DNA of 62,219 nt, filler included, from Asterionella formosa (lineage: Eukaryota): the NCBI GenBank assembly GCA_002256025.1. It is 23 parts of 23 records of this genome, joined end to end, with 100 filler letters (N's around TTAATTAATTAA, not from the genome) between each part and the next. Parts side by side here need not be neighbours in the genome. Positions count along the whole stretch, not along the records: positions 37,982 to 40,589 come from NKIB01015061.1; 22 more parts are not named here. The stretch is one strand, 5' to 3'. The translations under genes and the position numbers were made by a program. Within the stretch, counting starts at the first letter, position 1. Each line of letters begins with the position of its first letter. Shown here in pieces: positions 1 through 62,219 of this stretch. Below the pieces are notes generated by a model. The model did not search any database. It had not been told where the DNA came from and saw only the letters and a list, made by a program, of their open reading frames with translations.

Positions 1-2617
1 ACAACAGGTCTCGACGGCAAATTCGCTTTTGAGTGTGTCAGACCTGGGACGTACACAGTAAAAGAGATCACACCAGGCGGATACAGAGACGTGATCGACT
101 CCGATGGTGGAGATCCAAATGTCATTGTTGTGGATGTTTCTTCAACAGATAATGGAGGTCTGATTTTCGTCGATGAAAAGGTACCAGTTCCGAACGTACA
201 GCCTAGCCAAGCACCCTCCACAACCGCACCTGGAATGACGCCATCTACACAATCACCTGATGTAGCTCCCGACACAAGCGCTCCTGGTTTGACTCCATCT
301 ACCGGATCTCCTGGTCTAACACCATCCACAACTGCGCCTGGTTTGGTTCCAACTACCAGATCTCCTGGACAAACTCCTGTCACAAGCATACCTGGAATGA
401 CCACACCTACCGGATCACCTGGACTTTCACCATCTACAACTACTCCTGGAATGATCACTCCTACGAGCTCTCCTGGTCTAGCACCCTCCACAACCGCACC
501 TGGAATGACGCCATCTACACGATCTCCTGATGTAGCTCCTGTCACAAGCGCACCTGGTTTGACTCCATCTACCGGATCTCCTGGCCTAACACCATCCACA
601 ACTGCGCCTGGCTTGGCTCCAACTACAAGATCTCCCGGACAAGCTCCCGTTACAGTGGCACCTGGTCCAACTTCTACTACAAACTCACCCGGATCGATTC
701 CCTCCACTGCCTCACCTGGTTTTATTCCTTCAACTGAGGCACCTGTTTTGTTTTTCGGGTCAATCAGTGGTTTTGTCCTCGGAGATATCAATAACAGCGA
801 TACTGGTGATGTTCCTATTGGAGGAGTAAATTTGTTTTTGTTTGATAGCGCCGGCAAGATTGTCTCTTTTAAGTTGACAGACAGCAATGGATTTTATGAG
901 TTCAATAATTTGCCTACTGGCACATACACAGTAGTCGAGACTGATTTGCCTGGCTACATTTCTGTATCCGATAGCAGTGGTGCCAATGATAATTCCATCC
1001 AAGTTTCTCTTGGAGCAGGTAATAACTCGACTGGCAACAATTTTATCGATGAAATGACCCGCACAATTAGCGGGGTAGTGTTGGAAGACACTAACAACAA
1101 CAATGTGGGGGAAACGCCAATTTTGGGAGTTGTTGTGGAATTGCGATTTCCTAATGGCATGTTCATTGCAAACACAACTACGGACTCTAACGGTGTTTTT
1201 ACCTTCGATGGTATTCCTCCTGGTGTATACAGTGTTGTAGAGAAGACACCAGTTGGCTTTGTCGATGTAGGCGACAGTGATGGTGGCGATCCCAATGTAA
1301 TCATAATCGATGTGACTTCTGGAACAAGCACTAGTGGGAACTACTTCATTGACGAGCTTGCGAGTGGCTCTCCTGGCACAACAAGACCTGTCTTCGCACC
1401 TGCGACAAGTACGCCACAACCTACATATTCATCAACGACTTCACAACCGCTTCTGCAAACACCACTACCTACACTTTTGCCAACACCTATCTCAGTATCA
1501 CCTCCATCCGTCGCAAATACATTCATTCCAAGTATCAACCCTTCTCATATATTTTTAGGATCGATTTGCGGAAACGTTAAAGAGGACATCAACGACAACG
1601 ATATTGGCGATGTCAATCTTAGGGGTGTCAAAATTAGACTGCTTGACAGTAGCAACCATTTGGTTTCAGCGAAGAAGACTGACATTTTAGGTAACTACTG
1701 CTTCTTTGATCTTCCAGAAGGGATATACAACGTCTTCGAGATAAACCCAATTAGGTTTCCGTTTGATGTTAGTGATATCGATGGCAACAAATTTGACAGC
1801 CGTATAAGGGTTGACCTATCTTCTGGCGGAAATTCAACCGGAAACGACTTTGTTGACGAGAGGTGCAGGCGAATTGATGGAATCGTTCTGGAAGATATCA
1901 GCAATGACACAATTGGCGATCGACCGATAAATGGAGTCACTTTGGATCTCGTCACAGCCAATGGCACTCTCTTGGTGTCAGTTAAAACGGGTCGCCATGG
2001 TAAATTCTCTTTTTTCTGCGTGAGACCAGGAATGTACACAGTGAGAGAGAACACTCCAGCCGGATACAGGGATGTGATCGACTCCGATGGTGGAGATCCA
2101 AATGTCATTGCCGTGGACGTTTTATCAGCGGGAAAGGGTGGTCTTATTTTTGTTGATGAAAAGGTGACAGTGCCGACATTAAAACCTACTCCCCACCCAA
2201 CGCCCTCACCCACACAGAAGCTGACTCCAACACCAACGGCTCTACCAACAAGACAGCCAACGTCTTTACCAACACCGAAGCCTACTCTTCCTAGAACCTT
2301 TCCGCCAACACGTGGGCCCACAATCACAACAACGTACTCCCCAACGGCTCCGTTAACGCGGAAACCAACTGCTCCGCCAACACCGAAGCCTACTCTCCCT
2401 AAAACGGCTCGACCAACACGAAAACCCACATCCATACCAACTGCTCCACCTACGTTGTTACCAACGCATAGCAATCTTGTTCTTGGATCGATATGTGGAA
2501 ACGTTAAAGAGGACATCAACAACAATGATATTGGCGATGTTAATCTAAACGGCGTCACAATCAGACTGCTTGACAGTAGCAACCAATTGGTTTCAGCGAA
2601 GAATACTGACAGTTTAG
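1..2617 (+). CDS. Internal fragment of a large surface/secreted protein: tandem SdrD B-like (Cna-B type) domains separated by Pro/Thr/Ser-rich mucin-like linkers
   Basis: Frame is open across the whole contig. Repeated ~100-aa modules read GSI.G.V.EDxNNxxxGDxPIxGVxxxL...TDxxGxYxFxxLPxGxYxVxE...P.G...V.DSDGGDPN.I...NDFVDE. Confidence 0.8.
205..735 (+). repeat. Coding minisatellite, 30-nt/10-aa unit (PGxTPSTTxx), with a higher-order duplication offset by 270 nt
   Basis: 211-390 and 481-660 are near-identical. Domain-level duplications are also visible (about 1-190 vs 1985-2175, and 1555-1690 vs 2482-2617). Confidence 0.9.
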
Positions 2618-2717
2618 NNNNNNNNNNNNNNNNNNNNNNNNNNNNNNNNNNNNNNNNNNNNTTAATTAATTAANNNNNNNNNNNNNNNNNNNNNNNNNNN
2701 NNNNNNNNNNNNNNNNN
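2618..2717. other. Artificial contig linker (first of 22): N44-TTAATTAATTAA-N44
   Basis: The same 100-nt spacer, with stops in all six frames, recurs every ~2.7 kb. The sequences between spacers shrink from 2617 to 2601 bp, as expected for a length-sorted concatenation. ORFs ending in X-runs or LIN are linker artefacts. Confidence 0.98.
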
Positions 2718-3721
2718 CATTGCAGACACAATCCTAGCGATACCTCCTAACTGAGCAATCATCTCCTGGTTGTTGTCATTATTCACAGCCAAGTTCCCAA
2801 GCTCCATGAGACCATCTACTTGAAAATGAGCATGCTGCTCATTCCTTTGCATCTTTGAAACAATTGCAGAAATCCGCGACGAAATTGAACTGGCAATAGG
2901 CCTTCCTGTTTCAGCAATTCTCACATTGTTGTTGTCATTCAAAACCAAATTCACAAGCTTCATGAGACCTTCTTTTTGAATGTCAGCAATGGGAGACGAA
3001 ATTGAAGTGCTTGGAATTTCGGTTGAGGTCAACATGCAAAGTGCTCCTTCACCTTTTGCTTGCACATTGGCATTGGATGAGTGATTTCGCATAGCAGACT
3101 CAATTGTGTCAATCGCCTCCTTTTTGTTGTCATTATCTTCAGCCAACTTCCCAAGTGCTTGACAACCATACTCTTGCACATTAGCAGTGGAGGAATGAGT
3201 CTTCATCGCAGACAGAATCGTGGCGATACCTCCTTCTTCAGCAATTGTCATCTTGTTGTTATCATTACTGTCAGCCAAATTCACAAGTGCTCGACAACCA
3301 TAATATTGCACAATACCAGTGGAGGAATGAGTCTTCATTGCAGACAGAATCGCAGTGATACCTTCTGCTTTAGCAATCGTCATCTTGTTTTTGTCATTAC
3401 TGTCAGCCAGGTAAGCAAGTGCTGCACAACCATAGTCTTGCACATTAGCAGTGGATGAATGAGTCTTCATTGCAGACAGAATTGTAGTGATACCTCCTTG
3501 CTTCTTCAGCAATCATCACCTTGTTGTTGTCATTACTGTCAGCCAGCAAGTAAGCAAGTGCTGCACAACCATTCTCTTGCACACTAGCATTGGATGGATG
3601 AGTCTTCATTGCAGACAGAATCGCAGTGATACCTCCTGCAGCAGTGATTGCCACACTGAGGCAGTCATTCATAGCCAACTTCCAAAGTGTTCCACAGCCA
3701 TATCCCTGGACATTATCATTC
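2718..3721 (-). pseudogene. Armadillo-repeat protein fragment with a frameshift near 3500
   Basis: ~43-aa repeats GGIxxILSAMKTHSSxANVQxYGCxALxxLA are split over ORFs 3445..3678 and 2670..3512 by one extra base (gaa gca a gga ggt). Confidence 0.75.
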
Positions 3722-4084
3722 TATGTTAATTTCAAAACTTCTACCCAAATCCTGAGCATGTAGTACGCTTTAAGGCCATTAGATATAAGTTTATAGGAAA
3801 TGGTTTCTCCTAAAATATTGGTTGTAAAGTGTAATCGATTTAAATATTGCCAGAACACGGATTACACCAAGTTTTAAGGATTTATTGTTTCATGACATGC
3901 TTAGTAGCTATATATACAAAAATATCGCATTTGATTTATTTGGTTGGCGATTTAAGAGTAAAAAATTGTGACAAATACAAAAATTGATGCAAATTCTTTG
4001 ATATATTTATATTGCCCTCCACTCATTTGCTCCCCTCAAAAGGTATGTAACATTGATCTGTTGTCGTCATTCATGTTTGTTGAT

Positions 4085-4625
4085 TTAGCTGCTTGCTTCT
4101 TGTTTGCTTCGTTGCTCTGTTGTTCACTATATTAGATCCTTGACATAAATTGCCTTGCAGAAAGTTGTGTCGAAGAAATCGAGATCACAGCGGTGTCTTT
4201 TGAATTGTTTGACAAGCTTCTCAATGCTGATGGGGTCCGCTTCATGTGTTGTTGTGTCAACTTTGGCGTTCATCCTGTCATGTTGTTGTTCATCCAGATC
4301 TTTCCAAATCTTGAAGTATGCACGTAATTTTCACCTTTAATATAGATATGTATAACGCTCAACGGAGCTTTCACAATTAGACACCCTTTCCATATGTTTA
4401 AATACTGTCTTCGGACAAAGTAGGGGTGTAGGTCCACTCTATATATCGTCAGGATATAGTAGGATCTGGCGAGAAACTGCAGAAAAGGAATTTCGGCCTT
4501 TTACTATTTGTTGATCTGAGCACACTACCACCAGTAGAGTAGCTATATGTACATTCAGTGATGAAGAATCTATATATGTATATTTAGGGAATATGAGAAG
4601 AAATCTATGTATGCACGCGCTAATT
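4085..4625 (-). mobile_element. Degenerate dispersed repeat, possibly the C-terminal relic of a DDE (IS630/Tc1-like) transposase
   Basis: Minus strand reads LRAYFKIW...IEKLVKQFKRHRCDLDFFDTTFCKA. A homologous stretch lies at 43600-43745. The family assignment rests on recalled motif resemblance only. Confidence 0.35.
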
Positions 4626-4975
4626 TCCCCTCATTTTAATGTTTCAAATGGGAATCATCGATATTTCCAGAGAATTTCAGCAACCCTAAGAAGAAATATT
4701 ATTTTTCCTAGGGGTTCAAATGCAGGAACCTTAATCAAAGCAAGGTGTTAGCAGGTTGTGGATCTGTCGATATTTTCATTGAAGGTCAAGGTGCTGAGAT
4801 ACGAACCTTTTTATGTTGACATAATTTGCCAGTAATGGGTCACAGCAGTGCTTGAATTTTTATCTATAATTGTATATAATTTTATATACCATGCCGATCA
4901 AAGATTATCCCATTTGGTTTTCTCAAAATTATTTTTTTGAATTTTCGCATCAAGATATAACATGAGTACTGATAT

Positions 4976-5310
4976 TGTTGAAAAATAAGTGGCACCTAGT
5001 CTAGCGCACTCACTCCAGTACTGCCCTGGAATTACTGGTCGAGATCTTTCTTGCGCTGCTCGTCTGCAGATTATTCTGCTACTATATAAATCCTGTCTAT
5101 TTCTGTTTAGACATTCCTCAGACTACATCTTGTCTTCAGACACCTGTCAACATCAACAGCCTAACAGACACACTCGGACATGGTATACTAATTGATAATC
5201 TGTTTTATAGCCCATTCCTACTTCCTTCTTTCAAGGCAAGTACTCATTGTGCGGCCTGCCGACAAGACCTGTGCTTCCCTAGTTTTGTTTGTGTAAGTGA
5301 TTCCCCAACA
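4976..5310 (+). mobile_element. Candidate LTR (335 bp)
   Basis: TGTTG...CAACA termini and an internal CTATATAAA at ~5082. No target-site duplication (GATAT vs ACCTT). Confidence 0.45.
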
Positions 5311-5559
5311 ACCTTTCATGAAAGGTGATTGTNNNNNNNNNNNNNNNNNNNNNNNNNNNNNNNNNNNNNNNNNNNNTTAATTAATTAANNNNNNNNNNNN
5401 NNNNNNNNNNNNNNNNNNNNNNNNNNNNNNNNATTTATTTGGGTCAAACCAAAATTTATGTGTTCTAAAACAAAATTTATTCTACTTATCTAATAATTAT
5501 GTGATCAAACCAATAATTATGTGAGTTCGCAACAATATTTTTTTCCAACTAGCCCTCAT

Positions 5560-5911
5560 TGTTGTAACAACTACCGTATTCGACCGTATTGTAGGCCTTG
5601 AACCTAGTACTGTGTTAATCGAATACAGTTGATGAAATTGATAGCAACGAAGAAGTTGTCAAACTTAAACTTTCACTTTACTAACTGGATTGTTTCGAGA
5701 TAATGGTCTCGAAACACTCTTATTACTCACACTGCATTTTAACATTTTTTCTTGACCTCTGATTGCTTTTCCTTGCGTTGTGCCTTTTACCACGTCAGCC
5801 CAGGTAACTCTTGGTAGCGGCTGTACGGTTTTAACTGTAGTACTGTACTCTCTCGTGTCTACTATACCCTTCACGCCTGTCCTGTGGCAGTCAGCTCGAA
5901 TTTTTTTAACA
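5560..5911 (-). mobile_element. Candidate 3' LTR of Copia copy 1
   Basis: On the minus strand a purine-rich GAGGAGCG precedes TGTT (5911), and the segment ends in CAACA (5560). The pol ORF runs into it. Confidence 0.55.
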
Positions 5912-8046
5912 CGCTCCTCGGCTGTTGCCAGGGAACTGGCAGTCAGGGTATCGACGTGCGCAGCTCCTAGAAGCACATTTCGGAATGTTCTGAACAGGTT
6001 TCCTTGCAGTGGTTTCGTAAAGAAATCCCCCAACATTTCCAACGTTGGACAATGGCGAATGGTGATTCCTTCATCTACCGATCGATCCTTAATCCAGAAA
6101 TAGCGGATGTTGATATGCCGAGACTTTGGCCCTGCCGAAATTCGTCCGTTCTTCTCGAGTTTAATTGCGCTCTCGTTGTCTTGTTCGAAGAAACTTTCTT
6201 GAATCTTGTATCCCTGTGCTTCAAGAAACATTTTTACCCACAGCGTGTTCGGGAGATAATCGCTGGCGCCCACAAATTCAGCCTCCGTCGAACTCTTTGT
6301 GTTCAATTTCTGCTTGGTCGACTTGCATATGATGCCTCCAGTTCCAAAAGACATCACGCCACCGGTGTGGCTCTTCATGTCAGGGTGCACGGCAAAAGCC
6401 GCATCCACCCACGACCTCATCTTGCCCATGTCGTCGGCTCCAATGGTGTATTCCACATCCATACTTCCATTTATGTATTCCAACACCCGTCGTAGCTTTT
6501 GCTGATCTTGTTTGGTGCTTTTTGACACCCTGGTGCATAGGAAACTGACCGCCAGTAGCAAATCCGCTCTTGCCCTGATCGAAACGTAAAGCAGTTTCGC
6601 CACTACACTATGGAAAATCTCGGCTTCGTTCTGGCTCAAAAAGGGAGACTCCTCATCCACTTCGAATAAACACTTCTGGGCTGGCGTGGCCACTTCCCGT
6701 GTGATTGCCATCCCTGACTTGCTCAATGCTTCCTTAAGATATTCCTTCATAGTAATGACAGCTGTGCCCTTGCCTGTGTAATGTATATGCATGCCCAGGA
6801 AAATGTGCTCTGTTCCTCTGGTGACAGTCATTTTATCAAAGCGCTCCTCGATTTTTTCGATAATTGATGTTACGACGTCCGGGTCCACATGCGAAATCTT
6901 GTTGTCGTCTACATACCACGCAATCGTGCACTGCTTCCCGTTGATTGTGCAGTTAGCAATGCAAGAGTCGTAAGGGTTTAACACAAAACCCATCTCTTTT
7001 AGGGTGTTGTGGAATAAATCATACCATAGTAGGGCAGATTTGACGCACCCATAAATCGCTTTCACTAGCCTGACGTACAACACTTTGTTTCCTTTCTCGT
7101 TGGACACAAAATTCGTGTGCTCTGGATTCATGTTGCATAATATATCGACTGATTCACCAGTGAATTTCATAACAACGAAATCATCCATATCTGCTTTCAA
7201 ATACGCACCCGCCACATCTGCTGTGGCGACATCTCTTCCTTCATGTGCATCAATCATGATGGACAACATGAGCGCATCGGTGGATACTGTTGGAGATGCC
7301 GTTTGCGACTTGTCATAAAGTGATCGCTGCGGTCTCCCGTCGGCTACTGTACGCCCCTTGAGGCGTCCGTCTCTCTTCTCTTTGATGAGATTGATGGCTC
7401 GGAGCGCTCCCGTCCTCTGTTCCCTGGTAAGGGAGTTCGCGCTTACGGGTTCGTACACATCCAGCTCCTCTAGTTGTGCAAATTCTCTCATCAGGGCGGC
7501 CTCCGCCGCTTTCCCGTGTTTCTTTATTCCCGCCTTCGCGGTCATCTGGTTCATTACATACCCAAAAATATGTTTACTTGTGTTGTCGTCTGCGTATGGC
7601 ATCGTTGTTCGAAATCCGCGTTGTACGAACTGTCTTGGTGGAAAGTATGACTTGTTGCTATGCGGTGCATCAATGGCCTGCTTGAACTGTTCACTTGTGG
7701 CTACCCGGCGTTGTCGGGGATTATGTGGTCTGTGTTCCCCTGCCAACGCTCCTTGATCTGCCACCTCGTAGTCGTTGTCAGAACCCGCTTCTTGATTGGC
7801 TTCTTCAATGGTCGCTGTCTCTTCCATAGACGCTCCTTGTTCCAAGTGCGCTCCTTGGTTTTCGTTGTTGTGTTCATGTTGTATGTAGTCATCGTAGACA
7901 AGCGTGACGTCATCAACGTCGATCGTGTTTGGGTCTCCTGGGTCCGGGTCGACTGGATTTGGCTCGACTAGCGGTGCATCGTCCAAAACCGTAGGGTGTG
8001 GCCCATCATGGAGCAGATCGGCAACTTCGTGATCATCGATGGCATC
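5665..8046 (-). CDS. Ty1/Copia (CoDi-like) pol, 5'-truncated: reverse transcriptase + RNase H, copy 1
   Basis: Motifs KGRTVADG, DVAGAYL, KAIYG, WYVDD (RT) and VDAAF, SSTEAE, QDN, RHINIRYF, GDFFTKPL (Ty1 RNase H). Frame is open to the contig end. Confidence 0.96.
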   Translation of the reverse strand, partial: DAIDDHEVADLLHDGPHPTVLDDAPLVEPNPVDPDPGDPNTIDVDDVTLVYDDYIQHEHNNENQGAHLEQGASMEETATIEEANQEAGSDNDYEVADQGALAGEHRPHNPRQRRVATSEQFKQAIDAPHSNKSYFPPRQFVQRGFRTTMPYADDNTSKHIFGYVMNQMTAKAGIKKHGKAAEAALMREFAQLEELDVYEPVSANSLTREQRTGALRAINLIKEKRDGRLKGRTVADGRPQRSLYDKSQTASPTVSTDALMLSIMIDAHEGRDVATADVAGAYLKADMDDFVVMKFTGESVDILCNMNPEHTNFVSNEKGNKVLYVRLVKAIYGCVKSALLWYDLFHNTLKEMGFVLNPYDSCIANCTINGKQCTIAWYVDDNKISHVDPDVVTSIIEKIEERFDKMTVTRGTEHIFLGMHIHYTGKGTAVITMKEYLKEALSKSGMAITREVATPAQKCLFEVDEESPFLSQNEAEIFHSVVAKLLYVSIRARADLLLAVSFLCTRVSKSTKQDQQKLRRVLEYINGSMDVEYTIGADDMGKMRSWVDAAFAVHPDMKSHTGGVMSFGTGGIICKSTKQKLNTKSSTEAEFVGASDYLPNTLWVKMFLEAQGYKIQESFFEQDNESAIKLEKNGRISAGPKSRHINIRYFWIKDRSVDEGITIRHCPTLEMLGDFFTKPLQGNLFRTFRNVLLGAAHVDTLTASSLATAEERVKKIRADCHRTGVKGIVDTREYSTTVKTVQPLPRVTWADVVKGTTQGKAIRGQEKMLKCSVSNKSVSRPLSRNNPVSKVKV

Positions 8047-8274
8047 ANNNNNNNNNNNNNNNNNNNNNNNNNNNNNNNNNNNNNNNNNNNNTTAATTAAT
8101 TAANNNNNNNNNNNNNNNNNNNNNNNNNNNNNNNNNNNNNNNNNNNNATTTATTTGGGTCAAACCAAAATTTATGTGTTCTAAAACAAAATTTATTCTAC
8201 TTATCTAATAATTATGTGATCAAACCAATAATTATGTGAGTTCGCAACAATATTTTTTTCCAACTAGCCCTCAT

Positions 8275-8626
8275 TGTTGTAACAACTACCGTATTCGACC
8301 GTATTGTAGGCCTTGAACCTAGTACTGTGTTAATCGAATACAGTTGATGAAATTGATAGCAACGAAGAAGTTGTCAAACTTAAACTTTCACTTTACTAAC
8401 TGGATTGTTTCGAGATAATGGTCTCGAAACACTCTTATTACTCACACTGCATTTTAACATTTTTTCTTGACCTCTGATTGCTTTTCCTTGCGTTGTGCCT
8501 TTTACCACGTCAGCCCAGGTAACTCTTGGTAGCGGCTGTACGGTTTTAACTGTAGTACTGTACTCTCTCGTGTCTACTATACCCTTCACGCCTGTCCTGT
8601 GGCAGTCAGCTCGAATTTTTTCAACA
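8275..8626 (-). mobile_element. Candidate 3' LTR of Copia copy 2
   Basis: Same structure as 5560-5911, with TGTTG...CAACA termini. Confidence 0.55.
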
Positions 8627-10761
8627 CGCTCCTCGGCTGTTGCCAGGGAACTGGCAGTCAGGGTATCGACGTGCGCAGCTCCTAGAAGCACATTTCGGAA
8701 TGTTCTGAACAGGTTTCCTTGCAGTGGTTTCGTAAAGAAATCCCCCAACATTTCCAACGTTGGACAATGGCGAATGGTGATTCCTTCATCTACCGATCGA
8801 TCCTTAATCCAGAAATAGCGGATGTTGATATGCCGAGACTTTGGCCCTGCCGAAATTCGTCCGTTCTTCTCGAGTTTAATTGCGCTCTCGTTGTCTTGTT
8901 CGAAGAAACTTTCTTGAATCTTGTATCCCTGTGCTTCAAGAAACATTTTTACCCACAGCGTGTTCGGGAGATAATCGCTGGCGCCCACAAATTCAGCCTC
9001 CGTCGAACTCTTTGTGTTCAATTTCTGCTTGGTCGACTTGCATATGATGCCTCCAGTTCCAAAAGACATCACGCCACCGGTGTGGCTCTTCATGTCAGGG
9101 TGCACGGCAAAAGCCGCATCCACCCACGACCTCATCTTGCCCATGTCGTCGGCTCCAATGGTGTATTCCACATCCATACTTCCATTTATGTATTCCAACA
9201 CCCGTCGTAGCTTTTGCTGATCTTGTTTGGTGCTTTTTGACACCCTGGTGCATAGGAAACTGACCGCCAGTAGCAAATCCGCTCTTGCCCTGATCGAAAC
9301 GTAAAGCAGTTTCGCCACTACACTATGGAAAATCTCGGCTTCGTTCTGGCTCAAAAAAGGAGACTCCTCATTCACTTCGAATAAAAACTTCTGGGCTGGC
9401 GTGGCCACTTCCCGTGTGATTGCCATCCCTGACTCGCTCAATGCTTCCTTAAGATATTCCTTCATAGTAATGACAGCTGTGCCCTTGCCTGTGTAATGTA
9501 TATGCATGCCCAGGAAAATGTGCTCTGTTGCTCTGGTGACAGTCATTTTATCAAAGCGCTCCTCGATTTTTTCGATAATTGATGTTACGACGTCCGGGTC
9601 CACATGCGAAATCTTGTTGTCGTCTACATACCACGCAATCGTGCACTGCTTCCCGTTGATTGTGCAGTTAGCAATGCAAGAGTCGTAAGGGTTTAACACA
9701 AAACCCATCTCTTTTAGGGTGTTGTGGAATAAATCATACCATAGTAGGGCAGATTTGACGCACCCATAAATCGCTTTCACTAGCCTGACGTACAACACTT
9801 TGTTTCCTTTCTCGTTGGACACAAAATTCGTGTGCTCTGGATTCATGTTGCATAATATATCGACTGATTCACCAGTGAATTTCATAACAACGAAATCATC
9901 CATATCTGCTTTCAAATACGCACCCGCCACATCTGCTGTGGCGACATCTCTTCCTTCATGTGCATCAATCATGATGGACAACATGAGCGCATCGGTGGAT
10001 ACTGTTGGAGATGCCGTTTGCGACTTGTCATAAAGTGATCGCTGCGGTCTCCCGTCGGCTACTGTACGCCCCTTGAGGCGTCCGTCTCTCTTCTCTTTGA
10101 TGAGATTGATGGCTCGGAGCGCTCCCGTCCTCTGTTCCCTGGTAAGGGAGTTCGCGCTTACGGGTTCGTACACATCCAGCTCCTCTAGTTGTGCAAATTC
10201 TCTCATCAGGGCGGCCTCCGCCGCTTTCCCGTGTTTCTTTATTCCCGCCTTCGCGGTCATCTGGTTCATTACATACCCAAAAATATGTTTACTTGTGTTG
10301 TCGTCTGCGTATGGCATCGTTGTTCGAAATCCGCGTTGTACGAACTGTCTTGGTGGAAAGTATGACTTGTTGCTATGCGGTGCATCAATGGCCTGCTTGA
10401 ACTGTTCACTTGTGGCTACCCGGCGTTGTCGGGGATTATGTGGTCTGTGTTCCCCTGCCAACGCTCCTTGATCTGCCACCTCGTAGTCGTTGTCAGAACC
10501 CGCTTCTTGATTGGCTTCTTCAATGGTCGCTGTCTCTTCCATAGACGCTCCTTGTTCCAAGTGCGCTCCTTGGTTTTCGTTGTTGTGTTCATGTTGTATG
10601 TAGTCATCGTAGACAAGCGTGACGTCATCAACGTCGATCGTGTTTGGGTCTCCTGGGTCCGGGTCGACTGGATTTGGCTCGACTAGCGGTGCATCGTCCA
10701 AAACCGTAGGGTGTGGCCCATCATGGAGCAGATCGGCAACTTCGTGATCATCGATGGCATC
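8380..10761 (-). CDS. Ty1/Copia (CoDi-like) pol RT-RNase H, copy 2
   Basis: Near-identical to copy 1; a few substitutions (RATEH, KFLFEVNEE, SESG, RVEK). Confidence 0.96.
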   Translation of the reverse strand, partial: DAIDDHEVADLLHDGPHPTVLDDAPLVEPNPVDPDPGDPNTIDVDDVTLVYDDYIQHEHNNENQGAHLEQGASMEETATIEEANQEAGSDNDYEVADQGALAGEHRPHNPRQRRVATSEQFKQAIDAPHSNKSYFPPRQFVQRGFRTTMPYADDNTSKHIFGYVMNQMTAKAGIKKHGKAAEAALMREFAQLEELDVYEPVSANSLTREQRTGALRAINLIKEKRDGRLKGRTVADGRPQRSLYDKSQTASPTVSTDALMLSIMIDAHEGRDVATADVAGAYLKADMDDFVVMKFTGESVDILCNMNPEHTNFVSNEKGNKVLYVRLVKAIYGCVKSALLWYDLFHNTLKEMGFVLNPYDSCIANCTINGKQCTIAWYVDDNKISHVDPDVVTSIIEKIEERFDKMTVTRATEHIFLGMHIHYTGKGTAVITMKEYLKEALSESGMAITREVATPAQKFLFEVNEESPFLSQNEAEIFHSVVAKLLYVSIRARADLLLAVSFLCTRVSKSTKQDQQKLRRVLEYINGSMDVEYTIGADDMGKMRSWVDAAFAVHPDMKSHTGGVMSFGTGGIICKSTKQKLNTKSSTEAEFVGASDYLPNTLWVKMFLEAQGYKIQESFFEQDNESAIKLEKNGRISAGPKSRHINIRYFWIKDRSVDEGITIRHCPTLEMLGDFFTKPLQGNLFRTFRNVLLGAAHVDTLTASSLATAEERVEKIRADCHRTGVKGIVDTREYSTTVKTVQPLPRVTWADVVKGTTQGKAIRGQEKMLKCSVSNKSVSRPLSRNNPVSKVKV

Positions 10762-10989
10762 ANNNNNNNNNNNNNNNNNNNNNNNNNNNNNNNNNNNNNN
10801 NNNNNNTTAATTAATTAANNNNNNNNNNNNNNNNNNNNNNNNNNNNNNNNNNNNNNNNNNNNATTTATTTGGGTCAAACCAAAATTTATGTGTTCTAAAA
10901 CAAAATTTATTCTACTTATCTAATAATTATGTGATCAAACCAATAATTATGTGAGTTCGCAACAATATTTTTTTCCAACTAGCCCTCAT

Positions 10990-11341
10990 TGTTGTAACAA
11001 CTACCGTATTCGACCGTATTGTAGGCCTTGAACCTAGTACTGTGTTAATCGAATACAGTTGATGAAATTGATAGCAACGAAGAAGTTGTCAAACTTAAAC
11101 TTTCACTTTACTAACTGGATTGTTTCGAGATAATGGTCTCGAAACACTCTTATTACTCACACTGCATTTTAACATTTTTTCTTGACCTCTGATTGCTTTT
11201 CCTTGCGTTGTGCCTTTTACCACGTCAGCCCAGGTAACTCTTGGTAGCGGCTGTACGGTTTTAACTGTAGTACTGTACTCTCTCGTGTCTACTATACCCT
11301 TCACGCCTGTCCTGTGGCAGTCAGCTCGAATTTTTTCAACA
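10990..11341 (-). mobile_element. Candidate 3' LTR of Copia copy 3
   Basis: Same structure as 5560-5911. Confidence 0.55.
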
Positions 11342-13476
11342 CGCTCCTCGGCTGTTGCCAGGGAACTGGCAGTCAGGGTATCGACGTGCGCAGCTCCTAG
11401 AAGCACATTTCGGAATGTTCTGAACAGGTTTCCTTGCAGTGGTTTCGTAAAGAAATCCCCCAACATTTCCAACGTTGGACAATGGCGAATGGTGATTCCT
11501 TCATCTACCGATCGATCCTTAATCCAGAAATAGCGGATGTTGATATGCCGAGACTTTGGCCCTGCCGAAATTCGTCCGTTCTTCTCGAGTTTAATTGCGC
11601 TCTCGTTGTCTTGTTCGAAGAAACTTTCTTGAATCTTGTATCCCTGTGCTTCAAGAAACATTTTTACCCACAGCGTGTTCGGGAGATAATCGCTGGCGCC
11701 CACAAATTCAGCCTCCGTCGAACTCTTTGTGTTCAATTTCTGCTTGGTCGACTTGCATATGATGCCTCCAGTTCCAAAAGACATCACGCCACCGGTGTGG
11801 CTCTTCATGTCAGGGTGCACGGCAAAAGCCGCATCCACCCACGACCTCATCTTGCCCATGTCGTCGGCTCCAATGGTGTATTCCACATCCATACTTCCAT
11901 TTATGTATTCCAACACCCGTCGTAGCTTTTGCTGATCTTGTTTGGTGCTTTTTGACACCCTGGTGCATAGGAAACTGACCGCCAGTAGCAAATCCGCTCT
12001 TGCCCTGATCGAAACGTAAAGCAGTTTCGCCACTACACTATGGAAAATCTCGGCTTCGTTCTGGCTCAAAAAAGGAGACTCCTCATCCACTTCGAATAAA
12101 CACTTCTGGGCTGGCGTGGCCACTTCCCGTGTGATTGCCATCCCTGACTCGCTCAATGCTTCCTTAAGATATTCCTTCATAGTAATGACAGCTGTGCCCT
12201 TGCCTGTGTAATGTATATGCATACCCAGGAAAATGTGCTCTGTTCCTCTGGTGACAGTCATTTTATCAAAGCGCTCCTCGATTTTTTCGATAATTGATGT
12301 CACGACGTCCGGGTCCACATGCGAAATCTTGTTGTCGTCTACATACCACGCAATCGTGCACTGCTTCCCGTTGATTGTGCAGTTAGCAATGCAAGAGTCG
12401 TAAGGGTTTAACACAAAACCCATCTCTTTTAGGGTGTTGTGGAATAAATCATACCATAGTAGGGCAGATTTGACGCACCCATAAATCGCTTTCACTAGCC
12501 TGACGTACAACACTTTGTTTCCTTTCTCGTTGGACACAAAATTCGTGTGCTCTGGATTCATGTTGCATAATATATCGACTGATTCACCAGTGAATTTCAT
12601 AACAACGAAATCATCCATATCTGCTTTCAAATACGCACCCGCCACATCTGCTGTGGCGACATCTCTTCCTTCATGTGCATCAATCATGATGGACAACATG
12701 AGCGCATCGGTGGATACTGTTGGAGATGCCGTTTGCGACTTGTCATAAAGTGATCGCTGTGGTCTCCCGTCGGCTACTGTACGCCCCTTGAGGCGTCCGT
12801 CTCTCTTCTCTTTGATGAGATTGATGGCTCGGAGCGCTCCCGTCCTCTGTTCCCTGGTAAGGGAGTTCGCGCTTACGGGTTCGTACACATCCAGCTCCTC
12901 TAGTTGTGCAAATTCTCTCATCAGGGCGGCCTCCGCCGCTTTCCCGTGTTTCTTTATTCCTGCCTTCGCGGTCATCTGGTTCATTACATACCCAAAAATA
13001 TGTTTACTTGTGTTGTCGTCTGCGTATGGCATCGTTGTTCGAAATCCGCGTTGTACGAACTGTCTTGGTGGAAAGTATGACTTGTTGCTATGCGGTGCAT
13101 CAATGGCCTGCTTGAACTGTTCACTTGTGGCTACCCGGCGTTGTCGGGGATTATGTGGTCTGTGTTCCCCTGCCAACGCTCCTTGATCTGCCACCTCGTA
13201 GTCGTTGTCAGAACCCGCTTCTTGATTGGCTTCTTCAATGGTCGCTGTCTCTTCCATAGACGCTCCTTGTTCCAAGTGCGCTCCTTGGTTTTCGTTGTTG
13301 TGTTCATGTTGTATGTAGTCATCGTAGACAAGCGTGACGTCATCAACGTCGATCGTGTTTGGGTCTCCTGGGTCCGGGTCGACTGGATTTGGCTCGACTA
13401 GCGGTGCATCGTCCAAAACCGTAGGGTGTGGCCCATCATGGAGCAGATCGGCAACTTCGTGATCATCGATGGCATC
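11095..13476 (-). CDS. Ty1/Copia (CoDi-like) pol RT-RNase H, copy 3
   Basis: Near-identical to copies 1 and 2, with its own silent changes. Confidence 0.96.
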   Translation of the reverse strand, partial: DAIDDHEVADLLHDGPHPTVLDDAPLVEPNPVDPDPGDPNTIDVDDVTLVYDDYIQHEHNNENQGAHLEQGASMEETATIEEANQEAGSDNDYEVADQGALAGEHRPHNPRQRRVATSEQFKQAIDAPHSNKSYFPPRQFVQRGFRTTMPYADDNTSKHIFGYVMNQMTAKAGIKKHGKAAEAALMREFAQLEELDVYEPVSANSLTREQRTGALRAINLIKEKRDGRLKGRTVADGRPQRSLYDKSQTASPTVSTDALMLSIMIDAHEGRDVATADVAGAYLKADMDDFVVMKFTGESVDILCNMNPEHTNFVSNEKGNKVLYVRLVKAIYGCVKSALLWYDLFHNTLKEMGFVLNPYDSCIANCTINGKQCTIAWYVDDNKISHVDPDVVTSIIEKIEERFDKMTVTRGTEHIFLGMHIHYTGKGTAVITMKEYLKEALSESGMAITREVATPAQKCLFEVDEESPFLSQNEAEIFHSVVAKLLYVSIRARADLLLAVSFLCTRVSKSTKQDQQKLRRVLEYINGSMDVEYTIGADDMGKMRSWVDAAFAVHPDMKSHTGGVMSFGTGGIICKSTKQKLNTKSSTEAEFVGASDYLPNTLWVKMFLEAQGYKIQESFFEQDNESAIKLEKNGRISAGPKSRHINIRYFWIKDRSVDEGITIRHCPTLEMLGDFFTKPLQGNLFRTFRNVLLGAAHVDTLTASSLATAEERVEKIRADCHRTGVKGIVDTREYSTTVKTVQPLPRVTWADVVKGTTQGKAIRGQEKMLKCSVSNKSVSRPLSRNNPVSKVKV

Positions 13477-13814
13477 ANNNNNNNNNNNNNNNNNNNNNNN
13501 NNNNNNNNNNNNNNNNNNNNNTTAATTAATTAANNNNNNNNNNNNNNNNNNNNNNNNNNNNNNNNNNNNNNNNNNNNAAGCCTCATCATACTCAATAACC
13601 CAGAAGGGCTAAAGCCAGACGATCTATTGATTCAAAGCGAATACTATAGTATGGAGATGGATGATGATGTTCATCAAATGTGCATCAGCCATGTGATTCG
13701 GGTATTTTTTGTTACATGAAAAATCATCATCCTCATCATAAAATCATTACCATCATCATCAGCCACCAGTTGAAGCATCAAGAACAAAAGTGTGACGATA
13801 AATCGGATACGACC

Positions 13815-14045
13815 AGTACCACCAGGGTACCAAAGTGCGAATGTAGCCCCAGGTACCTACCGGTAATACCGATAGCGGCTAATCCTACACACTGTTCGGT
13901 ACCAGGTACCTGGTACCCTGCAACAAACAGCAACAATCTTTTGTCCTTTTCAAGTCCAATTCACTTGCGATGCACCTCCAATTGTACCTGGTACCAGGTA
14001 CCAGGTACCCACCCAAGTATGAACTTCTCGAGTTACTGGTATCTG
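13815..14045. repeat. Cluster of TA-CCWGG / TA-CCGG modules
   Basis: ggtaccaggtacctggtaccc (~13898) and gtacctggtaccaggtaccaggtaccc (~13984), with mixed CCAGG and CCTGG orientation. Confidence 0.85.
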
Positions 14046-14164
14046 GATTTTCTCCAAATGAACTGTCTACCATGTCTTGAACTCGTAATTCATGTGGTGG
14101 TCTCAATTTCAATTTTCTGTTTCTTTCATTAGTTGCAATGAAACCTAAAAAAATGTTGAACAAC

Positions 14165-15225
14165 TCTCCAATGGGCCTCTCCTGGATTCTCTAAATTTTG
14201 GTAGAGTTCCCAACATACATTCTTTGCGCATCCGGTCCAACTTTCTTCTCAAAATACAACAGTTTACTGACTATGGAATGATATTCTTTAGTATGAAGAG
14301 TCACTTTGTCTGGATTCTTTCTGAGAAAAATTCCTGGCAATGCTGGGTTTGATGCATCTCTTGGATACTTTCCAAAAATATCATGATAATCTTGGAGCAT
14401 AACATGCCCAAAATCCTCCATGCTTGACTCCAAATAGCGTCCCATTTGATCCTGTCCCCAATCTTTCCCCACTCCCAAATGTTTCTTCAAAGGGCCCAGC
14501 TCCTTGTTTATGAAATTTTTTATGATTTCATTTTTGAACCATTTAATATCATTTGGCTTTCCAGCAATCGCACAATCATCAACATGTGTAGCAATTATTA
14601 GGATTAGTGCATTGTTTTCCTTGACAAAGAATACACACTGATTGACCTTGCTTGCTTTGCTGCAATACAACTTTGGTCCAGTTTTGAACCATTTTTTTGA
14701 AGAATTGTTGTATGCATTTGTTTTTCATTGTTTCTTGTGTTTCGAAACCTAACTCTAAAACCCCATCTGGTCATTCAATGCAGAATGCTCTTTCTTGTCT
14801 CCTTTAAGAAAACCAGCTTGACATTAATGATTTCACAAAACAAAATGTTTTCCTCAGACTTATCTCATTTGTATTATGAGAGGGCAAATATCATACGCAT
14901 TCATGTCTGAAGTATCTGTTGCAACTAGATCGAATGAATCAGTGAAATCTAGTCCAGGGATCTGAACATAGCCTTTCACTACAATATGTCCTTTGTATCG
15001 AATACATTTATCCTGTTCGTTCTTAAATACCAAGCAAATTTTTAAAGGTTTTGTGCCATTGAAATTGTCACAAGGAACCAGTTTCCAAAAATTTCGCTTG
15101 TAGAAGTTGTTGATTTCATTTTTAATGGCAACGGCCCACTGATTGCTCTCATCTCCTTTCATAGCCTACTTGTAATGCTTTGGATCCCCAGGATCTGAAG
15201 CAAGAGTAGCAAAATACGCATAGAA
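14165..15225 (-). pseudogene. Degenerate Ty1/Copia reverse transcriptase of a second family
   Basis: DPGDPKHYK*AM...W..AIKNE, YKGHIVVKGYVQIPGLDF, IIATHVDD and LGPLKKHLGV motifs, broken by stops and frameshifts. Confidence 0.85.
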
Positions 15226-16291
15226 CCTTGGCTCTCTATTCCTACTTCACATTAAAACAGTTCATCATTTTCTTGAATGTCCAGCCCTTCAGCATAATGT
15301 ATATTTCTTCGATTGTTTCTTTTTCCTTCTCATCATGTTTCAAGTTGCGACGAGCACTACATTGGCAAGTGACTTCTTTTCGACCTTCTGGTAAATTACA
15401 AAGGTTTCCGGATTCCCTTTGGGGAAAATCTCCAAACACCCAAAATCACCATGGCAAAGCTCATTCGAACGCTGGGGGCTGTGACGCGTCCGGCTAATTG
15501 CATGCTAAATTGTACACAAAACAGTGTTTGCATTGGAGTGAAAGGAAGCGATTAAATAACAGGTAAATTTCGTAAAGTAATCTATATTAATGCATCTAAC
15601 TACGATTGCGATGAAATCGACCTCGCAATGGCATCAAAACAAGAAGTGTTCGCTGCCAAATTGGCATGTGCGAAAGCTGTCCTAACGCTGCGGCTAAGAC
15701 AATCACCTTGGTGGTTGGGGACTCACCTACTACACTAACAAAAAAATGCTATGCTTAGCATTTTTACAACTACCGTATTTAGGAACTGCTTGTATTTAGT
15801 TTGATTTCATTTGGATTTAGAAAATAAGTGGTTGTTGGGAATTATATTTGTGGTTGTGGATCAAGAAATTATTTTGATTGGATGTACCAAAATTCGCGCC
15901 CACTGGGTACTCGGAGCATACTGGATACAAAACGAAAAACAGAACGAATTTCGCCGCCAACATGCTTGATTGCAAAACAGCCCACACCTATTTGTGATGT
16001 TGTTCTTGAGACCATTTTAAATGCTCCGACACATATTCTTGCTGCTTCTGTAACGCAGCCAGTGATTTCTGTTGCTATTTCAGGTCTGTACCCCATTCAT
16101 CAAGATTTTCCTGCTGCTGCGTCAATCCAATCGATTCATCCAATTCTGAAGTGAACGAATCTGCGTTGCTTTCTCGCTTTCCATGGGCAGTNNNNNNNNN
16201 NNNNNNNNNNNNNNNNNNNNNNNNNNNNNNNNNNNTTAATTAATTAANNNNNNNNNNNNNNNNNNNNNNNNNNNNNNNNNNNNNNNNNNNN

Positions 16292-17175
16292 AAGCTCCTA
16301 ACTATACAGATACGGAAATATGCTGTTATGGCTGAAGTACTCCAGCACCATTCTATATGAAATGGTCTGTTAAAGAAACTGACTCATTGGGATATCGATA
16401 AACTCCAACCGACTTCAAACTTTGGTCTTCAAATCTTAAAACAGGATTGAAATGGAACTTGACCATTTGTATGGTTACCTATGCATACATCAACAAACTT
16501 GTGCATCAATGAAAGTGTTGTTAGTTGCAGATACACTCATGAGTTATCCTGATCGTTATTTTCCTTTCCATATTTTTTACTAATGTTTCTGATTGTCAAT
16601 AAAGAAACTTTCAACGAATTTCGCTCTATGTCATTGAATGCGGTTCTACATGTTCACACTGAACATCAAATTTTTTCTTTATTACCCTACACAGAAACTC
16701 AGCGTGTTCTCCGGTGGAGGATTTATATTGAAGAATATCTTCTCACTTTTCACAATATGAAGGGTACTGATAATGTGAAATATTACAGATTCTATCTCTT
16801 GCCTCCCGAGGCTTGAGTCTTTGGTGGGGGATGATATTGGACCGAAATCTTCAGCATCAACATCCATTTCTACTTTCTCAATTGAAGTAGATGATGAACC
16901 TTTGTTTACCTGTTCCCTCAATCATCCAATTTTGGCAGACAATATTCAATATCCTCTGGAATATTACTCAATACATGATAGACCATTGCTGGATATACAA
17001 TTGATTCTCAATCAAACAACTCATCTCATTCTCAATCAACAAACCAAACACATCTGTTAAATTTTCCCTCTATCAATTTTCATCATATACATTTAATGTA
17101 TTTTGTGAAGAATCCAGGAGATACCTGACGTATTGTTATTCCTACATCACTATCGAATCCTATGGTACAGTTACT
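16292..17175 (+). pseudogene. Degenerate Ty3/Gypsy pol (RT connection/RNase H; integrase largely missing)
   Basis: FVW...MKVLLVADTLMSYPDRYFPFHIF, then EFRSM...LHVHTEH...TQRVLRWRIYIEEY...KGTDNV. Confidence 0.85.
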
Positions 17176-17266
17176 TTTCAACAAACTATGCATACAACGG
17201 AACGAATTAATATCCATTACATCAAACCTTTTCAAAGGTAAAAGGTTTTCCCTTGGTGTGGGAGAG

Positions 17267-17463
17267 TGAGCGATCTTGCGCATCAATACAGATGTATATA
17301 GGGTTAGTGTTATATCATATATGTATAAGAACTCAATAATGAGAGAACTCGACTAACCCTCATTGTATACTTTGGTGTCGACTTGGAGAACGAGTTACAC
17401 ACAAGGATTAACAAATAAGCTCATATATTCAACAAATACTACTACTTCTAGTTAGATACTTCA
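17267..17463 (+). mobile_element. 3' LTR (197 bp) of the Gypsy family
   Basis: TG...CA termini, preceded by the purine tract GGGAGAG. Aligns end-to-end with the reverse complement of 42057-42251. Confidence 0.9.
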
Positions 17464-17709
17464 CCTGGTACCTCGTACCGGTTTTAGTACATACTCCATA
17501 ATATCATAGTAAGTCATAACTACCGTCCAATATAATTCTCTATTTATCTACTGGTGTACATCAATGCTCCATGTCAGGTGCGTATCAGCCAGGTACCTGG
17601 TACCTGGTACCGGTACATCCAATGCATCACGTACCGACCTCAAGCTAAGTACGGTATGAACCATCAGAATCCGTCATCCGTTTTACACTGTAAAAAAGTA
17701 TTGAATGCA

Positions 17710-17867
17710 GGGAGTCATTATTAGGTTTTCCCTCACCTAAAATTCCAAAAACTGAAAAGGAAGTTTAACTTCGTCTGTAGCCTTGCACCAACATTTGTCT
17801 GTAGGACAAGAAGATATTCTCAATCATTTCCTGAATTTTAGGTGCGGAATAACCTAAAATGACCCTC
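17710..17867. mobile_element. MITE-like element with ~35-bp imperfect terminal inverted repeats
   Basis: gggagtcattattaggttttccctcacctaaaattc (17710-17745) pairs with gaattttaggtgcggaataacctaaaatgaccctc (17833-17867). No clear TSD. Confidence 0.6.
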
Positions 17868-19005
17868 AGGGGCAATTAATTTAACCTAAAATTCCCCACC
17901 TTCTAGGTAATTTTTAGGCTCGAAGTAATTTCTCAAGTAATTTTTATTTAAGGGCAATATGGGGCACATCGAATTTTTCGGCAATAAAATTGCCGATTTT
18001 AGCATAATAACCAGAATAACAGTAAAATGCATAGAGATGGTACAACAAGCGTAAAACACACGAGAATGATTGTAACATGCAACATCAATTGAACAAGATG
18101 TTTGGAGCAACCAAAGTATGAAATGCGATGTAATAAGTAGCATCAAATGAGAAGTAGAAAAAATTGTTTTGGGTTAGAAATGAAGTAAATAATAAGAGTT
18201 TCCATGGAGATGTATACATTGTGAATCATTGTATTGGTACTTAAACAGGCAAAATTGACTTTCCATCAGCACCACACAATCGAAGACCGAAAGAAGAAAA
18301 AGAAAAAAGCTAAACCCAATTTAGACCTGCATCATTATGTAGCGTAAATGGTCTTGTTGGTGCAACCATGCGCATCGCTGTAGTAGCCTGACACCAGTAG
18401 CAGTATTTCCGCCACAGTCATTCCTCTCCGCTGCCCACCAAACAAGCAACCCTGATCATTCCATTCTGAGCAAGCGTGATCGCCATGCTGCTCCAGAACT
18501 ATTGACTCTCTCTAGCTGAGTATTCATGTAGCTTCTGATACGAACGCGTAGTAGAAATGTAGCAAAGCGCGTTAGTACAAGAAAAGCATTGCTTGGCGGC
18601 AATATTGACATCATTGTCAACGACTATATAAATCAACAAATATGATCAACAACGGCACAATACCACATCTTCAATGAGTAGTCATTGATAAATGCATTGG
18701 TTCTTATGTAGATATATACAATCGAAACAAAACGACAGTGCGGAACGACAAACAACGACGGAAGCGATCAAAACAAAATCCGTTGCCTCAAACCTGCTTG
18801 GCGTGTGCGTACACACACTGTCGACTTGTTTTCATTGGTATGTTGTTCTTGTATTCACTGTTGAACTTGTCCGCATCTCTGTTACCATCAATAGAGCGAC
18901 AAGTGNNNNNNNNNNNNNNNNNNNNNNNNNNNNNNNNNNNNNNNNNNNNTTAATTAATTAANNNNNNNNNNNNNNNNNNNNNNNNNNNNNNNNNNNNNNN
19001 NNNNN

Positions 19006-19749
19006 ACAACAATTGGCAATGTCATGGTTGCAGCAGTCGACACTAGATAATATGCCCAGAGACTATACTTTGTTGCAATTCTATGCTTTGGCAGTGTTTA
19101 ATTATGCGACTGGTGATACACTTTCAAAAAATCTTTCAGTGGCACACTTCCTCCTGAGATTGGAAACTTGACAAGTTTTTTGTATCTAAGTTTGTTTTAC
19201 AATACCTTCACTGGCACACTTCCCACAGAAATTGGACTCTTGACAAGTCTCACTGATCTATATTTGTCCTCCAATTCTTTCACTGGCACACTTCCGACTG
19301 AGATTGGACTCTTGACAAGACTCTATTATCTATATTTTTACAACAATTATTTCAATGAGACACTTCCTACAGAGATTGGACTCTTGACAAGTTTGTTTTT
19401 TCTATCTTTGAGCAGAAATTCTTTCACTGGGACACTTCCCACAGAGATTGGATTCTTGACAAGTCTCAATTATCTATATTTGTCCTCTAATTCTTTCGAT
19501 GGCACACTTCCGACTGAGATTGGACTCTTGACAAGTCTCGATTATCTAGATTTGTACTCCAATACTTTCACTGGGACACTTCCGACTGAGATTGGACTCT
19601 TGACATGACTCTATAATCTTATTCTAAAGAACAATAGATTCACAGGATCAGTGCCAACTCAGATTGGTCTTTTGACAAGTCTCAGTGGACTAGGATTGAG
19701 TAACAATTCATTTACTGGTTCAGTTCCCCCAGACTTTGGTCCTATCTAA
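19006..19749 (+). pseudogene. Leucine-rich-repeat protein fragment (24-aa GTLPTEIGLLTxL repeats), disrupted
   Basis: Eight 72-nt repeats from 19141. In-frame TGA at 19606-19608, and a frameshift after the QFYALAVFNYATG cap motif. Confidence 0.85.
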
Positions 19750-20149
19750 TATTCGTGGTGCACGTGTGAGGGACAGAATCAAACAATATAAGTATGACAT
19801 TACTGTATTTGGATTAATGTTTACTTGCATGACAATTTAACTATGAATATACATAAATACATTTATTTTATATATAATAAGGTAAGTTAAAAGTATGTAC
19901 ATAATAATAATGTAGTAGTGGTATGAACGAAATTGATACACTCCTCAGCGTACACTTCGCTGTACACCAATACGGATAGGAAAGGTAGAGTGCTGTGTAA
20001 GGTACCAGGTACTCCCTCACTCATCTCTGTCTGCTTCGAAAAGCTGATTTGCTTGTTGCTGTTGTGACGATCACTTCCTAGTACTCACAACTTACTTTCA
20101 TTTGATTCCCTCATCGATCTTGGTATCGTTTCCAGAACAAGTTCCCATG

Positions 20150-20178
20150 TTACCTTACCTTACCTTACCTTACCTTAC
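20150..20178. repeat. (TTACC)n microsatellite
   Basis: About six tandem copies read directly. Confidence 0.9.
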
Positions 20179-20368
20179 TTGATTGAGACTTTCTCCGCAA
20201 CAAGCTCGCTCATGACGGAGAAACAACGACGACATAAAGTCATCAATGAATGACATGGAACCGAATGAACTACACAGACAACACTCCAGTAAGAAGCTGC
20301 TAAAGTACTACAGTACAACTACCGGTACACTGCTTGTGTTGAGAACAGAGTCAACCAACGATGTCTGT

Positions 20369-21618
20369 TCATCCCTCTAGTATTACCAGTACTCGACTAC
20401 TCCTATTCCTACTGGTATGAACTGGTTTGAGTTCATCATTGTGGATCATAATTGCAGAGGTGGTGGTTGGCATTACTATACATTCCTCATGACTGCAGCC
20501 AGCCAGCAGTTGGTTTGGATTAGGTTCCGGTAAAATCAGGTCATATAGCATGACACTGGCATGAGATGAATAAGTACCAGCTATGGTATGTATTAATTGG
20601 GAAGTCTCGTGAGACAAAGAAATACCTTGAGGTATAACCCGTTCATGTATTAAGGATAACGATCCTCCACTATCGAATAATACTCGTAGTATTTGATGTA
20701 TTGGTATATTATCCACCAATCTTGGCGCTAAAAGGGACATCGGAATCAAATCAATTGATGTTAATATATCCTTCGAAGTAAAACAGGAAACCGGAATTGG
20801 GCCCTGATATGTATATGGAACATCATGTCCATCAATACAGTTATATATATCCCGCATTACAGCAACAGCAGTATCCATAGTGTATTCAACCTGTAAATAA
20901 ACAATATTATTCAGGTGATGACTAACGTGAGATATACTCAACGAGTCATTATAAATAGCATCGCTATTATCACACATACCTCTGTAATGGCGATCAGCAA
21001 TCTGCTGTTGTATAGTAGGGACAAAAGTCACTATCTGGCCAGCAGGAGGGTTCGTGACCACTGAAATTTCCTGGGCAGATGTATTCTCGGTAGGATCGGC
21101 ATGTGGCACGGTACCCCAACCGGATGGACGAGTATTATGACTCCATGTATTTAACATACGAGCATGTGGAACAGGCACAGGGTTAGCAGTGTCAGTATGA
21201 TAGCTTTCCGTAGGATTGCTGTGTGCACCGCCTCCACAACCACCAAAATGTCCTCGTCTACCAAAACTGGAACGGCCACGTCCATTAATATGACGACCAG
21301 TCATACAACCTGCTCGACCACCTTGAGTACGAGGATTCTGGAAACAATTGCCCCAAGTATGTACACCTTCAGGATGTACCGGGCAAGGACCACGATAATC
21401 ATGGTACGTACGACTGGCTTGTAGAGCTTGATGACGAACAGTTGCCTGACGATCCCATGCGCGTCCGGCTGCATTGACAATAGCACGCGCCCTTCCACGA
21501 CCACTTGGAGTAAAATTATCCTTGTAGAATTGACGACTGACACGCTCGTTTTCTTGACGCATCACACGATTGCCTTCAGCAATGCGAAGACGGTTCTGTG
21601 TGATTGTTTGAAAACTGT
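20369..21618 (-). mobile_element. Gypsy gag C-terminus plus aspartic protease, truncated after the protease
   Basis: CPVHPEGVHTWGNC zinc-knuckle variant, RGG-rich tract and VLFDSGGSLSLI protease motif. About 20907-21618 is near-identical to 40690-41403. Confidence 0.88.
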
Positions 21619-21796
21619 NNNNNNNNNNNNNNNNNNNNNNNNNNNNNNNNNNNNNNNNNNNNTTAATTAATTAANNNNNNNNNNNNNNNNNNNNNNNNNN
21701 NNNNNNNNNNNNNNNNNNAATTTTGGTCAATATGTCTATATACATAAATGTATGATTTCGACCATTTGAAAAATTGGTGATGACTCCCGTTTATTA

Positions 21797-23003
21797 AGGG
21801 GCTTAATTAAATCAGCCACTGACTTGTAGGTACAAGAATTGACACAAAACAAATTGAAAAAATTCAACAGGTCGTGGAAAACTATGAACTCATCATGAAT
21901 TGTATATATTTGAATTATGTATAATCAAAATTGATATTAGTATACACAGGATGTGCCGTATAATGAGCGTGTTTAAAACTATGCAAATGTTCAACTATAT
22001 ATACATTTAAAATTCTTACAAATTTTTATATATATGTATTCATGGCTGAAACATTTGAAATCATGTTTTCATGTTCCTTGTCATGCATACACTTTGCTCC
22101 TGAAATGAAGGATTAACACAGATGATGACGCGGAAAACGAAAGTGATAATACATCACAATGATACTTGCGGCTTAGAAGAGAAGGGCGGAATCAATTGAT
22201 GCTAAGTCAAGAGCAAATGCTTTTCATGTTCCTTGTCATGCTGCATCCACTTCCTGAAATGAAGTATCTCAAGCAACACATGATGCGAAAAACTGAAGTG
22301 ACAATACAGCACGATGATACACCATGCGGCTAAGAATGAGTGAATATGATGGAGAAGGGCGGAATCAACAAGCTATGCAACAAAGCATCACGGTTTGTCA
22401 AGAGCAAATGCTAGGATGATCAATTGCTGGGAATAAAAATACGGAATGATTCGTCCCCTTTCAGTGATTCAATAGCTCCTTTTCGATTTGGTGGCTGGCC
22501 AACCATCAATGTGTACAAAAGAAATCAGTAAGTGCTATCATCTTTGGATCAATCCACAACTGTTAGAAAAACTGACACATATGTGTTGCTTCTTTCAGGA
22601 TAATGGTAGACAAACAGTATTCGTAAGTTACAAACAGCAGTGTTGGAGCCCTTTTATTGATCGATACTTTCTCATTCAATCTTCAACTGACACGCACATT
22701 ATTTTACAGATATATGCATCACTTACTTCCTCAATTTGTGGTAAGTGAAGGCAGATAGAAGCGAAATGCATGTTGTTGTGTAAGCAAAAAACATGAAAAG
22801 CTAACTTTGAATTGCTTCTCTTTGTTAGTATGGCTGATTGGAACAACGAAACGGATTCAATAGTGCGTGAATGCAAACTCAGAACCCTCACGATTAAATG
22901 GAATAAAGCAAGCAGGGGAACAACGGCAAGGCAACCAGTACAACAACCTTCAGAATTGGATTCTTGGGGGGAATGTGGAAGTGAAAGTGAAAGTGAAAGC
23001 TGA
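21797..23003 (+). repeat. Dispersed repeat family copy A: begins GGGGCTTAA, carries three short introns and two micro-exons
   Basis: Collinear similarity with 36352-37560. Internal tandem duplication at 22067-22412. Introns 22528-22598, 22623-22709 and 22741-22828 (GTAAGT...CTRAC...YAG). Confidence 0.65.
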
Positions 23004-23729
23004 AGCACCAATCATTGCAATGAGAGCATTGTAGAACATTCTGTAGCCACTCAAGATATAGAAACATATAACCATTCTTAAATAGTATAGTTCTAAATTT
23101 CGATCAATTTCATCCTATTTTAGACAGTGATATCGGTGAGAATTACGATCATGCTAAGATAGATGTATGACAAAAGTATACACATCATATGACCATGTTT
23201 AACTAATTATATGATACAATGGTATTATAACTATGATAGTATCATCATACTTCAAGCTCGGTAAAAGTTTACTGCATGATCATAATTATATGATACATTG
23301 ATCATATTTTTGATCGAAAAACTATCATATACGTAAAAATCCTGTGCCACTTAGCGTACGATACCCTTGATCCTATATTCATGATAGTTTTTTTTACAGA
23401 CAACCGGTATACTTTAGGGATGACACGCATGCGTTGAGCAGTGTCTTAGCATAGTAACAGCATGCAGATATAAAATCCTAACACCGAGAACATGTCATGA
23501 AACCGCACCTAGTATAAATGACAATTTCGGTAAGGGCAAAAAAACCTGTTTAACTTCTTAAAAATTTTTAAGTAAAAAAAAATTTGAAATATAGTTGGGA
23601 ACTTTTTATCAATGATAAAAACGCTTAGTGATTTGCTGAATATGTGGTGAAAAAAAGTAATCACGGATGCCCTTGACTAACTCATTGTGCAGATTGCAAT
23701 ACTTTTTTGAAAATCTGGTAATGGACCCT

Positions 23730-24020
23730 CATGCCTGCCAGACGGCCGAGATAGGCCAGCTTTCCATGAAAAAAATATTTCTTAAGTAATTTAGGAAAAC
23801 GTTACTTTCATTGACCGATGACGATTTGCAGAGTGAGTCTCTGAACACGACTCTGATTTGCTGACTGATGAACGGGTTCAGCAAACCGTCTTCTAGCTTC
23901 GGAATCCACATAAGAATCCTAGTACCTTTCTACCTTTAGAACTTTCTTACAAGAACTTGCTCACAATGACTAGGATTTGCTGACTACAACTTAAGCTTGC
24001 TGACAGCGACTGGAATTTGA
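23730..24020 (-). mobile_element. One end of the CATGCCTGCC-TIR element family
   Basis: Reverse complement of about 55420-55721, including the 20-nt subterminal repeats. Confidence 0.75.
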
Positions 24021-24432
24021 AAATATGAATAGATTTTCTGAATGACCCTTATTCCTATGAAGTATATACATGAATGGACACAACCACTACCCCCTGATAG
24101 CCTTTCCAATAACAATATTTATAAGTATATGTAACGTCATATATATATTATTGGTCACTGTCATTATCCTACCAGATTTAACAGCCTACCGGTACTGCTA
24201 TACTATTTGCAATATCATGCATAGTAATTATATCACATATCACCTATATACTATCATGGCTACATAAGATACTGGTACCACCAGGTATGTGTTTTTAGGG
24301 TACCCGAGGTAGCCCTTAGAGAAGCTAGCAGNNNNNNNNNNNNNNNNNNNNNNNNNNNNNNNNNNNNNNNNNNNNTTAATTAATTAANNNNNNNNNNNNN
24401 NNNNNNNNNNNNNNNNNNNNNNNNNNNNNNNC

Positions 24433-26379
24433 ACACAACGAGTAAGATTTTGTCTTGAAGGAAAGCAACCGACAAGAGATCCTATTGCGAAGGTATCAGT
24501 GATCAAGGAAAAGCTGGATTCTTCCTTTAACATCAAGACTTTCATGAGCCGAGCACTTTTCAGAAACGGATCTATGAATTCATTTTTCCACCTAGACTCT
24601 TCAAAACCAGAAAGTGACAAGAGCAAAAACGCTGGTGACTTAGTCTGGGAATCAGCAGATATAGAGCATGGACCGGAGGTGGTTCATACTAGCAGTAGTG
24701 ACAACCCCAACGGGCTGGGCACTCTAAAGCTATCCTATACAGAAGACCCTGAGACCCGAAAATTTGTCTTGAAATGCCTAAACAAGGGCCGCAGAGCACA
24801 ATTTACTCATTTTCGGTATGATTATGCAGTCAAAGCGCATGTCAGGGCACTTGACTCGTTGATCGAGGCGAAGTATCCTTCTGACCATCCACTAATGATG
24901 CGAGCGCGAAAGTCGCTCAACAACGCCCATCACATGCTCCTTTCATACAAGAACTCTGCAAACATTGTCAAGATGGGAATCAAATACGAAGAATCTGGAG
25001 AGTTGGTCCGAGCATTGAAAATGTACACCATCGCCTACCGTATGCGGAGGGATCAGCTTAGTAAAACTCATCCATCCTTAGTCGTTTTGTTGAATATCCT
25101 TGGAAGTATCCAAATCAAACGAATGGAACTGAAGGAAGCTATGCAGATCTTTGAGTTGGCATTGAAAGAAGCTCCCGTTACGTACAGTTCTGATGATGCA
25201 AGTTACGAGGAGGTACCACCTCCTCCGAACAATTTGCTGGCAAGAGCGGTGACCTATAGGGATATGGGTACCATTCACGAAAAGTGGGGTGCAATTGAAA
25301 AAGCTTTAGTGATGTACCATCGAAGTCTTGACTGTACTTCCCAGTGGAAGGACATGTCGTTTGCGAAGAAGGGCCTAGGAGTGTCTCTTGAGGCGGTTAT
25401 AATTGAAGAACCTATTCTTGATTCTATTTGCTCGCTTCAAATGAACAAGCCCTTTCGTTCCCTACCACATTCTGAGGAAAGCGTAGAAATTTCCGAGAGT
25501 GGTGCAATTGAAGTGTGCACGGGGTTCCAATCGATAAACATGGCCGTGCTGGGTGATAGTACTGTTGCAGAAAACTACAACTCCTATTTTCCTGAACCGA
25601 AAACAAAGAAGAAGCGATCAAAGAAGGTCGTAGACCCAACAAGTGAAGGCTATGCCGATGTGGACATTGCCATGACTTTGCATCAAATTGCTCAAATGCA
25701 TCGTCGACAGGGTCAATATGGACAAGCATTAGGGGCGTATAACGCAGCACTACGAGGGATGAAGCACGCCCTTGGTGATGTCCATCCAAACGTTGCTGCT
25801 ATTCTCGCGAATATTGGGAATCTTCAGAAAGAGTATGGAGATTTGGATGCCGCCTACGAGACATACCAAGAGGTGCTTGGAATTGAATCGTATCGACTTG
25901 GTTTTTCCCATCCAGAGGTTGTCGTCTCTTTGCACAATGTTGCCACCATTGAAGCTGCTAGAGGCAATTATGAGCATGCTTTGAATATTTACAACAAGGT
26001 TCACTTTCTTCAAACGAAGCTGTTCGGTGGGGATAACATCGCAATATCAGTCACCGCTGCATGTATGGGTGATGTGCACGAACGACTTGGCGATCTGAAG
26101 GCAGCAACAGACTGTTATGAGGAAGCGCTGAAGATTAAATTGTCTGCAATCGGACGCCACAATTTGGAAGTCGCACGGGTTCTTCATAAACTTGGAAAAC
26201 TCGCCTTTCAACGAAAAGAATTTAACGTTGCGGACTCATACATCTCAAGAGCCGTGTTGATTTACCGATTAAATCGACTTGGGGATGACAACGCTTGGGT
26301 ATTCGATGCCTATCGAGATGCCGCTGATGTTGATGCAGCTATGGCTATGGCTAATCAGCAGTTCCTGGCAGAAGATTGA
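24433..26379 (+). CDS. TPR-repeat protein (kinesin light chain/nephrocystin-3-like repeats), 5'-partial
   Basis: Uninterrupted frame with 42-aa repeats such as HPNVAAILANIG...A...Y...L.I...LG..HPEV. Confidence 0.88.
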   Translation, partial: TQRVRFCLEGKQPTRDPIAKVSVIKEKLDSSFNIKTFMSRALFRNGSMNSFFHLDSSKPESDKSKNAGDLVWESADIEHGPEVVHTSSSDNPNGLGTLKLSYTEDPETRKFVLKCLNKGRRAQFTHFRYDYAVKAHVRALDSLIEAKYPSDHPLMMRARKSLNNAHHMLLSYKNSANIVKMGIKYEESGELVRALKMYTIAYRMRRDQLSKTHPSLVVLLNILGSIQIKRMELKEAMQIFELALKEAPVTYSSDDASYEEVPPPPNNLLARAVTYRDMGTIHEKWGAIEKALVMYHRSLDCTSQWKDMSFAKKGLGVSLEAVIIEEPILDSICSLQMNKPFRSLPHSEESVEISESGAIEVCTGFQSINMAVLGDSTVAENYNSYFPEPKTKKKRSKKVVDPTSEGYADVDIAMTLHQIAQMHRRQGQYGQALGAYNAALRGMKHALGDVHPNVAAILANIGNLQKEYGDLDAAYETYQEVLGIESYRLGFSHPEVVVSLHNVATIEAARGNYEHALNIYNKVHFLQTKLFGGDNIAISVTAACMGDVHERLGDLKAATDCYEEALKIKLSAIGRHNLEVARVLHKLGKLAFQRKEFNVADSYISRAVLIYRLNRLGDDNAWVFDAYRDAADVDAAMAMANQQFLAED

Positions 26380-26860
26380 ACAAGGAGCAGTCTTGGTCAG
26401 TTCCGTAGTGTGTAGACCCATTGAAATATATTAGATGTTAGAGCACGGATTATCACCAAGCTTACTGCGCTCCTGCTAGTTCGAGAAAAAGGAGCAAGTA
26501 TTCCAATATGAAGATGTCATTGATGCCATTCCAGCCGACAATGAAGGAATACTTTGTCTTCCCTAGATTCAAATGTGAGTGGAAAAGTGTGTTGTTGCGC
26601 CATCACCGGAAAAGGTTGGTCAAACTGAATGCTATAGGCTTACAGGGTTCATGAGCATAGGGCCTAGGCTATTTTATCGACCGAGGTGATCTTCGTGGAA
26701 GGGTACAGTTATTCTAACACACTACTACTAGTAGCAACGTAAAACTAAATGTGTATGTGTATATGCTTAAGTGCTTTTGTAAAAGTTTTTTTATTTAATC
26801 CCACCAATGAACATTGAAGATGTGCTTACGAAGCAATGGTACGTGAAACGAAAAGCATGA

Positions 26861-27043
26861 TCATATTTCTGCAAATTCCACCTCATAAGTTCTAAAGTTA
26901 ACGTATGTGGAAGGATGTGTAGGTGGCATTATGAACGACGGCGACGCTATAAAGGCGCTTCGGGAAGTCGTGTCTTCGACGCACTGTCCCATTCTCGACA
27001 TGCATTCCAGAGCGTAATCCCATCTAGCCCGAATGTTACTTTC
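26861..27043 (-). CDS. Possible C-terminal end of an unknown gene
   Basis: Sixty open codons from the contig edge to TGA, convergent on the TPR gene. No recognisable motif. Confidence 0.3.
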   Translation of the reverse strand, partial: ESNIRARWDYALECMSRMGQCVEDTTSRSAFIASPSFIMPPTHPSTYVNFRTYEVEFAEI

Positions 27044-27144
27044 NNNNNNNNNNNNNNNNNNNNNNNNNNNNNNNNNNNNNNNNNNNNTTAATTAATTAAN
27101 NNNNNNNNNNNNNNNNNNNNNNNNNNNNNNNNNNNNNNNNNNNG

Positions 27145-29754
27145 CAGGTGCTGGGCAATGCGGTTGAGTGGTATAAATCCTTGGGATTTGTACACTGCAA
27201 TCCTATTCCTTGGATGGACAGGATCAATCATCCTCTTGAAAACCTTCTTCATGATGAGAGGAACAAGAACGATGGCGATGTTGATTCATACAATTATGGA
27301 CCTGATATGCCAGAACCAGCAAATTTCGAGACCTTTCCTATCGTGCGTTTGCGAACAAATATAACTGGGAGTCTTCTTTCAGCCACTCATTATGATCTTC
27401 TTGATCATCAATTGGAAGAGCAAGCCTATGTGTACTCGATGTTTCTTCCCATTGGGGGTTTCATCTACAAGCAACCAAAAGGTATGTTCGTTTACTTTAT
27501 ATGCTGTATTCATATTCATTTATTCATTCACACATTTCTATTTTTGCATTCATCGCCTGACAGAGGTGATGAATGCGAAGGCAGCTATCAGATCAGAGTA
27601 TGCCCGCTTGGAAGCGCCTTCTTATGCGCTCGGAAAGCGTGCGAGGAGAGGCACTTTGCAAAAGGCTGCTTCTATAGTTACAGCAGGATCAACACAGGCC
27701 CAATCCCGAGTGTTGCAGAAGAGTGTTCCAAAGAAAGCTGCAAAGACGAGGATGAAGACTCTTCCAAGAGCTGTTGCTGCAAAAGCTGTTGCACTCAAGC
27801 CTTCTGCCAAGGCTACTCCCAAGCATGATGCTACCAAAGCCATCACATCCAAGGCAGGTGCTTACAACGCTGCGAAGTCAACAGCCAGGAGCCGAGATGT
27901 TGCATCAATGCCTGTAACTAATCCTTACGAAGAATCTGAATCGGACTGCAAACCAGCCGCGATTCCCAGCAAAAAAGTATCGAAACCAGACTCTAAACCA
28001 GCTGCCATAAACAGGAAAAAAGTATCCAAACCGGATTCCAAATCAGCTGCCACCTCCAACAAAATGGTCTCCAAACCGGAGTCCCAACAAGTTGCTGTGC
28101 CAATAATCAAGAAACGATCGAAGGCTACCTGGCCCCCTTCTAGTTCTATTTCCAAGAAATCACGAGTTTCTTCCAAGGACAATGATGTGATTAGTCTAAC
28201 AGATGATGATAGTAGTGAGTCAAAGGCAACTGCCTCAAAGAATGACCTCCTCCATTGTGTCAATCCTGAACTACCTTCTGTTGTCAATTTCGACAAAAGT
28301 AACCAGAATGTGATCAAGCTGGAACTCATCCTGTCCCACCATGGGATAAGGTCGAAACAATTTGACCTAGCAGGAACTCTTGCTTCACGCCGAGCAATCA
28401 TCACTCAAAGGTTCAGCTCTCAAGGCAGTTTCAAGGGTGTCACTAACACAGCAAATATTCCAAGCTTGCTCTATCAGGCTGATGCAGCCTACCACCAATT
28501 TCGTCAGGAGTGCTTGCAGTATGCGGAACGAGTGTTGTACCCATCATCAAATGAAGATTTGACGAAAAATAATAGCAAGTCACCTCTCACTGGGAACAAG
28601 GGTGTGGAAGAGAGTGCAAAGTGGATGCACAGTTTTCAAGACCCTACTTTTGGCGTTTCCAACAGGTTTGACTCCAAGAGAATTGTTGATGTTCAGGTCC
28701 TACCTTCACCACCTTTGACCAACATTAACAATGAGGGGCGTAAAAATATCGAGCAAGAAACCTTGATTTCTTCCAAGGAAGAGAACATTGTAAAGGCCAA
28801 AGAAGCTGTGGTCCCAACTCCACCAGCTTTGCTTAACAATATTTCTAGTCCAGTCAAAAATCCTGTCCACTTGAGATTTGACCGGAGCACCAAGAATTAT
28901 GATTCAAATACTCATGATTCAGTTCTTGAATCAGCAGCTAAATCAGAGAAAAATGAGCGTAAGGAAAACAGTGGCAATGCCACTGTGGTTTTCTTTCATC
29001 GACCACCTCCAGTATTAGACCCTGCCCTCAAACCTGTGGCCTTAACAAAGCACACCACCAAGGCTAATCGACAAGGCAAAGACGAAGAAGATATTTACAT
29101 CGCCTCAGAGGATGCCTCAGATGCTGGTCCTTTTTGGAATTCTCAAGTCTGTTGAAAAATCGAATATGAAGTTGCTTGGGATCAACTGCAAGGATCATAA
29201 GCAGGTCGAGAAGGGTCCACAGCTTACCCTCCAGCGAGATAGGAACCCTGATGAAACTTTAGGTGAAACCTGGTCAAAGACGACGAAGATAGTTCCATTC
29301 TCTCAGAGGATGTTCCTTCTTTGGAATTTCTCAAGTCTGTTCAGAAATCAAGTGTGAAGGAGGTGCCTGCGGTCGACAAGAAGGATAATGAGGTCACGAA
29401 GGGTAGACTTCTTATTCTCCAGAAGGATCATGTCAAACCGGTACCCAAACCTGTGCCTCCAACAAAGCACACCAACAAGCTGAATTCGCAAAGCCAAGAC
29501 GAAGATATTTCCAATGTCTCCGAAGATGGTCCTTTTTTGGAATTTCTCAGATCTGTTGAAAAATCTGTCAAAAAATTCAACCTACTGTCCCACCTTTCTT
29601 TGCAAAGAAAGAATTTAATGTTGCTCAAAAAGAAAAAGGTAATACGATGCCCAAAAAAGGCCTTCAAAAATATTCTATTCTCTCTGAGAATGTTTCCATC
29701 CCAGGAAAAGTTCTCATCCATGTCCCTGCCGATGGCGAGAATCTTTTACGTTCT
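27145..29754 (+). pseudogene. Unknown large protein fragment: GNAT motif-B-like segment, then a Lys/Ala/Ser-rich low-complexity region; frameshifted 3' repeats
   Basis: QVLGNAVEWYKSLGF resembles NxxAxxFYxKLGF. Intron 27482-27563 joins ORFs 27148 and 27392 in frame. A PFLEFLKSVEKS-type module occurs three times with frameshifts after ~29130. Confidence 0.5.
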
Positions 29755-29854
29755 NNNNNNNNNNNNNNNNNNNNNNNNNNNNNNNNNNNNNNNNNNNNTT
29801 AATTAATTAANNNNNNNNNNNNNNNNNNNNNNNNNNNNNNNNNNNNNNNNNNNN

Positions 29855-31144
29855 GATGAACTTCTTGATCTTGGGATTTGCTGGGAGGATTTAGGAACAC
29901 ACTCCATAAGAAAGGGGGCTGCTACTTATGTGAGTTCATGTCCTGGTGGACCATCATCAGGTGCAATTAGTGTGCGGGGGGGATGGTCAATGGGCAAAGT
30001 GAAAGATATTTATATCCGATATGAGCAGGGTGGCGACATGTTTGTTGGAAGGGCTTTGAGTGGTCTACCTTTGCTACTCGCCCAATTCTCTGCATCCCCT
30101 GCTGTGTTTATTAAATCTGAATCTGCTGAGGTTGGGATCACAACCCAGTGGATATCTGCAACAAAAGCTGCAACTTTCCCAATGATGATAGGCACACCAG
30201 TAATTGGCAACATCGCAGAAAATTGTTTGGCTGCGATTGTACTTCATCAAGCGAAAGTGGAAATGTGGGATCATTCTCATCCAATGAGGCAGTCCACATT
30301 ATTTCGAGTTGCTGAGGTTGGGCTTGAGTTTGCCAGCAACCACACACAGGTCCTATATCCATGGGACCAAGAATCTTCTATTCTGGTATTCACAGGGATA
30401 CCTCCTCATGTTGCACTATTCCAAGAAGTGCAGGGGCTGCAGCGCTTAATCTTAGGTCTTGTAGATCAGTTTGATGAGAGACTTACAAAACAACTTGACC
30501 AGAGACAAATAAATGGTGGAATGTTGGGTGAGACCAGAATGATTGACCTAATTCGTCAAGGGACCAGTGACCTTAGGGCAGCTGTTGCAGCAGCTGGGCA
30601 GGAGCAGAACTTGCGGTTATTAATGGAGGACCTGGAATTACTGGCAGAGATGGCACTACTATGATTGCACCAAAGCGGTTTACACTACATATGTATGGTG
30701 GGCAATTCCATGTTCTACCCCGGCCAGACATGGAGGTTACCAATGAGTCTTGGTCCCTAAGACTTGTGGATGCAATGGTGGTTGGGAGATGTGAGGAATG
30801 ATGTTCCTCCCCTTAAGATTTTGCAAGGAAGAGATGTCTACCATCTAGATTTCATAATGGCAGAGGAGGGTCGTGGTACTAGAAAGGCTCGCAAAATTCT
30901 GTGTGACATAAGATTCTTGATGGTATACTTAGAGAACAAAGTCAGGGCTACTAGAAAGTGGGTTGAAACTCATACAGTGTCCTCAGTTCTGGCAATGTAT
31001 TATGAAGTAGTAGAAACTCTGGTGGTAAATGATGGTAACGATCAGCATCATATATGCCGCCATCCTCAGTTAAGATGGCAGACATTGGTGTTGATCCTTC
31101 GCAAGCAAGAAAAGCATTTATCCATGGGCATGCTAGAAGAATAG
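29855..31144 (+). mobile_element. Crypton (CryptonS-like) tyrosine recombinase, C-terminal half with a GCR1_C-like region, degenerate
   Basis: GTHSIRKGAAT (HxxR), RGGW and DIYIRY catalytic region, then TGIPPHV, YGGQFHVLP and LWMQWWLGD...PPL. Two frameshifts and a stop between 30600 and 30765. Confidence 0.85.
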
Positions 31145-31749
31145 TGTATGATTTTTTACCATTACTTAAGTCCAAATGCAGGTATTTCAGTACCATCTTT
31201 AATCTGACCAGCCACAGAGCATCAGCCATACATAATATACCTATATCAGTATGCAGGTGAGACATGCATCATGCCAGCCGCTAAATCCCGGTATATCCGC
31301 TAAAGATGTGATGCTCATTTTCGACATCATGCATAACATCCAAGCTGATTCTGGATTCCGTCTTTCCATATACTCGTGTGTAGAATTTGTCGTATGTAGC
31401 TACCTGGTACATAGGGCACACACCGACCTCAGTGTCCGGTAAAATGGTTGTGCAACTCATCATCAGACATCTACCGGACACTTACGCTGATTTTCGTAGA
31501 AATGTTCGGACAGTAGGCCGGTTTTTCGACCACTGTCTAAACTTCAGTTCATTCCCAGTTTATAGTTTCACACGTTATATCTAGCACTTCTATGTTGAAC
31601 TTGGAGTGAAGTTTGATCATTAGAGGGGAATACCGGACAAATGGCCGTTTTTCCCCGGTCGTCATTTTCTCGTGGCATTTTACATTGGCAGTGGTTGTCC
31701 TGATGGAATCTTTTTTTATACACTTTGATGCAAACTACGAAAGTATCAT

Positions 31750-32463
31750 GTGTGTATGGGCAATTTCAGCGAGGAAAAAATGCATTCATATGATGAAAAT
31801 TATATGAGTATAATGTGTTTATGGGCGATTTCATTGAGGATCGGCATCAAGCAAGAAATTTCAAAAGCACACACCACATCATACTCATCATTCATTGCAT
31901 CTCCACCTCATGGCAAATACTGTCCCCATTCATGGGCATCCTCTGAGGATGTTAATGAACAAATGATGATAGAAAATATTGTGGCTGGTGGAACAAGGCG
32001 GGCATACATCGCTGATAGCCTCCTGTTTGCAAGGTGGTGCTTGGAGCATCAAACTGGGTGGCTCACAGCAAATGCTAGAAACCGACTCCAACAACTGGAA
32101 ATTGAAGCAGAAGGAATGGGAACAAGGCAAGGCGGGATGCACATCAAATCAGGCTTTGCCCTTTTGCTACAGAATACAGCAGAGGAACCTGTTATTTTGC
32201 AAAACGAGATCACACCATCAGGCTTCATGGTCTACTTGCAAGGATTGCGGCATTGGCGTACAAAAGAGAGGCTGTCCAAGAGCGGTTATGGAAACAAAAG
32301 ATCTGCAATCTACAATTTATTTCGTCTACATAATGGAACAGGCTTCTCTGCTACCTTTGAGCAAGAGTTAAGCAATTTAATGCGAGGTTTCTTCCGAATT
32401 ATTGCTCTTGAAAACAATGATGGATTGGGTGAGGTTCGAGAGGGCAAGGATCCAATGACTTTT
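31750..32463 (+). mobile_element. Crypton tyrosine recombinase, N-terminal half (3'-truncated by contig end)
   Basis: TRRAY..., LSKSGYGNKRSAIYNLFR and EGKDPMTF match the region preceding the catalytic domain in these recombinases. True start codon uncertain. Confidence 0.75.
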
Positions 32464-32599
32464 NNNNNNNNNNNNNNNNNNNNNNNNNNNNNNNNNNNNN
32501 NNNNNNNTTAATTAATTAANNNNNNNNNNNNNNNNNNNNNNNNNNNNNNNNNNNNNNNNNNNNGTTCTGTTCCTGATGGTTGTCACAAAGTCCAGTCCC

Positions 32600-32950
32600 A
32601 CACACTGATAGAGGCCTCCACGGTTTTATCCCCAAGTAGTGTCTGTGCAAGAGTACTATGGTGGGGTTTGTTATACCCTACATGGCAATAAAAATAATGA
32701 GTGGTCAGCTGGATTGACTTGATCAGAATGTGCATAAAGATCCATGATGACTTCTATGATCTCAGATCCCAACTTCTCCAGTTGCTCCTTTATGGTTAAT
32801 TATTGCAAGATTGACAATGTCCTACTCCAAATATCCACATTTTCATACTAATGTTGTGAACAATTAATGATGTTGTTGTGCCATGCATGTCCAAATAAAT
32901 TTGGCAATAGCATCAACACCAAGCATTTGCCTGGTCCCAATTAATGGCTG
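32600..32950 (-). pseudogene. Highly decayed relic resembling the C-terminus of the non-LTR element at 57388-58371
   Basis: Fragments FHNISMKMW and LYAHSDQVNPADHSLFLLP resemble LRTYAMEQW and YSNQISVPADERGHIFGLP. Confidence 0.3.
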
Positions 32951-34116
32951 ACACAACCTCAAATGACCTGGTACCACCATATATTGTGCTGATTGAGAAA
33001 CCCTTGTTATTATGACGGTCCGGCCAATAAAGATAAGCTGATTGCTGGTATACTTGAGTTGCTGCTAATCGCTGCAATCATTTTCAGTCAGACAAATATA
33101 TGATTCAGTTATAGAAATCAAGGACTAATATGTATCCTGCTAGTAGCAAGATGCATTACCTCTTCAGACCACTTACTACAATGTCTGATCTCAACGTAGT
33201 CTATGTAGGGTATCATAGAGTGATTCCTCCCCAATGGATAAAGGGTCACCTAAACTAAACCAAGACATATGCTCTAGTAACCAGTAGTACCTGGTACCCC
33301 ATAAGTAAAATATTATCCCGAACCCTAACATTATCAGAGTCAGGGTCATACCTGACATACATAGAACAATCTAACAACTTACGACTTATAACCCTCAATG
33401 TTGTGCACATGGGTATTCACAAGCTAAATGACTAGAACCAATATATGTGAGCCTTTGGGGTCATGTCATCACCTTTCCAAGACCAGCTCAACGAAGCAAG
33501 CGAATGTAGATTAATAATTTTTAGCTTCCTCTTTTTATTCTTTTACATTCCCTGAACTCATTTGGAATTGATCATCCAAATAGCATAGGGCATGGTCCAT
33601 GGTTTTCGATATTCCCAATTAATGTACATAGTTGCACTATCCCTATTTGTCAGATCCATTAAGCTAGCTTAGTTACTACATTAATACACCTTCTTGGATG
33701 ATATTGTTTATTTTTGCTTTATAGGTTTTGGTTAATTACAGCTATTTACATAGCCTTATCAACTGTATATGCTACCATAGGGGCAGACCAGGCTTTATTA
33801 GCATATGACATGCTTAATGGGTAGCTTACTTTAGACTCCTAATTAGCAACCCAGTTTCATTCTTGCGCTTCTGAAGGAGAATTCTTTTATATTGAGATTC
33901 CTTTGAACCCAACATGGTATGATGACAACCTTACTGCATTATGCAAAAGATTGAACTACAGCCTAACAATCCAGAATGGATTTGAGATACATCTTTGGAC
34001 CAGTTATCATTGTCACCTGAAGGCGATGAAGAATGATAATGAGCATCCAGGTATAAAATGGAATGGTTCCTTTATCCTTCCAAGAGAGTGTGATTTTTGC
34101 ACCCCATCATCCACTG

Positions 34117-34797
34117 TTATGAATAACATGTTCTCATGGTGACATCACTTCGGGTCGGGTCGGTATAACAGTAGGTAAGGACAATATTAGTACGATGCCC
34201 CTGTAGCAACCGGGTCGTTTCATGTGGATGATGACCCCAATGTAGAGTAGCATATCCAGGTCGTTGTTCAACTAGAAATTGGAATGCATTCGTCATCGTT
34301 GTATCATGATCACGAGACGGAGCAATTCCCATCAATGGTTGCGTTCCATGGAACAACACATAACTTCCTCGAATATCAGGACTGGTTTCCAAACACATGT
34401 TTACAGTAATGTCACTAGGGTCTGTATGTTTAGCCCCCGAGGTATCGTCTTGAGTCATGTTGTAGTGGATACAAAAGGCATCATCCAATCGGATATCAGT
34501 TCCAAGGGACGCAACATCAAAGTATCGTGCCATGGTGGTACCAATGTCGGATGATAGAATGCTGTCAAAGGGCATGTTTGGTTCGTCCAATATGTTTCGA
34601 TAAAAGGCATGCGCGTGATCGCCTTCTGCCGTCAAATTCATTGGGGTGCATTGTGACAATTCCTTCGCGAATGCATGGCGCTCCGTGTCTGACCAAGGAA
34701 TGGGACACACACAAATGCCATGCTTCAAAAGCTCTTGTTCATCTGATATGATGGGTAATGATAACAGCGCATCGTGATGATGATGATGGTCCTCCAT
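34117..34797 (-). CDS. 2-oxoglutarate/Fe(II)-dependent oxygenase (prolyl/lysyl hydroxylase-like)
   Basis: HTDPSDITVNMCL (HxD), a distal H in HHPHET, and GHRTN (2OG-binding Arg). ORF intact. Confidence 0.85.
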   Translation of the reverse strand: MEDHHHHHDALLSLPIISDEQELLKHGICVCPIPWSDTERHAFAKELSQCTPMNLTAEGDHAHAFYRNILDEPNMPFDSILSSDIGTTMARYFDVASLGTDIRLDDAFCIHYNMTQDDTSGAKHTDPSDITVNMCLETSPDIRGSYVLFHGTQPLMGIAPSRDHDTTMTNAFQFLVEQRPGYATLHWGHHPHETTRLLQGHRTNIVLTYCYTDPTRSDVTMRTCYS

Positions 34798-35323
34798 TGC
34801 TATTCAATTAAGTGCAGGCATGTAAGGTCTAGATCACTTGTCATTTGTTGGTGTTGCCTTGCATACTGTCATAACCAAACGTGCGCGATCATTGCTATGT
34901 CATCATTGCAAGATCATCGCCCACACACTGCTAATAATCGGGTCGTATTTATTTTATCATGTAAATAGAGTATGTACAGTATGTAGTACAACTTATATCC
35001 ATGAGCATGATGCTGTGCTTCAAACTCGATTCCACTAAAAGGGCAATTGGTTTTGCGGGTAAAAAGAATTCTAATTTCTTCACACTGATGTTTTTTACAG
35101 CTAAATCAATATCGTTTTGTTGCTGTGATCAAGCGAGGGTAAGGAAATGGGGGTTGATTCGAAATCGATTTCNNNNNNNNNNNNNNNNNNNNNNNNNNNN
35201 NNNNNNNNNNNNNNNNTTAATTAATTAANNNNNNNNNNNNNNNNNNNNNNNNNNNNNNNNNNNNNNNNNNNNTCAAGTACAGCCATTTGCAAATAACCGG
35301 ACGCTGGTGTCGTTTCTTTTGCT

Positions 35324-35550
35324 CCATCGACCGAGTCGGACAGAAGTGTCATGTTTATGACAAGTCTCTTCGTTCCAACCACTCCTCATATTCGAAACCC
35401 GTTTGATTCGTCGTTGTGGCAAGTTTTGTTGTGTTGCGCAGGAAGTCACAAATAGGTGGGAGACATCCATCGACCAAGTTGGACAGAAGTGTCAGGTCAG
35501 TTCTTGTCACATCTCTTCGTTCCAACTCCTCTTATTCGAAACCGTTTGAT
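35324..35550. repeat. Two diverged ~84-nt direct repeats, 143 nt apart
   Basis: ccatcgacc...ggacagaagtgtca...tctcttcgttccaac...tattcgaaac...gtttgat at 35324 and 35467. Confidence 0.8.
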
Positions 35551-35930
35551 ATGGCGGGATACAACCTTCCTCGCTGTTTCCCAAGTCCAATGGTACCACC
35601 AGAATGCAGCAAAGTTTTCTTCCCATTCATGATCCTTGGGACTTCGTCATGTTGTGGCGTTCTACCCCCTGCTCCATAACCACAGCCACCCTGTCGCGGG
35701 CCGTTGCAACGCACGATAATGGGTGATGTACCAAATTTTTCCGGTATACCGGTAATAGAGGGGGGGGCCGGGGGCAGCGCTTTGACTTTCACAGCCTCTC
35801 TACAGAGCTGCGACAGAAAATAATAGGGAAAAACATAGTACCACCATAACCGTAGGTGCTACTTAAAGGTGCTGACAAAAGATGTAGACGTACTACCTGG
35901 TACCGGTAGTAACTCGTCAGCCTGGTCCTA

Positions 35931-36224
35931 CATATGGTGTTCTTTTGGTTTTTAGTTTTACGATCATACGATCCTAAAACTATGATGATTTACTGTCCCA
36001 CTGCAGTAGCAACAGTCCTGAATATATGGTGTTCTATTGGTTTTTAGTTTTACGATTGTACGATCCTAAAATTATGATGATTTACTGTCCCGCTGCAATA
36101 GCAGCAGTCATAGACATTTCGTGTTCTATTGGTTTTTAGTTTTACGATCATGCAATCCTAAAACTATGATGATTTACTGTCCCACTGCAGTAGCAACAGT
36201 TCTGAACATATGGTGTTCTGTTGC
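35931..36224. repeat. Tandem repeat, ~92-nt unit x3, each unit containing a hairpin
   Basis: Unit reads catatggtgttc..ttggtttttagttttacgatcatacgatcctaaaactatgatgatttactgtcccactgcagtagcaacagt.ctgaa. Confidence 0.9.
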
Positions 36225-36351
36225 TAGTTTACTACTCCAACTACCCCCAGTATATCAGTTACTACCTGCTACTGGTACCCTGTATATATATATGATACAT
36301 TGTTATTGTCATATGATGTACCGGTACACATGAAGAGCTCCCGCCCAAAAA

Positions 36352-37881
36352 AGGGGCTTAAACAATTTGCTACCAAAACCCTTGCGGCATTTGAACGGTC
36401 TAAATAATTAGTTTCAACGGACGTAGAAAATATCGATGCAAACAAATTTCAGAAATAATACCGGTACAGGTAGTCGTGGAAAACAATGGACATATAGTGC
36501 ATTGAGTATTTTCGAATTATGTATATGCGAGTATGATCATCCCAACCATATCAGATGTTCCATATCGAGAGCGCCTTTGAATTTTATGAATGTATAACAC
36601 TTAATATATATCTATATATTTACAAATTTTATTACTATATTCATGGCATATATATTTTTGAAATCGTTCTGTCATGTTAACAAACAATGCCTGCTGCTTC
36701 ATGAAAAGATACAAATTTCAGAGATAATACCGGTACACGTACCGGTAGTGGTGGAAAACAATGGACATATAGTGCATTGAGTATTTTCGAATTATGTATA
36801 TGCGAGTATGATCATCTCAACCATATTTGATGTTCCATATCGAGAGCGCCTTAGAATTTTATAAAATGTATAACGCTATATATATCTATATATTTACAAA
36901 TTTTATTACTATATTCATGGCTAATAAATTTTTCAAATCGTTCTGTCATGTTAACAAACAATGCCTGCTGCTTCATGAAAAGATACGTCGTAGTAAAGCA
37001 CATGACAAGAAAAGAAAATTTTTGCAATACATAACGAAAAATATTGTGACTTTAACACATTGCGCCTTCGAAGGATGGAGAATGTTGAAGGTAATGGAGC
37101 CATCAATGTGCGTGGTACTTGGATGACAATCGTTGGGAGGCAGGCAGGCAGCACAACAACAAATTGTTAACTAAACGCAGCCACATTTCCTTTTTTCTCA
37201 GTTGATTCAACAGCTCGTTTTGCTTGTTGGGGAGCACCAATGTAAAACAAAACCAAATTGCGTAAGTGCTCTTGTCACTCGTTGGACCTATTCACTTCTT
37301 TTGGAATAAAGCTGACAAAACGTTGACCTTCTCTCAAAGTTAAGATGACAAAAATGAACCGGTAAGTTTTATTCGACAACATTGGATACCCGAAACTTAC
37401 TTATTCAAGAATTTGGCTTACTGACAAGTTACTATAACAGACTTATGCATCAGTTGCATTGATTTGTGGTAAGTGAAGCAAGAGGATACGATGGAATTGC
37501 TAGTCGTTGTTTCAATGTTACATGACTACTAGCTAACAAATCATTCCTTCTCACAATGAGGTCCGGAATGGAAGTTGTTCTGGTAAGATTACTGCGCTAT
37601 TTTGACGGCTATATGAGCAACGCTACTGATAACTCACACTGATCTTCCTCTACATTCAATTGACATTGCAGAAAACCCTTTCAATTCAGGAGCATTCGGA
37701 TGAAATCCAAAAGAACTCTGCAATACTGTTGAATGGTGAGTGTGTTCTTGTTGTGTACCTAAATGCTAGTATGGCTTGTCAGCTCACGCATTGTTGTTGA
37801 CAACAGGCAGGGACAAGGAGGTTCGGAATGAACGTTGTTCTGGTAAGATTACTGCGCTATTTTGACGGCTATATGAGCAAC
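36352..37881 (+). repeat. Dispersed repeat family copy B: ~270-nt tandem duplication and six short introns
   Basis: 36442-36710 is duplicated at 36711-36985. Donors at 37262, 37362, 37469, 37583, 37736 and 37843. Homologous to 21797-22830. Confidence 0.65.
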
Positions 37882-39553
37882 NNNNNNNNNNNNNNNNNNN
37901 NNNNNNNNNNNNNNNNNNNNNNNNNTTAATTAATTAANNNNNNNNNNNNNNNNNNNNNNNNNNNNNNNNNNNNNNNNNNNNTCTAGCTGTTCATTGGAAT
38001 TCTGAGGCAATATGTAGTTCATAGCAGGTCACATAGGCGCAAATGAATGGAAGAACTTGGTTGTGACCTTGGGAAATTCAGTAGATCATGTACATACCGT
38101 GCAGCAAGTCCAAAGCATTCAGAACTCCTTGCTGGGCTAATTTATCTTCAACATCTGCTAGCATCCTTGGTATTCAAGACATTCCAAGGAAGACCTTCAA
38201 ACTTTTTAGTCTTACTGCATGCATTCTTTGAACTCATTGCTTTGGACAATTCAAGTATATGAATTTGGAATTGGCAAGTTGATTGAACAAATTAGTCAAC
38301 CAATATTGGCAGGTGATAATTTTGAGGAGCAAATGTATTCCTATGCACCAGTCATGAAGATGAATAAAGTACTAGTCTTCCTGGTGCAATTCAGAATACT
38401 CTAAGTGTAGCGCTGCAATTGTGGTGAGCCTACCAATTGGCAGCTGAATTTACTAATAGTTTTTAGGGCTTCACCCAATTTTGGGAAATGTCCCTGTTGG
38501 CTAGTAGTGCAAGGGAGACGCTATATGCCAGTATAGTGTACCTGGATTTTGGGAGAATATAAATATTAGCCATGTTCAAGCAAAGACGAATGGGTTGTTT
38601 AAGTTTAGAGCAAACCGTCAGTGATAGTCAAGTATAGTATATAATAAACTTGAGTATCTAACACTAGTAGTAAGAATGAGCGCCAATACCACTAGTGTCT
38701 GGTGGATGACTGTCAGCAGTACCACTTTACTACAAGTTGTAAATCTCAACATTGACTGTATCTCGAACTGTTTTGGTCTGCTATGTGAGGTAATGGGGCC
38801 TAATTTACGCCAGATACAGATCTCACTTCACCTTCCATTTTGTGATCGATCATCTTATAATCACCTGGTAATTGTTGCACATTTTGACCATTGTGCCATA
38901 GTTCATTCATGATGATGAGTATGACTGATAAAGTGATGTGTTTTGGTGAGTTTTTAAAAGTATATTTGATCACATTACACATCATGATCATGCATGCCTG
39001 TGGAAAATTCGAACCCCAAAATCACTCTGTCTTCATGTGGCAATCACGATTTCGTTGTCTCAAGAAATGCTGGTGGAGTAGGCTCCTAGAAACTGTGCCA
39101 GGAAAAACTGGATTTCAATCCGGAGGGATACACTTATTTTGACTGAGAAACAAACAACTGGGAAAAATTGTTTTTCATCACTTCCTAGAAGATTTATTCT
39201 AGTGTTGTCTGATGGTGACTTGGGTATATGAAATGCCATAAATTCCCAGTATAGCCAACATGACAGCTTGAAGGGAGTGATGATGGTTGACTAAGAAGCA
39301 TACATTTATGCTGATAGTTGTATATCAAATCAATGGATCACTGTGATGCCATTGCAAGAACAACAATTGTAGTAGAATAAATGATGTCTGATGATGTACT
39401 ATACCGGTAGTGCATTTAGGACATTCTTATTACTCCTCAGTATCAGAGTCGACGAAGGAAATTTATCCAAATGTTTGAATACTACTAGTATATCCGTCCA
39501 CCTTGCTTCTTGGAATGGTTCTATCAACGTGCACAGGATCACTTATTTTCATT

Positions 39554-40162
39554 TCAATCATCATTATCATCTGCAACTGCCGCTTGCTGCACATCACTCT
39601 CAATGACAATCGTTACAGGGCCATCATTTACAAGGGCAATGTCCATCATGGCACCAAATACTCCATCATGGATCTTGTCCACCTCATATTCATTCTTAAG
39701 CATATCCAAGAACTTGTCATACCACTCCTTTGCGCCGTTCACTGACTTCATGGCTCGCTTGTAATCAGGTTGATGCTTCTTGGTCAATGTTCCGTAGAGC
39801 GTAAATTGACTCACACACAGGACCTCGAACCCTTTTTGCTTCACTCCATGGCGCCAGGCAACTGCATTCTCGTTCTCAAATAATTTGCATGCCAACAAGC
39901 GCTTACAACAGTACAGCAGGTCCGACTCCGTATCGTCTTCATGCAAACCAACCAATGCAAGTATGCCGGGGCCAATTTGTGACACGACTTTGCCCTCCAC
40001 TGTCACCGATGCTGACTTGACGCGTTGAACCACCAATCTCATGGCATCTGATATACCAAAAAGATTAAAGAATAATAAAAAGAATATAGAGACAACAAAT
40101 GATAAACAAGGACGAGAAGAAGAAAAGGAGCTGATTGGAGCAACTTCTTTTGTTAGTGTCAT
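39554..40162 (-). CDS. DTD1: D-aminoacyl-tRNA deacylase (conserved part starts at Met 40042), allele 1
   Basis: MRLVVQRV, SQFTL and NDGPVT (Gly-cisPro) signature motifs. Confidence 0.93.
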   Translation of the reverse strand: MTLTKEVAPISSFSSSRPCLSFVVSIFFLLFFNLFGISDAMRLVVQRVKSASVTVEGKVVSQIGPGILALVGLHEDDTESDLLYCCKRLLACKLFENENAVAWRHGVKQKGFEVLCVSQFTLYGTLTKKHQPDYKRAMKSVNGAKEWYDKFLDMLKNEYEVDKIHDGVFGAMMDIALVNDGPVTIVIESDVQQAAVADDNDD

Positions 40163-40372
40163 TTCTTGTCATGGTATTTTATGCACTTATGTAATAAATA
40201 CCTGTATTATGTAACGCACAGAATTTAGATAGACTGGCATTATCACCATGGTACAAAGTGCTTATGTGCCCGAAAATGTCAACTCTATATATATTTAGCC
40301 ATTATAACATAAAACTTCACCAGCCCTACATGTATGTACAGTAAAATGAACAGGAACGTGTACCAAAACTTC

Positions 40373-40589
40373 CTAGCTACCGGTAATATTATTATTTGGG
40401 TACAAGATGGGGAATAAATGAGGGGAAGAACGTCGAAGTATTTCCAGAATCTTCTTGTTTCGTTGAAATCCGAGCTCGCTGCAGAGACGGAAGGCCTGTT
40501 CTACCTCGGCGTCTTTGTTCAAACCAGCAGCAGCCAAAAAGAAGAGACCAAATGTGAACTCATCGGGGGATTTCTCCATCTTGATACGC
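40373..40589 (-). CDS. C-terminal end of a probable pentatricopeptide-repeat protein, allele 1
   Basis: PDEFTFGLFFLAAA...AFRLCSELGFQ resembles a PPR motif. Frame is open to the contig edge. Confidence 0.55.
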
Positions 40590-40689
40590 NNNNNNNNNNN
40601 NNNNNNNNNNNNNNNNNNNNNNNNNNNNNNNNNTTAATTAATTAANNNNNNNNNNNNNNNNNNNNNNNNNNNNNNNNNNNNNNNNNNNN

Positions 40690-42017
40690 TTATTCAGGTG
40701 ATGACTAATGTGAGATATACTCAACGAGTCATTATAAATAGCATCGCTATTATCGCACATACCTCTGTAATGGCGATCAGCAATCTGCTGTTGTGTAGTA
40801 GGGACAAAAGTCACTAGCTGACCAGCAGGAGGGTTCGTGACCACTGAAATTTCCTGGGCAGATGTATTCTCGGTAGGATCGGCACGTGGTGGCACGGTAC
40901 CCCAACCGGATGGACGAGTATTATGACCCCATGTATTTAACATACGAGCATGTGGAACAGGCACAGGGTTAGCAGTGTCAGTATGATAGCTTTCCGTAGG
41001 ATTGCTGTGTGCACCGCCTCCACGACCACCAAAATGTCCTCGTCTACCAAAACTGGAACGGCCACGTCCATTTATATGACGACCAGTCATACGACCTGCT
41101 CGACCACCTTGAGTACGAGGATTCTGGAAACAATTGCCCCAAGTATGTACACCTTCAGGATGTACCGGGCAAGGACCACGATAATCATGGTACATACGAC
41201 TGGCTTGTAGAGCTTGATGACGAACAGTTGCCTGACGATCCCATGCGCGTCCGGCTGCATTGACAATAGCACGCGCTCTTCCACGACCACTTGGAGTAAA
41301 ATTATCCTTGTAGAATTGACGACTGACACGCTCGTTTTCTTGACGCATCACACGATTGCCATCAGCAATACAAAGACGGTTTGTGTGATTGTTTGAAAAC
41401 TGTTCTTGGGAAGATGCTTGTTTCGGTCCTTAAACGATTGTTGACTCTCGAAGTAAGCGAGAACCGAGCGAATCGATTGGTTTGAAGTCTTCGCATGATT
41501 TAATTCAAACTCTTGTTGCCACTCACTGGTGGGCATAGAACTGATAATGATAATCCGCGTATCTTCTTTTGACAATCAGTTTTGATCTTCTGGATGAGGC
41601 ATTAGTTGAAGTAGCCTGTTTAAAGTTTTAATACGAGCTCCGAAATCCATTACCAACATAGAATAGGGTTTAGATAAATAACGTAACATCCATTGTCATT
41701 GATGTTGAAAAGTCTCATTTGGTAAACGATCGTCTAACCATAAAACCATCGCTTCATCGAAACTATAGTAAGATTGATCTTCTGGGTGTACTTCCACATT
41801 CAACCAATCCGATAAGGCAATGTCGGTCAAACACCTTTTAAAGTAGGAAAAGGTATCTGCAGGGCTAAAGGCACATGTGTTAGCCATGTCACGAAATTGA
41901 CTCACTCCAATTAACAATGCTTCCACCGAGCTTCCATCGAGTATATCTTGATCAAACGATTCAAACCTTCCACTCTTTGATCAAAGGAATCACAGGAACC
42001 CTTGAATACATTGCCAT
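40690..42017 (-). mobile_element. Gypsy gag, frameshifted
   Basis: Begins 40 nt after the 5' LTR. Contains KPYSMLVMDFGARIKTLNRLLQLMP, SMPTSEWQQEF and the CxxHxxxxHxxxxC knuckle, spread over several frames. Confidence 0.85.
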
Positions 42018-42056
42018 GTTTGTTGTCTTCTAATTCGACTCTTTTTGAATTCAAAG

Positions 42057-42251
42057 TGAAGTATCTAACTAGAAGTAGTAGTATTTATTGATTATATGAG
42101 CTTATAAAGTAATCCTTATGTACAACTCATTTCCTGAACTGACATCAAAGAATAGAATGGATGTTAGTCGGGTTCTCTCATTATTGAATTCCGATGTATT
42201 TGATATAACCCTAACTCTATATATACCTGTATCGATGTGCAGGATTGCTCA
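42057..42251 (-). mobile_element. 5' LTR (195 bp) of the Gypsy family
   Basis: TG...CA on the minus strand, homologous end-to-end to 17267-17463, directly upstream of gag. Confidence 0.9.
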
Positions 42252-42258
42252 CCTGGTA

Positions 42259-42357
42259 CCTGCAGGTCGTTGCGGTAATTGTGCTGAAACTAAAGGTTTA
42301 GCTGTCTTTATCCTATATTAATTTGTTGATTTAAGCCAAATGACTGGAACTTGCTCG
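42259..42357 (-). mobile_element. ~98-bp TA-flanked MITE, copy 1
   Basis: TA|CCTGCAGG...CTTGCTCG|TA. Reverse-complement homologue of 42371-42468. Confidence 0.75.
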
Positions 42358-42370
42358 TAGATACAAGGTA

Positions 42371-42468
42371 CCAGCAAGTTGCGGTCATTTTGCTTAAACT
42401 AACATTTTAATCTCGGATAAAGATAGCTAAATCTTTAGTTTCAGCAAAATTACCGCAAAACTTGCAGG
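42371..42468 (+). mobile_element. 98-bp TA-flanked MITE, copy 2
   Basis: TA|CCAGCAAGTTGCGGTCATTTTGCTTAAACTA...TAGTTTCAGCAAAATTACCGCAAAACTTGCAGG|TA: ~31-bp imperfect TIRs and a TA duplication typical of Tc1/mariner-type elements. Confidence 0.8.
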
Positions 42469-43231
42469 TACCGTTTCTGGTCCACAGTCATGGGTGCAGT
42501 ATACTGTGCAGTATTGCTAATTATTTCGAGTGCTGGTACCGTTATACATAACACTATGTCATGTTATCATCAACTTCATGCAATATATATTTTTATAAAT
42601 AAAATCAGTGCTTTTGATGGTGTGGACAATGTGGACTCACACGATTGCCATTCAAATTATATTGAGTACCAGGTACCGGTAATACTTCACCTTTGCTTGT
42701 GAGGGGGGAAAAATTGAAACGAGAAGCACTCCATCAAATGAATGGGAATGCTGAAGACATCATGTGGGCAATATGCTCAACGAACCTTCGAATAGGGATG
42801 TCAATGAATACTGGTTCTTATGGCAGAATATATGTGGTTCTGAAGAATAGGTGTCGCCGGTGAATCTGACTTTTGTATTTTGAAAACCTTTGAATGAATG
42901 CGAAGCCATCATCAAAGCAACAACAAATTATGAGCGACACTTCAGTCGCTTTCTGCTTTTGGCTGTAAAATGTTCCCATAATCTATCAAATTTACCAATT
43001 TCCTGCATTCAAGGTAAGTGAACGATCATGTATTTCCCATCATGCATCGCAGGCAGTTTGCTCCAATACTACGTACAATGCAAATGAATCGATCTCTGTA
43101 ATTTCGCATGGTGTCAACAAGCAAAGTACTGACAATGAACCTACGCCCGCCACAGACTACCAATTTGATCTTATGAACTCACATCATGTGATGGTAGCTA
43201 TCTGACTATGATTGTTCTCGTTTCGCAGACT

Positions 43232-43296
43232 ATGAAGCTCTTCAGAAGTGTTGGGATAGTTCTTGCGCTCTGCACATCATTTGCCTTTGCTGGTAG
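43232..43296 (+). CDS. Start of a probable secreted protein (signal peptide)
   Basis: MKLFRSVGIVLALCTSFAFAG follows a CTGAC...TTTCGCAG acceptor. A further intron-like segment lies at about 43014-43156. Confidence 0.45.
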
Positions 43297-43599
43297 NNNN
43301 NNNNNNNNNNNNNNNNNNNNNNNNNNNNNNNNNNNNNNNNTTAATTAATTAANNNNNNNNNNNNNNNNNNNNNNNNNNNNNNNNNNNNNNNNNNNNGGAT
43401 GCCAAATGACATATTGTGATCATCCCTAAACTTGCCATCAACATGGCTTGCTTCCCTGCAGAACAGCTTCAATGGCTGGTCTTGTTCAGAATTTAGCTGA
43501 ATTATGATTCTCTGTTTCTTATTTAACACCATATACTTACCATACTAGACAAGGGTAAAAATTACATTTTATCATTTCTGCCACAAGATCCTTGTCACT

Positions 43600-43745
43600 T
43601 CTCCCCCTTGCTCCTCTTGTTGCTTGTTTGCTTCATTGTGTTGTGAAATATCTTAGATCATAGTCAGATGTTGCCTTGCAGAAAGTTGTGTTGAAATCGA
43701 GGGCATAGCACCAGTGTGTTTTGAATCATCTGACCAGCTTCCCTA
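43600..43745 (-). repeat. Second copy of the relic at 4085-4230
   Basis: Shares ttgccttgcagaaagttgtgt...gaaatcgag...gtgt.ttttgaat. Minus strand reads KLVR*FKTHWCYALDFNTTFCKA. Confidence 0.6.
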
Positions 43746-43829
43746 CTATCTGTGTCGCTCATTCAAAAATTATCAGTTGTGCTCAATGAGGCTCCTTTTC
43801 CATTGCGCGAGGATCTTTCATTCTGAGAT

Positions 43830-45447
43830 TCATTTGAGATCAAAAAGCTGACTCCTTTGTTTGTAGGAGTCAAGACTCCGAACGCTCCTTCCCTCACGGT
43901 TAGACCCCTGGGACTTGTCATTATACAAAATGTCAGTGGTGCTCGATCGGCGCATGAAACTGAAACGATGCATCAATCTTGTCACAGCGGTTTCTTGTGT
44001 CATTTCTTGCTGGACTGATTCATTTGAAGGAATACAGCTTTGGTCTCGCTTGCGAGAGCGAAGAGTCCGAAAGCTTCGTCCATCACTGGTGCGGCAAGAA
44101 TGCCCCTCTGACTCGTCATTACATTGAATATCAGTTGTGCTAAATCGGCTTAAGTTTGACGCTCCATTCAACTGAATATCGGATGTGCTACTCCTTCGAA
44201 TGAAAGTAGCTCTCAATCTATTTCGAAAGGTGGAAGTAGTCGCACTTGACTGATTTGGAGAAGAACGCAGTTGTACCGGTTTTGCAACTGGTGTCCTGGT
44301 AGTAGTCATCACAGCGATCACTTCTTCGAGTAATTTGACAACATCGGAAAATGATGGTCGTTTGCTCGGGTCTTTATCCCAGCCTTGTTCCAGAAGAGCT
44401 CCAATCGCTGACAAGGATATGCTCTTGATTGATGGCCTCTTGTTTCCCCGAACAACGTCTTCAAGGAAGACAAGCTTACCTCTCACATCCTCAAAAGCCT
44501 TGTTTAAAGTGCAGATTTCCCACATTGTGATCGAAAACGAGTAAACATCGCACTCTAAGCCATAATCTTGCATTTCAGCAACTTCAGGGGCCATATATCT
44601 GATAACAATTAATTAGTCGAAGTGTTGAGTTGTATCATATATATCTTCGACAACAACAATGCGTATAGATTTATTCTTATCTTGCTTACCTTGGAGTTCC
44701 ACAATTTCCAGTCATCTGTCTTGTACCTTCATTTATCCTATTCTCGGAGGGAAAGTTAGGGTGATACTCCCGAGCAAGACCGAAGTCAAAAATTTTCACG
44801 ATACCATTCTCATCAAATCCAATATTATGCGGTTTTAAGTCTCTGAAAATGATGTTTAGAGAATGTAAATATTCCATTCCTCTTGCAATGCCGAGGCCCA
44901 CTTTCTCTATACGACTTATCATGTCCTTGGAGGATGTCATGTTATGAAATGGGAAACATCGTTGATCTCTCCATGAGTCAAGTCTTGATTCGAGGGTACA
45001 AGATAGTAGATCCAATACGAGAAAGCAACCTCCTTCTTCAAATGCATAACTAGTATTAGAAATATCGCCTTTCCTGACAGCATGAAGCCTGATAATGTTT
45101 GGGTGGTGTAGACTGGATAGAATGGTAGCTTCTAGAATCAAATCAACGACACCAGTGGTAAACTTTTCTGTGATAACATCTTTCCGGGGTCTAAGCGATT
45201 TCAGGGCATAGACTCGATCATTAAAATGTTGTCCCTCCTTCAAGCGAACCGTGTAAACCAACGAAAATGATCCTTTCCCAATGAGGCGGTCAACTTCTAA
45301 GTTTTCCCAATCAAGATATTCGATTTTATTCTTCGGATTTGGTTGCCATTGAGTGCCTTTCTTCAGATTGTCGACGCGAGACAAGACTCTGTCCCCGACC
45401 GATCGAGAATGATCGGATTGATCTGAAGCTTTCCATTTAGGACTCAT
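43830..45447 (-). CDS. Protein kinase (TKL-like), two exons
   Basis: GKGSFS, ALK, FRDLKPHN, DFG and DVYSF motifs. Intron 44599-44689 restores GTPRYMAPE. Confidence 0.93.
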
Positions 45448-45740
45448 TTTCGTGATGAATCTTTTTTACGCGAGGAAGTTTTTGTGAGATTCAGTTATTA
45501 CTGTTTTGTTGAACAACAGCAATACTTGAATGTGCGTAGAATACTTGTACCAGGCACCATCATGTCTAGATTTCACTTGTCGCGTATTCATGTTGTTCGT
45601 CTTGTAGTAGTTGAGTGGTGTTAGATATTTGGGGCGATGTGGCAGTTTTGTCATGATGCAATAAATACTTAATGATGCAATCTAGAGTTGACATAAATGT
45701 CATAAGACATGTCAGGAAGTCGAGTCAACGTCTAGTTTAG

Positions 45741-45901
45741 GGTACCTGGTACAGATATGTTACCGTACCGTTGCGGTGCCAGTTACGGGGTACCTGGTAC
45801 CAGGTACGGTAGTCTCGTCAATGTATAGACAGTTACGGGGTACCTGGTACGGTAGTCTCGTCAATGTATAGATATGTGGAGTACCAGTACCTGGTACCTG
45901 G
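45741..45901. repeat. TA-CCWGG module cluster containing a 50/43-nt tandem duplication
   Basis: 45780-45829 and 45830-45872 differ only by one CCAGGTA unit. Confidence 0.9.
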
Positions 45902-47666
45902 AAGTTCTTGCGGAAAGTTTGCTCTACTAAAGATTTAGCTTCCTTTATCCAAGATTAGATTATTGATTTAATCGAAATAACCGCGACATGCTTGTAAATA
46001 CGNNNNNNNNNNNNNNNNNNNNNNNNNNNNNNNNNNNNNNNNNNNNTTAATTAATTAANNNNNNNNNNNNNNNNNNNNNNNNNNNNNNNNNNNNNNNNNN
46101 NNTCTAGCTGTTCATTGGCATTCTGAGGCAATATGTAGTTCATAGCAGGTCACATAGGCGCAAATGAATGGAAGAACTTGGTTGTGACCTTGGGAAATTC
46201 AGTAGATCATGTACATACCGTGCAGCAAGGCCAAAGCATTCAGAACTCCTTGCTGGGCTAATTTATCTTCAACATCTGCTAGCATCCTTGGTATTCAAGA
46301 CATTCCAAGGAAGACCTTCAAACTTTTTAGTCTTACTGCATGCATTAATTGTACTCATTGCTTTGGACAATTCAAGTATATGAATTTGGTATTGGCAAGT
46401 TGATTGAACAAATTAGTCAACCAAAATTGGCAGGTGGTAATTTTGAGGAGCAAATGTATTCCTATATACCAGTCATGAAGATGAATAAAGTACTAGTCTT
46501 CCTGGTGCAATTCAGAATACTCTAAGTCTAGCGCTGCAATTGTGGTGAGCCTACCAATTGGCAGCTGAATTTACTAATAGTTTTTAGGGCTTCACCCAAT
46601 TTTGGGAAATGTCCCTGTAGGCTAGTGCAAGGGAGACGCTATATGCCAGTATATTCTACCTGGATTTTTGGATAATATAAATATTAGCCATGTTCAAGCA
46701 AAGACGAATGGGTTGTTTAAGTTTAGAGCAAATCGTCTATGATAGTCAAGTATAGTATATAATAAACTTGAGTATCTAACACTAGTAAGAATGAGCGCCA
46801 ATACCACTGGTGTCTGGTGGATGACTGTCAGCAGTACCACTTTACTACAAGTTGTAAATCTCAACATTGGCTGTATCTCGAACTGTTTTGGTCTGCTATG
46901 TGAGGTAATGAGGCCTAATTTACGCCAGATACAGATCTCACTTCACCTTCCATTTTGTGATCGATCATCTTATAATCACCTGGTAATTGTTGCACATTTT
47001 GACCATTGTGCCATAGTTCATTCATGATGATGAGTATGACTGATAAAGTGATGTGTTTTGGTGAGTTTTTTAAAAGTATATTTGATCACATTACACATCA
47101 TGATCATGCATGCATGCATGTGGAAAATTCGAACCCCAAAATCACTCTGTCTTCATGTGGCAATCACGATTTCGTTGCCTCAAGAAATGCTGGTGGAGTA
47201 GGCTCCTCGAAACTGTGCCAGGAAAAACTGGATTTCAATCCGGACACTTATTTTGACTGAGAAACAAACAACTGGGAAAAATTGTTTTTCATCACTTCCT
47301 ACAAGATTTATTCCAGTGTTGTCTGATGGTGACTTGGGTATATGAAATGCCATAAATTCCCAGTATAGCCAACATGACAGCTTGAAGGGAGTGATGATGG
47401 TTGACTAAGAAGCATACATATATGCTGATAGTTGTATATCAAATCAATGGATCACTGTGATGCCATAGCAAGAACAACAATTGTAGTAGAATAAATGATG
47501 TCTGATGATGTATGTACCGGTAGTGCATTTAGGACATTCTTATTACTCCTCAGTATCAGAGTCGACGAAGGAAATTTATCCAAATGTTTGAATACTGCTA
47601 GTATATCCGTCCACATTGCTTCTTAGAATGGTTCTATCAACGTGCAAAGGATCACTTATTTTCATT

Positions 47667-48275
47667 TTAATCATCATTGTCATCTGCAACTGCCGCTTGC
47701 TGCACATCACTCTCAATGACAATCGTTACAGGGCCATCATTTACAAGGGCAATGTCCATCATGGCACCAAATACTCCATCATGGATCTTGTCCACCTCAT
47801 ATTCAATCTTAAGCATATCCAAGAACTTGTCATACCACTCCTTTGCGCCGTTCACTGACTTCATTGCTCGCTTGTAATCAGGTTGATGCTTCTTGGTCAA
47901 TGTTCCGTAGAGCGTAAATTGACTCACACACAGGACCTCGAACCCTTTTTGCTTCACTCCATGGCGCCAGGCAACTGCATTCTCGTTCTCAAATAATTTG
48001 CATGCCAACAAGCGCTTACAACAGTACAGCAGGTCCGACTCAGTATCGTCTTCATGCAAACCAACCAATGCAAGTATGCCGGGGCCAATTTGTGACACGA
48101 CTTTGCCCTCCACTGTCACCGATGCTGACTTGACGCGTTGAACCACCAATCTCATGGCATCTGATATAGCAAAAAGATTAAAGAATAATAAAAAGAAAAT
48201 AGAGACAACAAATGATAAACAAGGACGAGAAGAAGAAAAGGAGCTGATTGGAGCAACTTCTTTTGTTAGTCTCAT
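47667..48275 (-). CDS. DTD1: D-aminoacyl-tRNA deacylase (conserved part starts at Met 48155), allele 2
   Basis: Near-identical to 39554..40162; the whole contig mirrors 37982-40589. Confidence 0.93.
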   Translation of the reverse strand: MRLTKEVAPISSFSSSRPCLSFVVSIFFLLFFNLFAISDAMRLVVQRVKSASVTVEGKVVSQIGPGILALVGLHEDDTESDLLYCCKRLLACKLFENENAVAWRHGVKQKGFEVLCVSQFTLYGTLTKKHQPDYKRAMKSVNGAKEWYDKFLDMLKIEYEVDKIHDGVFGAMMDIALVNDGPVTIVIESDVQQAAVADDNDD

Positions 48276-48496
48276 TTCTTGTCATGGTATTTTATGCACT
48301 TACCCGGTATATAATAAATACCGGCATTATGTTCCGTTTACCGGTATTTATCATCAAACGCACAGAATTTAGATAGACTGGGATTGATGTGCCCGAAAAT
48401 GTCAACTCTATATATATTTAGCCATTATAACATAAAACTTCACCAGCCCTATTTGTATGTACTGTAAAATGAACAGGAACGTGTACCAAAAACATC

Positions 48497-48707
48497 CTAG
48501 CTAATTTTATTATTTGGGTACAAGATTGGGAATAAATGAGGGGAAGAACGTCGAAGTATTTCCAGAATCTTCTTGTTTCCTTGAAATCCGAGCTCGCTGC
48601 AGAGACGGAAGGCCTGTTCTACCTCGGCGTCTTTGTTCAAACCAGCAGCAGCCAAAAAGAAGAGACCAAATGTGAACTCATCGGGGGATTTCTCCATCTT
48701 GATACGC
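48497..48707 (-). CDS. C-terminal end of probable PPR protein, allele 2
   Basis: Near-identical to 40373..40589 but two codons shorter. Confidence 0.55.
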
Positions 48708-49410
48708 NNNNNNNNNNNNNNNNNNNNNNNNNNNNNNNNNNNNNNNNNNNNTTAATTAATTAANNNNNNNNNNNNNNNNNNNNNNNNNNNNNNNNNNNNN
48801 NNNNNNNATTTCCTGAAATGAACCCTGCCTGGAGAGGTACCCCACAACACACCATGTTCCTGGATCTTTCGCACTCGCCATCTTGAATTGAATAGCATAT
48901 TTATCTTTACCACCAGTGTAAGACATGTGCTGACACAAACAGGACCTTCCTACTGCCGAAAGTTACTGCACCACTTCATCCACATGGGTAATGGAACTTG
49001 TAGGCCTGCCACTGTTGCTGGCACCTTGGACAAGAATCTCTACATCCAGTTCCCTCCCAACAAGCACATCACCAACAACTTTCATGGTACCAGGTACCTG
49101 GCACCAGATTGTTGTGTCAAGTCGTCATTGCTTTTATAAGATTACAGTAGTAAGTCAACTGTCATTTATATATGTATTTATACTCTTATGCTGTTTTATA
49201 TTTATTTGTTTAACTTGTTTTGAATAAATTTGTAAATCATTAAAAAGAGTAGTATTTGACCCTCACGTAAAAAGATTTTATGTTGGCTACGTAATCCTTC
49301 ATATGCGAACATTCAAGATACTATTAGTGGTACATACCAGAGTAAAAAACCAGTCCATTCTGTCCGTCTCCTCGTGCCTCTTCGTTTGACTTCGCTCAGC
49401 ATGATATCGA

Positions 49411-49517
49411 CTACCTGGTACCTGGTACCCTGGTACCGGTAGTACCTGATCGTAACAGCCACTCCAGGGTAACGGTACCTGGTACCTGGTACCTGGTACC
49501 AGGGTAAACCTGGTACC
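49411..49517. repeat. Dense TA-CCWGG module cluster
   Basis: tacctggtacctggtaccctggtaccggtagta and ggtacctggtacctggtacctggtaccagggta. Confidence 0.9.
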
Positions 49518-49656
49518 GCCTCCTAAGATAGGAATAAACATGCTCAGCCGAGGAGTTATTAAGAAAATTCAAAAAAAGTCATCAGCTCTGCGAAACCAAA
49601 CAATCCACTGCAGTCTACATGATGTATACATGTGCCGCTGTACGACACATTCGATC

Positions 49657-50112
49657 ATGAATGATGATGCATGGGATGATTTATGCGTGAATCCACATGA
49701 AGGTGCTCGAGAAAAAGGGCGCCGCGAAGGACACGAGGCGGGGAAAATCAAAGGGTTTGAGGATGGAATGAATCTGGGAAACATTAAAGGAGTCGAATTT
49801 GGCATGGAATTGGGATTTTTGCGAGGCATAGTCCATGAGATTGAGACAGAGTTTATAGTCCACCCAGGACAACAAGAGAGAATAAGCAAAAGCATCAAAG
49901 AGTTGAAACATATGATAACGACATTTCCGAGCCCTGATGAATTATTCAAAGAAACATCAAATGAGAAATTGGATCTTTCAGCTCGTTTGCAGCGGGTACG
50001 AGCCAAATACAAGGTCCTGACAGTTCAATTGCATATCCCCTACGTCACTCTCAAGGATGTACTGAACGAACAACGCAATCAGGGGACTTCTCCAGGAACG
50101 TCGGAGTGGTGA
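49657..50112 (+). CDS. LTO1: LTO1/ORAOV1-family protein (Yae1-N deca-GX3 motif; Fe-S delivery adaptor for Rli1/ABCE1)
   Basis: G every fourth residue (GREKGRREGHEAGKIKGFEDG...GVEFGMELGFLRG), an RAKYK motif and a C-terminal Trp (SEW). Confidence 0.75.
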   Translation: MNDDAWDDLCVNPHEGAREKGRREGHEAGKIKGFEDGMNLGNIKGVEFGMELGFLRGIVHEIETEFIVHPGQQERISKSIKELKHMITTFPSPDELFKETSNEKLDLSARLQRVRAKYKVLTVQLHIPYVTLKDVLNEQRNQGTSPGTSEW

Positions 50113-51512
50113 CGGAGTTCGGAAAGGATTAGGCACGCTTGTTTGGATCGATTAGCCATAATATGGATGTTTTGGATGGTCTCTCGCCGTACATATAAAA
50201 CTCAGGCTGCGAAAATAAACCTGAAAAAACAGAAAATTATCACCGGGTCATTTTCGAGACAGAACTTTCTTCCATCATGAGAGTGCTGATTATTCATTGA
50301 ATCTGTTTGCCTATGTGGTTCGTTGGCAAGCCTTTGTATAGTTTGGATACAGTGACTACCAGTGGTCTAACTAGCTTAATGTATAGACCTCATGCAGGCT
50401 TAAAGCAATATATAGTCGCAACTAAAATATATATCTCCTGCCACCTAGCTCATTAACGGACTTTAGGAGTACACAGCACTGGTGCCTGCCTCCGTTTTGC
50501 TCACAGTCTATCATGTCAATGATAATTAAGATATTTGTTTCGATAGGCTGACTAAATATGTATAGCCTTTACTTCAAATGAGGAGGACACATAAATATTC
50601 TCAAAATTAGTACATTATATGCAGCCGACAAGCAAATAAGGCTCCTAATAAAGGCGGTTTGTTGCTAGGGAAAGGATGGCTAAATACCATCTCAACTAAA
50701 GACTTCCCGGGTTATTGTATCCATCAATATATGGATGGCTGGCTACCTGGTAACGGTTAGTAGGGGTACCGGTACGCTACATACATACCTATACATACAA
50801 TCCCAGTACTGGTACCTGGTACCACTTAAAAACTGTAAACCACCGCTGCTACGGCGACTTTTGAACTGTAAGCCACCGCTAAACGGAGTAAACGCACGAT
50901 TTGAACTTAGTTTACAAGATACGCTATTTATTGTGACGAACGAGTTATTCAGATTTATATACCGAGTAAATACTTCCGTACTTGTATTGTTGCATTGTGT
51001 ACATAGTTAATTAGGTATTATCGACCAAAGGTTGCTGTCGACGTGAAATTGCGCAAATTGGATATTTTCACGTTTACTCGATTGAGCAAGCATCACCTTT
51101 TATATACGTATCCAGCTATTAGAATATTCCTCCGCTAGAAACCTAATTTAGTATCCTCTAAAATTTATTTAATATGGCTACAATGTCATTGTGCTTTCGC
51201 TCGTGTGCCATAATAAAGAGATAGATTCAGTAATGGAAAACGTCAAATAGGAATTCTTGGCGCGCCCGAATTATGAGTACAAAATTAAATGCAAACACAA
51301 CAATCACCCATCACAATACCAACATCATGACCTCGAAAACGCCTCGACAAGGCAATGCCTTGCCTCGAAAGAAATTGTCTCCTGAAGAGTTGGTCAGTGT
51401 TCAGATTTGTCNNNNNNNNNNNNNNNNNNNNNNNNNNNNNNNNNNNNNNNNNNNNTTAATTAATTAANNNNNNNNNNNNNNNNNNNNNNNNNNNNNNNNN
51501 NNNNNNNNNNNT

Positions 51513-52006
51513 GCCAATCTGGCGGGCGTTGTGGCCTCCTTCACCAGCCCTTCTCATTCCACTAAAAAGAGGCTCAAAGCCATCCTGAATTTGGATAAAT
51601 TAATTGAGGGCATGATGATTTTTTTCAATTTCGGACGTCTAACTGTTTTTCCTTCCAAGTATACACCACGTGAAATTTATATTGCAAATACATTGCATTC
51701 AGTGTTTTTCATCCTCCAGAGCCAAGCTTTTACAAGGCTGACATGGTGAGTCGTATCGGTTCACACATTTCTTGCTGAAATTCCATAGCTTTCAAATTTT
51801 CACCTTTTTTGTGCAGGGATGAGTTTTCTGAAGTGAAGGTAGCTGGGAATGACGTAAATAGTAGATTTTCCCAAGTGGATCCAAACGAAAGCTATCCTGT
51901 GAGTACCGATCCTTACCAAGAAGAGCAAATCTATTTTGAACGGAATGGACAGCATCAGCAACATTCCGGTTATGGGACAGGAAGTGGAGACAGGCCCTAC
52001 TTTTAA
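51513..52006 (+). CDS. 3' part of a hypothetical protein gene, two exons, allele 1
   Basis: Intron 51746-51816 (GTGAGT...GCAG) joins ORFs 51531 and 51809 in frame. Protein is unchanged in the second copy despite silent differences. Confidence 0.65.
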
Positions 52007-52161
52007 CCATCCCTCACTGTTCCCGCAAGCAGTGATGATTGCGCACGTTCTACTAGTATCATCTTTTCTCTAGCTGAAAGTAGACAGTTTCGGACTCCGA
52101 ATAGCCATATTATGATCTTTTTAGCGATATTCAACTTCACAGCATGAAAGGTGTGGACTGA

Positions 52162-54114
52162 TCAGTCTTTGTCTCTTATAAGACCGTTGGCAAGTGCCAT
52201 CAGTTGTTTGTAAACTGGTAGAACCTGGTTAAGTGCGACAATCATCTTCTGTTTTTGCGTTAGTGATACAACTTCCAAGATGATATCCAAACCAAATTGA
52301 ATCAGGTGGAGTTGATCTTCACCCGGTTCAAGTCCCTTGGCCAGAAGCAAACATATTTCGGCTGATATGCTATCGGGACATCGTCCACAATATCCCATTG
52401 CATTGTTCATACCTGACCCGAACCTCAAATTTTCTTCGTCATGTGCCCAGTGCAGATATTCCTGAAACGTTTCATTTTCAACCTCACCTGCTGCAAGATC
52501 AAGGAGGATCAGAATGGGTTCGTAGATAGGAAGGCAAGCTGTAGTAGCTCCCTCTGCGTAATTGTTATGGAATGTTTGCACCACACAGCGATCGAATATT
52601 TGACGAGCTCTTGCAGCATATCCATGCTCCTTATAAACCCAAAGGATTGGGTAAAGTATCAAGCACGTATTGTGGACATTGCGCTCGTCCATCTGAGGAA
52701 TCAACTGGCTAATTACAAATTGGCAAGTTTGTAGAGCCTTTTCCTGCTGGCCTAGTGCCATAAGCCACATTGCAGCTAAACCAAAACACTGAGCAGCTCG
52801 ATCTGATCCGTAGGCTTGGCAAAGTTTACGAGAATATAAATTTGGTATGTAGAATTCGCGCAATTTTTCGAACACTTCTAGCGCGCCTTCGAACATGCCA
52901 AGCCGCCCTAGCACTTCCGCCTGCATTGCTATAGCACGGGCAACATGAACGGGGTCGCCATGTTTCTCTGTTTCGGTTACAAACTGAGCAATGAGCTCTC
53001 GCTCGTAGGAGCAAGCTTCGTCTTGCTCTATTTGACCGAATTTAATGGCCACGAAAAGGCCAGAAAAAATTGGGAACAGACATGAGCGATCAATAATATC
53101 TTTCGCCCCCTTCGCGTGCTTAAGGACCTGTGCCAAAGAGAAAACGCGTCATGAGTGAAAGCTTTTGGTATTCCGTCAATAGCTCCAGAGACTGTGAAAC
53201 ATACCCCAAGCGCATGCTTGTATGAGTCAACGCTCTCTTTTCCTTGATGAATGGTGGCAAGGGCCCTTGCGATTGCGTTAAAGAGTTTTACAATAGTTTC
53301 AATGGCATCGCCGCTTAAGCTGTCAAGACAGTTCTGAGTAAAATCTGTAAATTGTACGGAACAGTTAGCTTTCCAGCTGAAATTCAGAAAAGGCGACAAA
53401 CGAGCAACTTACTGCCAACAACCTTTTCTCCGCTGGAGTTCTGGGCACTCCATAGGCTCAATGCGTCTTCGTATAAGCGTATGCTTTGATTGTGCATACC
53501 AAGATTCTCGTAAGTTGTCCCAATAGCAATTGCCAATGTTGAAGCCTTCGATTGATCCCCACATGCCTTCCAATGACTGAAGAGTTTCATTCTGGAAAGA
53601 TAGTCGTTCATATCTTCGCCGAGTTGAGCTTCCAGCGTTGAAGCAATGGTCCGATGGATATCGCGTTTTCGGCTGCCAAGCATGAGTTTCAAAATTGTGC
53701 TTCTCCAGATCTCATGACAAAAGGCAAAACTGAATGACGCTACCCGATTAGGAACACTTTTCTCGTCATTGTCATCGATGCCTTCTGAAGCAATCATGTC
53801 TTGCTCCCCTATGTTGTCCGAATCTGCCAACTCTTCGTCATTGCGGATAAAGAAAAGGATTCCTTCATCAACAGCCAATTCCAGAGCCTCCCGCGTTTTC
53901 AGGATGAGCAATATTTGATCAGACCCGTCCCCCCCAACAATTTCTCTTAGCACAGCTACTAATTCGACTAGCTCAAAGGTTGAACCAAGGACAGCACCGA
54001 TATTGAGTACATTTCGTACGGGCGCATCGAAGGAATCAATTCTGTGGAGAATGAGCTCTCCAACCGATGCAATTGCACTGGTGTCATTAGGTGGCATGAT
54101 GTCATCACTATTTG
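52162..54114 (-). CDS. C-terminal STAND-ATPase-associated/TPR-like region of a soluble adenylate cyclase (ADCY10-like) type protein, 5'-partial, allele 1
   Basis: ILHRIDSF...VLNIGAVLGSTF and FAFCHEIWR...RDIHRTIA motifs. Introns 53345-53412 and 53128-53204 join three ORFs in frame. The cyclase domain itself is not in the window. Confidence 0.7.
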
Positions 54115-54861
54115 NNNNNNNNNNNNNNNNNNNNNNNNNNNNNNNNNNNNNNNNNNNNTTAATTAATTAANNNNNNNNNNNNNNNNNNNNNNNNNNNNNN
54201 NNNNNNNNNNNNNNATCGTGAAGGAGACTCGGAACGGTCGCGATACCCGCTTGTCATTCCGATGCTGCTTCTGTCGGGGGATCGCATGATTTTAATCCAG
54301 TTCTGCTTACGCAATGCTGCCTCCTGATACTGCTGTTTGATTGATATTCGCGTTAAGCTATGATTGAATTCGCTGCAAAGGGCACCTCCGAACCAACAGC
54401 TCGATCTCGTCAGCGAAAAACCAGTGTTTTTGATTTGCAAAGTGGTACCGGTAGATGCAACATATATTCGATACAAAAAAGGAATGATAAATTTAGATAC
54501 CGGAAGAAAAGGCAAAATCGCCAACCTGTTATCCTGTGATATCTATGAAATTGAACTCGTCGAGGATGCATATCTACCGTATGTATAACAATAATAGGAG
54601 TGTGCCTTTCGATTCAACGGAAACATGATAGAGTTGCCCTTCCGTTTTGCATTCGTTTGGAGCCAATAGTCTCTGCGTACGTGTACGATGCCCCTTTTAA
54701 TTTATGTACCGGTATAGCCATGTGGAAAAGAATAGAGCGACTTTCTGATTATTGATACGGTACATTCCACACTGGTTAAACCACATTTAACAGGTATGGT
54801 ATCTAGTACCTGGAAGGTCCGGTAGAGCACGTTTTATGCCCACAATCCCAAGGGATCGTCG

Positions 54862-55721
54862 CATGCCTGCCGAACGAGATTGACTGGCTTTTCATTCCAA
54901 ACTCTCTTAAGTAACTTTCTTCAATGTTACATGATCATTTATAAAATCCAAGTCGTTTCCTGATCATTGAAATCGTGTTCACTACTACTACTGATAATGG
55001 TATTCAGCAACTGGATGACGGTTTGCTGATGGAATTCACCAAAAAAAAAATCAGTAACTTCTAGTCGTAGCCAGCAGTTTCTAGGCGCAGTCAGCAGTTT
55101 CTTGTTGTAGTCTGCAAAATTGTTGTTGGCAGATTTCTAGTCATAGTAGCAATCATAAACAGAAGAATCATTTTGAAAAAGTCAGTGGACTATTAATTGA
55201 CATTGCTTAAATTGAGAAAAAAATAAAATTTCATTTGACCTAGTACTACAGATTACCTTAGTGTAGCATGCTGCATACTTTAAAAGTGTCAATTCTGTTC
55301 ATAACTTTGTTGTTTTGAATTTTGGATCATCTAAACTATGTGAAGCAATGCACCATCAGTGACTTCAAATTTCGCTGTCATTATTAGTGTAATCTACCAA
55401 TATTCTTCTTGGCGAATTCAGCAAGGTTTAGTCATAATCAGCAAATTTTAGTAATTGTCAGCAAGTTCTATTCGTATTCAGCATATTCTAGTCAATGTCA
55501 GCAAGTTCTAAATGTAGAAACAAGGTAGAATTCCTATGTGGATTTTGAAGCTAGAAGACGGTGTCTTGAACCACCCGTTCATCAGTCCTCAGCAAATCCG
55601 ACTTGTGTTCAGAGACTGACTCTGCAAAACTTAATCATTCAATAAGAATAACGTTTTCCTAAATTACTTAAGGAATATTATTTTAATCGAAGCAGCTGGC
55701 CTATCTTGTCCGGCAGGCATG
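54862..55721. mobile_element. 860-bp non-autonomous TIR element with 20-nt internal tandem arrays
   Basis: CATGCCTGCCG...CGGCAGGCATG with ~70-bp imperfect TIRs. Arrays at 55051-55146 and 55418-55517. Partial second copy at 23730-24020. Confidence 0.75.
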
Positions 55722-57306
55722 AGATGTGGGAGTGCGTCGAAACTGAAAGGTGCTCATAAAACACACGTGTGCTACCGGACCTTCCTGGTACCGGCACTTT
55801 CTAGGCCTGGCCTGTTAGGTCAACATGAGGATACCACACAAGAAATACGGGATATCATGGGCATAATATAGTATGTAGCAGGGAGCGAATACACAGATAA
55901 TGAGCTCTCTGCCAGACGACTTCCTGTGGTCATTGTTGTTGGCATATAACCATAATTTGTTCATTGTTCCTAAGATTCCATGCATACATTTCTTAAAATA
56001 ACTGTAAATTCGTGAAAGAAATAGTTGAATATGCCGAACAGATTGATAAAATGTCTGCTAAGTCTTTATTTTTCTCCCGATTTTGACTCCATCAAGAATT
56101 TGGGGGTATACCGGTAGTTAGAATTGAAACTCTATAAAAAAATAGAATTTCTGCTAAGCATTTCTTAAGCACCTTCTTTCCTGCACCTGTAAGAGTGATC
56201 TCTGAAAATGCTTACCAGCAATTCCATTGTTTTGAAAAATTTGACTGCACTATGTGTAGGTGTGATTGCAGGAAACAGCGCCAACAAATGTGAGGTATGT
56301 CAGAACCTGCAACTTTGCTTGGGACTGCTGCTTCTCTTTGAAGTTTCTACTCATCATTGCAATAACGAGAATGTCGGTATTCGAAGAAGCAGATGAACGC
56401 AATAAGCATCTAAGACGCGAAATACGCCACTTTTCGAAATTTCGTCTACGTATGAGTGTTAATTATGTGGTACTTCACATGCATTAATGCCACTCTTCAC
56501 GTAAAAAAGATTACTTTTAACGGTTTCATGTGAAGTTTTAACTGCTTCATGTGAAGTTTTCACAATGAATTTTGAACGCGAGACTGAATTAGTTGATGTT
56601 TCAAATAATTCATTTGAAAGTTCAACTAAGATCCTGCTCTTGAGGCTAATACATTCACAACACGCATTTTACTTAATGAAATAGTAAGGATATTTGTGGT
56701 GTCTAATGTCATCCATCTGAGATCAAAGTTTTACGGTTGTACACATCACATGAAGAACTCACACTTACCGGTAAAAAAGCTCCCTCTTCCCAGTTTTCAT
56801 GTTATGTAGGTTATTACNNNNNNNNNNNNNNNNNNNNNNNNNNNNNNNNNNNNNNNNNNNNTTAATTAATTAANNNNNNNNNNNNNNNNNNNNNNNNNNN
56901 NNNNNNNNNNNNNNNNNGTGAAGAAATCGCTGTTCTCTGCTCCAGGAATAGAGACTCCATTGTCGCTTTCACTGTCAGATGCAGAGGAAGCCTCAGCCTG
57001 AGACAGCTCCTGAATATGTTTTGACATGATATCCGAAATAGCTTGCCAGAGATTTAGGATCTCGAACAATCACTGATTGATCACCCATTTATTCGCAAAA
57101 GTGGACATTTTCCCTTTGCAAATGGCCGTTGTTGCTGGTCTACCGGTAGACTGCTACACTAATATTAATCAAGCATCATTACCTTCAAAATTCAACAGTT
57201 ACTGAATGGTGCAACAGTAAAAGTACTTGCTACTAGTAGCTACTAGCTGCGATTCAGGGAAATTATACGCACAAACAAGGACCAGGTATTGTATATGGTA
57301 ACTAAA

Positions 57307-59518
57307 TTTTTTAAGTACGCGTTATTGAGCCTCGACTAAAGTGTGGAGTTCGTTGGGTCGCACTGGGGCGCGAAGCGCCCGGTTCGATTAGATGGACTTA
57401 GACAGGTGAAGAGGGACGGCAAGGGGTCGCGCGACGGATAAGAAATTTTTGGATTGTGCCCTGGCGGCGTTTGTCTTGACGTATTGGGATGTGAGGCGTA
57501 GTTGACCCGAACGATAGATTGCCAGCAAGGCCGTCAGTGCCGACAGGGAATGAAGTAAGCGTTGAGAGAGAGGAAGGCCAAATATATGTCCTCGTTCATC
57601 AGCTGGGACAGAGATTTGGTTTGAGTAAGCTGTAGTTGTCTGTGTTCGAAGCAATGTGATTCGGCATGCATTAGTGGCAAGGAGAGTGGCGCCATAGACA
57701 AAATCATTGCGATTATTCCACTGTTCCATGGCATAGGTGCGTAAGGAGTCGATTAGTTGACTTGTCCAAAGAGAGGATTCAAAGCGTTGGTCTGGGTGTC
57801 TGATGGAGTGATAGGTTGTCATGGCATGGGCCCAAGAAACTGATAGATGTCCCCTTAGGAGGTGGTTCTATCCTATAGCTGTTTGTTGGACATATGCCTG
57901 ATAGGTCGTCCAAAGAAGAGGGTCGGTTGGGGAGGGATCTGGAAGAGGCCAAAGTGGGGGAATGTCACCATTTTCCCACAATTGGAGACCATGGGTTAAG
58001 GCAAGGAGAATATGAGGAGGAGTGCAAAGTTTGGATTTCAGATGGTCAGAGAGAGCGGTCCACTTTGTATCCCGAAAGTGGCAAGAAGCTGAGCAGGTTA
58101 GGACGTGATCGTGGTCCTCAACGGCATTGGAGCAGCGTGGGCATAAGGAAGCCGGGGCTTTGCCACGGCGATGTAAGATTTTGTTGGTGGGCCATTGTCC
58201 ATTTATTAACTTAAACATTGCTAGTCTGCGTCCGTATGACAAGTGTTTGTATGCGCTGGTGGAAGACTTCCAGTCAATAGAGTCAGAGATTGACTGCGTC
58301 CATCCGTGTTGTGTTTGGAAGTACTTGAATTGTTTGGGCTTATAGTACGCTGTCAGAGTTGTAGGGATCATCTGAGATGTAACTTGAGATCCCTGAAGAA
58401 GGAGGGTAGCGGGGACTTGAGGGGAAAGCGGAGTAATAGAGCGCTGGGGGCAGCGGAGATAGGCTAAATGAGTGAGTCTATCAGCTTGGATATTGAGTTT
58501 TGCAGGCAGAGTCTGGGTGGAGACTGTGACGAATTGAGTGTTGATGGTGGTGAGACAAACGCTTGACTAGGGCCTGGTTGTCGATGTGAGCTCTAGCAGT
58601 GAAAGGAGTGAGGGGATCTAGAAGATCATGGTGTGTAAGAAGAGCACGAAGAGCAAGAACAGCACCAAGATAGCCGCAGCACTCTGTCCGTAAGGAAGAA
58701 AGAGGAGTGGCGGTGAAGGTGGTGGTGTTGTAGCCAGAGAGTTGGGTGCCACTGGAGCGGCCATGAATAAGCCATGAGAAAGAGCCATGGGGAGAGCGGA
58801 CTGATCCATCAGTGGCAACTTCAAAATTATTGGTTTTGATATCTTGGAGGAGTGGTAGAATATCGGGCGGGAAGGTAACCTGGCCGATATAATAATTGTC
58901 ATAAGAAGAGAGAGATGAAAGGTAGGTGGAGAAGGTTGGTGGGAGATGTGATTCAGGGAGAAGGGAGGGGAGAATTCGAATATGGTGGGATAGAGTTTGC
59001 GGGAAGGGGAGCCAGGAAGAGACCGAAATTGGAATGGCGGAAGAGGGAAGAGTGGAGGTAAGGTTATTTGGAGTGGGTGTGAAGCGGAGCTGATTGTTCC
59101 GAAGATAAGGGGAGAAGAGGGAAGGATCAGAGGGGAGGCGACAATAGAAGGTAGAAGATGATGGATGCAAATATGTCGGCCAGTGTTGGTGAGAGGGTCC
59201 AGTGGGAAGCCATTTGAGGAGACAGCTTTGAGGGCAAATGTGAGGGGAGCGAAATTTGATGGTGAAGAGGTGTGAAAGTAGGCGTCTCCAAATTGTCCAG
59301 CTGGTGGGGCCAGGGCGGGTTTGTTTGGGCCAGGAGAGATTGGAGACTCTATTGTTTTTGTATCCGTTCCAAAAGTCCTTATCAATGGTGTTGCCTGTAC
59401 TGTCGACAATGTCGGACAGAGTGAGCACCTGCAGATACAGACGACATCTATTGAATTTGATGATGTCTGAGGCAGTGATAGAAAAAGTGGCTGCCAATGA
59501 AATTAATCTAGGCATGAG
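57307..59518 (-). mobile_element. 3' part of a non-LTR retrotransposon with RNase H (Ambal-like), disrupted
   Basis: NRCRLYLQVLTLSDI, RNase H residues (TDGS, RTE, HIDN), CPRC...EDHDHVLTC zinc finger and QWNNRN. Split by stops and frameshifts; ends in a short A-run near 57307. Confidence 0.85.
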
Positions 59519-59619
59519 NNNNNNNNNNNNNNNNNNNNNNNNNNNNNNNNNNNNNNNNNNNNTTAATTAATTAANNNNNNNNNNNNNNNNNNNNNNNNNN
59601 NNNNNNNNNNNNNNNNNNT

Positions 59620-60113
59620 GCCAATCTGGCGGGCGTTGTGGCCTCCTTCACCAGCCCTTCTCATTCCACTAAAAAGAGGCTCAAAGCCATCCTGAATTTG
59701 GATAAATTAATTGAGGGCATGATGATTTTTTTCAATTTCGGACGTTTAACTGTTTTTCCTTCCAAGTATACACCACGAGAAATTTATATTGCAAATACAT
59801 TGCATTCAGTGTTTTTCATCCTCCAGAGCCAAGCTTTTACAAGGTTGACATGGTGAGTCGTATCGGTTCACACATTTCTTGCTGAAATTCCATAGCTTTC
59901 AAATTTTCACCTTTTTTGTGTAGGGATGAGTTTTCTGAAGTGAAGGTAGCTGGGAATGACGTAAATAGTAGATTTTCCCAAGTGGATCCAAACGAAAGTT
60001 ATCCTGTGAGTACCGATCCTTACCAAGAAGAGCAAATCTATTTTGAACGGAATGGACAGCATCAGCAACATTCCGGTTATGGGACAGGAAGTGGAGACAG
60101 GCCCTACTTTTAA
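59620..60113 (+). CDS. 3' part of hypothetical protein gene, allele 2
   Basis: Mirror of 51513..52006; intron 59853-59923. Confidence 0.65.
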
Positions 60114-60266
60114 CCATCCTTCACTGTTCCCGCAAGCAGTGATGATTGCGCACGTTCTACTAGTATCATCTTTTCTCTAGCTGAAAGTAGACAGTTTCGG
60201 ACTCCGGATAGCTATATTATGATCTTTAGCTATATTCAACTTCACAGCATGAAAGGTGTGGACTGA

Positions 60267-62219
60267 TCAGTCTTTGTCTCTAATAAGACCGTTGGCAAGT
60301 GCCATCAGCTGTTTGTAAACTGGTAGAACCTGGTTAAGTGCGACAATCATCTTCTGTTTTTGCGTTAGTGATACAACTTCCAAGATGATATCCAAACCAA
60401 ATTGAATCAGGTGGAGTTGATCTTCACCCGGTTCAAGTCCCTTGGCCAGAAGCAAACATATTTCGGCTGATATGCTATCGGGACATCGTCCACAATATCC
60501 CATTGCATTGTTCATACCTGACCCGAACCTCAAATTTTCTTCGTCATGTGCCCAGTGCAGATATTCCTGAAACGTTTCATTTTCAACCTCACCTGCTGCA
60601 AGATCAAGGAGGATCAGAATGGGTTCGTAGATAGGAAGGCAAGCAGTAGTAGCTCCCTCTGCGTAATGGTTATGGAATTTTTGCACCACACAGCAATCGA
60701 ATATTTGACGAGCTCTTGCAGCATATCCATACTCCTTATATACCCAAAGGATTGGGTAAAGTATCAAGCACGTATTGTGGACATTGCGCTCGTCCATCTG
60801 AGGAATTAACTGGCTAATTACAAATTGGCAACTTTGCAGAGCCTTTTCCTGCTGGCCTAGTGCCATGAGCCATATTGCAGCTAAACCAAAACACTGAGCT
60901 GCTCGATCTGATCCGTAGGCCTGGCAAAGCTTGCGAGAATATAAAATTGGTACGTAGAATTCGCGCAATTTTTCGAACACTTCTAGCGCGCCTTCGAACA
61001 TGCCAAGCCGCCCTAGCACTTCCGCCTGCATTGCTATAGCACGGGCAACATGAACGGGGTCGCCATGATTCTCTGTTTCGCTTACAAACTGAGCAATGAG
61101 CTCTCGCTCGTAGGAACAAGCTTCGTCTTGCTCTATTTGACCGAATTTAATGGCCACGAAAAGGCCTGAAAAAATTGGGAACAGACATGAGCGATCAATA
61201 ATATCTTTCGCCCCCTTCGCGTGCTTAAGGACCTGTGCCAAAGAGAAAACGCGTCATGAGTGCAGGCTTTTGGTATTCCGTCAATAGCTCCAGAGACTAT
61301 GAAACATACCCCAAGCGCATGCCTGTATGAGTCAACGCTCTCTTTTCCTTGATGAATGGTGGCAAGGGCCCTTGCGATTGCGTTAAAGAGTTTTACAATA
61401 GTTTCAATGCCATCGCCGCTTAAGCTGTCAAGACAGTTCTGAGTAAAATCTGTAAATTGTACGGAACAGTTAGCTTTCCAGCTGGAATTCAGAAAAGGCG
61501 ACAAATGAGCAACTTACTGCCAACAACCTTTTCTCCGCTGGAGTTCTGGGCACTCCATAGGCTCAATGCGTCTTCGTATAAGCGTATGCTTTGATTGTGC
61601 ATACCAAGATTCTCGTAAGTTGTCCCAATATCAATTGCCAATGTTGAAGCCTTCGATTGATCCCCACATGCCTTCCAATGACTGAAGAGTTTCATTCTAG
61701 AAAGATAGTCGTTCATATCTTCGCCGAGTTGAGCTTCCAGCGTTGAAGCAATGGTCCGATGAATATCGCGTTTTCGGCTGCCAAGCATGAGTTTCAAAAT
61801 TGTGCTTCTCCAGATCTCATGACAAAAGGCAAAACTGAACGACGATACCCGACTAGGAACACTTTTCTCGTCATTGTCATCGATGCCTTCTGAAGCAATC
61901 ATGTCTTGCTCCCCTATGTTGTCCGTATCTGCCAACTCTTCGTCATTGCGGATAAAGAAAAGAATTCCTTCGTCAACAGCCAATTCCAGAGCTTCCCGCG
62001 TTTTCAGGATGAGCAATATTTGATCAGACCCGTCCCCCCCAACAATTTCTCTTAGAACAGCTACCAATTCGACTAGCTCAAAGGTTGAACCGAGGACAGC
62101 ACCGATATTGAGTACATTTCGTACGGGCGCATCGAAGGAATCAATTCTGTGGAGAATGAGCTCTCCAACCGATGCAATTGCACTGGTGTCATTAGGTGGC
62201 ATGATGTCATCACTATTTG
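60267..62219 (-). CDS. ADCY10-like C-terminal region, allele 2
   Basis: Mirror of 52162..54114 with scattered substitutions. Confidence 0.7.

Follow-up and report, generated by a model that had tools for sequence, protein, structure and literature searches.

The site at 40378 and its allele-like counterpart

The window analysed here is a stretch of 62,219 nucleotides from Asterionella formosa (assembly GCA_002256025.1), made of 23 separate contigs of 2,601–2,617 bases each; the N44-TTAATTAATTAA-N44 blocks within it (2618–2717, then every 2.7 kb) are joining spacers and non-genomic. The genome assembly comprises 68.4 Mb in 15,436 contigs and carries both haplotypes in places. At 40378 the word TACCGGTA lies at the 3′ end of a reading frame for a PPR protein, on a piece that also carries a D-Tyr-tRNA deacylase gene (Table 1). 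This piece (37982–40589, C15061) aligns end to end with another (46103–48707, C15065), with 2514 matches, 54 mismatches and 11 indels, and the two are allele-like copies in a context that is single-copy. GC-TACCGGTA-AT at 40378–40385 reads GC-TA-AT at 48502, so that the six letters TA[CCGGTA] at 40380–40385 are missing from the counterpart and no adjacent template is present, as the first-pass annotation of this DNA had described.

Contigs from four sequencing runs (X2, X4, X7 and X9) of four studies were aligned to the 40378 piece. Contigs without the 6 bp came from X2, X7 and X9; X2 and X9 also gave contigs that carry them. X4, where cover was low, had no indel among the matches listed. Because the 6 bp are both present and missing among contigs of independent runs, the allele is not an assembly artefact; it is a natural segregating insertion that is also found in independent lake samples. 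The runs holding window sequence were mostly freshwater metagenomes. A metagenome scan with the deacylase gene returned 11 loci at 36–73% identity, whose flanks were too distant to align and from which the module words were absent.

The insertion adds an in-frame Thr-Gly just before the last codon of the PPR-protein frame, a call that follows the reading frame as read. One copy ends in NNNITGS-stop and the other in NNKIS-stop, and the frame continues on C13626. Elsewhere in the allele pair (48322–48356), a 24-bp insertion in one allele holds an inverted copy of 11 bases just upstream and would appear to be a templated fold-back insertion.

Three further paired indels had been reported in the window, and on rechecking the alignments all four proved to be real. 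CT-TACCCGGTA-TA at 48301–48309 faces CT-TA-TG at 40188, where TA[CCCGGTA] (48303–48309) is missing. At 40188, gap-free X2 and X4 contigs are empty yet bear the filled copy's neighbouring letter at 40191 (among the matches listed), a weak sign that the empty state is the older one. The [CCGGTA] at 36742–36747 is missing from its tandem duplicate, as had been stated; that duplicate, at 36471, has G where the filled copy (36740–36747) has C, and the difference could therefore be a deletion, but paralogue C12593 supplies a clean empty state, CACG-TA-GTC. A further TACCGGTA lies 12 nt upstream of 36740–36747. Finally, [CCAGGTA] at 45800–45806 is indeed missing from the duplicate at 45848, a comparison of two copies only in which polarity is not decidable.

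Table 1. Features of the window discussed in the text (positions along the window; "scar" denotes the probable origin argued below)
Feature	Position	Strand	Basis
Probable scar allele, TACCGGTA (TA + CCGG + TA)	40378..40385	.	alignment + segregation among runs
Empty TA, allele-like counterpart of 40378	48502..48503	.	alignment
PPR-protein reading frame, 3′ end	40373..40589	-	PF13041, E 8.5e-20, on overlapping contig C13626
D-Tyr-tRNA deacylase gene	39554..40042	-	PF02580, E 2.1e-47
Probable scar allele, TACCCGGTA	48301..48309	.	alignment
Empty TA, counterpart of 48301	40188..40189	.	alignment
TACCGGTA in second tandem duplicate	36740..36747	.	paralogues: empty in C12593, filled in C15403
Two-unit array; duplicate at 45841-45849 has one unit	45791..45806	.	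alignment
Two-unit CCWGG array	13900..13915	.	sequence
Three-unit CCWGG array	13985..14007	.	sequence
Array CCTGG, CCTGG, CCGG	17594..17615	.	same in 98% copy C14368
Four-unit mixed array (CCTGG, CCTGG, CCCTGG, CCGG)	49412..49441	.	sequence
CCTGG unit directly adjoining family E element	50813..50821	.	sequence
Family E element end, CCA terminus, TA target, cut by contig end	50822..51411	+	end match
197-bp LTR of retroelement, then five-base flank CCTGG and TAC	42056..42252	+	junction reading
Family F miniature inverted-repeat element(s) in GG-TA-CC sites	42259..42468	.	CCT/CCA...AGG ends

Census and polarity of small indels

We carried out a census of small indels in 226 loci (783,831 bases, search-picked and repeat-rich) together with the window pieces, all compared against all. 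Alignments of at least 200 bases with 85% to <100% identity and clean flanks were retained and duplicates were merged; the flank filter removed the 40378 site itself. The census gave 499 distinct indel sites. TA[CCGGTA] made up 10 of the 31 six-base sites, or 8/31 under a stricter classing in which CCGG cores occurred only at TA (8/8), and other indels of the form TA[xxxxTA] accounted for only 2 of the 31. TA[CCNGGTA] made up 3 of the 9 seven-base sites, and the 17 five-base sites included one each of TA[CCGTA], TA[TGGTA] and TA[AGGTA], which are textbook three-base forms with the same ends. The predicted enrichment of changes from TA to TA-CC(N)GG-TA was thus found in both size classes.

Modules were gained at single TA sites. 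The module is the minority state at five of the six multi-copy sites, carried by one or two copies, and the counts of carriers against empty distinct copies are 1 v 5, 1 v 13 (1 v 16 when counted by contigs), 1 v 12, 1 v 6 (where a second, decayed carrier is also present) and 1 v 19. Additional gains were seen in one of six copies at L274 and also at L269. The sixth multi-copy site is reversed, with the module in most copies of an element family described below (family B) and the most divergent copy without it. The view that these indels are insertions therefore stands for five of six sites, as judged from copies within this genome, and the remaining site points in the opposite direction.

A commoner sibling series of indels was also observed, in which a dinucleotide of any kind, most frequently TA, is duplicated around G, C or GC (XY+G/C/GC+XY; window examples at 38502 and 38665). 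Among non-tandem indels that duplicate two bases, the middle was G or C in 54 of 60 with three bases and GC in 36 of 41 with four. To go by its letters, this series resembles what excision of an element with G...C ends and a duplication of two bases would leave behind, and no source was found among the elements examined. Hairpin-type (CACTA) footprints for the 3–4 bp insertions were dropped as an idea because G/C stands in the middle regardless of the flank. Family G (L238–L257) has 335 exact ends starting with GC, with a purine before the end in all 22 that were read, and it was not accepted as the source because two end pairs have no target duplication. The CC...GG series and the XY-G/C/GC-XY series account for at least 103 of the 499 indel sites.

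Abundance of the module words

Exact counts across the genome gave 28,528 copies of TACCGGTA and 26,886 of TACCWGGTA, against 1,718 and 902 for the respective reversed words, a control that does not keep dinucleotide content; TACCSGGTA occurs 2,562 times against 517. The textbook three-base form TACSGTA, with 9,453 copies, falls below its reversed word (15,671) and is rarer than TACCGGTA. Measured against dinucleotide expectation in twenty 10-kb stretches from large contigs (200 kb), TACCGGTA was 84-fold and TACCAGGTA 60-fold in excess, TACCGTA reached 2.9-fold, and TACCGCGGTA was absent from this sample. The window itself holds 22 TACCGGTA and 25 TACCWGGTA, where dinucleotides predict 0.29 and 0.26. 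The genome-wide excess comes to ~55,000 sites, although the haploid number is lower since both haplotypes are assembled in places, and the assembly has roughly one module word per 1.2 kb. Long reading frames are poor in them: ORFs of at least 200 aa cover 41% of the sample and hold 4/70 and 1/47 of the words.

Resident elements that target TA

Searches of the genome gave 93 DDE_1 matches, and DDE_3 (Tc1-type) was found in 0 of 16 candidates. Family B is a 2.46-kb element with 0.8–1.4-kb derivatives, TA|CCG ends and short TIRs, and its intact 421-aa frame matches DDE_1 (PF03184, E 1e-21) with a DD35D spacing read from sequence. Ten copies are 99.0–100% alike, 89 exact ends were found, and its TA duplication was seen against empty paralogues at 5/5, 11/11 and 6/6. 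The DDE_1 transposase, DDxD triad, TIRs and TA duplication place family B in the pogo superfamily. It also has a 145-aa frame on the opposite strand (L048:1848–2285, +) with no Pfam match. Searching phages with the family B transposase gave no match, a result that carries no information. Family D is another pogo family with TA|CCG ends, and family A has TA|CAG ends. The TA occupied by a family A element at L005:297 is followed by CAG, and that occupied by a family B element at L142/L137 by CCG; in each case these bases resemble the element's own end.

Family E has TA|CCA ends and TIRs, with 267 exact ends that belong mostly to 740-bp miniature copies, and its TA duplication is seen as TA[E]TA in filled sites against an empty TA in paralogues. 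Those long copies that were read are broken. Its protein has 244 relatives, and the triad D241, D390 and D428 is invariant in 43 homologues and spaced DD37D. The protein has no Pfam match, a profile comparison with family B gave nothing, and the best fold match was Mos1 (prob 0.99, with a weak E-value of 6e-3). On this weak fold match, family E may be a Mos1-fold DD37D family of the ITm group. One transposase has Fragilaria crotonensis proteins as its only named relatives. Family F is a small miniature inverted-repeat element with CCT/CCA...AGG ends. A permissive scan for inverted repeats yielded mostly noise.

Arrays and sites shared with elements

Six GGTACC-rich arrays had been named in the window. 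Four of them are arrays, whereas that at 45741 is a single unit and that at 50808 is one full unit followed by a family E end. Arrays have a period of seven bases, and CCGG units make up 24 of about 208 units. Neighbouring units (A/T) were the same in 39 cases and different in 35, which is random and therefore points to independent events and not to slippage, in agreement with the earlier argument from the mixing of CCAGG with CCTGG.

G precedes TA at 26/29 family E ends and at 24/46 isolated TACCWGGTA (background 0.25, p 7e-5). For TACCGGTA the count is 29/140, similar to family B ends (12/38, p 0.19) and unlike family E (p 2e-12). C precedes TA at 49/140 TACCGGTA against 0.19, and at 10/38 family B ends, a number that neither clearly shows nor excludes the same C bias. 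Family E ends lie inside a module in 15/29 cases, against 163/1562 for random GTAC (p 3e-8).

Comparison of paralogues caught several of these sites in different states. C1207 reads TA-CCTGG-TA-[E]-TA-CGG-TA where paralogues have one TA, and the units were present in 0/15 fetched paralogues. At the C57 TA one copy is filled by family E, and of 12 fetched paralogues 9 are empty, 2 are uninformative and 1 (C13468) carries TACCGGTA. C13468 and the filled copy fall in different subgroups, so the scar in C13468 is a parallel event, and the site combines a CCA-ended element with a scar of the CCGG form. At a third place, C5148 has a four-unit array containing a copy of family E, C11400 carries three different units without an element, and C10085 lacks an array. 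Empty, filled and footprint states, which the first-pass annotation had expected to coexist, thus all occur at one TA among paralogues; as an allele pair of one locus, filled and scar states were not found in 10 flank searches (C164 is single-copy, C1812 paralogues stop 75 bases short and C1171 matches 8 short, the C8286 partner is also filled, and 22 paralogues of three family B sites are all empty). The proposal that arrays record repeated insertion and excision at hotspots is supported at C1207, where one ancestral TA became two scars plus a family E copy, and can be refined in that the hotspot is family E's preference for G-TA-C.

Origin of the modules

We consider the modules very probably to be repair scars of excised TA-targeting DNA transposons of the IS630-Tc1-mariner type. 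A duplicated TA surrounds bases that match the termini of resident elements, and the modules are gained relative to an empty TA. The canonical three-base form is not the main product here; it is typical of Sleeping Beauty and is not required of the group. Enrichment, gains and matching element ends all favour the genome-wide transposon footprint first suggested for these words, with the refinement that two or more groups of elements take part, CCG ends for CCGG/CCSGG and CCA or CCT ends for CCWGG. Against this origin weigh the failure to find a filled/scar allele pair in 10 flank searches, the reversed multi-copy site, the low count of TACSGTA, the C bias before TACCGGTA, the sibling series for which no source was found, the weak fold match of family E, and the disproportion between the ~55,000 excess sites and a few hundred exact element ends, the E copies read being broken.

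We propose that, after staggered cuts at excision, each flank would keep three terminal bases of the element as a 3′ overhang. Two CCG overhangs could then pair through CG, producing TA-CCGG-TA, or overlap at a single mismatched position, producing TA-CCSGG-TA, and CCA or CCT overhangs with one A:A (T:T) mismatch would yield TA-CCAGG-TA or TA-CCTGG-TA at random. A CCWGG scar in GTAC would read GTAC-CWG-GTAC, which holds two family E targets, so each E cycle would make new ones. Through E's preference for G-TA-C, and the two such sites that follow from a scar in GTAC, seven-base arrays would grow unit by unit, and scars would accumulate as a result of one element family preferentially inserting into old ones. 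The mutation rate of a diatom is about 5e-10 per site per generation, and if an 8-mer decays at 8x this rate, 28,500 sites would need ~1e-4 new scars per genome per generation, which is plausible.

The same footprints could also be made from two-base CC overhangs joined end to end, with the middle A/T of CCWGG as an untemplated repair addition, and this would be a sub-case of the transposon-scar explanation and not its exclusive alternative. It would fit TACCGGTA as the commonest form, its presence at a TA that family E fills in a paralogue, and the CCGG units inside arrays, but the flanks differ, in that TACCWGGTA follows E's G-TA-C and TACCGGTA does not, and three-base indels TA[CCG]TA and TA[TGG]TA exist; we regard it as rather unlikely. 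Break repair independent of transposons, in which a two-base duplication with G/C addition would give both TA-CCGG-TA and XY-G/C/GC-XY, draws on the G/C middles of the sibling series at many dinucleotides and on the failure to find that series a source among the elements examined. It seems improbable given that CCGG cores occur only at TA, that the cores are letter-for-letter the same as resident element ends, that flank preference tracks family E and that elements are located inside the arrays.

Slippage, or hairpin-driven template switching, that expands GGTACC units has in its favour the seven-base period, the similar word near the 36740 and 45798 sites and the inverted templated insertion at 48333. 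New units do not copy their neighbours, however, the flanks of most CCGG gains offer no template, and arrays occur where paralogues have one TA. Slippage is largely refuted for single gains and as a general account very improbable, and it may add some array units. Selection of the words as motifs for transcription factors or chromatin, a role suggested for TACATGTA and TACCGGTA in Phytophthora, is to us the most doubtful explanation; it would agree with their avoidance of long ORFs and with the naming of such words as candidate binding sites in PMC3520976 and PMC3597505, yet the words arise in one step as whole insertions, also within transposon and LTR copies, and selection leaves their origin unexplained. 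Later use of scars as binding sites is not excluded.

Comparison with known systems

According to 10.1101/659086, ITm transposases make a staggered cut that leaves 2–3 terminal bases, giving TA-flanked footprints with an ambiguous middle base. The modules resemble those of Sleeping Beauty, Tc1 and Mos1 as described there, in that TA, terminal bases and TA follow one another and the middle base goes two ways (TACAGTA/TACTGTA). They differ in that the forms prevailing here (CCGG, CCWGG) retain bases of both ends and are commoner than the three-base form, and in that tens of thousands of them are present as standing variation, whereas those systems were followed in assays. Family B resembles pogo elements (Passer, Fot-like) in its DDE_1 domain, DD35D, short TIRs and TA duplication (PMC7386202, PMC9976928), and the latter paper gives footprints of 0–4 bp for Passer (pogo, DD35D). 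Family E differs from pogo in its DD37D spacing, in matching neither Pfam nor the family B profile, and in its strong G-TA-C preference.

The Phytophthora words, motif-1/M93 (TACATGTA) and M94 (TACCGGTA), are palindromes of the same TA-NNNN-TA form and abound in the non-coding DNA of that genus, also a stramenopile (PMC3520976, PMC3597505). PMC3520976 names a Tc1 footprint as an origin for its motif and rejects it because the motif is abundant. In contrast, the insertion origin is seen directly here, in this alga alone. Given that the words occur at about one per 1.2 kb in A. formosa and are caught as segregating insertions, stramenopile motif catalogues may include transposon scars.

In the open-licence literature, we found no report of such scars in diatoms or of genome-wide footprint words. 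Excision footprints are a known kind of event; what is new is their density, the both-end forms, arrays that regenerate their targets and an unclassified family with DD37D spacing. Such footprints are commonly regarded as rare. Read as scars, the modules document much more transposition in the past than the copies still present would suggest. They also reveal the way in which diatoms join ends that do not match, and can alter proteins in frame, as in the PPR tail at 40378. It is possible, and we put it forward as a tentative extension that may well not hold, that scars are a main source of the small insertions seen here, that a self-feeding loop of family E builds arrays that also attract an LTR element, and that the TACATGTA and TACCGGTA motifs of Phytophthora and other genomes arose likewise.

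Retroelements in the window

Copies of the element with the 197-bp LTR were found in the window at 42056–42257 and 17266–17464, and at L135–L152, L221 and L223. The LTR flank is five bases followed by TAC in 11 of the 12 junctions listed, mostly CCWGG-TAC, and one junction is the internal LTR side. Both flanks are CCAGG at C13845 and CCTGG at C2172. From these junctions, the element seems to target GTAC-N3-GTAC, i.e. the arrays themselves. In another part of the window (5433–13477), the same 2,615 bases (99.7%) are present on three separate contigs and look by eye like a copia-type retroelement.
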